From: Nanobdellota archaeon
GTDB taxonomy: Archaea > Nanobdellota > Nanobdellia > Pacearchaeales > GW2011-AR1
NCBI GenBank assembly: GCA_021799535.1
Contig: JAJZAH010000002.1
Coordinates: forward strand, 16,950 to 80,949
DNA length: 64,000 bases
Direction: 5' to 3'
Shown: positions 1 through 64,000 of the stretch, one piece after another
How positions within the stretch are numbered: position 1 is the first letter of the stretch
How the letters are laid out: each line of letters opens with the position of its first letter
Made by a program: the position numbers and the translations under genes
The notes under the pieces: generated by a model
Database searches by the model: none
What the model was told of the DNA's origin: nothing
Seen by the model: the letters and a program-made list of their open reading frames with translations, nothing else

Positions 1-1
1 T

Positions 2-883
2 ATCACGAAAGCCAGGAGCAATGCTTTCAAGGTGCTTTCAGCGTCTGCACATGGTTATATAGGTTTTTTCGGGGCCAGATACTATTCATGGGAAGCCTCG
101 TCGACGATTCTTGCATTTGTTAGGAAATACAATATAGAAACAATAAAAAAAATAGAGAAGGCCGGATATGAAGTGATTTATGGTGATACAGACTCTGTCG
201 CCTTTACGATGGGCAAAAGCTCCAAGAAGGATATAAAAGGTCTTTTGGAAAAACTCAATTCCGAGTTGCCTGGGGTTATGCACATGGAGCTTGAAGATTT
301 TTTCAAAAGGGGGATATGGGTAACGACGCGCTCCGGCGAGACAGGTGCCAAGAAGAAATATGCAATGATCGATGAAGAAGGAAAAATCAAAATAAGGGGT
401 TTTGAAACTGTAAGACGCGACTGGTGTGATATTGCGAGAAAGACCCAAGATCATATTCTCAAATTGATTTTGAGAGATGGAAATGAAGAGGAGGCTCTCA
501 AGTTTTTCTTGCAGGTTGTTGAAAGGTTAAAATCAAGAGAGATTAAAAAAGAAGAAATTATCATAAAATCTCAGATAAAAAAGCCCATTGAAGAGTATAA
601 GTCCGTGACCCCTCATGTTGTTGCTGCGATTAAGATGAAGGAAAGGAAGATGCCATTTGATCTTTTTACCCCAATTGAATATTATATAGCGGAGTCCTTG
701 ACGAGAAGTAAACTCATAAGGGATAAGGTTAAATTAAAAGATGAACCCGGTGATTATGATGTCGAGTACTACCTAAAAAATCAGATAATCCCCTCAGCTG
801 AAAATATCTTCCAAGTTTTTGGAATAAATGTGAAGGAAGTTGCGGATGGAAAGAAACAGGAAAACCTAAAGAAATGGTTTTAG
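2..883 (+). CDS. polB: Family B DNA polymerase, C-terminal part (5' end outside the window)
   Basis: The frame stays open back to the window edge, so the listed GTG at 32 is internal. Contains PolB motif C (VIYGDTDSVAF). The thumb-like C-terminal region is rich in K and E. Confidence 0.85.
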   Translation: MTKARSNAFKVLSASAHGYIGFFGARYYSWEASSTILAFVRKYNIETIKKIEKAGYEVIYGDTDSVAFTMGKSSKKDIKGLLEKLNSELPGVMHMELEDFFKRGIWVTTRSGETGAKKKYAMIDEEGKIKIRGFETVRRDWCDIARKTQDHILKLILRDGNEEEALKFFLQVVERLKSREIKKEEIIIKSQIKKPIEEYKSVTPHVVAAIKMKERKMPFDLFTPIEYYIAESLTRSKLIRDKVKLKDEPGDYDVEYYLKNQIIPSAENIFQVFGINVKEVADGKKQENLKKWF

Positions 884-1302
884 GTCTTTTTAAAAAACCT
901 GAATGGGTAGTAGATTTTCTTCAGTATGCTGTAAAACTCTGAAATCTTATCTGGGCTTTCCCCGAAAACCTCAATCTCGAGTCTTGGCTGGAGCTCTTTT
1001 CCGAAAAATTCATCGGTGACTCCGGTTATTTTAAACCTTGACTTTGAAAGTAAGTACATTTTAAGGTCATTAAAATTATGCGTTCCTTTGAAATCGAAAT
1101 ATTTCAGCTCTTTTACTTCTATCTCCAGCCCTGATTTTTCACCTGGACTTACAATCAGCCTTTCTTCAGAAATTGATTCCTTGAAATATTTCCCGAATCT
1201 ATCAGAGATTTTCTCGAAAACCTGCTGCACATCTGTAGGTTTACTTTGATAAGGAGAATACAATTGAAAGTCTTTTGTTGCGACTCCATACTCCAAATTC
1301 AT
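880..1302 (-). CDS. Hypothetical protein (140 aa)
   Basis: Uninterrupted ORF convergent with polB. No motif recognised. Confidence 0.45.
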   Translation of the reverse strand: MNLEYGVATKDFQLYSPYQSKPTDVQQVFEKISDRFGKYFKESISEERLIVSPGEKSGLEIEVKELKYFDFKGTHNFNDLKMYLLSKSRFKITGVTDEFFGKELQPRLEIEVFGESPDKISEFYSILKKIYYPFRFFKKT

Positions 1303-1385
1303 AATATGCTGTGGAAATCTTTTTTTATAAATTTTTATATCCGGCGAAACCTTAATCTTATAAACGACGTACTCTCTTTATCTTC

Positions 1386-2405
1386 ATGAAAGAAAGGAGA
1401 ATCTTTGAGCCCAAACCTGCTTTTGCGCAGAGAATGGAAAAGCTTTTGGTTGATAAGGGAGATCTTGGCAAATATTGGGAGATTGTGAAAACAGAGCCTG
1501 TAAATTCAATAAGAGTGAACACTTTGAAGATATGCCCCAATGAACTTAAGAAGAAATTAGAAAGTTATGGATGGATCATTTCTATTCCCTGGGAGAACTT
1601 TCCAGAGGTCATGATTGTTGAAGGAAAGGACCCATCTGGAAAAGAAGGAGAGATAATCTATAATGGAGTCGCAAAGCTTGAGCCCGGGGAACTCGGGAGG
1701 TCACTTGAGCACCTTCTTGGATATTACTATATACAGGAGCTATCATCAATGCTCCCGGTGATTGCGACGGATCCAAAAGAGGGTGAAGATTACCTTGATT
1801 TGTGTGCTTCTCCTGGCAGTAAGACAACTCAGGCCGGGGCGTGCATGAAAAATTCTGGGGCGATTGTAGCAAATGAGGTTTCTCTTGGCAGAATGAGGAT
1901 TTTAGCATCTAACCTTGAGCGCTGCGGCATAATGAATGCTATAATCACAAGAAAAGACGGCCGAGATTTAACGAGGAAATTTTTCGGGAACAATTTCCTG
2001 TTTGACAAGATTCTTGTTGATGCTCCGTGTTCCGGTGAAGGGACTATCCGGAGTTCACCAAAGACTTGTCTCCTGTGGAATTTGAAAACTATTAAATCGC
2101 TTTCCAAGCTGCAGAAACAGCTTTTAAAAAATTCCTTCATGTGTCTGAAAGTCGGTGGTGAAATAGTATACTCTACTTGTACGCATGCCCCGGAAGAAAA
2201 TGAAGGGGTTATAAACCAAATGTTAGAAGACCTTGGTGATTGCATAGAGATTGTGGATTTTGATCTTCCGCTCAAGACAAGGCCGGGTATAACAGAATGG
2301 GAAGGGGAAAAATATGACCCCCGTGTCAGGGTTTCCAAAAGGATATACCCCCAGGATAACAATACCGAGGGTTTTTTCGTCGCTAAGTTCAGGAGGATAA
2401 AATGA
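1386..2405 (+). CDS. NOL1/NOP2/Sun-family RNA cytosine-C5 methyltransferase
   Basis: SAM-binding DLCASPGSKT, catalytic DAPCSGEGT and a downstream YSTCT motif. Size (339 aa) fits archaeal Trm4/Nsun-like enzymes. Confidence 0.85.
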   Translation: MKERRIFEPKPAFAQRMEKLLVDKGDLGKYWEIVKTEPVNSIRVNTLKICPNELKKKLESYGWIISIPWENFPEVMIVEGKDPSGKEGEIIYNGVAKLEPGELGRSLEHLLGYYYIQELSSMLPVIATDPKEGEDYLDLCASPGSKTTQAGACMKNSGAIVANEVSLGRMRILASNLERCGIMNAIITRKDGRDLTRKFFGNNFLFDKILVDAPCSGEGTIRSSPKTCLLWNLKTIKSLSKLQKQLLKNSFMCLKVGGEIVYSTCTHAPEENEGVINQMLEDLGDCIEIVDFDLPLKTRPGITEWEGEKYDPRVRVSKRIYPQDNNTEGFFVAKFRRIK

Positions 2406-2566
2406 AAGTAGTCATGGCTTCAGGATATTTTGATCCCATTCATGTAGGCAACACAGAGTATTTGGAAATGGCAAAAAGTCTTGGGAATAAGATACAATCT
2501 TCATCAAATCTGACCGGTTTAAAAGAAATAAAATCAGGAGCATTAGTAAACTATGGCACAATCTGA
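2402..2566 (+). pseudogene. Truncated cytidylyl/adenylyltransferase-like remnant (54 codons)
   Basis: An unlisted short ORF, MKVVMASGYFDPIHVGNTEYLEMAKSLGNK, matches the N-terminal GxFDxxHxGH nucleotidyltransferase motif. The second His is lost (HVGN). The frame ends after 54 codons and overlaps the next gene. Confidence 0.35.
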
Positions 2567-3038
2567 CTCAGAGATCAGGTTTATTGAAGGGAAAGAAAAG
2601 GAAGATTTCCTTGAAATGTTAAATAATCAATTTGGAGTTAAAAGCATTCCTGGAATAATTCTGATGAGAGGCAAAGAGAGGATTTTTTTGTTCAGCGGAA
2701 GTTTTGGCAAAGGCAAGATAAAATCTCTCGAACGAATGGCTTTTGTCGAAAGAGCAGGCGTCTACCTCGGAAAAATCGACGATTTCGGGGTGCGGCTGTC
2801 TATTGAAGGTTCTCAGATTCTTAAAAGTGAAATAAAAAAGAATATCGTAGATTTGGATAAAGCTGAGATGGAAACATGGATGATGGGCCATGAACTGCTA
2901 AAAAAGACAGGTCTTGCGGGGTTTGTTATTATGAGGTATAAAAGGGATATGCTTGGAACGGGAAAAGCTTCAGAAGATAAAATCACAAATTTCATTCCTA
3001 AATCAAGAAGACTAAAAGACAAAAATGTCGAATCTTAG
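2553..3038 (+). CDS. NIP7-like PUA-domain RNA-binding protein (UPF0113-like)
   Basis: N-terminal FVERAGVYLGKI..FGVRLSIEGSQIL and C-terminal GFVIMRYKRDMLGTGKA resemble the Nip7 and PUA arrangement. It lies directly after an RNA m5C methyltransferase gene. Confidence 0.5.
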   Translation: MAQSDSEIRFIEGKEKEDFLEMLNNQFGVKSIPGIILMRGKERIFLFSGSFGKGKIKSLERMAFVERAGVYLGKIDDFGVRLSIEGSQILKSEIKKNIVDLDKAEMETWMMGHELLKKTGLAGFVIMRYKRDMLGTGKASEDKITNFIPKSRRLKDKNVES

Positions 3039-3081
3039 CCTCTCATTAACATTTAAATAATCATTTTTTTTATTCTATAAA

Positions 3082-3960
3082 ATGAACAGGGATGAGATTC
3101 TAAAGGCAGGAAAGATTGCGAGCGAAGTCAAATCTTGGATAAGGCCAAAAGTGAAAAAAGGCGCTCCATTGCTTGAACTTGCTGAAATGATTGAGAAGAA
3201 GATACGTGACCTTAAAGGGGGCATTGCTTTCCCGGTCAATCTCTCAATAAATGAATATGCTGCTCACTATACCCCTTCACATGATGATGACTCTAGCGCC
3301 CATGGCTTACTTAAAGTTGATTTTGGGGTCGAGGTCGGCGGGTGGATTGCAGATAACTCTTTTTCAACTGATCTGGAAGATTCAAGCTTGAATAAGAGGC
3401 TGATAAAATCTACGGAGGAAGCTCTTGAAAATGCTGAGCATGTACTTTCAAATGATACTTCCCTTGGAAAGATAGGGGAGAAAATAGAGGAAACAATCAA
3501 ATCTCATGGGTTCAATGTTGTTGCGAATCTTTCTGGGCATTCAATGGAGCAATACGATCTTCATGCAGGCGTGACTGTGCCGAATGTGAATAATAATTCT
3601 CAAGCTAAGATTGGTGAGGGGCTCTATGCAATAGAACCATTTGCCACAGATGGTAAAGGGCTTATCCATGAAGGAAAGAAAGGTAATATATTTATCTTGC
3701 AAAAGGACAAAAATACGCGCGATTCTCTTGGCAGAGAGATACTTGAATTTATAAAAGACAATTACGGCTCTCTCCCTTTCGCTTCACGATGGATAGTGAG
3801 AGAATTTGGCACCAGGGCAATTTTGTCCCTTAATCATCTTGAGAATGAAGGGATACTTTATCAATATCCTGTCTTGACTGAGGAAAAGGGGAAATTTGTT
3901 GCGCAATCAGAAAATACCTTCCTTATAGAAAAAGGTAAAGTTATAAATACGAGTAAATAA
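3082..3960 (+). CDS. map: Methionine aminopeptidase, type 2 (archaeal)
   Basis: AFPVNLSINEYAAHYTP, the metal-ligand context (D..D..H..E..E) and the 292-aa length are typical of archaeal MetAP2. Confidence 0.85.
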   Translation: MNRDEILKAGKIASEVKSWIRPKVKKGAPLLELAEMIEKKIRDLKGGIAFPVNLSINEYAAHYTPSHDDDSSAHGLLKVDFGVEVGGWIADNSFSTDLEDSSLNKRLIKSTEEALENAEHVLSNDTSLGKIGEKIEETIKSHGFNVVANLSGHSMEQYDLHAGVTVPNVNNNSQAKIGEGLYAIEPFATDGKGLIHEGKKGNIFILQKDKNTRDSLGREILEFIKDNYGSLPFASRWIVREFGTRAILSLNHLENEGILYQYPVLTEEKGKFVAQSENTFLIEKGKVINTSK

Positions 3961-3964
3961 TTTT

Positions 3965-6205
3965 TCAATTTTCAGCCTTCTTTTCCCTCATCTTTTGCTT
4001 TTTTAAACTCTCTTTTTTTGGCAAGGCCTTAATTACACTGTTCATATCGACACTTTCGTGCACATATCCATGCTCATTCTCGTTTTTTTCTTTCCCGATA
4101 GCTTTCAAAGCAGTGTCAAAATCTTCTTTGGTTATCTTGAGTTCGCCTGGTTTTTTTAAGTTGTAATTTCTCTTTATGGCATTGACACCTGCAAATCTTA
4201 CAACAGCTTCTATGTCTGCTCCGGTCCATCCTTCTGTTGATTTTGCCATCTCTTCAATCTTTACATCTTTATCAGCAGGCATTTCTTTCATGTGAACATG
4301 GAATATCTCTTTTCTTGTCTCTTCATCAGGCATTGGGAGTTCCACGTGCGCGTCTATTCTGCCTGGCCTCAAGAGCGCAGGGTCTATCAGGTCTTTCCTA
4401 TTTGTTGCTGCAATTACCATCACATTTTCAAGTTCTTCTACACCATCGAGTTCTGTCAGCAGCTGATTGACGACTTTCTCTGACGAATCATTAAAAGATC
4501 CTCTGGATTTTGAGATTGAGTCGAATTCATCGAAGAAGATTATGGCAGGGGCTACCTGTTTGGCTTTTTTGAAAATTTCGCGGATATGTTTTTCGCTTTC
4601 TCCGACCCATTTTGATATGAGCTCAGGCCCTTTCACTGAAATGAAATTTGCATTTGCTTCATTTGCAACAGCTTTGGCTAAAAGTGTCTTTCCTGTTCCC
4701 GGAGGGCCGTAAAGCAATATCCCCTTCGAAGATTTTATCCCAGCAGCTTTGTAAAGATCGGGCCTCATAAGGGGAAGTTCGACGAGTTCCCTTAATTTAT
4801 CTTTTGCTTCTTTCAGCCCGCCTATATCCTCCCATTTTACGTGGGGCTTTTTGATAAGGACTTCTCTCATTGCAGATGGTTCAACTTTCTTAAGAGCCTC
4901 TATAAAATCTTTTCTTGAGACTTTTATTTTGTCAAGCACTTCAGTCGGGATTTTTTCCTGCATCTTTTTTAGGTCATTGAAGAAGGGTTTTATTGATTTT
5001 AGTCCGGCTTCTTTGCTCAATACTTCCAGATCTGCTCCGGTGTAACCTATAGTTCTTATTGCGAGCTCGTTAAAGTCCACATCCTGAGCGAGAGGCATAC
5101 CTCTTGTATGTATCTGTAATATCTCTTTTCTTCCTTCCTCAGTCGGGGGGTTTATTCTCAGTTCTCTGTCAAATCTTCCGGGTCTTCTCAAAGCTTCATC
5201 TATATCGTCAGGTCTGTTCGTCGCAGCCATCACGACAATTTGTCCTCTGGATTTTAAACCATCCATTAAGGTAAGGAGCTGTGCCACTATTCTTTTTTCT
5301 GTTTGGTCTGTGCCCTCTCCTCTTTTTGGAGCGATTGAGTCTATCTCATCTATGAAGATTATTGACGGCGAGTTCTTTTGTGCTTTCTCAAATATCTCGC
5401 GGATATGTTTTTCGCTTTCCCCGTAATATTTGCTCATGATTTCAGGTCCGGCTATTGAAAAAAACGCTGAGTCAGTTTCTGTCGCGACCGCTTTTGCGAG
5501 AAGCGTCTTTCCTGTTCCCGGAGGGCCTGTCAGCAAGACGCCCTTTGGAGCCCCGACGCCCAATTTCTGAAACACTTCCGGATGCTTCATCGGAAGTTCC
5601 ACCATCTCTCTTATAGCATCGATTTCTTCTTTTAGCCCACCTATGTCCTCGTAACTCACGCCAGTTGCCCTTAGATCTCCACTATAGACTTCATCAGACA
5701 CGGTAAGTTTTGTTGAGGGAGTCACAATAACATTGCCTTTTGGGGAAACTTTTGAGACAGCATAGCTTAATCTTGTGCCGAATACATCAATGACTATTTT
5801 CTGTCCGAGTGCAAGCGGCTTCTCAAGAAGCTTGTTGTGAAAGAATTCCGTGGGATTGTCACTGAACTGTATCCCTTCCTGGGTTGGTGATAACGTTATG
5901 GACTCAGCAGGCGAAACTTCTACTTTTTCAACTTTTACATCATCACCTATCGAGAATCCTATGTTTGATCTGACCGTTCCGTCGAGTCTTATTTTTCCTA
6001 TCGATTTATCTCCGTCGAGCGACCTTAATACTTTAACGGCAACTGGAACTTTGCCCTCAATAAGCAGGACTTCTCCCGGGGACAATCCTATCGCTTTCAT
6101 GTCTTTTGAAGATATCCTTGCTATCCCCTTATCTATATCTTCCTGTAGAGCTTCACTTATCTTGAGGTAGAATTCTTTTTCTTCTTTAGATTTTTTAGTT
6201 GTCAT
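3965..6205 (-). CDS. cdc48: Cdc48/VCP-like AAA+ ATPase (two AAA domains)
   Basis: N-domain followed by two Walker A sites (GPPGTGKT twice), two Walker B sites ([16 protein letters not shown]) and second-region-of-homology motifs. Confidence 0.9.
4662..4731. repeat. 70-nt tract identical to 7707-7776 (D2 Walker A region of the two cdc48 genes)
   Basis: Read base by base: tttgcaacagctttggctaaaagtgtctttcctgttcccggagggccgtaaagcaatatccccttcgaag occurs in both genes. Confidence 0.9.
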
Positions 6206-6653
6206 TTTCTCCCCTTATTTTTTTGGCTATTTTACGTAACTCCTCCGCTGATTTTCTCGGTCCAAGTTGTGTTGAAATATAACCTTCATAATTTTTAAAA
6301 TATTTTTCTTCTTTTGCCCACGTTTCTTCGAATTTTTCACTAAGTCCATAAATTGGGTACAATTTTATATGAACATGGTTTACTCCAAGGCCTTCCATCA
6401 CAATAGCAACTCGTTTAACCTTTAGTTTTCTTTCTAATAATTTTGCTACTTTTTTTGCGGTGACCATAAGGTCAGAAAATTCTTTATCCGGCAGGTCTGT
6501 TGCGTCACTATCGAAATGTTTTTTTGTCAAAACAAGAGTCATTCCTTCCGTGTTAGGATTAATATCTAAAATTGCCAAGTATCTCTTGTCTTCCCAAACT
6601 TTTTCCGATTGTATCTCTCCGCTTGCTATTTTGCAGAAAATGCACCCCGTCAT
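6195..6653 (-). CDS. HIT-family (histidine triad) nucleotide hydrolase/transferase
   Basis: N-terminal CIFCKI zinc-like motif and the triad region GVNHVHIKLYP, where the third His position reads Lys. Confidence 0.75.
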   Translation of the reverse strand: MTGCIFCKIASGEIQSEKVWEDKRYLAILDINPNTEGMTLVLTKKHFDSDATDLPDKEFSDLMVTAKKVAKLLERKLKVKRVAIVMEGLGVNHVHIKLYPIYGLSEKFEETWAKEEKYFKNYEGYISTQLGPRKSAEELRKIAKKIRGENDN

Positions 6654-7036
6654 TTTATTTGCGCCTCAATTTCAAGTATTCCATTGTTGAATGTCCAGTC
6701 ATATTTTTTAATCTTTATATTTGGTAAGTTTTTCCTTATCCTAATTCCTTTTTCAAGCTTCCCTGCAAGATAGCTCTGAACACCATTCAGTTCTTTTTTC
6801 TTTGCAACAATCTCTATTGATCCTTTGCTAATATTAATGCTTATATCTTTTTTTGAATATCCGTATAACTCGAAAACAAAGTAAGCTTTGTCGTCTTCCT
6901 CTATATAGTCCACCATTCTCTCTTCCCTTTCGCTTTTCACTACATCCCTTGAGGAAGAAGTTCTTGGCCCGGTAGTTTCCTGGAAAAATTCCTTTATTAT
7001 GCTGTCAAAAGGGTCATCATCTCCGAAGAATCCCAT
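6650..7036 (-). CDS. hsp20: Small heat-shock protein, Hsp20/alpha-crystallin family
   Basis: Alpha-crystallin-domain pattern (YFVFELYGYSKKDISINISKGSIEIVAKKK ... WTFNNGILEIEA), 128 aa. Confidence 0.8.
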   Translation of the reverse strand: MGFFGDDDPFDSIIKEFFQETTGPRTSSSRDVVKSEREERMVDYIEEDDKAYFVFELYGYSKKDISINISKGSIEIVAKKKELNGVQSYLAGKLEKGIRIRKNLPNIKIKKYDWTFNNGILEIEAQIK

Positions 7037-7042
7037 TTTAAA

Positions 7043-9373
7043 TTATCCAAAATAGCCCCCTCCTTTTTCAGCACTCCCTGATTTAGCATTATTAAGAAAT
7101 TGCTCCTCGATTTTTTTGTAGATTTCTATTGATTGCTTTGTGACGCTAGGTTTTACTTTTTTCTCTGCTTCGTCAAAATGTTTTTTTGAAACTTCCCCTG
7201 CATTCATAGATTCTCTCAAGGCAACCATTGCCGCCTCACGGACAAGCGCTTCGAGGTCTGCTCCTGTATAGCCTTCTGTCTCTTTAGCGAGCTCTTTTAT
7301 TTTAACATCTTTCCCTAGCGGCATATTCCTTGTGTGGATTTTTAGTATTGTTTCTCTTCCATCTTCTTCGGGCGCGTTTACGAGGAGGATCTTATCGAAT
7401 CTTCCCGGTCTTAGGAGTGCTGTATCCAGCATGTCCGGTCTGTTTGTTGCGGCTATTACGAGAATCTCTTTTATGTCTTCAAGGCCATCCATTTCGGCGA
7501 GCATTTGGTTCAAGACCCTTTCAGTGACTTTGTTTGTGTCAAATCCCCTTTTTCCCGCCAATGCATCTATTTCGTCGAAGAAAATTATACATGGTGAAAC
7601 CTGCCTTGCCCTTTCAAATATTTTCCTCATTCCTTCCTCCGATTTCCCGACCCACATAGAAAGGAGTGAGGGGCCTTTGACCTGGATGAAGTTTGCCTCG
7701 GATTCCTTTGCAACAGCTTTGGCTAAAAGTGTCTTTCCTGTTCCCGGAGGGCCGTAAAGCAATATCCCCTTCGAAGGTCTTATCCCCATTCTTTTGAAGC
7801 TTTCTGGATGTTTGATCGGCCATTCGACAGCTTCTTTTAGTTCCTGTTTGACTTTGTCAAGGCCTCCCACAGACTCCCAATCCACATTTGGCGTCTCCAC
7901 AAGGACTTCTCTCATTGCAGACGGCCTCACAACTTTCAGAGCCTCTGCAAAGTCTTCCTGTCTTATTATTAGTTTTTCAAGCACTTCATGCGGGATGACT
8001 TCATCGTCGAGTTTTATCTTGTTTATGTTTTTTCTAAGGACATTTATCGCGGCTTCCTTAGCGAGAGCCTCAAGGTCTGCCCCTACAAATCCGTGGGTCA
8101 TTGAGGAAATTTTTTCAAGGTCCACATTTTTATCAAGAGGCATCCCTCTTGAATGTATCTTTAAAACCGCAAGTCTTCCTTTCTTGTCCGGAACTCCTAT
8201 TTCTATCTCGCGGTCGAATCTTCCTGGTCTTCTGAGTGCAGGGTCTATTGAATTTATCCTGTTTGTAGCTCCTATAACCACTACTTTTCCCCTTGCATTC
8301 AGCCCGTCCATCATCGTTAACAATTGTGATACAACTCTTCTTTCAACTTCACCCTGAACTTCTTCTCTTTTTGGAGCAATTGCGTCTATCTCATCTATGA
8401 AAATTATAGATGGTGCGTTTTTTTCGGCTTCCTCAAAGATGTTCCTTATTTTTTTTTCACTTTCCCCGTAGAATTTGCTCATGATTTCAGGTCCATTTAG
8501 AAGGATGAAATGGGAGTCGGACTCATTTGCAACAGCTTTGGCTAAAAGTGTCTTTCCTGTTCCCGGAGGGCCATGCAGCAAAACCCCTTTTGGGGGGCTG
8601 ACTCCAAGTTTTTGAAATATCTCGGGGTGTTTCATTGGTATTTCAACCATCTCTCTTATTTTTTTTATCTCCTCCGAGAGTCCGCCTATATCTTCATAGT
8701 TTATTGATGGAATTTTCTCTTCTATCATTTCAACAGCCTTTGGATTCAGTATGACCTCTGTGTTTTCGGTAATCATAACAGGGCAGTTTGGCATCGTTGA
8801 TATGACTATGAATTTAATCTGTGCGACTCCGCCTCCGAGGTTTCCAAATCCCATCCCTCCGAGTATGTCTCCGAGGTTTCCAAAAACATCATTCAAATCT
8901 CCCATGTCTTCTCCCATGAGGTCCTTCCTTCTTTGAACCCCCCCAAGGACAATCGTGTCCCCTTTTATGACTGTCCTTCCAAGGAGCCCCCTCCTAAGCT
9001 CGTTTGGATCCCCCTGCACCATTATTCCTTTTTGCGCAGGCGCGATTGTTATCTTTTTAGCTTCTTTGACTTCTGCTTTCCTCACGATCACTTCATCGCC
9101 TATAGATACACCTGCATTTTTCCTAAGGATTCCGTCTATTCTTATTATTCCTTCTCCTACATCTGCAGGGTAGGCTCTGTCTGCGATTGCAATAGTGGAT
9201 TTATTCTTTCCTATTAATATAGCGTCCCCTCTCTTGACATCAATCTCTTTCATAAGCTCAGTGTCCAGTCTTGCTATTCCTTTGTAAGCGTCATCCTGCA
9301 AAGCTTCTACTACTTTGAGTTTTAATTCTTTTTTTGAGCTCTCCTCCTTACTCATCTTTGTCCCCTCCTGCAA
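7043..9373 (-). CDS. cdc48: Cdc48/VCP-like AAA+ ATPase, second paralog
   Basis: Two GPPGTGKT Walker A sites and two Walker B sites. The N-domain carries a Gly-rich insertion. The true start could be the Met at codon 7. Confidence 0.9.
7707..7776. repeat. 70-nt tract identical to 4662-4731
   Basis: See the feature at 4662-4731. Confidence 0.9.
8523..8572. repeat. 50-nt tract identical to 4659-4708 (D1 Walker A of cdc48 paralog 2 versus D2 of paralog 1)
   Basis: tcatttgcaacagctttggctaaaagtgtctttcctgttcccggagggcc, read base by base. Confidence 0.9.
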
Positions 9374-9680
9374 AACAAGTTTTGCTGAAAAAAATTTTCT
9401 TTGAAGTCCATGAGAAACCTCTCCCCGAACTTTCTTTTTCTTCAGATTCTCTGTAAAATTTCTGCTCTCCTGTTTTTCTGTCCTTCATAAAAATATATCT
9501 TCCCATTATCCGTCCTTTTCCTTTTTCATCGGATTTATCCAGAAGAATCTCTTTTGATATTAAGGACTTTTCCCCTTTATTTTTATTTTTTTCTGAGATT
9601 TTCTCAACTTTATATTTCCTGCCGCTTATATTTACAATATCTCCCTCCCTGAGGCTATTTGATTTTTTAGTGAATTCCAT
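9348..9680 (-). CDS. Hypothetical K/E-rich protein (110 aa)
   Basis: ORF overlapping both neighbours within the minus-strand operon. No motif recognised. Confidence 0.4.
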
Positions 9681-10044
9681 TTTCTTCGTCTTTCCCTTTA
9701 TTTATTATATTGTCAAAAGTCAGGCTTAACCTTCCTGATTCTTCAAAACAGAGTCTCACCATATCGTTCATCAGTTTTTCCTGTTCCTGCATAAAAGATA
9801 CAATCTCTTTTGGTATCGAAACGGCATAGCTATTTCCAACAATTCGCATCTTGACTTTAAATTCTTTTTGACGGAGTTCTCTGAATTTATTATATTCCTC
9901 TTCATCCTGCGGATGGATTATTTTGTCATGTCCCGAAGGGCATACAAGTGCCCTGAGTTTGAATCCATTTCTTATCACGCTTGCTTTTTCCATCGCTTTT
10001 CCGCATTTTGTGCATAGGATTTTGTGCTCAAATATATCTTGCAT
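9667..10044 (-). CDS. Zinc-ribbon plus AbrB/SpoVT-like DNA-binding protein
   Basis: CTKCGK...CPSGH ribbon followed by MRIVGNSYAVSIPKEIVSFM, which resembles a swapped-hairpin AbrB/MazE domain. It is the first gene of the cdc48-hsp20 operon. Confidence 0.55.
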   Translation of the reverse strand: MQDIFEHKILCTKCGKAMEKASVIRNGFKLRALVCPSGHDKIIHPQDEEEYNKFRELRQKEFKVKMRIVGNSYAVSIPKEIVSFMQEQEKLMNDMVRLCFEESGRLSLTFDNIINKGKDEENGIH

Positions 10045-10060
10045 GTATATACATAGTGTG

Positions 10061-10070
10061 TATATTTAAA
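10061..10070 (-). promoter_or_regulatory. TATA-like box (TTTAAATATA on the minus strand) for the 10044-3965 operon
   Basis: Centred about 21 nt upstream of the ATG at 10044, which implies a leaderless or near-leaderless mRNA. The adjacent 12-nt perfect palindrome ATGTATATACAT (10043-10054) overlaps the start codon. Confidence 0.4.
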
Positions 10071-10117
10071 AATGTTGTGGATTCCCTAGCCGGCATGGCC
10101 AAAGCTTTTTTGCAAAA

Positions 10118-10282
10118 TCAGTCCTTATCAATCTCTTTTATTATCGTTTTTGAGTTTTTTACAACTTCCTCAAGGACATCTTCTTCAGAGTAAGAAGGAT
10201 TTTTCCTTTTCACTTTCATTGCAAAATCAGCTCCGGCAATGACTGCCCTCTTTAATACGCCGTCTTCAATGTTTTTCATCAT
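10118..10282 (-). CDS. Possible small protein (54 aa), not in the ORF track
   Basis: ATGATG start and TGA stop, translating to MMKNIEDGVLKRAVIAGADFAMKVKRKNPSYSEEDVLEEVVKNSKTIIKEIDKD. It fills an otherwise empty 317-bp gap. Confidence 0.3.
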   Translation of the reverse strand: MMKNIEDGVLKRAVIAGADFAMKVKRKNPSYSEEDVLEEVVKNSKTIIKEIDKD

Positions 10283-10361
10283 ATTCTAAGTGATCCTAAA
10301 TTTAAAAATTTAATGAATGATTATCCGCCAGGCTTAAAAACCCCGAGAGTCTTTTTAAAAA

Positions 10362-10991
10362 ATGGATAAAGAGAAGTGGAAAAAATTCTGGAAGAAATTT
10401 TGGTTCATAGTATGGAAAGATGATTCCATCAAAGGCTGGATAATCTCGCTTATTTTTCTTCTTATCCTAATAAGAGGGGTATTTTTTCCGTTGCTTTCCT
10501 TAGCGACTGGAACTTCTTTGCCGCTTGTCATTGTTGAGTCATGCTCTATGTATCATCAAGGAGGGGAGCTTTTCTCAAACTTTAACGGCTGGTGGACAAT
10601 GCACGAGGAGAAATATGCCCAGAAAAGTATAAACAAAAGCGAGTTTTCATCATTTCCCTTTGCAAATGGGCTCAATAAAGGAGATATACTTTTTGTCACG
10701 GGGGTGAACCCAGCTGATGTAAAGATTGGCGATATAATTATATTCAATGCCGGTATGAGCGCTCCGATAATACACAGGGTCATGAGCATAAAAGATGAAA
10801 ATGGGGCTTACTTTTTTTCGACTGAAGGGGACAATAACAATGGCCAGCTGTCAGTAGAAGAAAATATCAGTCAAAACCAGCTCGTCGGGGAACCCAGGGC
10901 TATCGTTCTTCCTTATGCAGGATGGATAAAACTTATATTTTTTGAAGGCTCCAAACCTCCTTCTGAAAGGGGATTCTGCGTTCAGGATTAA
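10362..10991 (+). CDS. Signal peptidase I, archaeal/Sec11 type (S26B)
   Basis: N-terminal TM segment, catalytic-Ser context VESCSMYH, the IIHRV His box and the GDNN motif (TEGDNNNG). Confidence 0.75.
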   Translation: MDKEKWKKFWKKFWFIVWKDDSIKGWIISLIFLLILIRGVFFPLLSLATGTSLPLVIVESCSMYHQGGELFSNFNGWWTMHEEKYAQKSINKSEFSSFPFANGLNKGDILFVTGVNPADVKIGDIIIFNAGMSAPIIHRVMSIKDENGAYFFSTEGDNNNGQLSVEENISQNQLVGEPRAIVLPYAGWIKLIFFEGSKPPSERGFCVQD

Positions 10992-11064
10992 GTTTTTATG
11001 TAATCTCTTGCATTTGCCTACATATCAGCTGCTCAAAAAGGCTTCCATTTATTTTGCTATCTAT

Positions 11065-12111
11065 TTAACCCTTCAATGACCCCATCTCTTTATTCTGAAT
11101 ATGTCTTTTTATCATACTTGGGATTATCCCGGCAATCACGAAATTCTTGTAAGTCAATATTCCTCTGTGCCTTCCAAGGGAAAGGATCATAGCTCTTTCT
11201 TTATGTACATATTTATTTAATGGCTTTCCTCTCTCCAAATTTATTATATTACTAGCTATAACCTTGGCATGTTCTATAGAATTTTGAGCTGTTTTTTCTT
11301 CTTTTATGTCTGTCACATCGCCCCCGACAAAAATGTTCCTGAACCCTTTTAGGTTGAGTGATTCGTCAGTTGATGCATACCCTTTTTTGTCAACAAGCTT
11401 GGGGAAACTTTTTCTTATAAAATCTGAATTTGGAGTTATTCCAACGCATAAAAAAGCTATGTCTGATTCTATCTTTTTTCCCCTGTCTGTGAAGAAATTC
11501 TCCTTGCTTCTGACTTTTCTGTTTCCTTTAATCAGTTCATTAAAAATTATCTTTACGCCCTTTTTTTCCAGGAATCTTTTAGCATACTCGCTTGCTTTCT
11601 CGGGCTGCCTTTCTATTAACCTATCCATCGCATGCACTATTGTTATTTTTTTATCATGGCACTTTGTTGCTATTTCTGCTGCAAGTTCGACTCCAGAGAG
11701 TCCTCCCCCTATTATAAGAACATTTTTTGAGTTGTGAAGGTCTTCATAATGGTTTCTTAGCCTGTTTGCCCTGCTTGTTATAAGGGCGTCGTGCTCTTTA
11801 AAGGGGAAACTGTATTTTGACCCTGAGCTTATAGCCAGATAATCGAATTTTATCTTTCTTTTTCCTACAAAAACCTCGTTGCCTGAAATCTTTTCAGCGC
11901 GTCCGATAATCACTTTCGCTTTTTTCAAGTAGTGTGTATGCATTATTTGTATGTCTTCGAGGCAAGCAGGGTCTGTTATTGCACTTAAAATAGAGGGAGT
12001 GAATTCAAAATAGTCTTTTGTATCAATGAGCGTGACATCAAAATCATTTTCGAGGGATTTCGCAATTTTGCTTCCAGCAAAGCCCCCGCCTATTATCGCC
12101 ACTTTTTTCAT
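11065..12111 (-). CDS. ndh: FAD-dependent pyridine nucleotide-disulfide oxidoreductase, NDH-2-like
   Basis: Two Rossmann dinucleotide motifs (VAIIGGGFAG and VLIIGGGLSGVE) plus a C-terminal GDV motif. Confidence 0.7.
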   Translation of the reverse strand: MKKVAIIGGGFAGSKIAKSLENDFDVTLIDTKDYFEFTPSILSAITDPACLEDIQIMHTHYLKKAKVIIGRAEKISGNEVFVGKRKIKFDYLAISSGSKYSFPFKEHDALITSRANRLRNHYEDLHNSKNVLIIGGGLSGVELAAEIATKCHDKKITIVHAMDRLIERQPEKASEYAKRFLEKKGVKIIFNELIKGNRKVRSKENFFTDRGKKIESDIAFLCVGITPNSDFIRKSFPKLVDKKGYASTDESLNLKGFRNIFVGGDVTDIKEEKTAQNSIEHAKVIASNIINLERGKPLNKYVHKERAMILSLGRHRGILTYKNFVIAGIIPSMIKRHIQNKEMGSLKG

Positions 12112-12224
12112 CTATCTTTGAAAAACGAGGGGGCGTTTTATAAAATTTTCCAAACATGAAAAAGTATTTATGAATTATAATCCTCCGGGGCAAATCATAT
12201 AAACTAAGGAAGTTTTTTTAGCAT

Positions 12225-13649
12225 ATGGAAGATAAAAGAGGTTTTTTTCATGCGACAAAAAAGTTTTTGCATGATAATATCTATATAAACAAGGTCCCTT
12301 CTTATGGCAATACAATATTTTACTCCTTTGGATTTATTTTGATAGCTCTTTTTATCCTTCTTGGGGTTACGGGGACCCTTATGGTCTTTTTTAATAAACC
12401 TTGGTGGCTGACGAGCTCCTTTGGTGTTTATGTAAGGAGTGTGCACATGTGGGCCGCCGAAGCTTTTATTATGTTTTTGATTCTTCACTTAGTCGTAACC
12501 TTTTCAACCTCCGCGTTTAGGAATAAGAAAATTGTGTGGGTTGCAGGAATAATCATGCTTTTCCTCTTCACTATACAAGCAGAACTGGGGTTTTCTATAA
12601 GAGGAGATTTTTCCTCCCAGTGGAGGGCTCTTCAGGGAGCAGATTTTTGGAATGGGAATCTTCTTGGCCATATAATAAACCCTCTTGATTACAGCCAAAT
12701 TTTCGGGATACACACTTTGGTTATCCCGCTTTTCTTGGTTTTTCTTGTCATCATTCATTATGGTGTGGTACGTGCAAGGGGTATTTCAAAGCCGCAAAAG
12801 AAAGGAGTGAAATATAAGATGGTTGAAGCGAATCACAATTCGCTTTACCTTCGGGCTTCTATTGTTATCGCGGTCGTTCTTGTATTGGGAATATTTATAC
12901 AATCTCCTTTTCTTTCCCCTGTTACCGTAAAAGAAGTCTCAATGCAAAATCCTTCATCTTTTGCCAGGACTTTAATTTCTGAGTACAATCACACTTCTGA
13001 TACCTCAACTTACCAGAATACGGTGGACCCTTATACTTTTGACACAAGAAGTATTTACATAACCCTTCCTTATGAAGACTATTTAAAACTGAACGGTGGG
13101 AAAAACATGATTTCTGTTCTTGAATATGAAAATCCGCCTGATATTGAAAAGACCATCAATCTTGCTGATGCTTACTTTGCGAATAATGGATCAATAAACC
13201 TCTCTAATAGCAATCCGATGGTATCAGTTGCGAGTGCACTTACAATAATGGGGCAAAGCGGGCTTTATGATGCAGAGATGAAATCCAGTTTACAGGGCGG
13301 TAATTCCGTTTACCTCGACAGGATATTGTCGGACACGGGTTATATGGATGAGAAGGCGGATGGACTTGGCCTGAGTCTTGAAGATTATGGAATGATAAAA
13401 GATGAGACGGGCGCTGGGATATACCCCCCTAATTCATGGTGGATGGCCCCCTTCAACCTTCTGGATAATACTGTTTTGAAAAATGATCCTAATCAAGATG
13501 CTGATGGCGGTTTAATTATCGGGATTTTAGTTCTGATTCTGGCGACTTTTCCCTGGCTTCCTTACATAAATAAGGTTCCGGAAAAGTTAGGCCTTTACAA
13601 GCTTTTTTGGAGAGAAGGAAGCGAAAATAAGGCTTCTGCTCATAAGTAA
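12225..13649 (+). CDS. Di-haem cytochrome b-like membrane protein with a large extracytoplasmic C-terminal domain
   Basis: Four N-terminal TM helices with H74-x13-H88 (RSVHMWAAEAFIMFLILH) and H163-x14-H178 (IHTLVIPLFLVFLVIIH), the b/b6 haem-ligand spacing. A soluble region of about 200 aa and a final TM segment follow. Confidence 0.7.
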   Translation: MEDKRGFFHATKKFLHDNIYINKVPSYGNTIFYSFGFILIALFILLGVTGTLMVFFNKPWWLTSSFGVYVRSVHMWAAEAFIMFLILHLVVTFSTSAFRNKKIVWVAGIIMLFLFTIQAELGFSIRGDFSSQWRALQGADFWNGNLLGHIINPLDYSQIFGIHTLVIPLFLVFLVIIHYGVVRARGISKPQKKGVKYKMVEANHNSLYLRASIVIAVVLVLGIFIQSPFLSPVTVKEVSMQNPSSFARTLISEYNHTSDTSTYQNTVDPYTFDTRSIYITLPYEDYLKLNGGKNMISVLEYENPPDIEKTINLADAYFANNGSINLSNSNPMVSVASALTIMGQSGLYDAEMKSSLQGGNSVYLDRILSDTGYMDEKADGLGLSLEDYGMIKDETGAGIYPPNSWWMAPFNLLDNTVLKNDPNQDADGGLIIGILVLILATFPWLPYINKVPEKLGLYKLFWREGSENKASAHK

Positions 13650-13676
13650 TATAAACTGCTTTTTCTTTTTCAAAGT

Positions 13677-15059
13677 ATGAAAAAGTATGAATCTTTTGAT
13701 CTTATAATAATCGGAGGTGGTACTGCGGGTGTTGAAGTTGCTTTTGAATCAACAAAGCTAAAGAAGAAGACTGCGCTTATAGAGCCGAATTTTATAGGGG
13801 GAATCTGTTTGAATACAGGGTGCATCCCCACAAAAACTTTACTTTTCTCTTCCCATTTATACTCCGAGATAAGGAGGGCACATGATTTCGGAATTGATGT
13901 TCCTGATGCTCGGGCAGATTTTCAGGCAATTATGAAACGTGCGAAATCCATTGTTGAAAACTCAAGGAAGAGTGTCGAGCTTGGACTTAACAATCAGTAT
14001 CTTAAAATTTTCAAGGAGCATGCTGTTTTCACAGGGATTAGGAAAGTTAAAGTAGGGGATGTGGAGATTTTAGGAAAAAAAGTAATCATCGCTGCTGGTT
14101 CGAAGCCACACGTGCCCCCGATTCCAGGTCTTCAGGATGTCGACTATTTGGTGGGGGGAACTCCGAATAATTCCAAAGAGGATATACTCAATTTGGAGAA
14201 GTTTCCGGGGTCACTTATTATAATCGGTGGCGGTTACATAGGTTTTGAGTTTGCGACTTTCTTTTCTGAACTTGGGAGCAAGGTCACGATAATTGAAGGG
14301 ATGGATAAAGTTCTGGGGGTTGTAGATGATGAGATTCGCGAAGTTTTGCTCAAAAAATATGTGAATAATAATTTTTCAATTTTGACAGATGTGAAAATAT
14401 CAAAGGTCTCACAACACGAAAATAAAGTAACTGTTTTTTTTGCCGATAAAAGCGGAAAAGACAGTTCTGTTTCGGGCGATGTGATTTTCATCGCTACGGG
14501 GAGAGTCCCATCAAGTTTTGAATTACATCCTGACAAGACAAACGTTGAAGTTGACGAAGGAGGAGCGATAAGGGTGAATGCTAACCTTGAAACTTCATGC
14601 AAAGGCGTGTATGCTGTTGGGGATATCACGGGGAAATTCTTTTTCGCCCACACGGCGAAAAGGGAAGGTCAGATTGCCCTCTTAAATGCATTTGGTAAGA
14701 AGAGCAAGAAGTTTAGTACTAATGCTATCCCCTGGGCCGCTTTTGTCGATCCGCCCATATCTGGCGTCGGAATAACTGAAAATAAAACGGAGACTGGAAT
14801 TTTGAAAGCCCATTTTTCCAGAGCTGCGCGTGCAGGAATAATGGGAGAACCTGAAGGTCTTTTGAAAATATGGTTTGACGAAAAGACAAAAAAAATTCTT
14901 GGGGCGCAGATGATCGGTCCAAATTCAGATGATTTGATCGGAGAATTCAGCACTCTTATAAATTGCGGAGGAACTGTGGACAATTTGCGTGAGATAATTC
15001 ATATCCATCCGACGCTTTCTGAAGTTGCGGATAGTTTAGTGGAAGTGAAAGAGAAGTAA
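13677..15059 (+). CDS. lpdA: Dihydrolipoyl dehydrogenase (E3)
   Basis: GGGTAG FAD motif, redox-active disulfide GGICLNTGCIPTK, and the C-terminal interface motif HIHPTLSE. Confidence 0.85.
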   Translation: MKKYESFDLIIIGGGTAGVEVAFESTKLKKKTALIEPNFIGGICLNTGCIPTKTLLFSSHLYSEIRRAHDFGIDVPDARADFQAIMKRAKSIVENSRKSVELGLNNQYLKIFKEHAVFTGIRKVKVGDVEILGKKVIIAAGSKPHVPPIPGLQDVDYLVGGTPNNSKEDILNLEKFPGSLIIIGGGYIGFEFATFFSELGSKVTIIEGMDKVLGVVDDEIREVLLKKYVNNNFSILTDVKISKVSQHENKVTVFFADKSGKDSSVSGDVIFIATGRVPSSFELHPDKTNVEVDEGGAIRVNANLETSCKGVYAVGDITGKFFFAHTAKREGQIALLNAFGKKSKKFSTNAIPWAAFVDPPISGVGITENKTETGILKAHFSRAARAGIMGEPEGLLKIWFDEKTKKILGAQMIGPNSDDLIGEFSTLINCGGTVDNLREIIHIHPTLSEVADSLVEVKEK

Positions 15060-15276
15060 ATTTATCCTCTTTTTTTAGTTCTAGCTTATACTTAAGAACA
15101 TTGTCGTTTGCTTCTTTTTCAAACGGTCTTTTAATTCCCTGTTTTTTTAATTCTTCATGCCTGAACTTTATATTGGATAATTCATGTAACAGGACACCTT
15201 CATTAGCTTTTTTATAATATCTTTTTATAAAATACTTTTTATCCGGAAGAATCATTTTCATATAAGCTCCGCCCAT
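14956..15276 (-). CDS. Doubtful hypothetical ORF (106 aa)
   Basis: K-rich ORF in the 440-bp gap after lpdA. Its last 34 or so codons run antisense through the lpdA 3' end. Confidence 0.25.
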   Translation of the reverse strand: MGGAYMKMILPDKKYFIKRYYKKANEGVLLHELSNIKFRHEELKKQGIKRPFEKEANDNVLKYKLELKKEDKFTSLSLPLNYPQLQKASDGYELSHANCPQFLRNL

Positions 15277-15500
15277 TTTCTGTAATAAAATTTTTTTTAT
15301 TAACTATTTTTATATTTATTATTAAATTTTTATTAAGTTTAATTTTTCTTCTTCAGAATTTAATGGATTCATTTAAATTATTAAGATTAATTATCTTGCT
15401 ATTTTTGTATGTTTTTTCTATTCGACGATGAAAAAAGAATTTTATTATAATCAGTATGATAACCAGAATAAAAATATCATTTTGTGTTCCTATACATGCT

Positions 15501-16865
15501 TTATCTCTTTTTTATATACCCTACAATTCTGTCAATAGCGGTTATCGCAGAATGAGGGAACATAAAAACAGGGATGTTATGCTCTTCCAGTTTTTGCGAC
15601 AATTTTTCCGTGAAATCGGACCCTGTCGAGACTACTATGATGGGTTTCTTTGTTCCTGCTTTTGCTTTTGAAATTATATTCGTTATATCTTCAGTGATGA
15701 GGGGGGTCTGGTAAAGTGCGACAAGTAATATAATGTCAACATTTTTGTCTGAAAGAATATTTGTCAAAGCATCTTTGTACCGTTGTGAAGTTGCATCTCC
15801 AGATATATCAAGAGGATTTCTTATGTGAACGTAATCTGGCATAGTCTTTTTCAGTGTTTTTTGAGTCTTCTCGGAAAGCTCTGCAAATTTAAGATTCCTG
15901 GACTCAGAAATAGCGTCAGTAGAGACGATCCCATAACCTCCTCCGTTTGTTATGATCTGAATTCTATTGCCTTTTATTGAAACTGGGTTTTCAAGAACGC
16001 TTGCGACATAAAACATTTCTTCCAGATTATCAGCCTTTATCATGTTGATTTGTTCGAAAATCCCATAATAAACTTCCTTTGTTCCGGCAAGGCTTCCGGT
16101 GTGCGATAAGGCCGCTTTTTTTCCTTCTTCGGAAAGACCGCCTTTCACCACGACAATCGGTTTTTTCTTGGCTACCTTCCTTGCTGTCTCGAAGAATTTT
16201 TTCCCGTCTTTTACCCCCTCGATATACATGCATATGACCCTTGTGTCTTTGTCCTCTGATAAGTATTCAAGGTAATCCGACTCATCGAGCTGGGTGGCAT
16301 TCCCATAACTTATAAATTTTGAGAATCTGTATCCTCTTGCAGCTGCGAGGTCGATTATCGCAAGTCCTATGGCCCCAGACTGGCAGACAAAACTTATCCC
16401 GCCGGGTTTTGGAAATTTCATCCTTTCTTTAGGGATAAACAGCGCGTTTAATGAAGATTTGGCATCATATATCCCGAGGCAATTGACCCCAACTGCCCTC
16501 ATTTTATTTTGGTTCAGAAAACTCTTTAACTTCTCTTCTGTTTTTTTATTTCCCATCTCTGAAAATCCAGAGGTTACAATTATAAGGTCCCTCACACCTT
16601 TTTCGTTGCATTCTTTCACGGAATCCATGACAGACTTTGCAGGCACTGCTATCACCGCAAGGTCAATTTTTTCCTTAGGATCTTTTATGCTTTTGTATGA
16701 AACTTTTCCAAGAACTTCTGAAGCACTTGGATTTATCGGTATGACTGTCCTTCCGGAACCGGATTCCATGATATTTTTCATGAGAACGTTCCCGACTTTT
16801 TCCGGATCTCTCGACGCTCCTATAACGGCAACGACTTTCGGATTGAAAAGATTTTTTAGCTCCAT
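15501..16865 (-). CDS. acdA: ADP-forming acetyl-CoA synthetase, alpha subunit (CoA-binding/ligase domains)
   Basis: N-terminal CoA-binding motif VAVIGASRDPEKVGN and the phosphohistidine loop ALSHTGSLAG. It starts 1 nt after the E2 gene ends. Confidence 0.8.
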   Translation of the reverse strand: MELKNLFNPKVVAVIGASRDPEKVGNVLMKNIMESGSGRTVIPINPSASEVLGKVSYKSIKDPKEKIDLAVIAVPAKSVMDSVKECNEKGVRDLIIVTSGFSEMGNKKTEEKLKSFLNQNKMRAVGVNCLGIYDAKSSLNALFIPKERMKFPKPGGISFVCQSGAIGLAIIDLAAARGYRFSKFISYGNATQLDESDYLEYLSEDKDTRVICMYIEGVKDGKKFFETARKVAKKKPIVVVKGGLSEEGKKAALSHTGSLAGTKEVYYGIFEQINMIKADNLEEMFYVASVLENPVSIKGNRIQIITNGGGYGIVSTDAISESRNLKFAELSEKTQKTLKKTMPDYVHIRNPLDISGDATSQRYKDALTNILSDKNVDIILLVALYQTPLITEDITNIISKAKAGTKKPIIVVSTGSDFTEKLSQKLEEHNIPVFMFPHSAITAIDRIVGYIKKR

Positions 16866-16866
16866 C

Positions 16867-18180
16867 TTAAATCTCTATGAACAAGTGTCCAGGGTCTTCG
16901 AGGTAAGTCTTTAATGTTTCAAGAAACCTTGAAGCTTCAGCGCCATCTATTATCCTATGATCAAACGTCAAGGACAGCGGAAGAACTTTTATTTTTTTTG
17001 ATGGTCTGTTCACATCCAGATTTTCAAATATCTTTCCGATTCCAAGTACAGCGCTTTCACCGGGGTTTATCAGTGGTGTCGCGTAAGTTCCTCCTATCGA
17101 TCCGTAATTTGTCAAGGTAAAAGTCGATCCTTTCATCTCCTCTGGTGATAGTTTTCTTTCTCTGGCTTTTGAAGCGAGCTCATTTATAGCTTTAGAAAGT
17201 TCTTCAATTGTCATGTTATCAGCATTTTTTACAGGTGGGACAACCAGTCCGACCGGAGTTTCAACAGCAATGCCTATATTGTAGAATTTTTTTACTATAA
17301 TCTCGTTATTGTCTTTATCAAGATAAGAGTTAAAGTAAGGATTCTCTTTCAGGACAGCTATTGAAGCCTTTACAATGAAAGGAAGAAGTGTTAGATGAGT
17401 GCCTTTCACGTTTTTCTTTTCTTTCTCTTTTAGGTTCCACAATTTTGTTATATTTACGTCTTCCATTGCAGTTACCTGCGGAATCGTGTTTGAGATGGTC
17501 AAGTTCTCGCTTATGGCTTTTCTTATACCTCTAAGAGGAACTCTTTCGATTTTTCCTAAGGGAGTTTTCTCTTTTGTCACAGGAACTGTCTGTTGGGGGA
17601 TTTCAGGGTTTAGTGGCAAATCTTTTTTGAGGATTCTTCCGTCAGTCCCGCTTCCTTTTATCTTTATCAGACTTATATTGTTCTCCCTTGCAAGTTCCCT
17701 CACTTCTGGAGACGCTAAGACTTTGTTGCTTTGCACCTCGCCCTTCTTCACAGAGACGTGTGATTTGTATTCAACGTCGGGTGTTTCCGGTGCCTCTTCC
17801 AAGACTCCCACAACAGCAAAGCCTTTTTTCTGCGGCTTTTCCTTGTCTTTGTTTTCCTTCACAGGAGGCTGCTCTTTTTTCTTCTGTTTTGTTTCTTCCT
17901 TTGGTGTTTCAGCAGTTTTATCCTCTTTTAATGAACTTTCGGATCCATCATCGATTGCACACAAGACTGCTCCGACTTTCACGGTGTCCCCATTTTTAAA
18001 GCCCAACTTTATTATTTTCCCGGTTTTTGGTGAAGGGAGGTCAACAACTGATTTATCTGTTTCTATCTGAACTATACTCTGGTTCTCTTTGACATTGTCT
18101 CCTTCTTTAACTAGCCACTTCACGAGTTCCCCTTCAGTTATCCCTTCTCCGACGTCAGGGAATTTAAAATCGTATGCCAT
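16867..18180 (-). CDS. Dihydrolipoamide acyltransferase (E2) of a 2-oxoacid dehydrogenase complex
   Basis: Lipoyl domain (VQIETDKSVVDLPSP), K/E/P-rich linker, E3/E1-binding domain (ASPEVRELARENNISL) and catalytic DHRIIDG. Confidence 0.9.
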   Translation of the reverse strand: MAYDFKFPDVGEGITEGELVKWLVKEGDNVKENQSIVQIETDKSVVDLPSPKTGKIIKLGFKNGDTVKVGAVLCAIDDGSESSLKEDKTAETPKEETKQKKKEQPPVKENKDKEKPQKKGFAVVGVLEEAPETPDVEYKSHVSVKKGEVQSNKVLASPEVRELARENNISLIKIKGSGTDGRILKKDLPLNPEIPQQTVPVTKEKTPLGKIERVPLRGIRKAISENLTISNTIPQVTAMEDVNITKLWNLKEKEKKNVKGTHLTLLPFIVKASIAVLKENPYFNSYLDKDNNEIIVKKFYNIGIAVETPVGLVVPPVKNADNMTIEELSKAINELASKARERKLSPEEMKGSTFTLTNYGSIGGTYATPLINPGESAVLGIGKIFENLDVNRPSKKIKVLPLSLTFDHRIIDGAEASRFLETLKTYLEDPGHLFIEI

Positions 18181-19154
18181 TATCCTTTTACGGAAAGCAC
18201 TTTGGTTATAGCTTTCTTGATTTTCTCCTTGTTCAATAAGTACAGTTGTTCGTAAGATGCAAGTGGCATGATAGTATCATACCCAGTTACTCTTTCGATA
18301 GGGGCTTCAAGCGAATAGAATGCACCCTCATTTATTCTTGCCATTATTTCGGCGGCGATTCCAAGATTCTTCGGAGCTTCATGAACTATCACCGCCCTAC
18401 CCGTCTTCTTTACAGAACTTATTATTGTTCCGGTGTCCAAGGGGGAGATGGTTCTTAAATCAATGACTTCAATGTCAGTTTTTAATTCCTCAACAGCCTC
18501 AAGGGATTCCCGAAGCCATGAGCCATAAGTTATGAGGGTCAGGGATTTTCCTTCTCTCACTATGTTTGCTTTCCCTAAGGGTATTGTGTAAGGCTTTTCT
18601 GGAACATCTTCTTTTATTGCCCTGTATATCCTTTTTGGTTCGTAAAATATCACCGGGTCAGGGTCTCTTATAGAAGATATCAGGAGTCCCTTGGCTTCAT
18701 AAGGTCCTGAAGGTATTACCACTTTTATCCCAGGAATATGCGCAAAAAAAGTTTCTGGAGATTCTGAGTGGTGTTCAAGGGCTCGTATTCCTCCCCCTAT
18801 CGGACATCTTAGAGTTATTGGGCAATGATATAAACCTCTTGATCTATTCCTTATTCTTGACGCATGATTGTAAACCTGATCCAAAATGGTTATTGAGAAT
18901 CCGTCGAATTGTATTTCCGGGACTGGCTTTAGCCCCATAACGGCCATTCCTATTGAAACTCCCATTATCCCTGCCTCAGCGAGAGGCGAGTCCATGACAC
19001 GATTGTTTCCATATTTTTTCGCGAGGCCGTCTGTAACCCTGAAAACCCCTCCATCTTCACCTATGTCCTCACCCAAAAGTACAATTGATTTATCATTTGC
19101 CATCTCATTGTCCAGAGCATTGTTTATCGCGTCTACCATATTCATTTTTGTCAT
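18180..19154 (-). CDS. 2-oxoacid dehydrogenase E1 component, beta subunit
   Basis: Transketolase-like pyrimidine-binding and C-terminal domains (VMDSPLAEAGIMG..., HEAPKNLGI), 324 aa. Confidence 0.9.
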   Translation of the reverse strand: MTKMNMVDAINNALDNEMANDKSIVLLGEDIGEDGGVFRVTDGLAKKYGNNRVMDSPLAEAGIMGVSIGMAVMGLKPVPEIQFDGFSITILDQVYNHASRIRNRSRGLYHCPITLRCPIGGGIRALEHHSESPETFFAHIPGIKVVIPSGPYEAKGLLISSIRDPDPVIFYEPKRIYRAIKEDVPEKPYTIPLGKANIVREGKSLTLITYGSWLRESLEAVEELKTDIEVIDLRTISPLDTGTIISSVKKTGRAVIVHEAPKNLGIAAEIMARINEGAFYSLEAPIERVTGYDTIMPLASYEQLYLLNKEKIKKAITKVLSVKG

Positions 19155-20020
19155 GCTGCCGTCGCCTCCGTAAATATTTTTGATATTACCGGGAGTCTAG
19201 CCAGATTATCGAGTTCAACTTGTTGGATAAATTTATATCCAAATTTCTCCTTTATCTCTTCCAAGATCAAGTCTCTGAATCTACTCTTGTCAATCTTTTT
19301 TCCCAAAATTCCTTCCACACTTTTCACACCCAATTCCTCTTTTGTATAACCACATGGGTTGATGTAATCAAAGCCTTCGATACCCTTGTCAGTTATGTAA
19401 AAATTGAATCCATGGTACGCAACGCCTTTGGAAATCTTTATTCCCTTTCCACCGACCTTGTAATTTTTTCCATCTTCAGTTACCCAGACATCTTTTCTGT
19501 CTTTTCTTTGCTTAATTTCCTCTCTTGCTTTTTCAATGTCGATGTCTTTGCTCTCTCCAATTTTTTCAACAACCTTAAATATCTTGGCATTTATGCCTAT
19601 TTTTTTTAAAGAGCTCATCATAGTCTGATCTATTAATGATTCATAGTTTCCAACCCCAAACTGCCTGTTTACAATTTCCTCATATTTTACTATTGGATAA
19701 AAAACTAACTGTCCTGGACCGATATACGTTGATCCCCCTCCTCTTGTCGATCTTCTGAATCCTATCCCCATTTTATTCAGATAGCTTATGATATTTTTTT
19801 CATCCTTGCTTCCTACTTTTTCTATAATCTCCTTTGAAAATTTGTTGTGATAATCTGCTCTTCCGAAACTTATTGTTGGAAAATGTTCAGTTACAAGAAT
19901 CAAATCTCCTATCCGATCAAATTCTCTTTTCTTTGAGAGAACTCTTTGTAAATTCTCTGTCTTTTCATAATCTGTTATTCCCAAATCAACCCATTGAGCG
20001 ACTTTTCCTTCCAAATTCAT
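19151..20020 (-). CDS. lipB: LipB-type octanoyl/lipoyl transferase with a charged insertion
   Basis: TRGGGSTYIGPGQLVFYP matches the LipB RGGxxTYHGPGQ motif. KVGGKGIKISKGVAYHGFNFY...INPCGY matches the catalytic Lys and PCG-Cys region. Confidence 0.7.
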   Translation of the reverse strand: MNLEGKVAQWVDLGITDYEKTENLQRVLSKKREFDRIGDLILVTEHFPTISFGRADYHNKFSKEIIEKVGSKDEKNIISYLNKMGIGFRRSTRGGGSTYIGPGQLVFYPIVKYEEIVNRQFGVGNYESLIDQTMMSSLKKIGINAKIFKVVEKIGESKDIDIEKAREEIKQRKDRKDVWVTEDGKNYKVGGKGIKISKGVAYHGFNFYITDKGIEGFDYINPCGYTKEELGVKSVEGILGKKIDKSRFRDLILEEIKEKFGYKFIQQVELDNLARLPVISKIFTEATAA

Positions 20021-21087
20021 TTACTCTCCTCTGCGATTTTTTTTATCTCATCAAGTTCTGGAATTAGTTCGTCAGGCAACTTTTCAAACAGGTAATTTAT
20101 TATGTCTTCAGCAGGGTAAGGTTTCATAGCCTCAAAGCTTTTGACCCCTTCTTCTACCTCTTTTTTTACCTGTTCTTGAATTTTCTTGCCTTCGGCTTCC
20201 GTTAAAATTTTTGCTTTTATAAGGTATTTTTTAAATCTTAACAAAGGATCAAATTTTTCATGCTTTTTTGCTTCTTCGGGTTTCCTGTATTTTGAAGCGT
20301 CGTCTGAAGTTGTATGGTCTCCCATTCTGTAAGTCAGGCATTCAATAAGTGTTGGTTTTCCTGTGTAAGCCTCCGTGAGAGCATCTTTTGTCGCTTTGTA
20401 AACTGCGAGGATGTCGTTGCCGTCTACTCTTATTCCTTTGAATCCGTAAGCTATTGCTTTTTGTGCTATAGTCTCAGCTTCAGTCTGTTCAGCTACAGGT
20501 AATGAGATAGCGAATTGATTATTCTGGCATAAAAAGACAGTGTGTGCATTGAATACTCCTGCAAAGTTCATTGCTTCATGGAAGTCTCCTTTTGATGTTG
20601 AACCGTCGCCGAAATATCCAATTGCTGCTGCTTTTTTCTTCTGATAGGCGAAGGCCATTCCAGCGCCTGTTGCATGTGGTATCTGGGATCCAACTGGGAT
20701 TGAGGGCATGAAGACATTCACATCTTTTGAAGATGCTCCCCTTTCATCCCCCTTGTGGTATAAAAAAAGTGCTTCTGGCTTTGCGCCCCTTGTAAGGTAG
20801 ACTCCATGCTCCCTGAAGGATGGGAAGGCTATATCATCTTTTTCCAAAGCGTAGGCTGAACCCACCTGGGCCGCTTCCTGCCCATAAAGTGATGCGTAAG
20901 TGTAAATTCTGCCTTGTCTTTGCAATAAAATTGATTCTTCGTCGAAAGCTCTTGACAAGACCATGAGATAATAAAGCTTTTTCAGCTCTTCTTTTGAGAG
21001 TTTCGGCATTTCCCTTTTGCTGACAATTTTGCCTGTTTCGTCGAGAATCTGCAAATAAGGCACCTCGAATTTTTTTATTATTTTCAT
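20017..21087 (-). CDS. 2-oxoacid dehydrogenase E1 component, alpha subunit (TPP-binding)
   Basis: TPP-binding GDGSTSKGDFHEAMNFA...N motif and YRMGDHTTSDDASKYR. I prefer the ATG at 21087 (MKIIKKFEV) over the listed TTG at 21105. Confidence 0.9.
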   Translation of the reverse strand: MKIIKKFEVPYLQILDETGKIVSKREMPKLSKEELKKLYYLMVLSRAFDEESILLQRQGRIYTYASLYGQEAAQVGSAYALEKDDIAFPSFREHGVYLTRGAKPEALFLYHKGDERGASSKDVNVFMPSIPVGSQIPHATGAGMAFAYQKKKAAAIGYFGDGSTSKGDFHEAMNFAGVFNAHTVFLCQNNQFAISLPVAEQTEAETIAQKAIAYGFKGIRVDGNDILAVYKATKDALTEAYTGKPTLIECLTYRMGDHTTSDDASKYRKPEEAKKHEKFDPLLRFKKYLIKAKILTEAEGKKIQEQVKKEVEEGVKSFEAMKPYPAEDIINYLFEKLPDELIPELDEIKKIAEESK

Positions 21088-21119
21088 TTTTAGCTGACCA
21101 ATCAAAAACGGGAGAGTTC

Positions 21120-21128
21120 TTTATAAAA
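21120..21128 (-). promoter_or_regulatory. TATA-like box upstream of the E1alpha operon
   Basis: tttataaaa lies about 35 nt upstream of the ATG at 21087. Confidence 0.35.
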
Positions 21129-21153
21129 TTTATGAAGAATAAACCGCTGAAAT

Positions 21154-22719
21154 TTATCCGAATATGCTCTCAAGCCACTTTATGAATTCCTGGATAATAC
21201 TTGGTTGTACACACTGATTGTTTGCACAAAAGTTGCTCTGGCATTCAAAATTATTCTCACATGAAATTCCTCCCTCTTTCTGAGGAAGATATGTTCCATT
21301 TTGGGAACAATAAGTTCCATTCTCTCTAATTCCAGGAGTTTTGCATGAAGGTGTTTTGATACACATTCCATCGCTGCATCCGAAGGGGCATTTGTATGCC
21401 TGTGCAACATCGTAAGTCACATTTCCGCTTAAGTTCTGGTATGCACAGGTTGTCTCCATAAGATATTCCCCCGAGGTCAAATTTAGGTCTTTCATGCTCA
21501 AGTTGTTTTTTATGAATATGTTTATGAGCTCTTTGGAGTCTGTCCCGTTAATTATGGGGACCGACGAGTTAAAACAACTATTTGTTGCGCTTATTTTTAC
21601 CTTCACGCCATTTGGCCCTGTTTGATTTATAATTACACTTCCTTTTTGGTATATATTGAATCCACCGTCGCTGTCATAGCAACCATTTTTTGAAGTTGTT
21701 CCATTAATACAAGCTCCGTCACTGCATCCAAAAGGGCATTTGTATACTGACCCCAAATCGAGCGCATTCCAATTGTTGCTACTGTAATTTATGTTTCCTA
21801 AGCAAGAACTTTCCATCAAGTATTCTCCTGAAGTTGCATTCAGATTACTTATATTTATATTGTCCTTATAGAAAGTAGTGAATACCTGGGATCCGGGAGT
21901 TCCATCTGCAAAAGGTACTGGAGAGTTGAAGCAGCTATCATATGAGGTTATATTTCCAAGGTTAGTTATTACTTTAACCTCTCCTTTAACATAATAATTT
22001 TTTCCACCGTCGCTGTCTGTACATGAAGGAGTTGTAAAATTGGTTTTACCCTGGACAGGGGCCTTTACGCATGCTCCATTGCTACACCCATAGGGGCATT
22101 TGTAGGATTCTCCCATAATAGCAGTGGTTGTTCCATTAAGAGTTTGAATTCCGCAAATTCCTTCAAATAAATACTGCCCTGAAGTTTGGTTTAAACTTCC
22201 CAGATTAATTCCTTTTGATGCGGCTATTTGAATGATGCTCCAGAAAGGGGTATAATTAGGCAAATTGAACGGCACATTAAAGCATCCGTCGTTGGCAAAA
22301 GCTTTTCCTGTTACGTTCGTTGTCAAATTAGTCATATTAACGCTAACTGAACCTTTTTGATAAATATTAAATCCTCCATCACTGTCCACGCATGATATTT
22401 TTAACTGGCTGTTCCGTGTAGAATTCGTATAATTGAAAGAGGTGTAGTTTCCGTCTGGTCCATAAACAACTCTTTGTATAGTAATCTTCATCCCTAAAGG
22501 AAAACTCCAGCTTTGCCCTGAAGCTAGGACGCCTGAGGTGACATAATTATATTCAATCTGAACTGAAGTTGAGTTTATGAAATCGACAAAAAATCCATTT
22601 GAACTGTTTAAGTAATTGATTGTGCATGTGTTTGCGCTGCAGGAGGATACTGCACCGATTAAACTTAATGACAAGAGCAATCCGATAAATGCTAGCATCG
22701 AAATGGTTTTATTCTTCAT
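21154..22719 (-). CDS. Secreted or surface Cys-rich protein with three repeats of about 106 aa
   Basis: Signal peptide (MKNKTISMLAFIGLLLSLSLIGAVSSCSA). Three units of C.DSDGG.N.Y.KG.V ... CFN ... SG(E/Q)YL.E..C ... YKCP(F/Y)GCS(D/N)G(A/M)C. Numerous N-x-S/T sequons. Confidence 0.75.
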   Translation of the reverse strand: MKNKTISMLAFIGLLLSLSLIGAVSSCSANTCTINYLNSSNGFFVDFINSTSVQIEYNYVTSGVLASGQSWSFPLGMKITIQRVVYGPDGNYTSFNYTNSTRNSQLKISCVDSDGGFNIYQKGSVSVNMTNLTTNVTGKAFANDGCFNVPFNLPNYTPFWSIIQIAASKGINLGSLNQTSGQYLFEGICGIQTLNGTTTAIMGESYKCPYGCSNGACVKAPVQGKTNFTTPSCTDSDGGKNYYVKGEVKVITNLGNITSYDSCFNSPVPFADGTPGSQVFTTFYKDNINISNLNATSGEYLMESSCLGNINYSSNNWNALDLGSVYKCPFGCSDGACINGTTSKNGCYDSDGGFNIYQKGSVIINQTGPNGVKVKISATNSCFNSSVPIINGTDSKELINIFIKNNLSMKDLNLTSGEYLMETTCAYQNLSGNVTYDVAQAYKCPFGCSDGMCIKTPSCKTPGIRENGTYCSQNGTYLPQKEGGISCENNFECQSNFCANNQCVQPSIIQEFIKWLESIFG

Positions 22720-22980
22720 TTAATAGAACCTCCCCTGAGATAGCGATTTAGACCTTTTCCAGTAAAGCCAACCCCCCAAAAACACAAAAACCCCTATTCC
22801 TGAGAAAAACAAGTATTCCGAAAGCCCCGTAGTTATCGACATTACTATCCCCCCGAGAACAATTATTATTCCCGCAATCATTGAAAAAATCCCTTTTATT
22901 TTGAAATCAAACCCTTCAACTTTATAACCCGTTGACAGGACTTTTTCACTTATGTTCTGTTTTTGGGTTTCCTCATCCAT
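22720..22980 (-). CDS. Small membrane protein (86 aa, 2 predicted TM)
   Basis: Two hydrophobic stretches. It abuts the start of the Cys-repeat gene with no gap. Confidence 0.5.
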   Translation of the reverse strand: MDEETQKQNISEKVLSTGYKVEGFDFKIKGIFSMIAGIIIVLGGIVMSITTGLSEYLFFSGIGVFVFLGGWLYWKRSKSLSQGRFY

Positions 22981-23287
22981 CTTTTTTTGAAGATATTTTC
23001 ATATTTAACTGTTTCTCTTCATCGACTTTTTCTTGGTGTCTGAAGAGGATCCAAGACAAAGCAATTATTATGAGTCCGACAAAAGTAAAGATAATCTCTG
23101 CTTCAATGTGGCTCATCCCGGGAGGGTAACTTAACTTCCCGACGCCAGTCCACATTAATATAAGTCCGACAGCAAAAACTATTGTCACAATCAATTGGTA
23201 GCCAAAGACAAAATTCTTCTGGTTGGGTTTTTCCACCCACTCTATTTGGATAAGAAGTTTATATTGCTTGTGGATTCTCTTGCACAA
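22973..23287 (-). CDS. Small membrane protein (104 aa, 2 predicted TM)
   Basis: Two hydrophobic stretches. Overlaps the next gene by 8 nt. Confidence 0.5.
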   Translation of the reverse strand: MCKRIHKQYKLLIQIEWVEKPNQKNFVFGYQLIVTIVFAVGLILMWTGVGKLSYPPGMSHIEAEIIFTFVGLIIIALSWILFRHQEKVDEEKQLNMKISSKKDG

Positions 23288-23320
23288 AACTTATTTAAGT
23301 GCGCGGTGTTTTTTTCATGC

Positions 23321-23950
23321 ATGGGAAAGATGGTGATGAATGCTGCAGAGTCTGCAGAGCTAATAAAAAAATTTGTTTCTGTTCCGCAATCACAGGTTGT
23401 GAAGAATGTTTCTGAGATAAATGTAAAAGCACCTCTTGTCCTTAAGATTCTTTCAAAGGATGCCGTGCATAAGACGGATGTAGGGGGTGTGAAAATTGTA
23501 ATGAACCAAGAACTGCTCGGCAAATCGTTTGATGAGCTTGTGAATGTATCCAAATTTAACAAGATGAATTTTGAAGGAATTTACATCCAGGAGTTTGTCA
23601 AGGGGGTAGAAACAATAATTGGAATAAAGAGGGATCCAATTTTTGGGCCAATGATCGTCTTTGGGCTTGGAGGGGTTTTTGCAGAGGTTCTCAAAGACAC
23701 TTCAACAAGGAGATGCCCTATAAGCTTAGATGATGCGCAGGAGATGATAGACTCGCTGAAGTCTTCGAAAATATTCTATGGCTTCAGAGGGATGAAAGTA
23801 AATTTTAATAATCTTAAAAAATCTCTTGTTGAGATATCAAAACTTCCGGAGAAATATAAGGAAGTCGAAGAGCTGGATATAAACCCTTTTATCTTAACGG
23901 AGAAAAAAGGTTTTGCTGCTGACGCAAGGGTTGTTATAAGGAGCGAATAA
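23321..23950 (+). CDS. acdB: ADP-forming acetyl-CoA synthetase, beta subunit (ATP-grasp)
   Basis: KILSKDAVHKTDVGGVKIV and DINPF motifs of the ACD ATP-grasp subunit. The ATG at 23321 avoids overlap with the upstream minus-strand gene. Confidence 0.7.
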   Translation: MGKMVMNAAESAELIKKFVSVPQSQVVKNVSEINVKAPLVLKILSKDAVHKTDVGGVKIVMNQELLGKSFDELVNVSKFNKMNFEGIYIQEFVKGVETIIGIKRDPIFGPMIVFGLGGVFAEVLKDTSTRRCPISLDDAQEMIDSLKSSKIFYGFRGMKVNFNNLKKSLVEISKLPEKYKEVEELDINPFILTEKKGFAADARVVIRSE

Positions 23951-24040
23951 AACGGTCTTCAGGCCCTTAAGAGCCTTGGATGAAATTTTATCTCCAGCTG
24001 TCTTTGTTAATAAAAATAAACTTTTAAATCAAAAAGCGAT

Positions 24041-24388
24041 TTACTTTTTGGTTTTTTTGAATTCATTTATTGCTTTTTCAACGAGCTGCATATACATAAC
24101 TGCAGGTCCCCCGCCCATGAGGGCAGCGACCCATGCAGCTTCCATTACTTCTTTTTCTGTTGCACCTTTTTCAAGGGCTCCGTTTACGTGGTAAGCAATG
24201 CACCAGTGGCAATGAGCAGAGGTAGACAAAGCTACAGCGATTAGCTCTTTTTGTTTTGAGTCAAGTGCTCCAGGAGACTCTACTGCCTGCATAAAACTGC
24301 CGAACCCTTTCATCTGGTCAGGCCATGCCTTTGAGAATCGGCCCAAGGAAGCGTTTGCTTCATCAAGAAGATTTTTCATTTCTCCCAT
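24041..24388 (-). CDS. Carboxymuconolactone decarboxylase/AhpD-like family protein
   Basis: CHWCIAYH (CxxC...H) motif. GGAGGTGA Shine-Dalgarno sequence 5 nt upstream of the ATG at 24388. Confidence 0.7.
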   Translation of the reverse strand: MGEMKNLLDEANASLGRFSKAWPDQMKGFGSFMQAVESPGALDSKQKELIAVALSTSAHCHWCIAYHVNGALEKGATEKEVMEAAWVAALMGGGPAVMYMQLVEKAINEFKKTKK

Positions 24389-24521
24389 TTTTTCACCTCC
24401 TTTTATAGGTTTCTTATGCAAAAAGTATTTAAATTCCTATCTGGCAGCACCTAACAGCATCGTATGAAATCCTTTTCATACATTTTCCTTTGCTTCCGGA
24501 AATGTGCATTCGAAATCATAA

Positions 24522-24533
24522 ACTATATAAATG
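24522..24533 (+). promoter_or_regulatory. TATA-like box for tfs
   Basis: actatataaatg is centred about 26 nt upstream of the ATG at 24554 (leaderless geometry). Confidence 0.4.
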
Positions 24534-24553
24534 ATTTATCCATCTAAAAGCCT

Positions 24554-24859
24554 ATGGAATTTTGTCCAAAATGTGGTTCTGTCCTTATGTCTAAAGTTAA
24601 GAACAGCGCGTGCCCTAGGTGCGGTTATACAAAAAAAGGTATGGTAAAACTTTCAACAAAAGAGAAGATAGAAGAGCATCCCGAAGTCGCTGTTTTGAAG
24701 AAGGACTTTAAGACCGAGCCCATAGTGTCTGAAGTCTGTCCAAAATGCGGTCATGACAAAGCGTATTTCTGGATGGTTCAGACAAGGTCAAGTGATGAGT
24801 CTCCAACAAAATTCTTTAAATGTACAAAATGTAGTTATACCAAAAGAGAGTATAGGTAA
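24554..24859 (+). CDS. tfs: Transcription factor S (TFS, RNAP cleavage factor)
   Basis: N-terminal CPKCG...CPRCG ribbon and a C-terminal ribbon carrying the canonical QTRSSDE acidic hairpin. Confidence 0.85.
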   Translation: MEFCPKCGSVLMSKVKNSACPRCGYTKKGMVKLSTKEKIEEHPEVAVLKKDFKTEPIVSEVCPKCGHDKAYFWMVQTRSSDESPTKFFKCTKCSYTKREYR

Positions 24860-24868
24860 ATAGAATTG

Positions 24869-25708
24869 TTATTCTTTTAGGTGTTTTTTAACTATTTCGA
24901 CAAGCTGGTTAGGCGAGTCGACTACGTAATTGAAATATGCTCTTCTGTCTCCCGAAAGTTCAACCCCCCTTTCCAGGACGGAACGCGCCTTTTCTTTCCC
25001 TTCCCCCTCTCCTGAGTACCCCCATGTTACTCCGATATTTATCAAAGTCTCGAGATGTGCGGGGTTTAATCTCATAACTTTATTTGAAGAAGCCAAATCG
25101 TTTAATGTGTCACCAATGTGGATAGTGTATTCCCCTTCGCTGTCAAGTAATTCCATAGCCAAAGCTAATGAAATTTTTGAAGGTTTTTTTATTGAGCCAG
25201 CGTTCCCATTTCCGTGGTATTGAGCCAGGATTTCTTTTGAAACGTATGAATCAAAGTATTTACTCACCCCATTCTTCTCAAGATCGCCGAAAACTATCTT
25301 CCAACTGTTGCTTGTATTTACTCCCAATCTCAGCCTTCTGTTTCTTGAGTAGTTTCGCGTGAGTTGTCCGCTTTCCCAGATCTCCTTTATGGCTTCCTTC
25401 ATGCCTGGATATAATATGGCTGGGTTCTCCGTTGAGAAAGCTTTGTAAGCGGGCCATACAGGGTGGTTAAAATCATTCATGTTGCAATCTAAATTCAGGA
25501 AGTCATAAATGTCCTGTACGTTTTCAGCCGGGGCCATTTTCTCCTGATACATCTTCATGAATGACTTGAAGTCTTTGTATGGGAAATCTTTCCCTTTCAC
25601 CCTATCTCTATTCACGGGATGGTACCAATATTTTTCGAACCATCTGTGCTGCCTTTCCATTGTTGGGGCCATCGTTCCGTCATAGTCAAAGATAACAGCC
25701 TGAAGCAT
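24869..25708 (-). CDS. HAD-superfamily hydrolase
   Basis: Motif I VIFDYDGTMAPT (DxDGT) and a later GDTLND motif IV. Confidence 0.7.
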   Translation of the reverse strand: MLQAVIFDYDGTMAPTMERQHRWFEKYWYHPVNRDRVKGKDFPYKDFKSFMKMYQEKMAPAENVQDIYDFLNLDCNMNDFNHPVWPAYKAFSTENPAILYPGMKEAIKEIWESGQLTRNYSRNRRLRLGVNTSNSWKIVFGDLEKNGVSKYFDSYVSKEILAQYHGNGNAGSIKKPSKISLALAMELLDSEGEYTIHIGDTLNDLASSNKVMRLNPAHLETLINIGVTWGYSGEGEGKEKARSVLERGVELSGDRRAYFNYVVDSPNQLVEIVKKHLKE

Positions 25709-25730
25709 ATAAAGAAGGACAGCAAAGAGT

Positions 25731-25742
25731 TTTTAAATTAAA
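25731..25742. promoter_or_regulatory. AT-rich TATA-like box between the divergent HAD gene and the tRNA locus
   Basis: ttttaaattaaa lies 23-34 nt from the HAD ATG (25708) and about 25 nt upstream of the first tRNA-fragment copy (25764). I see no comparable box between the two copies. Confidence 0.35.
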
Positions 25743-25764
25743 TTGTGGTTGAAAAAACATATCA

Positions 25765-25786
25765 GCTCCGTAGCTCAGTCTGGTCA
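25765..25786 (+). repeat. Orphan copy of the tRNA-Lys 5' acceptor/D-arm (22 nt, perfect)
   Basis: GCTCCGTAGCTCAGTCTGGTCA is identical to 25838-25859. The downstream sequence does not fold into a cloverleaf by hand. Confidence 0.85.
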
Positions 25787-25836
25787 AATGGAAATCTGAA
25801 AAATCTGTCGGCCCGTCCTGAGCAATGCAGCAAAGT

Positions 25837-25911
25837 GGCTCCGTAGCTCAGTCTGGTCAGAGCACTGGACTCTTAATCCAGGTGTCGGGGGTTCAAATCC
25901 CCTCGGGGCCA
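25837..25911 (+). tRNA. tRNA-Lys (anticodon CUU)
   Basis: Manual cloverleaf: acceptor GGCTCCG/CGGGGCC, D-arm GCTC-AGTCTGGTCA-GAGC, anticodon arm CTGGA-CTCTTAA-TCCAG, variable loop GTGTC, T-arm GGGGG-TTCAAAT-CCCCT, discriminator A. No encoded CCA. Confidence 0.9.
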
Positions 25912-25955
25912 TTTATTTCCAAAAGGCTTTTATACACAAGTTAACTTTTGTAATT

Positions 25956-26288
25956 ATGGCCTTAAGTTTTTGCAGTAAGTGCAAAAACATACTCCCCCCT
26001 CAGCATTCTGATGAGAATTTTGTAGTGTGTCCGAAATGTGGGCTTTTGCAAAAGATTAAGGGTGATTTAATCTCGACTGAAAATACTCCAAAAAAAATAC
26101 AGAAAGGGCACGGGATCGGAAGCGATGAGAATGTTTGTGCGACTTACGATCATACATGTAAAAGATGCGGATACAGCAAAGCTCAGGTAATTGACATGGG
26201 TGTAAAATATTCTGATGAAGATAATCTTATTTTCCTGAAATGTGGGAAGTGCAGTTTCTCAGAAAGAATCGGAAGAAAAACAAGCTGA
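25956..26288 (+). CDS. TFS paralog with a divergent catalytic hairpin
   Basis: Same two-ribbon architecture (CSKC...CPKC; CKRC...CGKC). It aligns residue for residue with the TFS C-ribbon, but QTRSSDE becomes GVKYSDE. Confidence 0.75.
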   Translation: MALSFCSKCKNILPPQHSDENFVVCPKCGLLQKIKGDLISTENTPKKIQKGHGIGSDENVCATYDHTCKRCGYSKAQVIDMGVKYSDEDNLIFLKCGKCSFSERIGRKTS

Positions 26289-26454
26289 GCTTTTTAAGCC
26301 ATTCAGTTCTCTGGGTTGGGATAATACTAATAGAACTTTTAAATGCGATCTAGCAAAGATTGACTTAAGGAGAGACCGAAATCAACTTCTCTACTGCCTT
26401 TTAATTCTTTCTTTCTCTCATTCAGGGTTCGGATAGTGATCACCTCTATCCAGC

Positions 26455-26730
26455 TTATTTGATAAGAACCTGTATATTCTCAATCGCGTCTGCAACCTGT
26501 CTCCCTTTGGGTGTAAGCTTTATGAGTTTGATCCTACCTTTCTTGTCAAACTCAACAAGCCTCAGGAGTTCCAGTGTCTGCAGTATCTTTACCGCATGGC
26601 TATAAGTGCAGTCCACTTCTTTAGCCAAAACACTACCATACCTCATCCTAGTGTTCTTCTTCAGAGAAACGAGCATCAATGCCGGCTTCCTTCTGAAAAA
26701 GATGTCGAAGTTGTCTTCCATCTTGGACAT
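26455..26730 (-). CDS. Small winged-helix transcriptional regulator (91 aa)
   Basis: The pattern YGSVLAKEVDCTYSHAVKILQTLELLRLVEFDKKGRIKLIKLTPKG is typical of a wHTH (ArsR/MarR-like). Confidence 0.55.
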   Translation of the reverse strand: MSKMEDNFDIFFRRKPALMLVSLKKNTRMRYGSVLAKEVDCTYSHAVKILQTLELLRLVEFDKKGRIKLIKLTPKGRQVADAIENIQVLIK

Positions 26731-26865
26731 GTATAGTTTAATATATATTTTATGACAACCCCTTCCTTATAAATATTTTGTGACCGTCGTGTTAAACATT
26801 AAGTGACAGATTTCTCAGGCGTTGCACGAAAATTCTTCGTCAGAAAAATGGCTGAACGTAAAAGC

Positions 26866-27153
26866 CTAAAAGTCGCTCCCGCCAAAGGGATAAGAATCTA
26901 TGCTTCCCCATTCAAGAAGGTAACTGCAGTTGGGACATTGCATAGGCGGAGGCTCTTGAATTTTGTCAGTCAGACTTTTTCCATGCTTATGGTTGTTTAT
27001 CATTTTCTCTAACCATGGGATTGAATATTCCTGTATGTAATTGTTAGTATACTTGTGCAGATCCTGGTGGCAGTTGCTGCATTCAATCAATGCCCCGCCC
27101 ATATCATCACCTAAGACTGTAATGAAAGCTCTATTAGAGTTTTTCTCTCTCAT
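26866..27153 (-). CDS. Zinc-ribbon-like small protein (95 aa)
   Basis: CSNC ... CPNC pair. GGGGGT SD-like sequence about 9 nt upstream of the ATG. Overlaps the upstream ORF by 20 nt. Confidence 0.5.
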   Translation of the reverse strand: MREKNSNRAFITVLGDDMGGALIECSNCHQDLHKYTNNYIQEYSIPWLEKMINNHKHGKSLTDKIQEPPPMQCPNCSYLLEWGSIDSYPFGGSDF

Positions 27154-27523
27154 TTTGGTTAACCCCCTTTGAATTGGTTTTTATATAAAACGGACAGGTA
27201 AGATGATCCTCTTCTTTGCATGGATGATAGTCTGTGTTTTGGTTATATTCCCCATACTGAAAATTCTGAAGCATGCATTTGTATTCTCCGAACGGCGAGT
27301 AAAGCATATCGTCGCATAAAAATTCAGAATAGTCGCATGATGAGTCGCCATTACTTTTGGGAAATTCTTTCTGACTTCTTGAGTAAACTCTTATTTTGTT
27401 TGCCAATTCATTAAGATCGTCCGTGAGTTCATTCTCAAGTTCTCTTTCTTTCATAAGAGATAAAAGACTTGTATTATTCATAGTTTTTACACGACAAAAT
27501 TTGTCATTAATATTGGAAGTCAT
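27134..27523 (-). CDS. Acidic Cys-rich small protein (start uncertain: 27523 or 27481)
   Basis: Six Cys in the C-terminal 70 aa (SSCDYSEFLCDD...YKC...HPCKEEDHLTCPFY). GGTG lies 6-9 nt upstream of the ATG at 27523. Coupled to the radical SAM gene. Confidence 0.45.
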   Translation of the reverse strand: MTSNINDKFCRVKTMNNTSLLSLMKERELENELTDDLNELANKIRVYSRSQKEFPKSNGDSSCDYSEFLCDDMLYSPFGEYKCMLQNFQYGEYNQNTDYHPCKEEDHLTCPFYIKTNSKGVNQNEREKL

Positions 27524-28172
27524 TATGCACCACAGAGTCGCTTTCAATAAAATAAAGATCGCGGGAATAGCTGTCGAGCGTTCTGTCAAACATGACTTTT
27601 GGATGTGAAAAATCGAAATATCCCACAAATTTATCTTTCTCTAATGAGCAAGCTGGGAATAGTTCCCTGAACATGAAAATGTCTACTTTATTTTCGTAAA
27701 TTGTTACAAATTCCTTTATTTTTTCTATACTATCTATTGCACCTTTTATGAGTATTGTTTGCATTCTTATCTTTCCGACTTTTGGTCTGTAAAAATTTAA
27801 GGTTTCATCAAGCTCATTTTGGAGTTTGCTCCTGTAAAAGAAGTTGTTTATGCTTGAATTCCAATGCACCCTTGAGAGGTTAAGCTCGTCTATCCCTGAG
27901 ATTTCTTTTAAAAGGAACCCCTCAGTGTAAAGCTTCACATATTTACCACGAAATAAATTTATTATTTCTTGTATATCCTTATGGAGCAATGGGTCTCCAC
28001 CTCCAGTAATTTCAACTTCCTCGAAATCGTCGATTCCCGAAATCGCTTTTTCAAGCTTTGAAACGTCGATAAATTGCGGCTTCTTATAATCAATTTCTTT
28101 TTCTTTCATATAGCAGAATGTGCAGTTCGCGGGGCAGGCATCTCTTACAGGAATAAGGTATAACCTTTTCAT
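27507..28172 (-). CDS. Small stand-alone radical SAM enzyme (221 aa)
   Basis: CPANCTFC (Cx3Cx2C) at residues 13-20, checked codon by codon at 28113-28136. GGE-like EITGGGDPLL motif. No C-terminal SPASM/twitch Cys cluster. Confidence 0.85.
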   Translation of the reverse strand: MKRLYLIPVRDACPANCTFCYMKEKEIDYKKPQFIDVSKLEKAISGIDDFEEVEITGGGDPLLHKDIQEIINLFRGKYVKLYTEGFLLKEISGIDELNLSRVHWNSSINNFFYRSKLQNELDETLNFYRPKVGKIRMQTILIKGAIDSIEKIKEFVTIYENKVDIFMFRELFPACSLEKDKFVGYFDFSHPKVMFDRTLDSYSRDLYFIESDSVVHNDFQY

Positions 28173-28993
28173 CTTCTTTTTCCGCTCCCAAATGACCTTC
28201 TTGTTGCTTCCTTCATTTCCAAAAGGTCATCAAGACTCATTTCCGGGAAATTCTTTTCAGTGTATCCTTCTATCGCCCCTATTATATCTGAAAGCTCCAA
28301 GAGGCTCATTATTTTTATCCCCTGATTCAGCGAGTCTTTGAATTCCAAAAGCTCTTCGTAGATCTTTTCAGCGCTTCCAAACTCTTCATGGGGGATGTCT
28401 TTTTTGTGGTAACCTTTTTGTTTTAAGCTCAGCACATAGCTCAGCCGGGGTTCAGCGATTCCCGTCCCGTAAATCCAATGATAAGTTTTGTAAGACCTGT
28501 GCCCATAGCTTCCAAGTTCTATTTTTTCATTCTTTGAGATTATATCCCTGCCCGAAAGCGTTCCGATAATCTCTGTTTGAAGATATTTTGAAAAGAATTC
28601 ATTTGATGTTTCAATTAGCTGTTTCTCCTTGTTGTAACTTTCGAATTTTTCCGCTTTTCCGAGGTAATCTATCAGCTCTACTTTGAAGAATGATCTTTTA
28701 TGGATTTCATCAACCACTTTTTCATCTCTATAACATGGGGTCGCGCAGCAGTACTTTCCATTGCTCAATCTTCCCTCAAGAATCAATTCCAGAAATCCCT
28801 GTTCCCCCGAAGCGATATGGTTTCCGGTATAATTATTATCAAGAAAGCACCTGAATCTCCTGACCTCTTTTGGTGCTGTCGCACTGTCAGACTCCTCCGA
28901 AACTATCCAAGGGACTTCAATGTATCTGAATCCTTTTGAATCATAGAATTCAATGGCTTGGGCAATCTTAGGGTAATCTATCCCTATTTCCAT
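28169..28993 (-). CDS. Minimal class II aminoacyl-tRNA-synthetase-like core fused to a MazG/HisE-like NTP pyrophosphohydrolase module
   Basis: GFRYIEVPWI (motif 1-like), ATPCYRDE (motif 2-like) and YGTGIAEPRL (motif 3-like) fall within about 190 aa, with no anticodon-binding domain. C-terminal EELLEF...LELSDIIGAIEGY resembles the EExxE/ExxD all-alpha NTP-PPase signature. The domain calls are tentative. Confidence 0.55.
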   Translation of the reverse strand: MEIGIDYPKIAQAIEFYDSKGFRYIEVPWIVSEESDSATAPKEVRRFRCFLDNNYTGNHIASGEQGFLELILEGRLSNGKYCCATPCYRDEKVVDEIHKRSFFKVELIDYLGKAEKFESYNKEKQLIETSNEFFSKYLQTEIIGTLSGRDIISKNEKIELGSYGHRSYKTYHWIYGTGIAEPRLSYVLSLKQKGYHKKDIPHEEFGSAEKIYEELLEFKDSLNQGIKIMSLLELSDIIGAIEGYTEKNFPEMSLDDLLEMKEATRRSFGSGKRR

Positions 28994-29063
28994 AATAAAT
29001 TAAGACTTGCATAATTCTTGACAATTTCTGTACAAAAGATACAACTATGCGCATTATAGGAGA

Positions 29064-29083
29064 AATGCTTAAAAATAGGCATT
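29064..29083 (+). promoter_or_regulatory. TATA-like box embedded in the inverted repeat AATGC-N10-GCATT
   Basis: AATGCTTAAAAATAGGCATT lies about 25 nt upstream of the ATG at 29098. An 8-nt palindrome ATGCGCAT sits at 29047-29054 in the same divergent promoter region. Confidence 0.35.
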
Positions 29084-29097
29084 AACAAAGAGACTTT

Positions 29098-29937
29098 ATG
29101 CTTGATGGCCAGACCATGCAAAAAATAGAGAAGTTCGTTTCCGTTGAACCAAGAAGTATAAATGAAATCTCTGAATATATCCAAAAGAACTGGAGGACTG
29201 TTGACAGATATTTAAAAGAGATGGAGGAAGAGTATGGGAACATAATGACTAAGACGTTCAGGGGAGGGACACGCGGGGCCCTTAAGGTAGCATACATACT
29301 CAATCCTGAAAGAGCAAGCTCGACTAAACTCCAGGAAGAGCTTGAAAATGAAATCTTAAGGCAAAAAAGAAAAGAGGAGTTCTCTGCCTTTGACATATTC
29401 CAGCATGTGCCTGAAAAAAACAAAGTTGCAATTGTCGAGGATGAAATTTCTGAAAAAGGCACAAACTTGAAAGAGTTAATTCAGATATTGAATTCTACTA
29501 AAAAAGAGCTCAAGTTATTTTCTGGGAATCTATCATGGATAAATTTAAAGAAAGGAGATATTGATTTGTTCAATACCCTCGAAGAACTGGTTAAAAGAGG
29601 TGTGAGGGTCAAGGTTCTTTGCCGGGTTGATCTTTCGGGAATTGAAAATATCAAAAAAGTGTTATCGTTGAATTATAAATATGGAAATGAACTCATTGAG
29701 ATAAGGCACCGGGAGCATCCCATAAGAGCATTTGTTGTTGATAATAGCTCAATAAGATTAAAGGAGATACGCGAGCCTACCGGCAAGATAAAAGAACTCG
29801 ACAGGAAGATTTTTATTTTTTACACCATAAAAGACAAGGAATGGACAGAGTGGCTTTCGAAAATATTCATAAAGCTCTTCAATACCTCAGTTGGCGCCGA
29901 AAAAAGACTTGCGGAACTTGAAAAAATCGTGAAATAG
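29098..29937 (+). CDS. TrmB-like regulator (N-terminal wHTH plus TrmB_C/PLD-like C-terminal domain)
   Basis: N-terminal EPRSINEISEYIQKNWRTVDRYLKEM helix-turn-helix. C-terminal RGVRVKVLCRVD...IRAFVVDNSSIRLKE parallels the C-terminal domains of the two clear TrmB paralogs in this window. Confidence 0.5.
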   Translation: MLDGQTMQKIEKFVSVEPRSINEISEYIQKNWRTVDRYLKEMEEEYGNIMTKTFRGGTRGALKVAYILNPERASSTKLQEELENEILRQKRKEEFSAFDIFQHVPEKNKVAIVEDEISEKGTNLKELIQILNSTKKELKLFSGNLSWINLKKGDIDLFNTLEELVKRGVRVKVLCRVDLSGIENIKKVLSLNYKYGNELIEIRHREHPIRAFVVDNSSIRLKEIREPTGKIKELDRKIFIFYTIKDKEWTEWLSKIFIKLFNTSVGAEKRLAELEKIVK

Positions 29938-30099
29938 CCTCCTTGTTTGTTGTTAGTTGCTCAGAGTCGAACTCTGTTGGTTTATTTATCAAGAAATTGT
30001 CTGGATGTTATGATAAGCTTTTTAGCCATCTTTATTCTTATACTCTTAGTTATGGGTAAAGTTCATAAATTTTATTAATCTGACTATGCATCTATTTTT

Positions 30100-30690
30100 A
30101 TGAAAGTGCTTGCTGTCTCGGATATACACGGTGACTTGGGTCTTGTTAAACGGGTTGAAAAGATGATTGAAAAAGAAAATGTGGATCTTGTTATTCTGGC
30201 CGGGGATCAAACTTGGTTTGAACAGGTGAAAAAAGGGCTTGTCGGACCGCTTACAAAGAAACCTGCACTCATAATCCCGAGCAATCACGAAACTGAGGAG
30301 ACTGTGAGGATTTGGGAAGAGATGTACCCCAATCTTAAAAGCATTCATAAAAAAAATTTTGCTTTTGGGGATGTTGGATTTTTTGGATCTGGAACAGTTG
30401 ACTGGGGATTCGAAGAGAATTCGCAAAAGGTTTTTAACGAGCTGAAGAGCGCTCATGAGGGGATCAAAAAACTCAGGAAAAAAGTTATGATAACGCATTG
30501 TCCTCCTGAAGGAAGCGCGATAGAGCTTATGGGTTTTCCCGGTTCATATGGCATCGCAAAGGCGATTGAGAAGTTTTCCCCTAACTTTTTGATCTGCGGG
30601 CATATCCATGAGGGCGGAGGACTCATAGAAAGGATAAAGAATACCCAAGTCATAAATGTGGCAAGAAGCCCGACGATATTTGAAATTTGA
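30100..30690 (+). CDS. Calcineurin-like metallophosphoesterase (YfcE/MJ0936-like)
   Basis: Motifs SDIHGD, AGDQ, SNHE and GHIHEG. Confidence 0.8.
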   Translation: MKVLAVSDIHGDLGLVKRVEKMIEKENVDLVILAGDQTWFEQVKKGLVGPLTKKPALIIPSNHETEETVRIWEEMYPNLKSIHKKNFAFGDVGFFGSGTVDWGFEENSQKVFNELKSAHEGIKKLRKKVMITHCPPEGSAIELMGFPGSYGIAKAIEKFSPNFLICGHIHEGGGLIERIKNTQVINVARSPTIFEI

Positions 30691-30766
30691 CTTATAGCGG
30701 GGCATAATTTGTTTATAGCTTTTTTTTGAAAACATTAATAAACTATTTTTTGTTGATTGTTAAAGG

Positions 30767-31264
30767 ATGTACAATTGGATAAACTCTCCACGTGATTTCC
30801 TATTTGGGAATATGTTTGGCATACTCACTGTTGGAGCTTTGCTCCTCGCACTTTTGTTTTTTGTTGCAGTTTATGTATATCACGCGATTGCATGGTCAAA
30901 GATTGGAGAAAAGCAGAGGTATAAAAATCACTGGCTTGCATGGATACCTTTTGCGAATATCTCTATGATTCTTGAGATGGGGGGGTTTCATTGGGCCTGG
31001 GTATTTTTGATCCTTATTCCTTTTGCAGGCTGGCTTGCCATTTTTGTACTCTTCATAATCTCAGTATGGAGAGTTTTTGAAAAGCGGAAATACCCCGGGT
31101 GGTTCAGTCTTTCGCTTGCACTCCCTCAAGTAGGATGGATACTCTATATGGTTGCTGTTGGATTCGCTGCATGGGGAAAGGGAATAAAAGGCGAGAGTTA
31201 TATCGCACCTGTGAATAATCCGCCGAGGAATCGCCCAATGAGAAATTCTCCAAAAAGAAAATAA
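30767..31264 (+). CDS. Integral membrane protein (165 aa)
   Basis: Four hydrophobic segments and a basic Pro/Arg-rich tail. Confidence 0.5.
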   Translation: MYNWINSPRDFLFGNMFGILTVGALLLALLFFVAVYVYHAIAWSKIGEKQRYKNHWLAWIPFANISMILEMGGFHWAWVFLILIPFAGWLAIFVLFIISVWRVFEKRKYPGWFSLSLALPQVGWILYMVAVGFAAWGKGIKGESYIAPVNNPPRNRPMRNSPKRK

Positions 31265-31265
31265 A

Positions 31266-31616
31266 ATGGCTGAGAATGAAAATGCTTTTAAGGTTACATG
31301 GGTAAAAGTAGTAATTGCAGTAGTCTTATTTTTGATTTATTTTTCTTTCACTTCTTTCTCAATTATGTGTCCATCGGTCCAAAGGTTGTGCCCTGTCAGT
31401 CAGAATGTCACGGACTCGCGTCTCATTCCTGGCGGGGGAGGATATTACCTTCCTGCAAGGTCTGTCCCTTTCTCATGCGCCCAGGTATGCACAAACAATG
31501 AATATTCATCTTCGTTTGCGGGGGTGATTCTCTTGAAATTTGTGGTACCGGTTCTGGCCGCGTATATCTTATCTTCTCTAATAATCTTTGGTTTGGACAA
31601 ATTGAGAAAAAATTAA
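31266..31616 (+). CDS. Membrane protein (116 aa) with a Cys-containing loop
   Basis: N- and C-terminal TM segments. Starts 2 nt after the previous stop. Confidence 0.45.
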   Translation: MAENENAFKVTWVKVVIAVVLFLIYFSFTSFSIMCPSVQRLCPVSQNVTDSRLIPGGGGYYLPARSVPFSCAQVCTNNEYSSSFAGVILLKFVVPVLAAYILSSLIIFGLDKLRKN

Positions 31617-32407
31617 CTCTTGTTTATGTCGCTGATTTTCTTCCAGTGGATATAGTTCTTCTCCAGGATTTCTATTATCTTGTCGCGCTCTTCAGCTTTT
31701 CCAACGCCTTTCCAGTCGATTAATACAAAGTCAACTTCTTCAACGGTCTTGTTTATGGCTTCAAGTATCATTTCTTCAGTTATCGGTGATACGTATTTTG
31801 GGATTATATGCGAGATTGCAACGTTTGATTTTAGCTGAATCTTGTTGAATCCTGGGCAGTAATGCGGGCCGCCTATTCCGACGGCAATTTCCCTATAAGG
31901 GTTTTCTTTCCAAGTTTTTAAAGCATTCCTTATCGCTTTTGCGGCAACAAAGGACGCCCCTTTATCTCTCCATTCATCTTCGGTTCCCCCGATTTCAATA
32001 AAAACGGAAGGCCTCTCAATTAATGGGCCATGATGTGTTGCTTCCATTGTGACAGAATACCTTGTTAAATCTGAATCTTCTTTCTCTTTGACCAATGCCT
32101 CAAAAAGGTGCTTTTCAAAAAGTGCGGACGCAGGTCCCAGCATTTTTTCTTTTCCTCCACCCCATATTTCTCTGAAATTCCCGGGTGCATGAATCGAAAG
32201 CGTTTTTTCGTGTTTTTCTGACTTATGCTTTGAAGTGAAAATTATCATGTCAAACTGTTTTATCTTTTCAGGGTCCAGATTTTCGGTCTTTAACATTTCG
32301 CCTTCTATAATATAAAAATCAAACTTGCCTATATCCATAAGGTTCATTATTATATTTCTTGAGGCAGGATCTGACTTTGAACCTACGATTAAGAATTTTT
32401 GTATCAT
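31613..32407 (-). CDS. dtdA: D-aminoacyl-tRNA deacylase, archaeal type
   Basis: GSKSDPASRNI, SIHAPGNF, EATHHGP and GIGGPHY motifs characteristic of the archaeal DtdA family. Confidence 0.75.
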   Translation of the reverse strand: MIQKFLIVGSKSDPASRNIIMNLMDIGKFDFYIIEGEMLKTENLDPEKIKQFDMIIFTSKHKSEKHEKTLSIHAPGNFREIWGGGKEKMLGPASALFEKHLFEALVKEKEDSDLTRYSVTMEATHHGPLIERPSVFIEIGGTEDEWRDKGASFVAAKAIRNALKTWKENPYREIAVGIGGPHYCPGFNKIQLKSNVAISHIIPKYVSPITEEMILEAINKTVEEVDFVLIDWKGVGKAEERDKIIEILEKNYIHWKKISDINKS

Positions 32408-32441
32408 GGCTTTCGGAATGCTGCCGGAATTATAAAGATTT

Positions 32442-32912
32442 TCATCCTAAAGCTTGTTTTATTTCTTTTATCTTCGAAAGATCTTTTTTTCTTCTGAGGT
32501 TTTCATAACCCATTAGTTGCTCTTTTAATGGTGAAACGGGAATTCTTAAACTTTCTAATTTTATGATTTCATGCGATTTGAGTCTGTTTAAGAGTTGACT
32601 CCATTTGCCATTTATCTTTTCTTTTAGATTACCCATTACTTCAATTCTTATTCCCTTTACCATAAATTTCCCCCAATATGATTCAAACATTTCAGAACGT
32701 CCGAATTTGACAGGTTGAGTTTCATATTTCTTTAATATTTCATTCATTTTAATAGCCCCCTCTTTATCTGTAAGGATATCAATATCTTTCGGTTTTACTT
32801 TTACTCCTTGCAGCGCAAGGCTTGTGCTTCCGATGAGAACCCATCTAATTTTTTTATTCTTTAATTCTTTGCTGATTAATTTAAGAGCTTCGCGAATTTG
32901 TTTGTTAATCAT
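32442..32912 (-). CDS. Nucleotidyltransferase-fold protein
   Basis: The pattern IGSTSLALQGVKVKPKDIDILTD (GS...DxD) is typical of a minimal NTase fold. Confidence 0.5.
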   Translation of the reverse strand: MINKQIREALKLISKELKNKKIRWVLIGSTSLALQGVKVKPKDIDILTDKEGAIKMNEILKKYETQPVKFGRSEMFESYWGKFMVKGIRIEVMGNLKEKINGKWSQLLNRLKSHEIIKLESLRIPVSPLKEQLMGYENLRRKKDLSKIKEIKQALG

Positions 32913-32999
32913 AATAGGCTAAATTTTTGCAGATTAATTAGCTTTTCGGAATCTATTCATGATAAACATATTTAAATTCCCGAGATTCATAGCTCTTTT

Positions 33000-33275
33000 A
33001 TGCAGGAAATCGTGAAGCTTTTGATCGGTGTTTGTGTATTGGTCTTGGGATTTCCGCTGGGGGACCTCTTAAGGAAGGTCACATTAGACGAACAAAAATC
33101 CGGGCAATTCTGGTTTGCCACACTGACTTACGCCGGGCTTGCCGGGGGGATTATAGGACTTATTGCAGGATCTGATTGGGTGCTTTTTATTTCTTTTTTC
33201 ATTGCAATAGTCTCAAGCAGAAGTCTTATCGTGAAAAAGGCCGTGAAAGTCCAAAAGAAGAGGCGCAAAAAGTGA
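33000..33275 (+). CDS. Small membrane protein (91 aa)
   Basis: Three hydrophobic segments and a basic tail. Confidence 0.4.
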   Translation: MQEIVKLLIGVCVLVLGFPLGDLLRKVTLDEQKSGQFWFATLTYAGLAGGIIGLIAGSDWVLFISFFIAIVSSRSLIVKKAVKVQKKRRKK

Positions 33276-33279
33276 GAGA

Positions 33280-33540
33280 TTATCTTTTTTTGCCTGAGGG
33301 TTTTATCTCTCTCAAGAGCAAATCTGCGGTGATAAATATCATCCCAGCGCAGATTAACGCATAACCAAAGGCTGAGGTATTTCCGTAGATGATTCCCGCA
33401 AGTATGGTTATAAAAGAAACTCCCTCAAGCACCGAGATGTTTCTTGCATGGTTTTTTATTTTTATTATGAAAATGAGTATGACAATAACGGCAAATGTAA
33501 GGAAAGACTCAAGAAGATAAAGTGAAACCGGATCTGACAT
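33280..33540 (-). CDS. Small membrane protein (86 aa)
   Basis: Three hydrophobic segments. Confidence 0.4.
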   Translation of the reverse strand: MSDPVSLYLLESFLTFAVIVILIFIIKIKNHARNISVLEGVSFITILAGIIYGNTSAFGYALICAGMIFITADLLLREIKPSGKKR

Positions 33541-33863
33541 GATAATAACATTATTTTTGCATTAATAAATATTCTGAATCCTGGTGTGATGAAGATTTGT
33601 ATACCTTTATGAGCTATAAGATGATGAGATTTGACCTTGAAAGAGTTCACGCTTTTCTTTGATGAGTTTAGGGCTGCAAGGCTCAAAGATTTCATTGGGC
33701 TTGAGCAAATGAGTTCGCAGAGAACATGAATATCCTGCAATCCCATCACTTCTACAAGAAACAGAATTGCAGATGCAGTGATAAGAATAGAAGAACCATA
33801 AAAATTGAAGAGCCTCAGGAAGAAAAGGAATAGTTTAATAAACAGTTTCCTTTAATTAAATTC

Positions 33864-34589
33864 ATGTTCTATCTTATAGGTCTGGGCTTAAATGAACACG
33901 GAATTTCAAAAGAAGGGCTCCTTGCTGTATCTGCTTGTAAGAAAGTCTATTTTGAGAATTACACTGTTGATTTCCCCTTTACAGCTCATCAGGTTGAGGA
34001 AGTAATTGGAAAAAAAGTTGTTCCTGCTGATAGGGAAAAGGTTGAGGATCTTTCTATTGTTGATGAAGCCAAAAAGCTGAATGTCGCTCTTTTGGTTTAT
34101 GGTTCGCCTCTCAGTGCCACAACTCACATAACTCTTGTCAATGAGTGCAGGGCTTCAGGCGTAAAATACAGAATTATCTATGCCGCTTCGATCTTCGATG
34201 CGGTTGCAGAGACCGGTCTTCAGATATATAAGTTCGGAAAAACTGCCTCTATGCCCGCCTGGCAAAAAAACTTTGAGCCGGACAGCTTCATGGATACTGT
34301 GAAAGATAACTTGAAGATGGGCGCACACTCACTTATGCTTATTGATATAGGGCTTGACTTCCAAAGGGCTCTCAAACAACTTGAGCTCTCTGCCATTAAA
34401 CATGGAATAAAACTGGACAAGCTGGTCGTGTGCCAGGCTCTTGGAACAAGGAATTCAAAAATAACTTACAGGACTTTGGAAGAGCTGCATGAATTCAGTG
34501 GAGTTTCGAAACCTTATTGCATTATAATTCCGGGTAAGCTTCACTTTGTGGAAGAAGATGTGATTAACGGCTTTGGTCCGAAAAAATAA
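33864..34589 (+). CDS. dph5: Diphthine synthase
   Basis: MFYLIGLGLNEHGISKEGL...VYFENYT N-terminus and the overall tetrapyrrole-methylase-fold pattern, 241 aa. Confidence 0.85.
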   Translation: MFYLIGLGLNEHGISKEGLLAVSACKKVYFENYTVDFPFTAHQVEEVIGKKVVPADREKVEDLSIVDEAKKLNVALLVYGSPLSATTHITLVNECRASGVKYRIIYAASIFDAVAETGLQIYKFGKTASMPAWQKNFEPDSFMDTVKDNLKMGAHSLMLIDIGLDFQRALKQLELSAIKHGIKLDKLVVCQALGTRNSKITYRTLEELHEFSGVSKPYCIIIPGKLHFVEEDVINGFGPKK

Positions 34590-34591
34590 AA

Positions 34592-35125
34592 TCATCTTTT
34601 ATAAAGATATACTTTCCCATAGGATATGTGTTCTTCCCCCAATTCTCCTGAGATCCTCCAGTTTGGCAGTTTCCAGTGATGTGAAACGACTACAGATCCT
34701 TTTTTAAGCTCAGATTCTAGTTTTTTTTCTATCCTCTTCATGACATTATCAAATTGGAAAAAGACTATTTTATTGAACCTTCCAAGGTCAACGGTCCAAA
34801 AGTTTTTCCATTTTATTTCTATCCTATCTTCAAGCCCCGCTTTTTTTATCTTTATCCTTGACAGGATCACCAAAATTGGATTTATCTCGAAACCATAAAC
34901 TTTAACCATGGGATTTTCTCTGGCGATAGCTATGCAGACTCTTCCGTCTCCTGATCCGAGTTCGGCTATCCTGTCCTTTCCTTTTGGATTTGTGAGTCTG
35001 ACAATATTTTTTATTGCTTCTTCTCTTGAGAAATCAAACGGAGCGCCCAAAAGAGGAAAGGGGAAAAGTATTGAGAGCATAAATACAAAGGTTATCAGGA
35101 GTGCAATCAGCAGCCAGTTTAACAT
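34592..35125 (-). CDS. Membrane-anchored class I SAM-dependent methyltransferase
   Basis: N-terminal TM segment followed by the ELGSGDGRV SAM-binding motif. Confidence 0.6.
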   Translation of the reverse strand: MLNWLLIALLITFVFMLSILFPFPLLGAPFDFSREEAIKNIVRLTNPKGKDRIAELGSGDGRVCIAIARENPMVKVYGFEINPILVILSRIKIKKAGLEDRIEIKWKNFWTVDLGRFNKIVFFQFDNVMKRIEKKLESELKKGSVVVSHHWKLPNWRISGELGEEHISYGKVYLYKR

Positions 35126-35126
35126 T

Positions 35127-35726
35127 TTAGTTTTTCCCAGGAACTATATGGTGTCGTAAGCATCTTGCTTCATATTCTGATTCTCCTTCTATCGAGACTA
35201 TGTCCGAATCATATGGGGCAGGTTTTCCTCTGATTAGTCTTTGGGTGTAATAGGCAGGCTCCCCGCATTCAGTGCATATTGAGTGAAGCTTTTCGAATTC
35301 ATTTGCCATAGTTATCAGCTCAGGCATTGCTCCGAAAGAGTCTCTCTTGAAGTCCAAGTCAAGCCCTGCAAATATAACATTTTTACCCTCTTTTTGCAAT
35401 TTCAGAACTACATTCACGATATTCTTTTTGAAAAACTGTATCTCATCTATTGCAACAAGATCATAGCTTCCTGAAATTGCTAAGATTTCCTCGGGATTTT
35501 CTATATAATTCCAGTTTATGAAATCTTCAGATGAGCGACAATTGAAATCCCTTCTGTCCATTTTCGGCCTGAATCCTGTGTAAAGGTATTTTCCTTTCAT
35601 CCATCTGAGCGGGTCGACTCTTTTAAGAAGTCTTCCGGTCTTTCCGGACATCATAGGCCCCGCAAACCCTTCAATAACTCCGGGCCTCACAAATCTATTT
35701 CCCTCTTTTACCATGACCAGATACAA
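35127..35726 (-). CDS. tdk: Thymidine kinase
   Basis: P-loop GPMMSGKTG, AIDEIQFF, and the C-terminal zinc motif CTECGEPA...ARC..H. Confidence 0.85.
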   Translation of the reverse strand: MYLVMVKEGNRFVRPGVIEGFAGPMMSGKTGRLLKRVDPLRWMKGKYLYTGFRPKMDRRDFNCRSSEDFINWNYIENPEEILAISGSYDLVAIDEIQFFKKNIVNVVLKLQKEGKNVIFAGLDLDFKRDSFGAMPELITMANEFEKLHSICTECGEPAYYTQRLIRGKPAPYDSDIVSIEGESEYEARCLRHHIVPGKN

Positions 35727-35983
35727 AGAGTTGTATCTTTAATATAACTTGCGGGAAAGAATTATCTGTGCCAAAAGAGACCGTAAAGAACTTTTGGTTT
35801 TGGAATAAGCTTGCCGTATCTGTCATATGCATTGCCTTCTCTTGTCACGCCCCCTTCACTTCTTCCAAATCGCACAGATTTTCACAATTCAAAGCAGTAT
35901 CTGCAAAGTATAAAATTTAATGCGCTATCTTTCTGTTGGTTTTCTCACAAAAATCTTATAAATTAACCGTGCTTGAAGTTTTA

Positions 35984-38848
35984 ATGGCCGAAGTAGACAA
36001 GGAAGAAAGGGAGATTCTCGAGTTCTGGGAGAAAGATAAAACTTTTGAAAAATCGATTGAAAAGACAAAAAAAGGAAAGCCTTATATCTTTTATGACGGG
36101 CCACCTTTTGCGACAGGTCTACCTCACTACGGACATTTACTGGCCTCAATCCTGAAAGATGTCTTTCCAAGATTTTTCACGATGAACGGCAGACTTGTGA
36201 ACAGAAATTGGGGATGGGACTGCCATGGTCTTCCTGTGGAGAATGTGGCCGAGAAAGAGCTTGGTTTAAAGTCAAAGGACGAAATTGAAAAGATGGGGGT
36301 GAAGAAGTTCAACGATTTCTGCAGAGGGAAAGTCCTGACTTATGCAAAAGAATGGGAAAAAACCATAAACAGAATTGGAAGATGGGTTGACTTTGAAAAT
36401 GGGTATAGGACAATGGATACCAAATATATAGAGTCTATCTGGTGGGCTTTTAAGGAGCTTTATGAAAAAGGTTATATGTATGAGGGAGAAAAAATCCTTA
36501 TGTACTGCCCGCATTGTTCGACTCCGCTAGCGAAGTCAGAGATTGCGATGGATAACTCTTACAAGCTTGTGAAGGACGTCTCTGTTGTCGTGAAATTCAA
36601 GATTGTTGATGAAAAAGATACTTATGCACTTTCATGGACCACAACCCCCTGGACTTTGCCTTCAAATCTTGCGCTTACTGTCAATCCGAACCTTGATTAT
36701 GCTTTCGTGGAAGACAAAACTGATGGGAATACTTATCTCCTTGCTAAAGATCTTGTGAAAAATTTTTACAAATCTGAAAAAGATTATATTATAAAGCAAA
36801 TTATCAAGGGGAAAGAACTTGAGGGAAAATCCTATGAACCATTGTATCCTTACTTCAAAGATACTCAGAATGCCTTTAAAATAATCCTGGGGGATTTTGT
36901 GACCGAAGAAGATGGGACCGGGATTGTTCACACTGCTCCTGCTTTTGGAGAGGATGATAATTTGGTTTGCAGAAGATATAAAATTCCCATGGTCCAGCCT
37001 GTGGATGAAAACGGTCATTTCACTAAGGAAGTTGCAGATTACGTCGGCGAGTATGTACATGACATAAATGAGAAGATCGTGATTGATCTTAAAAAATCAG
37101 GGAGAGCAATCCTCTCCAAAAAAATTGAGCATGAATATCCATTCTGCTATAGGTGCGAGACTAAGCTTATGTATCGCGCTCTGCCCGCATGGTTTGTGAA
37201 CATAGAAAAAATAAGAAGTAGGCTGCAGGAGCTTAACCTTGAGATAAACTGGATCCCTCATTTTCTTAAAGAAGGCAGAATGAAAAATAATATTGAACTT
37301 GCTCCTGACTGGAATATAACTCGAAACAGATATTGGGCAAGTGCGATTCCGATATGGAAAAGCGAATACGGGAAGGTAAAAGTCATAGGATCGATAGAAG
37401 AGTTAAAAAAATATGCAAAGAATCTTCCAAAAGGAGAAGTCGATCTCCACAAGGATTATCTTGATAGGGTCAAGCTTGAAATAAACGGTGAAGAGTATAT
37501 GAGGATACCTGAAGTTCTTGACTGTTGGTTTGAATCGGGGGGTATGACCTTTGCGCAGTTTCATTATCCTTTTGAAAATAAGGAGTTTTTTGAGAACAAT
37601 TTTCCTGCACAATTTGTCGTGGAGTATATAGGACAGACAAGGGCTTGGTTTTACTATATGATTGTTCTTTCTGCAATCCTCTTTGACAAGATCCCGTTTG
37701 AAAATGTCCTCACAACTGGGACTATTCTTGCTGAAGATGGCCAGAAAATGTCCAAATCAAAAAAGAATTATCCTGATCCGGATATTGTTATAAGAAAGTA
37801 CGGCTCTGATGCGCTCAGGTTTTATCTCTTGCAGTCTTCAGTCATGAGTGCTGATAATTTTAACTTTTCCGAGAGAGGTTTAGAGGAAGTCTACAAGAAA
37901 ATAATGCTCCTTTTGTATAATGTAAATAACTTTTATTCTATGAACGCAAAAAAAACGGATACAAAATATATTGAATCTCCGGAGTTCATGGACAGGTGGA
38001 TAATCTCGCGGCTCAATTCACTTGTGAAGAACGTGAAAGAGAATCTTGAGAGCTACAATACTCTGAAGTCCTGCACTGAAATAACTAATTTTGTTGACGA
38101 TCTATCGACATGGTATGTTAGAAATTCAAGGGACAGATTCAACGACGGGGACAAGAAGGTAGGGAAGACTTTAAGGCACGTTCTTGAAGTGTCTTCCAAA
38201 GTCATTGCCCCGGTGATCCCTTTTGTAGCCGAGAAAATTTATCAGACTCTCAATGGAAAAAAATCTTCAGTGCACCTTCAGGATTGGCCGGATTACAACG
38301 ATAAAAAAATTGACTCTAATCTGGAAGAGAAGATGAAATTAGTAAGGGAAGTTGTCTCAAAAGGCCTTAGGCAGAGAGATCAGAACAACGTTCCCTTAAA
38401 GTGGCCCTTGGCCCTTGCCTCGATTTCATATTACAAACCGTTTTTGCAAGGTGAAGAGGATATGCAGAGAATAATAAAACGGGAACTGAATGTTAAAGAA
38501 CTGGAGGTTTTGCCAGGAAGCGAGGAAGAGATAAATACCAATCTTAATTTTAATGTCACACCAGAACTTGAAGCGGAAGGATATGCAAGGGAAATCTCCA
38601 GAAATGTTCAGGCTTTCAGGAAGAAGCTAGGTTTGAATAAAAAAGATGTAATAAATCTTGAAATCATAATCCCAAAGTCTTTTCATGATATTATCAACGT
38701 TGGGAAAGGCCTGATAAGTGAAAGGACGAATTCAGGTGCTGTGCACATCCTGGAGAAAGAGAGTTCTTCCGGCGGTGAAACCGAGAGATTTAACATTAAA
38801 GATATCTCAGGAAAAATCAAAGTTGTTAGACTGAAAGGGAGTAACTAA
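35984..38848 (+). CDS. ileS: Isoleucyl-tRNA synthetase (type 2, archaeal/eukaryote-like)
   Basis: FYDGPPFATGLPHYGH (HIGH region), GWDCHGLP and KMSKS. I prefer the ATG at 35984 (MAEVDKEE) to the listed TTG. Confidence 0.85.
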   Translation: MAEVDKEEREILEFWEKDKTFEKSIEKTKKGKPYIFYDGPPFATGLPHYGHLLASILKDVFPRFFTMNGRLVNRNWGWDCHGLPVENVAEKELGLKSKDEIEKMGVKKFNDFCRGKVLTYAKEWEKTINRIGRWVDFENGYRTMDTKYIESIWWAFKELYEKGYMYEGEKILMYCPHCSTPLAKSEIAMDNSYKLVKDVSVVVKFKIVDEKDTYALSWTTTPWTLPSNLALTVNPNLDYAFVEDKTDGNTYLLAKDLVKNFYKSEKDYIIKQIIKGKELEGKSYEPLYPYFKDTQNAFKIILGDFVTEEDGTGIVHTAPAFGEDDNLVCRRYKIPMVQPVDENGHFTKEVADYVGEYVHDINEKIVIDLKKSGRAILSKKIEHEYPFCYRCETKLMYRALPAWFVNIEKIRSRLQELNLEINWIPHFLKEGRMKNNIELAPDWNITRNRYWASAIPIWKSEYGKVKVIGSIEELKKYAKNLPKGEVDLHKDYLDRVKLEINGEEYMRIPEVLDCWFESGGMTFAQFHYPFENKEFFENNFPAQFVVEYIGQTRAWFYYMIVLSAILFDKIPFENVLTTGTILAEDGQKMSKSKKNYPDPDIVIRKYGSDALRFYLLQSSVMSADNFNFSERGLEEVYKKIMLLLYNVNNFYSMNAKKTDTKYIESPEFMDRWIISRLNSLVKNVKENLESYNTLKSCTEITNFVDDLSTWYVRNSRDRFNDGDKKVGKTLRHVLEVSSKVIAPVIPFVAEKIYQTLNGKKSSVHLQDWPDYNDKKIDSNLEEKMKLVREVVSKGLRQRDQNNVPLKWPLALASISYYKPFLQGEEDMQRIIKRELNVKELEVLPGSEEEINTNLNFNVTPELEAEGYAREISRNVQAFRKKLGLNKKDVINLEIIIPKSFHDIINVGKGLISERTNSGAVHILEKESSSGGETERFNIKDISGKIKVVRLKGSN

Positions 38849-38912
38849 GTAGCATTACTTCTTTAGGATAGCAATCTTTAAAAACTAAAAGTTCTTAAAA
38901 GAGCTAAGAAAA

Positions 38913-39719
38913 ATGATAGTTAAAGATGAATTTTTAAGCAGGCTAAGAAAGATTTTTGACCTGAATTTATACGAAGTTAAGGTTTGGACTGCTCTTTTGT
39001 CGAGGGGAACTTCAACTGCCGGTGAACTTTCAACAATTTCGGATGTCCCACGGTCAAGAACTTATGATATTCTCGAGTCTTTGGAAAAAAAGGGTTTTAT
39101 CCTTATGAAAGTTGGGAAGCCAATAAAATTTGTTGCTTTAAAGCCTGAGGAGGTTGTTGAGAGAGTTAAGAAAAACCTCATGATTGATGCAAAAGAGAAA
39201 ACAAGAAGGCTTGAGACCCTTAAGGGGGATGAAGTCCTTGATGAGCTTACAGGTCTTTTCACCAAGGGCATAAAGTTTGTAGAGCCATCCGATCTTTCGG
39301 GAAGCATCAAAGGAAGGCAGAATCTTTACAATCATCTCGATATGATGATTAGAGATGCCGAGAGAACTATAACGATGATAACTACTCATGAAGGCCTTAA
39401 CAGGAAACTGGAGGCTCTTATGCCAAGCTTCGAGAAGGCGAAGAAGAGAGGAGTAAGAATAAGAATTGCCGCGCCTATTGATAAAAACAATCTTAATGTG
39501 GCAAGAGAACTTAAGAAAGTTGCAGAAGTGAGAAGCTTGGAAAACTTCAAGGCAAGGTTTACGATCATAGACTCAAATCAACTTATGTTTATGCTCCTTG
39601 ATGATGAAAAGTTCCATCCTAATTATGATGTCGGTGTGTGGATAAATACCGAATTTTTCTCGCAGGCTCTTGAGCAAATGTTTGAACTTGCTTGGAGAGA
39701 GATGAAACAGATAAAGTAA
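38913..39719 (+). CDS. TrmB-family transcriptional regulator
   Basis: LYEVKVWTALLSRGTSTAGELSTISDVPRSRTYDILESLEKKGF wHTH plus a TrmB C-terminal domain. Confidence 0.8.
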   Translation: MIVKDEFLSRLRKIFDLNLYEVKVWTALLSRGTSTAGELSTISDVPRSRTYDILESLEKKGFILMKVGKPIKFVALKPEEVVERVKKNLMIDAKEKTRRLETLKGDEVLDELTGLFTKGIKFVEPSDLSGSIKGRQNLYNHLDMMIRDAERTITMITTHEGLNRKLEALMPSFEKAKKRGVRIRIAAPIDKNNLNVARELKKVAEVRSLENFKARFTIIDSNQLMFMLLDDEKFHPNYDVGVWINTEFFSQALEQMFELAWREMKQIK

Positions 39720-39746
39720 GCTAGTCTTTCCCGGTCATAAAAAAAG

Positions 39747-40175
39747 ATGGTGAAAAAGAGAATCGTGCAGTCCCGAAGGAAGTCTTCTTTGAAGGGTAGT
39801 AGGGTTTCCCGTGAAAAGGAGAGGACGTCGGCTGAATTCGTCTATTTCATGACCGTGGTCGCGGTTTTGATACTTCATTATTTTTTTATTTCAAAAATCA
39901 ACGTAAATCATACGGGGAAAGTCCTTATTGATTTCCTTATAGTTTTCATTGTTGTTGGAATATTCACTACTTTTATGAATGTAAAACTCAGAAAGAACAG
40001 GAATGGGTTTGACTTCCTGTTTTTCCTGTTCGCGGTTGGGACCTTAGTTCTCGATTATTTTCTAATTTCCAAGATTGCAATTGTGTCTGTTCTTCAGGTT
40101 TTCATAGACTTCGCGATTTTCACGGCTCTTTGCGGTGCGGTCATGTTGATTTTCTGTAAAGCCCGGAGTAAATAA
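39747..40175 (+). CDS. Membrane protein with an internal two-TM duplication
   Basis: LILHYFFISKI...VLIDFLIVF is repeated as LVLDYFLISKI...VFIDFAIFT. Confidence 0.5.
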   Translation: MVKKRIVQSRRKSSLKGSRVSREKERTSAEFVYFMTVVAVLILHYFFISKINVNHTGKVLIDFLIVFIVVGIFTTFMNVKLRKNRNGFDFLFFLFAVGTLVLDYFLISKIAIVSVLQVFIDFAIFTALCGAVMLIFCKARSK

Positions 40176-40224
40176 TCTGTTCGGGGTTTTTCTTATTGTG
40201 CAAAAGAATAAAATTATAAGATTT

Positions 40225-40485
40225 CTACATTAAGCTTTTTAGAGTCCCGGAAACTTTTTTCACATCGATTTTTTCTTTGAAAACAGCGAACGATGCTTTC
40301 ACTTTGTCAAGCGATCTTCTGTTAACAGAGAGGATATTATCTTTTATCCACACCGGGGAAGCCTCGCTTAAACCCAAGATGCCTGTGAATTCTTTTATTG
40401 ATTCCGGAACATTTTTTTTCAGATTTTCCCCTTCTAGCAAAAGATACCTTTTCTTTTCGCGATGTGATGGAATTAATGGCTTCAT
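40225..40485 (-). CDS. rnp2: RNase P protein component 2 (Pop5/Rpp14 family), short form
   Basis: N-terminal IPSHREKKRYLLLE and C-terminal VSGTLKS resemble the Pop5 signature. At 86 aa it is shorter than the usual 120 or so. Confidence 0.55.
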   Translation of the reverse strand: MKPLIPSHREKKRYLLLEGENLKKNVPESIKEFTGILGLSEASPVWIKDNILSVNRRSLDKVKASFAVFKEKIDVKKVSGTLKSLM

Positions 40486-40588
40486 AAGACCTCAAAGGAG
40501 AAGTGGTTTATATCTTTGTTGGGATAGTGTTACTATTATGTAAAGACAGAAGTGAAGAATTTATAAACTTCTTACCCATAGAAATTCT

Positions 40589-41266
40589 ATGGAAGCAAAA
40601 ATTGGAAAATCCTATTTAACCAAAATTCCTCACGAGGGAGGAAAACTTACTTTCCAGTATCCCGCGTTCAAAGGCACTTTCGGGGACGTTGCAGAGCAGA
40701 TTGACAAAGAATGGCTGAAAAGACCAACCTCGCCTGAAATCGCCTCCTTGGTCTATGATGCGTGGAAGAATCCAAAAGGGGAATATGAATCCGAAGTTCT
40801 TGACATCCTTAGAAAAAACTGGATATGGGAATTCACAGGAAACTTTTATCTTCCAAAATCCAATGATGAAATAAACAATGGTGTTATAATTGAATATAAT
40901 CCTAGAGTTGTCAATGGAAGATTATCTATGGATAAGAATTATCTTGTAAAAAGATTAAATGAAAATGATCCAAATGTAAGGTTTGTGCCCTTTGGCTATA
41001 AAATTGAGGGCCAGACGCCAAAAGAGCTTGAGAAAAACCCTTACATTGTCGCAAGATATGGCGAGGAAGGAGCTGAGAAAATTGCGGAGATCGCTTCAAA
41101 GCATAGCTCCAACCCTTATCTTTGGAGTTTTGGTTCTGTTGATAAAGAGACTGTAAGAGTGTCTGTTTTGAACGGCAACTTCAACGGCAGCGGGTTGAAC
41201 GTCGATGGCGACGGCAGGGATGACAACAACAAGGGTTATTCTTTCGGGGTAAGGGTCGCAGACTAA
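40589..41266 (+). CDS. Hypothetical protein (225 aa)
   Basis: Clean ORF with a TATA-like box upstream. No motif recognised. Confidence 0.5.
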   Translation: MEAKIGKSYLTKIPHEGGKLTFQYPAFKGTFGDVAEQIDKEWLKRPTSPEIASLVYDAWKNPKGEYESEVLDILRKNWIWEFTGNFYLPKSNDEINNGVIIEYNPRVVNGRLSMDKNYLVKRLNENDPNVRFVPFGYKIEGQTPKELEKNPYIVARYGEEGAEKIAEIASKHSSNPYLWSFGSVDKETVRVSVLNGNFNGSGLNVDGDGRDDNNKGYSFGVRVAD

Positions 41267-41341
41267 ATGTTAATCAACCTTTCTCAGAAACCATTTTAAA
41301 CTGACTTTTCGTGTTTATGCTGTAGTTTGTTCGAAAATAAA

Positions 41342-42685
41342 ATGGAAATATGCACTATTGGGGGGTTTGAAGAGGTCGGGAAAAACATGACTGCCGTGAA
41401 GGTCGATGATGACGTTTTTATCTTTGATTGCGGTTTTTTCCTTCCCGGGATAATTGAGCTTCAGGAGACTGAGAAGATAGGTTACAGTTTATCTGGTCTT
41501 AGAAGGGTCGGAGGAGTTCCTGACGACAGAATACTTGACGAACTGAAGTGGAAAGATAAGGTGAGGGCGATTTTTATTTCACACGCTCATCTTGACCATG
41601 TCGGAGGTTTGCCCTTTCTTCTTCACAGATATCCTGATGTTGATGTTTTTGCTACTCCTTTTACCATAAAAGTCCTTGAATCTCTTATCGAAGACTCGAA
41701 GATAGTTGCAAATAACAAGTTAAGGATGGTTAATTCAAATTCTGTGCATGAAGTAAAGACAAGTAACGGAAAAGTAAAAGTCGAGTTTGTGAATGCGACC
41801 CACTCCACAATTGACTGCTCCTATGTCGTCCTGCATACGGATGAAGGTGCTTTCTTTTACGCACTTGATCTTAAGTTTGATAATCATTCCACTTTGGGTG
41901 CTCCGCCGAATTATAAAAGGCTAAAAGAAATAGGGGAAAAAGGTGTCAAAGCGGTAGTTATTGACGCACTTTATTCTTCAACAGATGTAAGACCAGGCGG
42001 CGAAAAGGTCGCGTTTGGGCTCTTGGAAGATGCTTTCTCGAAAATGGGCAGAGGAGCAGATAAAGCACTTTTCATTACGACTTTTTCAAGCCATATAGAG
42101 AGGCTTAATAATATTGTAAAGATTGGCCAAAAGACAAACAGAGAAATAATCTTTTTGGGAAGAAGCCTTGCGAAATATGTCCTGTCTGCTATAAAAGTCG
42201 GAAAATGCCCTTTCAGAGAGAATGTGAAAATAATGAAATACAGAAATCAAGTTGATTCAGTATTAAAAAAAGTTGAGGTTGACCGAGGAAAATATCTTAT
42301 TGTTTGCACAGGTCATCAGGGAGAACAAAATTCTATACTTGATAGGATATCAAGGGGAGATTCTGTTTTCAAATTCAGGGAAGGGGACAATCTTATCTTT
42401 TCATCAAGTGTTATCCCAACTGAAGTTAACATAGAAGCAAGAAAAAGACTTGATGCCAAGCTTAGAAAAATGGGAGTTAAACTCCAGGTTGATGTACATG
42501 TCCATGGGCACGGAAGCAGGGAGGATATGAGAGAGATAATAAATCTCTTAAAACCCGAGCACGTTATCCCCGCCCACGGCACCCAGGCACAGGAAGAACC
42601 TTTTATAGAACTTTCTCAGGAGTTCGGATATAAGCCGCATGAGACTTCCCATCTGATGAAAAATGGTGATGTTTTGAAAATCTAA
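41342..42685 (+). CDS. rnj: Archaeal RNase J (metallo-beta-lactamase/beta-CASP)
   Basis: GGFEEVGKNMT, SHAHLDHVGG and beta-CASP motifs. About 447 aa from the ATG at 41342. Confidence 0.8.
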   Translation: MEICTIGGFEEVGKNMTAVKVDDDVFIFDCGFFLPGIIELQETEKIGYSLSGLRRVGGVPDDRILDELKWKDKVRAIFISHAHLDHVGGLPFLLHRYPDVDVFATPFTIKVLESLIEDSKIVANNKLRMVNSNSVHEVKTSNGKVKVEFVNATHSTIDCSYVVLHTDEGAFFYALDLKFDNHSTLGAPPNYKRLKEIGEKGVKAVVIDALYSSTDVRPGGEKVAFGLLEDAFSKMGRGADKALFITTFSSHIERLNNIVKIGQKTNREIIFLGRSLAKYVLSAIKVGKCPFRENVKIMKYRNQVDSVLKKVEVDRGKYLIVCTGHQGEQNSILDRISRGDSVFKFREGDNLIFSSSVIPTEVNIEARKRLDAKLRKMGVKLQVDVHVHGHGSREDMREIINLLKPEHVIPAHGTQAQEEPFIELSQEFGYKPHETSHLMKNGDVLKI

Positions 42686-42867
42686 TTGGCGATTTCTTTT
42701 TTCTTTGCAGAAAAATGTTCTCAAGGGGTTTTTCGCTGAAATAGCTTTGATTGCTTTTAGGGAATTCTTATCTTAATATTTTTCTAAATTTTCCTGCTAT
42801 TAAGTCTGAAAGTGTTCGATTCACTTACTATATAAATTATTATAAATCTAACACCTTCTGGTAAATA

Positions 42868-43227
42868 ATGGATAAATACAGAACTCCTTTCAGGACGTCT
42901 GCTATAAAATTTGCAATGAAGATCTTTGGCGGAGGAGATTATAAAGTTGGGGATTATGTCATATTTGATGGAGTCAGAGAAATTTACGGAGATCTTCAAG
43001 GACTTTGTCTTGGTTTCCGAAAACAGTTTTGGTATGGAATAATAATGGAATCAAACGGTCCTGATGATACTGTAAAAGTGATATATAGGGAAAGTTGGAA
43101 CGGCCCCGGCATCACAAAGGTATCAAATGTTTTAAAAGATCATCCTTCTTTAAGGAAAGCGACATACTTTGAAAAAAAGCATGAGAAAAATTTTCCTTGT
43201 CTTGAGAAAATTTTGGCTTCAGCATAA
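42868..43227 (+). CDS. Hypothetical protein (119 aa)
   Basis: ORF only. Confidence 0.4.
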   Translation: MDKYRTPFRTSAIKFAMKIFGGGDYKVGDYVIFDGVREIYGDLQGLCLGFRKQFWYGIIMESNGPDDTVKVIYRESWNGPGITKVSNVLKDHPSLRKATYFEKKHEKNFPCLEKILASA

Positions 43228-43277
43228 ATGTTTTGCAGCAAGGACAGATTTTTAAATAACGGATCCTTAACCAGTTT

Positions 43278-43811
43278 ATGGTTAAAGAAGAAGAATATCT
43301 TCTGACAAATCAGGAGATTCTTGGCGGTCTCAAAAGCGCTCTCGAGAGGGGCCAGACCTTAAAGCAGGCCATGATGAGTTTTTATCAAGCAGGTTACAGG
43401 AAAGAAGAAATTGAAGACGCTGCGCGTGCTTACCTTTATCTTCAAAGAGGGGCTTCTGAGGCGGAGGTTCTTAACGAAAGTAAATTAAGGCCGAAGGTAG
43501 CAGAAAAGAATTTGCCTAATGCAACTGAGAAGGTTTCCGCTTCAAAACCTGAAAAAACTGAAAAAATAATCCCGAAATTCACAGAGACTAAAGTTTTGGC
43601 TGGAGCTCCAGAAACTAAAAAAGGGGAGTCCAAGAAGGTAGTACAGAAAATATCCGGTTATGATGACAATGCAAATAAACCCCTTAGTGCGAGGAGTAAA
43701 GCGTTGACTGTAACTCTTATTATTACTCTTGCTGTTCTTTTGGGCATTCTTGCTCTTGTGTTCCTCTTCAAAGCTGAGCTCGTAAATTTTATTAACGGAC
43801 TTTTTGGATAA
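43278..43811 (+). CDS. Hypothetical protein with a C-terminal TM anchor
   Basis: Low-complexity middle region and a C-terminal hydrophobic helix. Confidence 0.45.
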   Translation: MVKEEEYLLTNQEILGGLKSALERGQTLKQAMMSFYQAGYRKEEIEDAARAYLYLQRGASEAEVLNESKLRPKVAEKNLPNATEKVSASKPEKTEKIIPKFTETKVLAGAPETKKGESKKVVQKISGYDDNANKPLSARSKALTVTLIITLAVLLGILALVFLFKAELVNFINGLFG

Positions 43812-43815
43812 CTTT

Positions 43816-44331
43816 ATGATATATTCTCCTGCCGAGGATTCTTACTTAATGGCAGAGGTTCTTGGCATTAAACTGGAAAGTAAAGGTGCTAAAATTCTTG
43901 ATATGGGTACAGGTTCAGGGTATATTATTGAGTCTTTAAAGAAATGGGGCTTTGAGAATTTAAGTGGTGTTGATGTTAACAAAGAAGCAGTGGAATTATG
44001 TAGGAAAAAAAGATTGGACGTTTGTTATTCAGACCTTTTTTCAAGTGTTGATGGAAAATTCGATGTGATAATTTTCAATCCGCCTTATTTGCCGAAGGAT
44101 TCCCGTGAGGATGATGAATCATCGCTTGTGACGACTGGGGGTGAAAAAGGCTCTGAGATCATTAATCGATTTTTATCTGAAGCTCGTGGGCATTTGAGCC
44201 CTGATGGCAAAATTTTTCTCTTAACATCTTCATTAACCTCAGGAATTGAATGGTCCGGTTATAAAAAGAAACTTGTTGGGGAGAAGAAGCTGTTTTTTGA
44301 GAAGCTGGAAATGTGGGAATTAAGTTTATAA
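43816..44331 (+). CDS. HemK/Mtq2-like N5-glutamine methyltransferase
   Basis: YSPAEDSYLM N-terminus, DMGTGSG SAM motif and the NPPY catalytic motif. The ATG lies 5 nt after the previous stop. Confidence 0.75.
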   Translation: MIYSPAEDSYLMAEVLGIKLESKGAKILDMGTGSGYIIESLKKWGFENLSGVDVNKEAVELCRKKRLDVCYSDLFSSVDGKFDVIIFNPPYLPKDSREDDESSLVTTGGEKGSEIINRFLSEARGHLSPDGKIFLLTSSLTSGIEWSGYKKKLVGEKKLFFEKLEMWELSL

Positions 44332-44353
44332 TAGTCAATCTCTTTTCGGGATT

Positions 44354-44776
44354 ATGAAATTTGAGAAAGGAGTTGCAGTAATAATCTTCTGTGGTAGTAC
44401 AAAGAGATTCCTCTTGGTTAAATACAAAGTTTTCGGGCAGAAGCATTGGGATTTTCCAAAGGGAAAGATCGAAAAAGGAGAGAATTATTTGGCGGCGGCA
44501 AAAAGGGAATCTAATGAGGAGACTGGACTTGAGAAATTAGATTTTGATAGAGGTTTCTCTGTAAGTTATAAATATTCTTATACTAAAAATTCCGGGGAGG
44601 AAGTCTTCAAAGATTATCATTACCTGCTGGCGAAGATTCCTCATGAAGAAAAAGTTGTTCTCTCAGAAGAACACTCTGATTTTAAATGGGTTAGTTATGA
44701 TGAAGCTCTTGGCCTCTTGGAGTTTGATAATCAAAAAGAAATTTTTCAAAAAGTTTGGAATTATCTTTTCAAATGA
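44354..44776 (+). CDS. NUDIX hydrolase
   Basis: Nudix box GKIEKGENYLAAAKRESNEETGL. Confidence 0.85.
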   Translation: MKFEKGVAVIIFCGSTKRFLLVKYKVFGQKHWDFPKGKIEKGENYLAAAKRESNEETGLEKLDFDRGFSVSYKYSYTKNSGEEVFKDYHYLLAKIPHEEKVVLSEEHSDFKWVSYDEALGLLEFDNQKEIFQKVWNYLFK

Positions 44777-45325
44777 TTACTTAATCGCTTCAAGTACCTC
44801 AGGAATCTCTACCGCAACCTCAAAGTGATTCTGGTCTTTTTTCACTATGACCTTCGCTTTAAGGTTTTTTTTGAATTTATCCCACTCATCTCTTGAAACA
44901 TATTTATCATTTGTAGAGAATATGCAGGTGATATTTCCTGTATGATCCAAGACTCTTTCAAAGTTGATTTTGTTGTCTAGCCATGGATGAGCAATTTCTA
45001 ACTCTTCCGACTCAAGTCCAATTAGGTCAAGCCAGGGGGCTATGAAAACGCATCCCGCGACTTTGGTGTGCTTGTGAAGTTTTTCAAGGAATCTCATTAT
45101 AGTCTGAGAGCCTATGCTGTGGCCCACAAAATAGGTCTCAGCGTCAGTATCTTTCGCGTTTTTCTCTAAGTATTTCACCCATTCCTCGATTTTTGGATTG
45201 TCAGTATTCGGCATATCAAAAGAATGAACTTCAACGCCTCTCTTTTTCAGTTCACCCTCAAGCCATACAATCCATGGCATTTTTGAATCGAATCCCCATC
45301 CATGAATTATATAAACGTGTTTCAT
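44777..45325 (-). CDS. Alpha/beta serine hydrolase, YdeN/RBBP9-like
   Basis: YIIHGWG N-terminus and the nucleophile elbow GHSIG. Confidence 0.7.
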   Translation of the reverse strand: MKHVYIIHGWGFDSKMPWIVWLEGELKKRGVEVHSFDMPNTDNPKIEEWVKYLEKNAKDTDAETYFVGHSIGSQTIMRFLEKLHKHTKVAGCVFIAPWLDLIGLESEELEIAHPWLDNKINFERVLDHTGNITCIFSTNDKYVSRDEWDKFKKNLKAKVIVKKDQNHFEVAVEIPEVLEAIK

Positions 45326-45930
45326 TTTTTACCTTCCAGATTTTTTATTTTCTCTTGCAAGTGTTTTTTCAGTTTTGAAAGATTCTTCTTCCAGTCTTCT
45401 TTCATAAGACCGTAGAAATTCTCGTCGTGAATTTTGCCCGTTGATTTTGCAATGTGGTGTTTTAACTTGCAACCTTCATATTTGTAACCAATCGATGTTT
45501 GAGCCTTATTGCTTGCGGTATTTTCCTTGTAAACTCCTGTTTCCATTTTCCTGACCTTCAGTCTGTTAAAAGCGAATTCATTCACTGCAATTTTTGCTTC
45601 CATAATATAACCTTTTCTCCAATATTCCTTATTTATCCAAGATCCAGTTTCGCAGGTTTTATGCTGCTTGCTGTAATTTGCAATATCTATAGCTCCGATA
45701 ATCTTTTTTTCTGACCTTAGTTCAATAAAAAAATGATAAGATGTTTTTTCTTTTTCTTTCCATTCTTTGATACAGTGTTTTATCCATTCTTTTGCGTCTT
45801 TTTCCTTGTAAGGGAAAGCGACAGCCGCAAGGTACCTTGAAGTATCTCTGTCGTTGAGCCCTTCAACTAAATCTTTCCAGTCCGACATTTTTGGTTCTCT
45901 CAGGACTAATCTCTGCGTTTTGAGTTTCAT
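45322..45930 (-). CDS. GNAT N-acetyltransferase (RimJ/RimL-like)
   Basis: TQRLVLREPKMSDWKDL N-terminus and the WRKGY acetyl-CoA-binding region. Confidence 0.7.
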   Translation of the reverse strand: MKLKTQRLVLREPKMSDWKDLVEGLNDRDTSRYLAAVAFPYKEKDAKEWIKHCIKEWKEKEKTSYHFFIELRSEKKIIGAIDIANYSKQHKTCETGSWINKEYWRKGYIMEAKIAVNEFAFNRLKVRKMETGVYKENTASNKAQTSIGYKYEGCKLKHHIAKSTGKIHDENFYGLMKEDWKKNLSKLKKHLQEKIKNLEGKK

Positions 45931-45960
45931 ATGATCAAAAAATTTCGGAACTACTTAAAT

Positions 45961-46668
45961 TTAATCGTACCTCTCGAAATGGATCCTTTCCGGGGAAATT
46001 CCTGAAGATAGCAGCTTCTCTCTTGTTTCAAAAACCATGTCTTTCAATCCGCAGATATAAAAATCTCCTTTGAAATCTTTTGGGGTCAGTTTTTCCAAAA
46101 AATCCTGCGCATGACCTATAAGTCTGTGATTTCCATTTTCTGGTTGGCTTAAGATGTTGTAATACTCGAAATTTTTATTCTCTTCGGACAATTTCTTAAG
46201 TTCTTCCTCGCAACATAAATCTTCTTCTTTCCTGAAGCCTCTTATAAGAATCATTCTATTTTTGAATCTCCTTCCTATCAAGTCCTTCACTATGCTCATG
46301 AAAGGGGCGAATCCTGTTCCACTTGATATCATGAGGATATCCTTATGGATCGTGCTTTCCTTTATTGTGAAAATTCCTAGAGGTCCCTTCATTTCGATTT
46401 CTTCTCCAATCTTCATGTTGAATAAATAATTTGATGAATAGCCTCCTTTGATAATCTTGAAGTATGTCTCTATGAATCTGATTTCACTTGGGGCAGAAAA
46501 AATGGAGTAAGATCTTAAGATTCTTTTTCCTTCTTTGTAAAATGCTATTATGACATATTGGCCTGCTGTGAAATTAAACCCTTCCGGTATTGAAAATTTT
46601 AAGATCTTTGTTTCAGGATTTATTTCCTTTATTTCTAAAAGTTTTGATTTGAATAGTATTGGCTTCAT
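45961..46668 (-). CDS. Ferredoxin-NADP reductase-like FAD/NAD(P)-binding oxidoreductase
   Basis: RSYSIFS (RxYS) FAD motif and SSGTGFAPF NAD motif. Confidence 0.7.
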   Translation of the reverse strand: MKPILFKSKLLEIKEINPETKILKFSIPEGFNFTAGQYVIIAFYKEGKRILRSYSIFSAPSEIRFIETYFKIIKGGYSSNYLFNMKIGEEIEMKGPLGIFTIKESTIHKDILMISSGTGFAPFMSIVKDLIGRRFKNRMILIRGFRKEEDLCCEEELKKLSEENKNFEYYNILSQPENGNHRLIGHAQDFLEKLTPKDFKGDFYICGLKDMVFETREKLLSSGISPERIHFERYD

Positions 46669-46778
46669 AAAAATAAGAAAATGGGCTGGTTTAAAAGGTT
46701 TTTATGAAGGGAAAACTTGCGTTTTGTGAACACCTTAGCTTGAAAAAAGTTAATAAATCAATTTTTCCTTGCAATAAA

Positions 46779-47345
46779 ATGAAGAGGTTTAATCTTGGTC
46801 ATGTTCTTCTTCTGTCGTATGTAATATCAACTTTCTCAGAGGGAGTGATATTGCCTGTCTATGCCATTTTCGTGCAGGGTATTGGGGGTAACGTTCTTGA
46901 TGCGGGCATAGCAATGGGAATCTTTTTGGCATTTGACGGGATTTTTACTTTTTTTATACATAATAAAAAGAAGAAAAGAACACACAAACAGAGAATAAAG
47001 ATAATGATTGAAGGCTGGTTTGTCTGGCTTGTTGGAATCTCTTTCTATCTTGTAATCTCAAATAAGTGGACTTTGTTTGCGGCTCAGATTTTTATCGCTC
47101 TTGGAAATGCACTTGCCGATCCGGTTTATGATGAAGAATTTTCGGACAATGCAAGCAAACTTGATCCGGAAAAAGAATGGGGGCTCTTTGAAGGCGGAAA
47201 GTCTATCGTTGGAGGGATTTCCGCAGTCGCAGGAGGGGCAATTGTGGCTGTGTTTGGGTTCAATGTTTTAATCTATACAATGGTTGTAACGGCAACAATC
47301 TCCTGTATTCTGGTAGTCTATTATGTTAAGAAGGTCAAAAAATGA
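46779..47345 (+). CDS. Six-TM membrane protein (half-size MFS-like)
   Basis: Hydrophobicity pattern. The ATG at 46779 follows a TATA-like taataaatca. Confidence 0.45.
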   Translation: MKRFNLGHVLLLSYVISTFSEGVILPVYAIFVQGIGGNVLDAGIAMGIFLAFDGIFTFFIHNKKKKRTHKQRIKIMIEGWFVWLVGISFYLVISNKWTLFAAQIFIALGNALADPVYDEEFSDNASKLDPEKEWGLFEGGKSIVGGISAVAGGAIVAVFGFNVLIYTMVVTATISCILVVYYVKKVKK

Positions 47346-47409
47346 TTTTTTGTATGCTTGTATCTAATTATCTTTAAATACCTCTATGGTTTCCAAAACT
47401 TGATACAAA

Positions 47410-48573
47410 ATGGTGAACTTTGCTCATTTTGCTGATGTACATCTGGGAGGTTGGAGGCAAGGGCCTATGCAGGAGCTGAATTTTCTGGCTTTCCAGAAAG
47501 TCATAGATACGTGTATTTCAAGAAAGGTGGACTTTGTCCTTGTTGCTGGAGATTTGTTTGATTCCGCTTATCCTCCCATTGAAACTCTCAAGGAAACCTT
47601 TGCCGAATTCAAGAAACTGAGGGATGCAAAAATACCTGTGTTCATAATTGCCGGATCTCATGATTACTCAGTTTCCGGAAAGACTTTTCTTGATGTCCTT
47701 GAGAAAGCCGGTTTTTGCAGGAACGTTTTTAGGGGGGAAGTGAAAGAAGAGGAGATAATTCTTTATCCTACTATCTGGAACGGGGTTGCTATTTATGGTT
47801 ACCCGGGAAAAAAATCAGGTCTTGAAGTTCCAGATATAAAAAAGATAAGGCTTGAAGATGCTCCAGGTATGTTTAAGATACTTATGCTTCATACGACAAT
47901 GGACAAAGTCAGAGGGGTGCTTCCTGTTGAGTGTGTCGAGTTTGATAAGCTTCCGGAAGCTAGTTATTATGCTCTTGGACATATACATGTGGATTTTAGA
48001 TACAGAAATCTTGTGTATCCGGGACCTGTCTTTCCCAATAATTTCAGCGAAATTGAAACCCTTGAGAACGGAAGTTTTTACATTGTCGATACGGAGCTGG
48101 GGAATCCTTTTGAGAAAATAGATATAAAAATAAAAGATATCGTTGTTCTTGATATAACAGTCAGGAATGCCCTGTCCGCCACTGATGATATAGTTTCGGA
48201 GCTTGGGAAAAAAAATATTAAAGATAAACTTGTTCTTCTCAGGCTTTCAGGTACGATAGATAATCAAAAAACTTCGGATATAAAGACGGAAAAAATAGAA
48301 AATTTCTGCCTTGAGAATGGAGCTTACTTCTTTCTCAAAAACACGCATGATCTTAAAACAAGTGAAGTGGACCTCAATATAGAAATAAAAAACAAGGAAA
48401 ACTTGGAAGAAGAAGCGATAAAAAAATATTCCGGTGAAAACCCTTCCGAATTCAACAAAATTATACCCCAACTCATGAATATACTTTCGGCTGAGAAACA
48501 GGAAGGCGAAACGGTGGATTCTTTCAACTCCCGATTGCTTGAGGATGCAAGGAAGATTCTAGAGATTGATTAG
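47410..48573 (+). CDS. mre11: Mre11 DNA double-strand-break repair nuclease
   Basis: Phosphoesterase motifs HFADVHLG, AGDLFD, GSHD and GHIH. Confidence 0.85.
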   Translation: MVNFAHFADVHLGGWRQGPMQELNFLAFQKVIDTCISRKVDFVLVAGDLFDSAYPPIETLKETFAEFKKLRDAKIPVFIIAGSHDYSVSGKTFLDVLEKAGFCRNVFRGEVKEEEIILYPTIWNGVAIYGYPGKKSGLEVPDIKKIRLEDAPGMFKILMLHTTMDKVRGVLPVECVEFDKLPEASYYALGHIHVDFRYRNLVYPGPVFPNNFSEIETLENGSFYIVDTELGNPFEKIDIKIKDIVVLDITVRNALSATDDIVSELGKKNIKDKLVLLRLSGTIDNQKTSDIKTEKIENFCLENGAYFFLKNTHDLKTSEVDLNIEIKNKENLEEEAIKKYSGENPSEFNKIIPQLMNILSAEKQEGETVDSFNSRLLEDARKILEID

Positions 48574-48588
48574 GCTTTTCTTCCAAAA

Positions 48589-49008
48589 TTAAGGTTGTTG
48601 GTAAAAACTTTCGTAGTGCTTTGGGATACCTGAGAAAAAATATTTTATATCTTCCAGATTCATTTTCATCCTTTTTTGTTTTAATACCTCGGTCGCTATT
48701 TCAGCGGCGAATTCATCGGGAAACTTTTTGATGGCGATTCTCTTTAGCGAGAGGACTTTGTTTTTTTTCACTTTCGTTTCCGTGTACCAAGGATTGTAGT
48801 CCTTGTCTGGAACAAGTGGTTGGGCAAGAAAATGAGTGTACTTTTCCCTTTGTGTTTTAAAGACTTCATTCAGGCTGAGATCCCCAATCAAATTAGTCTC
48901 TCGGTTCATCTTCACTTTTGAAATCTTGACCGAATAAACTTGCTTTTCTTTTTCTATTTCATATTCGAAGCTCTCGTCAAAAATTATTCTTCTTAACAGC
49001 GCGCTCAT
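48589..49008 (-). CDS. Hypothetical protein (139 aa) between mre11 and rad50
   Basis: ORF only, on the opposite strand to its neighbours. Confidence 0.4.
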   Translation of the reverse strand: MSALLRRIIFDESFEYEIEKEKQVYSVKISKVKMNRETNLIGDLSLNEVFKTQREKYTHFLAQPLVPDKDYNPWYTETKVKKNKVLSLKRIAIKKFPDEFAAEIATEVLKQKRMKMNLEDIKYFFSGIPKHYESFYQQP

Positions 49009-49109
49009 GTTTTTTATATGTGGCTTTTATTTATAACATTAATTGTGATTGGCTATTGGGCTGGTTTTTATACATCAATACTTAAAAAGTCCGGCATTTT
49101 TCTAACCTT

Positions 49110-51155
49110 ATGATAATCAAAAAAGTGGTATTGGATAATATAAGAAGTTACGAACATGGAGAAGTCGAATTCCCTAAAGGCTCGACTTTACTTTCAGGAG
49201 ATATCGGGTCCGGAAAAACTTCTATTCTGCTTGCCATAGAGTTTGGGCTTTTCGGTCTCCAGCCCGGCCAAAAAGGATCAGCGCTTCTAAGAAACGGGAA
49301 ATCTGAGGGAGGCGTCTTGCTAACTTTTGAAGTTGACGGAAGGGAGATTACAGTGGAAAGAACACTGAAAAGAGGGAAAACAATTTCTCAAGATTATTCT
49401 GCCATAACTATAGACGGGAGAAAGGAGGAACTTGCGGTGACAGAACTTAAACAGAGGGTTCTTGATATTTTGAATTATCCTTCAGAATTCTCTAAAAAGC
49501 AAAATCTCCTTTACAAATTCACGGTTTATACCCCTCAGGAATCAATGAAAGAAATTGTGACTGAAGATTCTGAAGTCCGCCTTAATACCCTGAGGCATAT
49601 CTTTGGAATTGACAAGTACAAGACAATAATAGAAAATGCGGATATCCTCCGGCTGAAACTCAGGGAAGAAAGGCGTGTCATGGAAGGAGTCACACTAAAC
49701 CTTGATGAGGATAAAAAAAGCATTTCAAGGAAAGAAAGTGAGCTTGATAAGATGGAGCTTTCGACCAATTCTCTTAAAGCAGCTCTTGCTGAGAAATCTA
49801 ATTTAAGGAGGATCAAAGAAAAAGAGAAGGATGAAGTTTCTGGAAGAATCGATGAAAAAAACGAGCTCAAGCAGGAACTTGGAAAATCAAGGATCCTTCT
49901 ACTCTCAAAGAGGGAAAGTGTCCTAAAAAATGAAAAAAGTATGAAAGAGATAAAATCGGAGATAGAGGAGTTCAGTAATGTCAACTTCGATGAGAGCATA
50001 TTTTACGAGACTGAGAAGCTTATTGCGGACCTTAAAAAAGAAAAAGAGAATTTTTATGAGAAAGATTTACGAATTAATGCGGAGATTCAAAGCCTCAAAG
50101 CCAAGTCTGAAGAGCACAAAAAGATACACGATACTTTTTCGGATCTCCAGATCTGTCCGACGTGCTACCAGGAGGTTGATTCAGTCCACAGGGCAAATGT
50201 CCTGAATAAATCTTACAATGAAATATCTCTATCCAGTCGAAGAATAGAAGAACTTACGATGGAAAGGAAAATTACTCTGGAAAATTTAAAGAGTGCCGAC
50301 TTGAAAATATCAGACAGCGAAAAGAGGCTGACTGATCTTAAAATCTTAAAGATGAAACTTGAGAGTGCGGCAGAAAAAGAGAAAAAGATCATGGAGCTCG
50401 AGAGAGAAAATGAGCTTTTAAAAAAGGATGTTTTTATCCTTGAGAAACATACTCAAGATTTAAATGACGCAGTCTTTAATCTTTCGAAATTTGATTCTAT
50501 CTTCAGTGAGAAAGAGAAAGAGCTTAAAGACGCTTTAAAGCAGGAAAAAATTGCGGAGATAAGGCTCGCTGAAGTAAAGAAAGAGATTGAGGTCTGCAAG
50601 AGGGCTATAGCTGAACTTAAAGAGAAGGTCGAAAGAGTTGAAACTATCAAGAAGAAGCTTGCTTATGTAACTGAACTTGAGAATTGGATCAGCAAAAAAT
50701 TTGTACCCGTCATATCTTTTCTTGAAAAGAATGTCATGAATTCCTTAAAGAAAGAATTTTCCAGCCTGTTTGGTGAGTGGTTCCAGACACTTGTGGCGGA
50801 TAATTTCAATGTGAGGCTTACAGATGATTTCACCCCAATCATAGAGCAGCAGGATTATGAAGTCGATTACGAATTCCTGTCTGGAGGCGAAAGGACGGCC
50901 ATAGCTCTAGCTTACAGGCTTGCCCTGAACCAGGTCATTAATTCAGTCATGAGCAGGATAAAAACAAGGGATATAGTGATTCTTGATGAGCCGACAGACG
51001 GATTTTCAGAGCAGCAGCTTGATAAAATGAGGGGGGTCCTTGAGCAGCTTAATGTAAAGCAGCTCATAATAGTGTCGCACGAGCAGAAGATAGAAGGCTT
51101 TGTTGAAAATGTCATACGTTTTAGGAAGAATTATGGTATCAGCGGTAAAGAATGA
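49110..51155 (+). CDS. rad50: Rad50 SMC-like ATPase (short, 681 aa)
   Basis: Walker A GDIGSGKTS, long coiled coil with the zinc hook CPTC, signature LSGGE and Walker B ILDEPT. Confidence 0.85.
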   Translation: MIIKKVVLDNIRSYEHGEVEFPKGSTLLSGDIGSGKTSILLAIEFGLFGLQPGQKGSALLRNGKSEGGVLLTFEVDGREITVERTLKRGKTISQDYSAITIDGRKEELAVTELKQRVLDILNYPSEFSKKQNLLYKFTVYTPQESMKEIVTEDSEVRLNTLRHIFGIDKYKTIIENADILRLKLREERRVMEGVTLNLDEDKKSISRKESELDKMELSTNSLKAALAEKSNLRRIKEKEKDEVSGRIDEKNELKQELGKSRILLLSKRESVLKNEKSMKEIKSEIEEFSNVNFDESIFYETEKLIADLKKEKENFYEKDLRINAEIQSLKAKSEEHKKIHDTFSDLQICPTCYQEVDSVHRANVLNKSYNEISLSSRRIEELTMERKITLENLKSADLKISDSEKRLTDLKILKMKLESAAEKEKKIMELERENELLKKDVFILEKHTQDLNDAVFNLSKFDSIFSEKEKELKDALKQEKIAEIRLAEVKKEIEVCKRAIAELKEKVERVETIKKKLAYVTELENWISKKFVPVISFLEKNVMNSLKKEFSSLFGEWFQTLVADNFNVRLTDDFTPIIEQQDYEVDYEFLSGGERTAIALAYRLALNQVINSVMSRIKTRDIVILDEPTDGFSEQQLDKMRGVLEQLNVKQLIIVSHEQKIEGFVENVIRFRKNYGISGKE

Positions 51156-51202
51156 TCATCTATTATAATTAATCTTATAAATCACTTTAAACCTTTATTC
51201 CA

Positions 51203-51616
51203 ATGGGAATATTCTACGGGGATCGCATGAGAAATCTTGTCTTTCCTGCGAAAGTTTTCTTTCATTCTGCAGGTTTCAAGGAACTTTATGGCTCCATAAA
51301 AGACGCGAGGACTTATTCCGCACTTAATTTAATGAGATCTTATGACACTCTAAAAGATTTTGATTATGTAATATCTGTTTTATGGGGAAATGTGAAGACA
51401 CAGGAGAAGATTATGGATATTTTTGGATTCAGTGATACAAGCCCCTGGCCTGGAAATCCCGACGTAAGTTCATACATCATGAAAAACGGAATAATCAGAA
51501 AAGAAAATCCTATAGCTTGCGGAGACAGTGTCATTCTGCTGGGAAATGAGGAATCATTAAGAAGGAAATGTGGCAGTCTTGAAGAGTATCTCAATAGGCC
51601 TTTTAAAGCTTCCTAA
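51203..51616 (+). CDS. Hypothetical protein (137 aa)
   Basis: ORF only. Confidence 0.4.
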   Translation: MGIFYGDRMRNLVFPAKVFFHSAGFKELYGSIKDARTYSALNLMRSYDTLKDFDYVISVLWGNVKTQEKIMDIFGFSDTSPWPGNPDVSSYIMKNGIIRKENPIACGDSVILLGNEESLRRKCGSLEEYLNRPFKAS

Positions 51617-51745
51617 TCAAGTGTTTCCACCCCTATTTTTAAGTCCTTTCACAAGACTTTTGTTTTCATAAACTCTTACAACTTAAGACAGAAATATTTA
51701 TAAACCCCGGCTTCCCAATAGTTTTGTAAATTCTAGGTTTTTAAA

Positions 51746-52399
51746 ATGGATGAAGACTTTAAGAAAAATATTCTGAAGACAGGGACCACAATTTTAGGAA
51801 TTGTCTGTAAAGACGGAGTCGTTATGGCTTCAGATAGGCAAATAACTGCTGGAACGCTCATTGTTGGTAAAAAATATCCCAAGACTGTGCAGATTAATGA
51901 TTATCTTTTAATGTCCTTTACAGGAAGTGTTTCTGATGCTCAAAGAGTTGTGAAAATACTCCCCGCTGAACTGAAACTTAAGGAACTTAGGACAAAGTCT
52001 AGGCCTACGGTGGGTCAGGCTGCGAATTTGCTCTCTACAATCCTCTATTCCGGAGCAAGACAAGGCGGGATGATGGTCGGGAATCTTATAGGAGGTCTTA
52101 ATTCTGACGGTTCTGCGGAGTTGTATACAATAGAGCCGGCAGGAAGCGTGATTAAAGTTGAAGATTATGATGCGAACTTTGGTTCTGGGATGCCATTCGT
52201 TCTTGGGCTTCTTGAAAGGCAGTATAAAAAAGGAATTATTGTTAAGGAGGGTGTTGAACTTGCTCAGGAGGCAATAAAATCTTCAACTCAAAGAGATGTC
52301 GGATCAGGATTCGGAATTGATGTCTTTACAATAACTAAAGAAGGTATAAAAAAAGTTGTTGAGCAGGTTATTGAACCAATTTTCAAAGACAAGCAATAA
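51746..52399 (+). CDS. psmB: Proteasome beta subunit
   Basis: Short propeptide followed by TGTTILGIVCKDGVVMASD. Confidence 0.85.
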   Translation: MDEDFKKNILKTGTTILGIVCKDGVVMASDRQITAGTLIVGKKYPKTVQINDYLLMSFTGSVSDAQRVVKILPAELKLKELRTKSRPTVGQAANLLSTILYSGARQGGMMVGNLIGGLNSDGSAELYTIEPAGSVIKVEDYDANFGSGMPFVLGLLERQYKKGIIVKEGVELAQEAIKSSTQRDVGSGFGIDVFTITKEGIKKVVEQVIEPIFKDKQ

Positions 52400-52429
52400 T
52401 TTTGCTTATTAAAATATTATTGATTTAAA

Positions 52430-54316
52430 ATGTTGGAAATTTTAAAAAATATTACAGATAGGCTTCATGGGGAGGTTTCAGAAGCATCGTTTGAAGGTGC
52501 AAACATAGTTCTTTATACAAAGAATGAGAACTTTTTCAGGAACGATGAAGGGAAGATAAAAGAGATAGTTAATGATCTCAAGAAAAGAATTGAGCTTAGA
52601 GCTGATGAGAAAATATTGCCTGACGAGGAAACTACTGAAAAGAAAGTCAGAGAGATTGTCCCTGCTGAAGCTGAAATCACTGATGTGCTTTTTGATGTTC
52701 ACAGGAGCGTCATTACTATTGAAGCGAAAAGGCCCGGCCTTGTTATAGGTAAACAAGGGTCCATCCTTGATCAGATAAAAAAGGAAACTTTGTGGACTCC
52801 ACAGGTTCAGAGAAGCCCTTCTATAAAATCAAAAATTACGGAAAACATAAGAAGTGTTCTTTATGACAAAAGCAAAGAGAGGAAAAAATTTCTGAACGAA
52901 GTCGGAGAGAAAATATATTCCGGCTGGACACAGGAAAAATCTGACGGCTGGGCGAGAGTCACAATACTTGGCGGGGGAAGACAGGTCGGGAGAAGCTGCT
53001 TTTTCCTGCAGACTGAGAATTCAAAAATCCTCCTTGACTGCGGCATAGATGTTTCGACCAACGGGAAAGATAAGTTTCCTATTTTCAATGTTCCGGAATT
53101 CGACATAAGTCAGCTTGATGCTGTGATATTGTCGCACGCTCATTTGGATCACTCCGGTCTTTTGCCTTATCTTTACAAGATGGGATACAAGGGACCAGCT
53201 TATATGACCGCTCCAACGCGTGACATCTCAGCGCTTCTTGCACTTGATTTCATAGGGGTTGCTTATAAACAGGCTGCGACTCCCCTCTTTTCTTCTGCCG
53301 CCATATCAGAGATGGTAAAGAGGACTATCTGCTTGAATTACGGAGAGGTGACTGATGTTACACCAGATATAAGGATAACTTTTTACAACGCAGGTCACGT
53401 TTTGGGTTCTTCGCAGGTCCATATAAATATAGGCAATGGAGCCCACAATTTCGTTTACTCAGGTGATATGAAATACGGCAGGACGAGGCTTTTGGAGCCG
53501 GCTGCTAATAAATTTCCAAGAGTTGAAACAATTCAAATGGAATCCACTTATGGCGGAAAAAATGATGTCATGCCTCCAAGACAGGTCACGGATGAGATCT
53601 TCATAAATTTAGTGAAAGAAACCGTCGAGAAAGGGGGTAAGGTTCTTTTGCCTGAACTTGGACTAGGGCATTCGCAGGAGTCTCTTCTTAGGGTTGAAGA
53701 GGCAATAAGGACAGGGAAACTTCCTAAAATTCCTATGTATATCGATGGGATGATATGGGACATAAACGCCATTCATACGGCTTATCCGGACTTTTTATCC
53801 TCCAGCATAAGGAGCCAGATATTTCAGGATAATAATCCTTTTACTTCTGATATCTTTAAGAGAGTCGGATCGCCGCACGAAAGGAAAGCAGTTATTGAAG
53901 GAGGTCCGTGCATTGTTCTAGCAACTTCAGGTATGCTCGCGGGCGGCGCTTCTGTGGAGTATCTGAAAAACTTTGCTGGGAATCCGAATAATCTACTGAT
54001 TCTTAGTTGTTATCAGGGCCCAGGTTCGATTGGTCGCCAGCTTCAGGATGGTGCAAAGCAGGTCCTCGTCGAAGACGAAGGAGGTAATGTAATGCTTGAT
54101 GTTAGTATGAGGGTCGAGCTTGTTAACAGCCTTTCGCCGCACTCAGGAAGGAATGAGCTTATGAATTACATAAAGAATATGGAACCTAAACCAAAAAGGA
54201 TCATAATTAATCACGGAGAAGTTTCAAAATCCCTTGATCTTGCTTCATCTCTTTACAAGCTTAATCGTGTAGAAACAACTGTCCCGAGGGTCCTTGAGAC
54301 AGTCAGATTGAGGTAA
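52430..54316 (+). CDS. aCPSF1 (KH domains plus beta-CASP ribonuclease; archaeal termination factor family)
   Basis: N-terminal KH-like repeats (GLVIGKQGS) followed by SHAHLDHSG and beta-CASP motifs, 628 aa. Confidence 0.85.
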   Translation: MLEILKNITDRLHGEVSEASFEGANIVLYTKNENFFRNDEGKIKEIVNDLKKRIELRADEKILPDEETTEKKVREIVPAEAEITDVLFDVHRSVITIEAKRPGLVIGKQGSILDQIKKETLWTPQVQRSPSIKSKITENIRSVLYDKSKERKKFLNEVGEKIYSGWTQEKSDGWARVTILGGGRQVGRSCFFLQTENSKILLDCGIDVSTNGKDKFPIFNVPEFDISQLDAVILSHAHLDHSGLLPYLYKMGYKGPAYMTAPTRDISALLALDFIGVAYKQAATPLFSSAAISEMVKRTICLNYGEVTDVTPDIRITFYNAGHVLGSSQVHINIGNGAHNFVYSGDMKYGRTRLLEPAANKFPRVETIQMESTYGGKNDVMPPRQVTDEIFINLVKETVEKGGKVLLPELGLGHSQESLLRVEEAIRTGKLPKIPMYIDGMIWDINAIHTAYPDFLSSSIRSQIFQDNNPFTSDIFKRVGSPHERKAVIEGGPCIVLATSGMLAGGASVEYLKNFAGNPNNLLILSCYQGPGSIGRQLQDGAKQVLVEDEGGNVMLDVSMRVELVNSLSPHSGRNELMNYIKNMEPKPKRIIINHGEVSKSLDLASSLYKLNRVETTVPRVLETVRLR

Positions 54317-54877
54317 TTACATTAATTTCCTGTTTTGAGCTTTTTTTATGAACTCTCCAAATTTTTTCCAAGCCAGCGATCTGTGTGAAATCTTATTTTT
54401 TTCATCTTTTCCCATCTCTGCCAGCGTTTCCTGTTTACCCTCTGGCTGAAAGATTGGGTCAAATCCGAATTTGCTTTTCCCTTTTGGCGCGACTATTTTT
54501 CCTTTTACGTCTCCTGTAAAAAAGTTCAAGTTTTTCCCGTCAAAATGTGCTACTACACATCTTGAGACTGCTTTTTTATTTTTTTGTCCTTTCATGATAT
54601 TGTAAATTCCCTGAGTTCCGTTTGAGGAGACAAGGAATTTTATCAACGGACCAGGAAATCCATTAAACGCATCGATATAAAACGAGATATCTTCGATGAC
54701 AACTGGTTTTTTCAGGATCCTGTAAGCTTCCAGAACTTTCTTTTTTGCAATTTTGTAAGAATCGTCAGACTGTATTTCCTCTAGATCAATTTCTATCCTT
54801 TTTATCTTCTTTCCAAGGATCTCGCAAACTTCCTTGTATTTGTTGTCATTTCCCGTTATGAAATAAAAATCTTCCAT
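54317..54877 (-). CDS. Non-canonical purine NTP pyrophosphatase (RdgB/HAM1)
   Basis: FITGNDNKYKE, FGFDPIF and SHRS motifs. Confidence 0.8.
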   Translation of the reverse strand: MEDFYFITGNDNKYKEVCEILGKKIKRIEIDLEEIQSDDSYKIAKKKVLEAYRILKKPVVIEDISFYIDAFNGFPGPLIKFLVSSNGTQGIYNIMKGQKNKKAVSRCVVAHFDGKNLNFFTGDVKGKIVAPKGKSKFGFDPIFQPEGKQETLAEMGKDEKNKISHRSLAWKKFGEFIKKAQNRKLM

Positions 54878-54974
54878 ATTTTCATGTTTCAGAAAAAGTT
54901 AATAAATTTTTGTATTCACCTATCGAACTCCATATGTTTTAAAAAGTGTTTTTCCTTTAGGACATTAAGTTGAA

Positions 54975-55910
54975 ATGAAGCATAACCTTAAAATCACTGC
55001 GATCATCCTTTTGATGTTTTTGATGACTCAATTTATAGGCCTTTATGTAGTTAATACTTACGCGACGCAGGCAGTTGTCAACGGGAATGTCACAAATGTC
55101 ACGGGAAAAACTTTGCCTTATGGCATGGGGTTCCAGGATCAGCAGGGTCAGGTGCCTGATTTGCAGTCAATCATAATCTCCTTTGTCTTTTCGTTCGTGA
55201 TTGCGGTTTCACTCGTTTTCCTTTTGATAAAGATAAATGCGAAACTCATACTCAAGACGTGGTTTTTTATCGTTGTGGTAATTGCTTTGGGAATATCGAT
55301 AACTGCTTTTTTGCCGTCGGTCAGTTATGCAGCCTGGATAGGTTTGGGTATCGGAGCTTTACTAGCTTTTCTTAAATTTTACAGGCGTGGTTTTCTGACG
55401 CATAATCTGACAGAGCTCCTGATATACCCTGGTATTGCTGCTGTTTTTGTCCCAGTTATCGGAATCTGGGGTATTGTAATTCTTCTTGTAATAATCTCAA
55501 TTTATGATATGTGGGCTGTCTGGAAATCTAAAATAATGCAGAAAATGGCTAAATATCAAATGGATAAGCTGAATATCTTTGGCGGATTTTTCATACCTTA
55601 TGCTTCTAAGAAAGTTAAAGAGAAAATAAAATTATACAAGGCAAAAGGGAAGAACATAAAGAAGATGAAATTTAAGGTGAATGTGGCTATCCTTGGCGGA
55701 GGGGATATAATTTTTCCGATAATCGCTTCAGGAGTTGTGCTTAAAATTTGGGGACTTGTGCCTGCGGCAATGATAACCTTTGGGGCATTTCTTGGCCTTA
55801 CAGGTCTTTTGTTCTTTTCTGAGAAAAAGAAATTTTATCCTGCTATGCCTTTTATTACCATTGGAATCTTCTTAGCTTTGGCTGTTGATTACCTTATCTT
55901 TGTTATTTAG
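54975..55910 (+). CDS. Presenilin/signal-peptide-peptidase homolog (GxGD aspartyl protease)
   Basis: Multi-TM protein with ISIYDMW (YD), LGGGDIIFP (GxGD) and YPAMPF (PAL-like) motifs. Confidence 0.7.
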   Translation: MKHNLKITAIILLMFLMTQFIGLYVVNTYATQAVVNGNVTNVTGKTLPYGMGFQDQQGQVPDLQSIIISFVFSFVIAVSLVFLLIKINAKLILKTWFFIVVVIALGISITAFLPSVSYAAWIGLGIGALLAFLKFYRRGFLTHNLTELLIYPGIAAVFVPVIGIWGIVILLVIISIYDMWAVWKSKIMQKMAKYQMDKLNIFGGFFIPYASKKVKEKIKLYKAKGKNIKKMKFKVNVAILGGGDIIFPIIASGVVLKIWGLVPAAMITFGAFLGLTGLLFFSEKKKFYPAMPFITIGIFLALAVDYLIFVI

Positions 55911-56217
55911 AAGATTTTTCTTCGTCTCTTTTGTTTGAGATTTCGCAATGTCCCGTTATATCTCCTTCTGTCGTAGGCTCAACAGCGCTTCCAAATAAAG
56001 GGACCAGTGACTCTCCATCGCCCTTTATGAGCATTCTAACTAACTTCCCCTCTTTTATTTTTCCGCTCTGAAATGGTTTTAAGATTCCATAACCGTCAAT
56101 TATCTCAACTAGCTTCCCGGAGAAGTTTGAATGCATGCCCACAGGATAAATCGTGATCCATTTTCCAATATACCTTTCATAGATTTCCTTTTTTTCTTCC
56201 ATTCCGAATTTTGTCAT
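55903..56217 (-). CDS. Hypothetical protein (104 aa)
   Basis: ORF only. The beta-rich pattern may be Sm/PRC-barrel-like. Confidence 0.4.
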   Translation of the reverse strand: MTKFGMEEKKEIYERYIGKWITIYPVGMHSNFSGKLVEIIDGYGILKPFQSGKIKEGKLVRMLIKGDGESLVPLFGSAVEPTTEGDITGHCEISNKRDEEKSSK

Positions 56218-56299
56218 GACCTGTTCATGCTATATCCCTTTACAAATTTTCTCAATTTGTTACTCCTAGTAAAAAATAACAATAGAAACATTTATAAAT

Positions 56300-56575
56300 G
56301 TGTTATCACTGAGTGATTACATGGCGTATGAATATCTTACAAAAAATGACCTTGATCGGTATGATGTCATTGTTAAGAATTACGAAAAGGGAAATTTTCG
56401 AATAGCGGAGAGTGCATCCTTTTACTTGAAAGTTCTTTTTAACGATTTGACTGATTTAAGCACAGGATTTAGTGAAGTCCCCGATTTAGAAAACAAAAGA
56501 AATGATTTACGAAAGAGGCTGGCTTCTGTATTTAGAGAGAACGGTATGGGAGACTTTGTTGATGGGAGGATTTAA
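56300..56575 (+). CDS. Hypothetical protein (91 aa)
   Basis: ORF directly upstream of a trmB paralog. Confidence 0.35.
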   Translation: MLSLSDYMAYEYLTKNDLDRYDVIVKNYEKGNFRIAESASFYLKVLFNDLTDLSTGFSEVPDLENKRNDLRKRLASVFRENGMGDFVDGRI

Positions 56576-56581
56576 ATTAAA

Positions 56582-57358
56582 ATGTTAGTCAAGAATGACC
56601 TTGTTGCGAAGATAAAAGATTACTTTGAGCTTAATATCTATGAGACAAAAGTTTGGCTTGCTCTTCTTGGGAAAGGGGCGGCTTCCGCAGGTGAAATAGC
56701 CTCGCTTTCGGGTGTTCCAAGATCCCGTACTTATGATGTTCTTGAGTCTCTTGAGAAGAAGGGGTTTGCCATTGTTAAACTTGGCAAGCCGGTTAAATAT
56801 CTGGGTGTAAAGCCAAGAGTCATACTTGAGAAGCTCAAAAATAACGTAAGAGTAGAAGCAGAAGAGAGGTTTCAGAGTCTTTCTAATGTCAGGGACACAC
56901 CAGAATTTACTCAGCTCGAGGAGTTGTATAATGTTGGTATAAATCCGGTGAAAAGAGAGGAACTTTCAGCAGCTATAAAAGGAAGAAGCACAATTTCAAA
57001 TTATCTGCATGAAATAATTGATGCAGCGCAAAAAGAGGTAATTGTTTCAATGAGCTTTAAAGAGATGAAGCTCAAGGAAAGTCTATTTAACGACACTTTT
57101 AATTCTCTGAGGAAAAACGGAGTAAAAGTTCAGGTATCTCTTTCCGGAAATCCTGAAGAAGTGAGAAAACTTTCAGAATCCATGAAGACTAAGATCTCTG
57201 CTGTAAATGTCGAGTCGAAGTTTTTCATAATAGACAGAAAAGAAGTGCTGTTTTATCTTAACAAAGAATCAACCAAAGATGACCAGGCGATCTGGCTCAA
57301 CTCAGAATTTTTTGCTGAAGCTTTTGCGAGTCTGTTTGAGCTTTCTGTAAGACAATGA
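56582..57358 (+). CDS. TrmB-family transcriptional regulator (paralog)
   Basis: IYETKVWLALLGKGAASAGEIASLSGVPRSRTYDVLESLEKKGF plus a TrmB C-terminal domain. Confidence 0.8.
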   Translation: MLVKNDLVAKIKDYFELNIYETKVWLALLGKGAASAGEIASLSGVPRSRTYDVLESLEKKGFAIVKLGKPVKYLGVKPRVILEKLKNNVRVEAEERFQSLSNVRDTPEFTQLEELYNVGINPVKREELSAAIKGRSTISNYLHEIIDAAQKEVIVSMSFKEMKLKESLFNDTFNSLRKNGVKVQVSLSGNPEEVRKLSESMKTKISAVNVESKFFIIDRKEVLFYLNKESTKDDQAIWLNSEFFAEAFASLFELSVRQ

Positions 57359-57362
57359 TAAT

Positions 57363-58106
57363 ATGGAAACAAAAAAGGAAGAAGATCATATAATCCTTCC
57401 TGATGTTTCTTTATGCGCAATAGTCCGTGATGAAAAGATGAACCCTGCCGGCGGCATCGAGAGATTTGTTGAATCCCACGTTCCTTTTGTTGATGAAGCA
57501 GTTATTGTCGATACGGGTTCACTTGATGGCACTCGTGAGATTCTTGAAGAGCTTGAAGGCAAATACAAAAATCTGAAGATTTACGACCACAAATTCGCGG
57601 GGTTTGCTGATGCAAGAAACTTCTCTCTAGAAAAAGCCAAAACAGAATACGCATTGATCCTCGATGCTGATGAGTTGATAACTCATGAGAAACCAAGAAA
57701 TGAATGGAAGGTGATCAATAATGTGCTTAATGAAAGTTATCAGTACAAATTTTATAGATTTGACTTTAAACATGTAGATCCATCTGGAGAATATGTCAGT
57801 TCACCTACACATTATGTAAGGTTAATGAAAAAGGAGCTTGGGAAATTTGAAGGGTGCTTATTTGAATACTTAGAAGATGAGCCCCAATGTGATTTATTTG
57901 GCATGCAAATTTTTCACTTTCTCCCAAAAGATGAAGCGAGAGCTGTGAAGAGGAGCAATTTCTACTTTAAATTGGGTTCGGTTAGCACAAGTGGTGCAGC
58001 GGCCCATTTTAATGAAGAGATAATAGAAAAGAATATTGCCCCTTTACAAGTTGAAGGCTTTTCAGAGTGGAAATCATATAACCCGCAAAGAGACTTTTAT
58101 GAATGA
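57363..58106 (+). CDS. Glycosyltransferase family 2
   Basis: LSLCAIVRDE..., VDTGSLDGT and ILDADE motifs. Confidence 0.7.
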   Translation: METKKEEDHIILPDVSLCAIVRDEKMNPAGGIERFVESHVPFVDEAVIVDTGSLDGTREILEELEGKYKNLKIYDHKFAGFADARNFSLEKAKTEYALILDADELITHEKPRNEWKVINNVLNESYQYKFYRFDFKHVDPSGEYVSSPTHYVRLMKKELGKFEGCLFEYLEDEPQCDLFGMQIFHFLPKDEARAVKRSNFYFKLGSVSTSGAAAHFNEEIIEKNIAPLQVEGFSEWKSYNPQRDFYE

Positions 58107-58109
58107 ATC

Positions 58110-58907
58110 TCATTTCCCCCAAATCAGTTTGGATATCTCCTTATCACTGATATCTTCTTTTTTGGAATCCCCTTTTTTTGGTTCATCTTTTGGTTTTAAT
58201 GTCTCTTTCTTTTGAATTTCATTTTTCTCGGCTTTTTCCGGGGTTCCATAAATCTCATTAACTTTCTCCAAGCTCAGATTGCTTGCGTCAAGATATTTCT
58301 CTTTTTCCCGCGAAGCCTTGTTTTTCAGCTCCTCTATCAGTATCCCTGAAGGGATTTTTGACTCATTTATTATGTCATTGTGGTCAATTTCTCTGTCTTT
58401 CAAGATTCTTATCCTCAGATAATTCTCAACCTTTTTTACAAGATTTTTGTAATCTCTTGGAAGGATTCCGTTTTCCAAGCTCTCGACGGCAATTAGAGGC
58501 TCCTTTATCTCTTCTGAAAGTTTCTCTTTTGAGATTTTCATCCCTCTTCTTTTCCTCATTATTATCCAATGGAAATTATCAACAAGATCCGGCGAGGATT
58601 TTGTTCCCATCGAAGTCTCTTTCTTGAAATTCTTTTCAACAAGATCCCTTAAATGTATATTCTCATTGTTTTGAATAGCCTTCCTTTCTTCCTTTCTTTC
58701 AATTTTTACATGAGCCATTCTTGAAAGTCTCTCTCTTACGGTCTCCCTTTTCTCTTCGCCGTCGGGCATGACTTTCCTTTCTACCAACGGAATCTCGTTT
58801 TTGAAGTAGCATTTTCTGCACACACTCACAAAACCGTGTTTTTTGTCTATCCCTTCATAAAGAAGGGCTTTTTCTTCGGTTATACCGCATATATAACATT
58901 CTTTCAT
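58110..58907 (-). CDS. MBF1-like protein: N-terminal zinc ribbon, Cro/C1-type HTH and a long K/E-rich tail
   Basis: CYICG...CRKC ribbon. IIMRKRRGMKISKEKLSEEIKEPLIAVESLENGILP resembles the aMBF1 HTH. Confidence 0.5.
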   Translation of the reverse strand: MKECYICGITEEKALLYEGIDKKHGFVSVCRKCYFKNEIPLVERKVMPDGEEKRETVRERLSRMAHVKIERKEERKAIQNNENIHLRDLVEKNFKKETSMGTKSSPDLVDNFHWIIMRKRRGMKISKEKLSEEIKEPLIAVESLENGILPRDYKNLVKKVENYLRIRILKDREIDHNDIINESKIPSGILIEELKNKASREKEKYLDASNLSLEKVNEIYGTPEKAEKNEIQKKETLKPKDEPKKGDSKKEDISDKEISKLIWGK

Positions 58908-58938
58908 GACAAATCAAACCCCGGGCTCTTTTTTAAGA

Positions 58939-59616
58939 TTATTGTGATGAAGGTTGGCTGATAAGATTCAATATTTCATCTTTTTTCGGGATTGTATAAA
59001 AAGTATAGTTTTCATTTACAATTACTGCAGGGTAGCTTGTTATATTGAATTTCGAGGTCATTGCATCAAGAGAAGTCAGATTGCTGTCAACTGCGATGGG
59101 TATCAAAGCAACGTTTGGATCTTCGTTTTTTACTTCCAGGAGAAGTTTTGACCAGACATTCTGCTCGGCCTTTTTTGTCAAATCCTGCTCATTCTGGTTA
59201 TACAAATAGACTATCGTTGGGAAATTCGTTGAGTTACATTCTTTTTTTATGTTAATTGAATTCACCCACAGGTATGTTCTTAAAGCGTCATATTTTGTGT
59301 GGAGATATTCTAAATCGTTTGTTAATTGGCTTGGCTGGTTGTATTGGTCCAAAAGCTGTGCTTCTGTGTAGACTTTATCGAGGAGAGCTTTGTCGGAGGA
59401 AACAAGTTCCGCGCAATTTACAGTATTTGAATTTATAAGATTGTTTAAAGACAGGATATCTATAAGGGAAGTCTCCGACTGTGTGTAATAATTATTTATC
59501 TGATTCAGATGCCCGCCCTCCACAGTTATCCCTATATAAAACCCTACTATGAATATTACGATAGTCACTAGCAATGCCTGTACGAACACAAAATAATTTC
59601 TTTTCATTATCTCCAC
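58939..59616 (-). CDS. Membrane-anchored extracytoplasmic protein (225 aa)
   Basis: N-terminal TM segment. Overlaps the upstream GT2 gene by 10 nt. Confidence 0.45.
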   Translation of the reverse strand: MEIMKRNYFVFVQALLVTIVIFIVGFYIGITVEGGHLNQINNYYTQSETSLIDILSLNNLINSNTVNCAELVSSDKALLDKVYTEAQLLDQYNQPSQLTNDLEYLHTKYDALRTYLWVNSINIKKECNSTNFPTIVYLYNQNEQDLTKKAEQNVWSKLLLEVKNEDPNVALIPIAVDSNLTSLDAMTSKFNITSYPAVIVNENYTFYTIPKKDEILNLISQPSSQ

Positions 59617-60842
59617 CCGAAATTTCCTTTTGCCATCTTGTATGCAGAGACTGTCAATATGACTGGGTAAGCCAGAAGATAGAATATTGTGTACATTATG
59701 AGGTCAAAGACTCTCGGATTTTTAAAGTCTTTCTCTTTGTCATGGAAGATAGAGATCAATGTGAAAGTGAAACTGAGTGTGAAAAGCACTATCCCAAAAA
59801 AGAATAATATGTCCGGGTTAAGGGATAAATCTTTTATAGACATAACTGCCGCATTAGCTTGTATGGAGTAGCTTGTCGTTAGATAATCAGCAACTGCCCA
59901 TCTTGCACTTCGGTATATGAAAAATCCAAGGCCGAATACCCCTAAGACCCATGACATAACAAAAAATGGGAGGACGAATAATCCTAACATCCCTTTTTTC
60001 ATGAACTTATTTTTGTGCTTGAATATTGACTGAAGCCCACCTATGTTCCATCTGATCCTCTGTTTGAACCATAGCTTTAATTTATCCGGGGCCATGGAGT
60101 ATACCCTTGATGAAAGGCTCATTTTGACGTCATATCCTGCATCAAGAAGTCTCCACGTAATTTCGATATCTTCAGTCATATTTTTTTCGTCGAACCTCCC
60201 TACTTTTACGAAATACTTCATCCTGTACATTGCAAGGGGTCCTGGAGTCACGTAAATTGAATCTATAAACTCAAGGAGTTTTCTCGTGAACTTTATCACT
60301 GTGTATTCAATTGACTGGAGTCTGAGAAGCAGGTTATCCCTGTTTTTTACAAGCACGGAAGCTGTCACGGCCCCAACTTTTCCGTTATCGAAAAATCCAA
60401 TCATCTTACCTATTGAACCCTTTTCCGGGAAACTGTCGGCGTCGGTGAACATTATAAGCTCGGTTTTCACAAATTTTGATCCGTAATTTTTCGCTCCTGC
60501 TGCATTACCTGTGTTTTTAGGGGTCCTGACTGCCATGACGAGTCCCTTATATCTCTTTTCATATTGTTTCATGACTGAAAAAGAATTGTCTGTTGAACAG
60601 TCATCAACTACTATTATTCTCTTTAAGTTTTTGTATCCGTTGGTTGCAATTGCTTCTATTGTTCTCCCTATACTTTCTTCCTCGTTATAACATGGTATTA
60701 CACAGCTCACTTCATATTCTTTTGAAGCTTTTGGAATCAGAGTCAGTTCTTTTCTATGTTCAACATATATAATGACGAACAAAAACAAAAAGTAGAACGC
60801 CAAGAATGAATATCCGAGGTATAACCCTGTTATGAAGTCCAT
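59607..60842 (-). CDS. Processive-type family 2 glycosyltransferase (membrane-embedded)
   Basis: VIPCYNEE, VVDDCSTDNS, FTDADSF and QRIRW motifs with flanking TM helices. Confidence 0.8.
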   Translation of the reverse strand: MDFITGLYLGYSFLAFYFLFLFVIIYVEHRKELTLIPKASKEYEVSCVIPCYNEEESIGRTIEAIATNGYKNLKRIIVVDDCSTDNSFSVMKQYEKRYKGLVMAVRTPKNTGNAAGAKNYGSKFVKTELIMFTDADSFPEKGSIGKMIGFFDNGKVGAVTASVLVKNRDNLLLRLQSIEYTVIKFTRKLLEFIDSIYVTPGPLAMYRMKYFVKVGRFDEKNMTEDIEITWRLLDAGYDVKMSLSSRVYSMAPDKLKLWFKQRIRWNIGGLQSIFKHKNKFMKKGMLGLFVLPFFVMSWVLGVFGLGFFIYRSARWAVADYLTTSYSIQANAAVMSIKDLSLNPDILFFFGIVLFTLSFTFTLISIFHDKEKDFKNPRVFDLIMYTIFYLLAYPVILTVSAYKMAKGNFGWR

Positions 60843-61402
60843 TACTCTCCCTCCGGATTCTGAACTTCTTCAAGTCCTTCTTTCAAGGGATTCTTTTTGC
60901 CAATTGATACATTGAAATAATCATAAAACTCATCAGAGAGTGTGAGGATGTTTGTATGTCCCTCTTTTTTACTTTTTATAAGTCCCATCTGTATAAATCT
61001 GTGGACGTGGTCGTAAGCCTTATTCCCCCTTATTTTTATTATGACTGACTGTTTTATCGGCTGCTTGTAAGCTATTATTGCCAGGGTTTCCTGCTCTGCT
61101 TTTGAAAATTCTGCCGATCCTGTCGCAAGCTTATTTATTATACTGTGGTATTCCGGTTTGACATCGACTTTCCACAGATTGTCCCTTTCCACAATTTCAA
61201 GTGCTGAGTCTTCTTTTGAGTATCTCTCTTTTATCTTTCCTATAGCTTCTTTTATCACAAGGGAATTCAGGTTTGAAAGGGAAATCAACTCCTGCATTGA
61301 GAGGAATCTGCCTGATATGAAAAATATCGCCTCAATCAACTTTGTGCTTTCTTCCTCTTTCGACCAATCTATTTCATCAACTGTCTCTTTGGTCAATTCC
61401 AT
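60842..61402 (-). CDS. scpB: Segregation and condensation protein B
   Basis: LIEAIFFISGRFLSMQELI and ETLAIIAYKQPI double-wHTH pattern. Confidence 0.65.
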   Translation of the reverse strand: MELTKETVDEIDWSKEEESTKLIEAIFFISGRFLSMQELISLSNLNSLVIKEAIGKIKERYSKEDSALEIVERDNLWKVDVKPEYHSIINKLATGSAEFSKAEQETLAIIAYKQPIKQSVIIKIRGNKAYDHVHRFIQMGLIKSKKEGHTNILTLSDEFYDYFNVSIGKKNPLKEGLEEVQNPEGE

Positions 61403-61479
61403 AAATTAAAGACATAAAAGAAGTTTTTAAAATTTGAGGGCTTAAAAAGCTTAATAAAATCACATTTACTTTTGGCATT

Positions 61480-61983
61480 GTGAAAAAAATTTTATTTGTG
61501 TGCAGTGGGAATGTTTTTAGGAGCCTTATCGCTATGGAGTGTTTTAACTCTTATCTTAAGAGAAGCGGAATAAAAGGGGTCCTTTCCGATTCTGCAGGAA
61601 TACACACTCCAATGGATGGAGTTAGCAGGATAACAAGGGAGAATCTTAGAAAAAAGGGGATCCGTTTTAAATATAAACCAAAAAAGGTAAACCTCCCGCT
61701 GATAAAGGGGAGCGATTTGATTATCTCAATGGGGGAAAATCACCGGAAATTCCTGAAGGAAAAATATGACATTGACTCTGTTCTTTTCAACAAAATGGCT
61801 TACGGAAAAAATACGAGTATTCTTGATATAGAAGAGAAATACCCTTATCTGAGCTATATCCCAAAAAAGGAGCGGATGAAACAAAAAAATTACAAGAAAA
61901 GGATTGGATATGTTGTGTCACATATCTGTAATGGGACGCCAAGGCTTGCAAGGGCGGTCATTAAACTTCTTGAGATCAAATGA
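61480..61983 (+). CDS. Low-molecular-weight protein tyrosine phosphatase / ArsC-like
   Basis: ILFVCSGNVFRS, a CX5R(S) P-loop. GTG start. Confidence 0.75.
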   Translation: MKKILFVCSGNVFRSLIAMECFNSYLKRSGIKGVLSDSAGIHTPMDGVSRITRENLRKKGIRFKYKPKKVNLPLIKGSDLIISMGENHRKFLKEKYDIDSVLFNKMAYGKNTSILDIEEKYPYLSYIPKKERMKQKNYKKRIGYVVSHICNGTPRLARAVIKLLEIK

Positions 61984-62392
61984 ACTGCCTTTTTCTGAAA
62001 GTCCATAATTTGTTTCCTGAAAAATTGGTCAAGAGAGTGAAAGCGCTTGAGAGTATCTGGGATAATATGTAATAGATTCCTGTGACTTCTGTGAAAAACC
62101 AAAGAAAGAAGATATTGACGATGAGTGCAGCACCCGCGACAATAAAGAATTTGCTTCCCTTAGAAACAAACTGATCATTTAGTCTTTCCCTGAAAGTCCA
62201 CAGCTTATTCATCGTGAAATTTGACATTGTTGCAATGGAAAACGCAAAAATCTCTGAAATGAGATAATAGACATGTAAAAATTGCGTAAGGATGTATAAG
62301 AAAAAGAGGTTTACGAATATGCCGGAGAATCCAATTAATGCATATTTTATGAACTCTTGAAGATTCTCTTTTTTTATCATTAGTATAATCAA
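61976..62392 (-). CDS. GtrA-family membrane protein
   Basis: Four TM segments, FIKYALIGFSG N-terminus and repeated NKLWTFR motifs. Confidence 0.75.
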   Translation of the reverse strand: MIILMIKKENLQEFIKYALIGFSGIFVNLFFLYILTQFLHVYYLISEIFAFSIATMSNFTMNKLWTFRERLNDQFVSKGSKFFIVAGAALIVNIFFLWFFTEVTGIYYILSQILSSAFTLLTNFSGNKLWTFRKRQFI

Positions 62393-62431
62393 AAAAGGAT
62401 ATTTATTAAATTAAGTCTGTCTATTTGGATA

Positions 62432-63820
62432 ATGAAGTTTCCTAAAGATAAGTGTTTCCTATATTTTCTTTTGGCTTCTTTTGTTTTCCTTATCCTGAAG
62501 CTCTTTGAGATGAAGTTCAAGTTCAGTGACGGATTCACTTATATGTATATGGGTAAAATGGTTCTCGAGGGATTTGTCCCGTACAGAGATTTCTTTTTTG
62601 CAAGCCCCCCTTTGCAGATTTACATTTTGGCTTTCGCTGAGTTGTTTTCAGGCGGCAACTTTCTTATCCTGAAGATTATCCCAATTATTGCGACTATTGG
62701 GAGTGGTTTTTTTATATACGATTATATGAAAAAGAAGTTCGGGAGCCGGTATGGACTTGTCGCTTCAGTTTTATTCTTATTTAGTTTTCTCACTTTGCTT
62801 ACTACAGATTATTCAACCGGGATAAGTGAAACCATGTTCTTCGTGCTTGGAATGGTTTATTTCGCTGAATCTGGAAAGCCTTTCATTGCTGGACTTTTTG
62901 GGAGCTTTGCATTGCTCATCAGACTTTATGCTCCTTTGCCGATTGCCGGCACGTTGCTTTATTATTTTATCTACAGGAAGAAAGAGATCCTAAAATTTAT
63001 TCTTGGAGTTCTGACTCTATTTTTGCCTGTAAGCGTGATTTTTGAATTAATTTCGCATGGTGCTTATCTAAATCAAATATTTTTCTTTAGACTTCATCTT
63101 GTTTCCGGAATCGGACTTTCAAAATGGAGCGTTGTAAGTTTTTTCCTTGTCGGGGATATTATGCTTGTTCTTGGGAGCTTTTTATATTTCATATTTGATA
63201 AGGAAAAAAAGAGCTTGTTTTTACCCATCTTAGCAACATCTTTTTCGGTTCTCCTTTATATCTTCTACTCAGATATATATTATCTTTATTTTGGTCTTAT
63301 AATTGCTTTTTTTGCTATATTTACAACAAAATTTATATTTGAGTTTGAAGGATCAAGCAGTTTCAGAAAAGTCCTGATCTTGGCTGTTATGATTCTGGTA
63401 ATTGTCAATTCATCCATATATGTTGCTGATTATGCAAGTGCGTCAAATATGCCTTTCACAAGTAGTCTTGTAAGTTTTATAAAGTCGAATTCTTTGCCAA
63501 ACGACACTATCTATGGGAACTTCCAGGTCGCCCCTCTGATCTCACTTCTTTCAGGGAGATCTCTTGCAGGGAATATTGCTGACACAAATCCGAAAAATAT
63601 CATGACTAATACTTTCACTATAAAAGATGTAGAAGACAGGATTTCAGGGGTCAAATTCATAATTGAAAAAGGCAATATTCTTTCCGACGGGACACTTACG
63701 GGTTTTGATGACTCCACGCCACTTAATTACATGAAAAGTAATTGTTCACTTGTAAAGACCTATCCTGTGGAGAATGACTTGAATGGAAATAACTTTATAG
63801 GGGTCTGGGAATGTAGTTAA
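62432..63820 (+). CDS. GT-C fold glycosyltransferase (ArnT/PMT-like)
   Basis: Polytopic N-terminal region with DGFTYMYMGKMVLEGFVPYRDFFFASPPL in the first loop, plus a soluble C-terminal domain. Confidence 0.6.
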   Translation: MKFPKDKCFLYFLLASFVFLILKLFEMKFKFSDGFTYMYMGKMVLEGFVPYRDFFFASPPLQIYILAFAELFSGGNFLILKIIPIIATIGSGFFIYDYMKKKFGSRYGLVASVLFLFSFLTLLTTDYSTGISETMFFVLGMVYFAESGKPFIAGLFGSFALLIRLYAPLPIAGTLLYYFIYRKKEILKFILGVLTLFLPVSVIFELISHGAYLNQIFFFRLHLVSGIGLSKWSVVSFFLVGDIMLVLGSFLYFIFDKEKKSLFLPILATSFSVLLYIFYSDIYYLYFGLIIAFFAIFTTKFIFEFEGSSSFRKVLILAVMILVIVNSSIYVADYASASNMPFTSSLVSFIKSNSLPNDTIYGNFQVAPLISLLSGRSLAGNIADTNPKNIMTNTFTIKDVEDRISGVKFIIEKGNILSDGTLTGFDDSTPLNYMKSNCSLVKTYPVENDLNGNNFIGVWECS

Positions 63821-64000
63821 ATGCCGAATCTTTGTATGGCGCCGATTCCGCCTATGTTCAGAAATTGTTTTCCTTCATCCGTTTCTCCAGACACAATTTC
63901 TGTATTGGTTCCCATCTGTTCTGCGATTGTCTTCAAAGTGTTCCCTTTCTCCTTGTCGAACTCTTTTGATATTATAAGCACATCAACTGCGCCATATCTT
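63817..64000 (-). CDS. C-terminal end of an aRF1/Pelota-family protein (eRF1 domain 3); the rest lies outside the window
   Basis: Not in the ORF track. My manual reverse translation gives ...RYGAVDVLIISKEFDKEKGNTLKTIAEQMGTNTEIVSGETDEGKQFLNIGGIGAIQRFGI*, and GGIGAI.RF is typical of the family. Confidence 0.6.
   Translation of the reverse strand, partial: RYGAVDVLIISKEFDKEKGNTLKTIAEQMGTNTEIVSGETDEGKQFLNIGGIGAIQRFGI

Follow-up and report, generated by a model that had tools for sequence, protein, structure and literature searches.

What does a class II aminoacyl-tRNA synthetase (aaRS) core do when it has no tRNA-binding arm and is instead joined to a domain resembling nucleotide pyrophosphohydrolases? 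This question is raised by a gene in a 64,000-nucleotide stretch of contig JAJZAH010000002.1 from a Nanobdellota archaeon (GCA_021799535.1), referred to here as the window. An earlier note, made from the sequence alone, proposed that positions 28169 to 28993 encode an unusually small class II aaRS-like core fused to an all-alpha NTP pyrophosphohydrolase module, an arrangement its author did not recognize, with a degenerate HisZ-HisE-like fusion as an alternative. Profile searches, structure prediction, and comparison of related loci support both halves of the main proposal, identify the core as specifically seryl-tRNA synthetase (SerRS)-like, do not support the HisZ-HisE alternative, and show that the fusion is one form of a cassette found in thousands of sequences, mostly as two adjacent genes.

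Results

The open reading frame (28169..28993, minus strand) begins with ATG, ends with TGA, and encodes 274 amino acids. An identical protein is on record on 5 contigs of up to 171 kb, where it is named "hypothetical protein." The PHROGs collection splits the sequence into two families, phrog_4806 (residues 3 to 192, E = 7e-42) and phrog_6408 (residues 193 to 273, E = 2e-30), the latter of "unknown function." Searches of Pfam, NCBIfam, and PDB with the single sequence gave only subthreshold hits, the only synthetase matches in the curated families being Pfam tRNA-synt_2 (E = 0.004, 16.7 bits against a cutoff of 25) and an NCBIfam AsnRS model (12.5 bits against a cutoff of 414), with no hit to tRNA-synt_2b.

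Profiles built from relatives were more informative. For residues 1 to 190 (28424..28993, minus strand), a profile of 87 relatives matched many SerRS structures in PDB at E = 8e-7 to 1e-3 (7.7e-7 at the top). An AlphaFold2 model (pLDDT 95.8, pTM 0.90) showed the mixed alpha/antiparallel-beta layout by DSSP, and a Foldseek search matched it to SerRS, PylRS, and SepRS catalytic domains (E = 7e-9 to SerRS and PylRS, probability 1.00). No HisRS or HisZ appeared among PDB profile hits at E ≤ 1 or among the 50 Foldseek matches examined.

Residues known from Escherichia coli SerRS (EcSerRS) to contact the seryl-adenylate have equivalents throughout this core, and these are invariant or nearly so in 258 to 261 relatives. 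Motif 1 (GFRYIEVPWI, residues 21 to 30; 28904..28933, minus strand) carries P28 in 248 of 258 relatives and W29 in 249 of 258. The segment ASGEQGF (residues 61 to 67; 28793..28813, minus strand) is the SerRS-specific serine-binding "TxE" motif rather than part of motif 2, a refinement of the earlier reading; it aligns to EcSerRS T237-A-E239, which contact the seryl moiety (10.1101/586255), and S62 and E64 are present in 258 of 258 relatives. Motif 2 (TPCYRDE...FFKVELI; 28670..28744, minus strand) overlaps ATPCYRDE (residues 84 to 91) and FFKVELIDY (residues 101 to 109), with R89, F102, and E106 corresponding to EcSerRS R268, F287, and E291; R268 and E291 contact the seryl moiety, F287 stacks on adenine, and all three positions are present in 259 of 259 relatives. 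The motif 2 loop is 12 residues against 18 in EcSerRS and is net acidic, with a mean of 3.5 D/E and 1.1 K/R.

Because hmmalign could not carry the EcSerRS alignment through motif 3, the remaining positions were aligned by motif and are inferences. The segment ELGSYGHR (28496..28519, minus strand) matches EcSerRS E355-I-S-S358, with E159 present in 261 of 261 relatives and S162 in 259 of 261. A Mg2+ ligand role for E159 rests on SaSerRS Glu349, named as a ligand in 10.1101/586255, and on the assumption that this residue is equivalent to EcSerRS E355. Motif 3 (YGTGIAEPRLSYVL, residues 175 to 188; 28430..28471, minus strand) contains G176-T-G178 and matches the EcSerRS sequence N-G-S391-G-L-A-V-G-R397, in which S391 contacts the seryl moiety; T177 is present in 260 of 261 relatives and R183, the motif 3 arginine, in 261 of 261.

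Compared with the bacterial-type SerRS catalytic domain, such as that of E. coli (PDB 6r1m) or Aquifex (2dq3), the core is about 190 rather than about 330 amino acids. It starts only 20 residues before motif 1, has no hit to the N-terminal coiled-coil tRNA-binding arm (Seryl_tRNA_N, PF02403), and lacks the C-terminal tail. It is also not the housekeeping enzyme, as a canonical SerRS lies 2 to 3 kb away in two of the related loci compared (numbered with the prefix L), L009 and L113, and the L113 copy carries the arm.

Assignment of residues 191 to 274 (28172..28423, minus strand) was less secure. This module comprises a conserved extended GYH..IP.G..G segment followed by three predicted helices (pLDDT 94.7), and neither Pfam nor NCBIfam returned any hit for it. 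A family profile matched the phosphoribosyl-ATP pyrophosphatase HisE (2a7w and 1yvw) at E = 0.003 to 0.007 and the MazG protein SSO3215 at 0.068. The top Foldseek matches were HisE (1yvw and 2a7w) and MazG proteins (1vmg, 3cra, and 7yh5) at TM 0.50 to 0.59 and a root mean square deviation of 1.6 to 2.6 Å, but with E values of only 2 to 5, and a relative in BFVD is annotated as MazG-like. The module also carries an acidic signature on consecutive predicted helices (residues 208 to 224 and 227 to 248). A first motif, K210-x-x-E213-E214-x-x-E217-x-x-D220 (28334..28366, minus strand), which includes EELLEFKD (residues 213 to 220), and a second, E233-L-S-D236 (28286..28297, minus strand), within LLELSDIIGAIEGY (residues 231 to 244), were invariant in 49 aligned modules (in the second, the E and D), while the serine varies as S/A/T. 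The K, EE, E, and E..D positions align to HisE 2a7w. An extra invariant Asp (EExxExxD) and a C-terminal invariant Arg distinguish the module from HisE and small MazG proteins. The peptide DDLLEMKE lies farther along, at residues 255 to 262.

In 97 of 103 related loci, core and module lie on one strand: 21 are fused, 61 are adjacent in either order, and 15 are within 0.2 to 2 kb. Both fusion orders exist. The family comprises about 2,100 clusters at 50% identity, and the core is present in 276 cultured phage genomes, including phAPEC8 and phi92, where gp196 is next to gp197, and the pair also occurs in giant-virus MAGs, DPANN archaea, and CPR bacteria. Labels are inconsistent, with many phage records calling the core "histidyl tRNA synthetase" and others "seryl-tRNA synthetase" or hypothetical. 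A homology search with the module alone returned only stand-alone proteins of 80 to 149 amino acids. In three loci (L069, L071, and L082) the module is fused to an H-D-H...H domain that has no Pfam, NCBIfam, or PDB match, and cores from Caulobacter phages carry an RNA_pol_A_CTD domain. No PADLOC defense-system hit was obtained for the core or the module.

In the window, the fused gene overlaps by ATGA with a gene for a small radical SAM protein (27507..28172, minus strand; 221 amino acids, CPANCTFC, PF04055 E = 3e-9). This narrow family of 21 clusters is directly adjacent to the fused gene in L006, L008, L010, L013, L112, L113, and L115 but is absent from all phage loci and from half of the cellular loci, consistent with a lineage-specific accessory in DPANN/CPR. 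Its specific family was not resolved, as NCBIfam, PADLOC (pVip E = 2e-7, N-terminal region only), and a PDB profile search (Tes, QueE, and TYW1) gave generic matches only; a 322-amino-acid viral radical SAM protein was also generic. Two small open reading frames downstream of the radical SAM gene (106 and 95 amino acids) are conserved only in the closest relatives and were rejected as partners. A divergently transcribed gene (29098..29937, plus strand; 279 amino acids) with weak HTH and PLD-like Pfam signals has homologs next to the cassette in L006, L008, L009, L013, and L112 and 3 kb away in L005, and is a possible regulator or partner in DPANN.

No third gene was conserved across lineages. 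Clustering of neighbors over 100 loci found none, and in a Pfam census of 148 flanking genes from 76 dereplicated loci the top families occurred in at most 4 of the 148. Neighbors of nucleotide-metabolism type include RNR and NrdD/NrdG genes in phi92, the nrdC region in Acj61, a dCMP-deaminase-like gene within 8 kb in 9 loci, AAA_28 kinase-like genes abutting the cassette or in its operon in 4 loci, a CYTH gene in the L112 operon, and nearby NUDIX, Metallophos, ThyA, and DHFR genes. The cassette is also inside or beside tRNA arrays in at least 10 viral loci, as in L101, where tRNA-Val is 17 nt downstream; however, tRNA genes occurred within 8 kb in only 27 of 103 loci, many of them related. 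A YqeY (tRNA-binding-type) gene follows the cassette in phi92 but was adjacent in only 1 of 100 other loci.

Discussion

The reading we favor, which as a whole is about as likely as not, is that this gene encodes a tRNA-independent, seryl-adenylate-forming enzyme with an NTP- or PPi-handling partner. In this view the core is a SerRS-derived adenylation domain that has lost its tRNA-binding arm and C-terminal tail but keeps a complete ATP and L-serine site, and catalyzes formation of seryl-AMP and PPi from serine and ATP. Serine activation is a fairly strong inference from the conserved residues. That the HisE/MazG-like module, with its intact Mg2+/triphosphate-ligand-type cluster, binds and probably cleaves at the alpha-beta bond a nucleoside triphosphate or another pyrophosphate-bearing ligand is supported to a moderate degree. 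The two parts would work as one complex, as follows from fusions in both orders, near-obligate adjacency, and the confident two-domain model. The module would supply or position a nucleotide, and the core would transfer activated serine to it or use it as second substrate, with the radical SAM enzyme making the substrate or processing the product in DPANN/CPR. A nucleotide rather than tRNA as acceptor is only weakly supported; it rests on the missing arm, the short acidic motif 2 loop, the acidity of both domains (median pI 5.1 and 5.7), and the neighborhoods described above, and no acceptor has been identified. We found no biochemical data for any member and no publication describing the cassette; a study of Mom (PMC13219725) concerns tRNA-dependent DNA modification by a GNAT enzyme and is unrelated.

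The most serious competitor, possible although less likely, is a tRNA-directed enzyme, either a trans-acting minimal seryl-tRNA synthetase or an enzyme directed to tRNA 3' ends, that charges or repairs particular tRNAs such as those of phage arrays, with tRNA binding supplied by the module or other proteins. The complete SerRS-type active site, the tRNA arrays, YqeY in phi92, the RNA_pol_A_CTD fusions, and a distribution resembling that of translation-related genes in jumbo phages and giant viruses would all fit, and the armless mitochondrial SerRS2-alpha of protostomes, which depends on SLIMP, provides a precedent (PMC10817482). However, SLIMP is a SerRS paralog that retains the arm and supplies tRNA binding, while the partner here is a domain with an NTP-pyrophosphatase-like fold. 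The motif 2 loop, which is expected to contact the acceptor end in class II synthetases, is shortened and acidic, the association with tRNA genes and YqeY is sparse, and an invariant acidic cluster of the Mg2+/triphosphate type has no obvious role in tRNA charging. A dedicated Ap4N synthase, in which the gamma-phosphate of an NTP held by the module attacks enzyme-bound seryl-AMP and serine acts catalytically, would explain an aaRS core with an intact amino acid site and no acceptor domain, and Ap4A appears to be a side product of class II synthetases including SerRS. This reading is unlikely, being purely inferential, without an evident precedent for a MazG-fold domain, and not explaining the radical SAM partner or the H-D-H fusions.

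Similarly doubtful is a regulated NTP pyrophosphohydrolase in which the core is a noncatalytic sensor of serine and/or ATP, much as HisZ probably serves HisG. The nucleotide-type neighborhoods would fit, but invariance of the motif 2 and motif 3 arginines and of the residues aligned to the SerRS Mg2+-site segment in about 260 members is the pattern of a working adenylation site, and HisZ proteins appear to have lost such residues. A system like EpmA/EpmB, in which a radical SAM enzyme makes an unusual amino acid that a class II paralog ligates to a lysine of a target protein, is suggested by a class II paralog without an anticodon domain next to a radical SAM gene in 8 loci and by weak NCBIfam hits to KamA/EpmB (E = 6e-5 to 1e-4). 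It is very unlikely, because those hits cover only the CxxxCxxC region (residues 5 to 69) and are weaker than generic MoaA-type hits, 221 amino acids is too short for an aminomutase with a PLP domain, the core is SerRS-like rather than LysRS-like, the radical SAM gene is missing from many loci, and the MazG-like partner would be unexplained. Least likely are the HisZ-HisE fusion suggested in the earlier note and a SerRS-like amino acid:carrier-protein ligase with the module as carrier, despite the HisE matches of the module, the "histidyl" phage labels, and the small helical proteins that seem to accompany such ligases. In addition to the lack of HisRS or HisZ among PDB profile hits at E ≤ 1 or among the 50 Foldseek matches examined, the serine-binding residues are conserved, the cassette is mostly viral, and none of the neighbor genes annotated, in the window's own contig or among the 148 flanking genes, is hisG or another his gene. 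The variable serine of ELSD cannot be a phosphopantetheine site, and the module profile hits HisE rather than ACP.

Reuse of a synthetase core without a tRNA-binding domain is already known from HisZ, AsnA, EpmA (PoxA/GenX), and the amino acid:carrier-protein ligases, which work with a dedicated partner or acceptor. Those paralogs appear to be about 275 to 330 amino acids, and none is evidently paired with a MazG/HisE-fold protein. A near-obligate partnership between a predicted adenylating enzyme and an NTP-pyrophosphatase-like protein is not among the known uses of synthetase paralogs. At its most speculative, and tentatively, the cassette could be a previously unrecognized enzyme system in which a natural, near-"urzyme"-sized core (~185 amino acids) still makes seryl-adenylate and, with its partner, joins serine to a nucleotide or builds a serine-dependent nucleotide product, with radical SAM or oxygenase-like enzymes as lineage-specific tailoring steps. 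This would be a tRNA-independent amino acid/nucleotide chemistry shared by jumbo phages, giant viruses, and ultrasmall DPANN and CPR cells.

The core would apparently be the smallest natural class II synthetase-type core with a complete amino acid and ATP site, which bears directly on ideas about how small an ancestral synthetase could be. The family is large and includes genes of well-used E. coli phages, yet we found no functional study of it. Its presence in viruses of bacteria and, judging by giant-virus MAG contigs, of eukaryotes, as well as in host-dependent ultrasmall cells, points to a function on a universal molecule (nucleotides or tRNA) that matters for parasitic lifestyles.

The fused open reading frame and its genomic setting

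The open reading frame at positions 28169-28993 of the window (minus strand) starts with ATG and encodes 274 aa, and all peptides that the earlier note had read from its translation were found at the residues it gave them. The identical protein is on record on 5 contigs of up to 171 kb, where it is named only "hypothetical protein." The surrounding genes are archaeal, including a TFIIS/RPB9-type zinc ribbon, TrmB, IleRS, and D-Tyr-tRNA deacylase type 2, and the closest relatives come from DPANN-type MAGs (Woesearchaeota, Nanoarchaeota, and Pacearchaeota). The window also holds one tRNA-Lys(CUU).

A predicted SerRS-like catalytic core without tRNA-binding parts

When searched alone, the sequence gave only sub-threshold hits: Pfam tRNA-synt_2 at E = 0.004, an NCBIfam AsnRS model at E = 0.052, and SerRS in the PDB at E = 0.3. 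In contrast, a profile built from 87 relatives hit about twenty SerRS structures at E = 7.7e-7 to 1e-3, followed more weakly by AspRS and PylRS, with no HisRS. An AlphaFold2 model built on the same alignment was very confident (pLDDT 95.8, pTM 0.90) and matched SerRS, PylRS, and SepRS catalytic domains at a Foldseek E value of 7e-9 with probability 1.00. Thus, residues 1-190 are a class II catalytic core whose nearest relatives are SerRS.

HMMER aligned the family to Escherichia coli SerRS (EcSerRS) from motif 1 through motif 2, while the remainder was aligned by motif, with EISS placed against ELGS and NGSGLAVGR against YGTGIAEPR. According to Cain et al. (10.1101/586255), the seryl moiety of Ser-SA contacts T237, E239 (the TxE motif), R268, E291, and S391 in EcSerRS, and adenine stacks on F287; these positions were checked in the E. 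coli sequence. By the HMMER alignment, T237, E239, R268, F287, and E291 correspond to S62, E64, R89, F102, and E106 of the archaeal protein. By motif logic alone, S391 corresponds to T177, E355/S358 of the EISS segment to E159/S162, and the motif 3 arginine R397 to R183. The roles given to E355/S358 as a Mg2+ site and to the motif 3 arginine are inferred, in part from a statement on a Mg2+-coordinating Glu in 10.1101/586255. Each of these target residues is kept in at least 258 of 258 to 261 family members, and P28, the motif 1 proline, is kept in 248 of 258.

What is missing is everything SerRS uses for tRNA. The N-terminal coiled-coil arm is gone, and the motif 2 loop is 12 residues long against 18, with on average 3.5 acidic and 1.1 basic residues. 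The core therefore looks like a working Ser + ATP adenylation site without a tRNA-binding apparatus. It is not the housekeeping enzyme; canonical full-length SerRS genes lie 1-3 kb from the fused gene in two of the DPANN genome loci we retrieved, L009 (5810-7105) and L113 (6153-7478).

A C-terminal module resembling HisE and MazG

Residues 191-274 align with 48 relatives at 53% mean column identity. Invariant residues are Y195, K210, E213, E214, E217, D220, E233, D236, and R273, giving the pattern K..EE..E..D followed by E..D. A profile of this alignment hit the phosphoribosyl-ATP pyrophosphatases (HisE) 2a7w and 1yvw at E = 0.003 to 0.007 and the Sulfolobus MazG 1vmg at E = 0.068, with the K, EE, E, and E..D positions aligned; NEMO hits in the same list are short coiled-coil matches. 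Modeled alone (pLDDT 94.7), the module has three predicted helices after an extended N-terminal segment. Its best structural matches are HisE, MazG, and HisIE proteins at TM 0.50-0.59 and rmsd 1.6-2.6 Å, although their E values of about 2-5 are not significant on their own for such a short helical query. Taken together, the motif, the profile, and the fold ranking support membership of the all-alpha NTP pyrophosphohydrolase superfamily, even though thresholds of curated models are not reached.

The fusion is one form of a conserved cassette

An exhaustive search found 2,097 representatives at 50% identity with E <= 0.001, of two kinds: fused proteins of about 260-290 aa and cores of about 180-200 aa. 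The module also occurs N-terminal to the core in four proteins (P0152, P0180, P0217, and P0238). Among 103 loci retrieved from genomes and viral contigs, a six-frame HMM search found core and module fused in that order in 21, as separate adjacent genes with the module before the core in 39 and the core before the module in 22, and on the same strand 0.2-2 kb apart in 15. Only 6 loci had no module within 8 kb. Many of the separate pairs overlap by a few bases.

Both parts are catalogued in PHROGs, as phrog_4806 ("histidyl tRNA synthetase") and phrog_6408 ("unknown function"). A tblastn search found the core in 276 cultured phage genomes, including phi92, phAPEC8, Acj61 and other Acinetobacter T4-like phages, Caulobacter phiCbK-like phages, Microcystis MaMV-DC, and Vibrio 2.275.O, under contradictory labels that include both histidyl- and seryl-tRNA synthetase. 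In phi92, the annotators had already noted a "MazG-type fold" for gp197, directly upstream of gp196. The cassette is also present in IMG/VR contigs labeled as giant-virus MAGs, in jumbo-phage contigs of 200-600 kb, and in CPR bacteria, one case being a 798-kb Saccharibacteria contig.

Lineage-specific neighbors

No third gene is general. The best neighbor cluster occurred in 9 of 100 loci, and a Pfam census of 148 immediately flanking genes gave at most 4 members for any family (DNA pol III alpha, Radical_SAM, DNA methylases, AAA_28, NUDIX, and Metallophos). However, partners restricted to particular lineages do exist. In the window, the gene at 27507-28172 (minus strand) encodes a small, 221-aa radical SAM protein (CPANCTFC; PF04055, E = 3e-9) whose ATG overlaps the TGA of the fused gene as ATGA. 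It belongs to a narrow family of 21 clusters, all at least 57% identical, and is adjacent to the fused gene in 7 other DPANN/CPR loci: L006, L008, and L013, L010 (a WWE3 bacterium, where it is on the other side), and L112, L113, and L115. The last three came from look-ups seeded with the radical SAM protein itself, in which 3 of 4 loci had the fused gene immediately upstream. Its specific chemistry could not be assigned; its best matches are generic (MoaA, pVip, Tes, QueE, and TYW1). Two small Cys-rich/zinc-ribbon open reading frames (106 aa and 95 aa) follow it on the same strand at 26866-27454, but they are conserved only in the closest relatives (L006, partly L005) and are probably unrelated to the cassette.

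On the other side of the fused gene, a divergently transcribed gene at 29098-29937 (plus strand) encodes a 279-aa protein with weak HTH (ArsR-type) and PLD-like/DrmC-like signals. It recurs in six other DPANN loci, next to the cassette in L006, L008, L009, L013, and L112 and 3 kb away in L005, and may be a regulator. A calcineurin-like metallophosphoesterase of 196 aa (30100-30690, plus strand) has homologues near the cassette in L005, L006, and L112. AAA_28 (NadR ribosylnicotinamide-kinase-like) genes abut the cassette in L013, L017, and L020, and one lies in the same operon in L112. This Pacearchaeota operon (L112:1662-4720) reads AAA_28, a 73-aa open reading frame, a 112-aa open reading frame, a CyaB-like CYTH gene (56.8 bits, cut-off 57.95), the fused gene, and then the radical SAM gene. 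In L115, a NUDIX/NrtR-type regulator directly precedes the fused gene.

A distinct 322-aa radical SAM protein lies about 1 kb downstream in one viral clade. In three jumbo-phage loci (L069:7467-8294, L071:7299-8246, and L082:8567-9436), an N-terminal domain of ~190-230 aa with a conserved H-D-H...H pattern, cupin- or oxygenase-like by eye, is fused to the module; it has no Pfam, NCBIfam, or PDB match and might be an aerobic counterpart of the radical SAM partner. In Caulobacter phages of the CcrPW type (L078/L079:8236-9090; L117:3746-4600), the core carries an N-terminal RNA polymerase alpha C-terminal-domain-like (helix-hairpin-helix) domain (RNA_pol_A_CTD; PF03118, E = 6e-7). About 18 tandem paralogous small open reading frames (60-150 aa) with an MKMINCNGWAPRN...FYYRL...DEDDYFNEDD pattern and acidic tails lie 3-8 kb upstream of the fused cassette in one viral clade (L060:42-4955, plus strand; also L052, L054, L063, L066, and L067).

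Possible function

The protein combines what appears to be a complete SerRS-type adenylation site lacking tRNA-binding parts with a complete MazG/HisE-type acidic cluster, and the two are genetically linked almost without exception among the loci examined. Although no biochemical data were found, the inference that the core makes seryl-AMP is fairly strong, because the residues known to hold Ser-AMP are invariant or nearly so. There is moderate support for the module binding a Mg-triphosphate or pyrophosphate ligand and probably cleaving it. Evidence that the two act on a common substrate, probably a nucleotide, is weak. This possibility rests on the loss or acidic character of the tRNA-contacting features, on neighborhoods rich in nucleotide enzymes (RNR and NrdD/NrdG genes in phi92, the nrdC region in Acj61, a dCMP-deaminase-like gene, AAA_28, CYTH, NUDIX, Metallophos, and ThyA/DHFR), and on the argument that hosts range over all three domains, so that the target must be universal.

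The main alternative, which we consider unlikely but not negligible, is a tRNA-directed function. It is supported by the cassette lying inside or beside tRNA arrays in at least 10 viral loci, by the YqeY-domain gene (gp195, labeled "tRNA amidotransferase"; L110:5586-6020) that directly follows the cassette in phi92, and by the alpha-CTD fusion in Caulobacter phages. tRNA arrays near the cassette in the viral contigs L031, L047, and L083 include tRNAs with a CUA anticodon called as "tRNA-Pyl" by ARAGORN, which may be amber suppressors of stop-codon-recoded phages. Both the tRNA-array and the nucleotide-gene associations are counts on partly related loci rather than statistics. An Ap4N-synthase mechanism or a HisZ-like sensor role is possible but less likely still, while carrier-protein and EpmA/EpmB readings, and the HisZ-HisE fusion that the earlier note had offered as an alternative, fail specific tests, which for HisZ-HisE cover the profile and structural hits and the neighbor genes annotated.

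The family is already catalogued but not characterized, and full-text literature searches found no study of it. It most likely works like a synthetase paralogue re-used outside translation, as HisZ, AsnA, EpmA, and aa:CP ligases are. It differs from these in its size (about 185 aa), in a fully retained SerRS-type site, and in a near-obligate MazG/HisE-fold partner.
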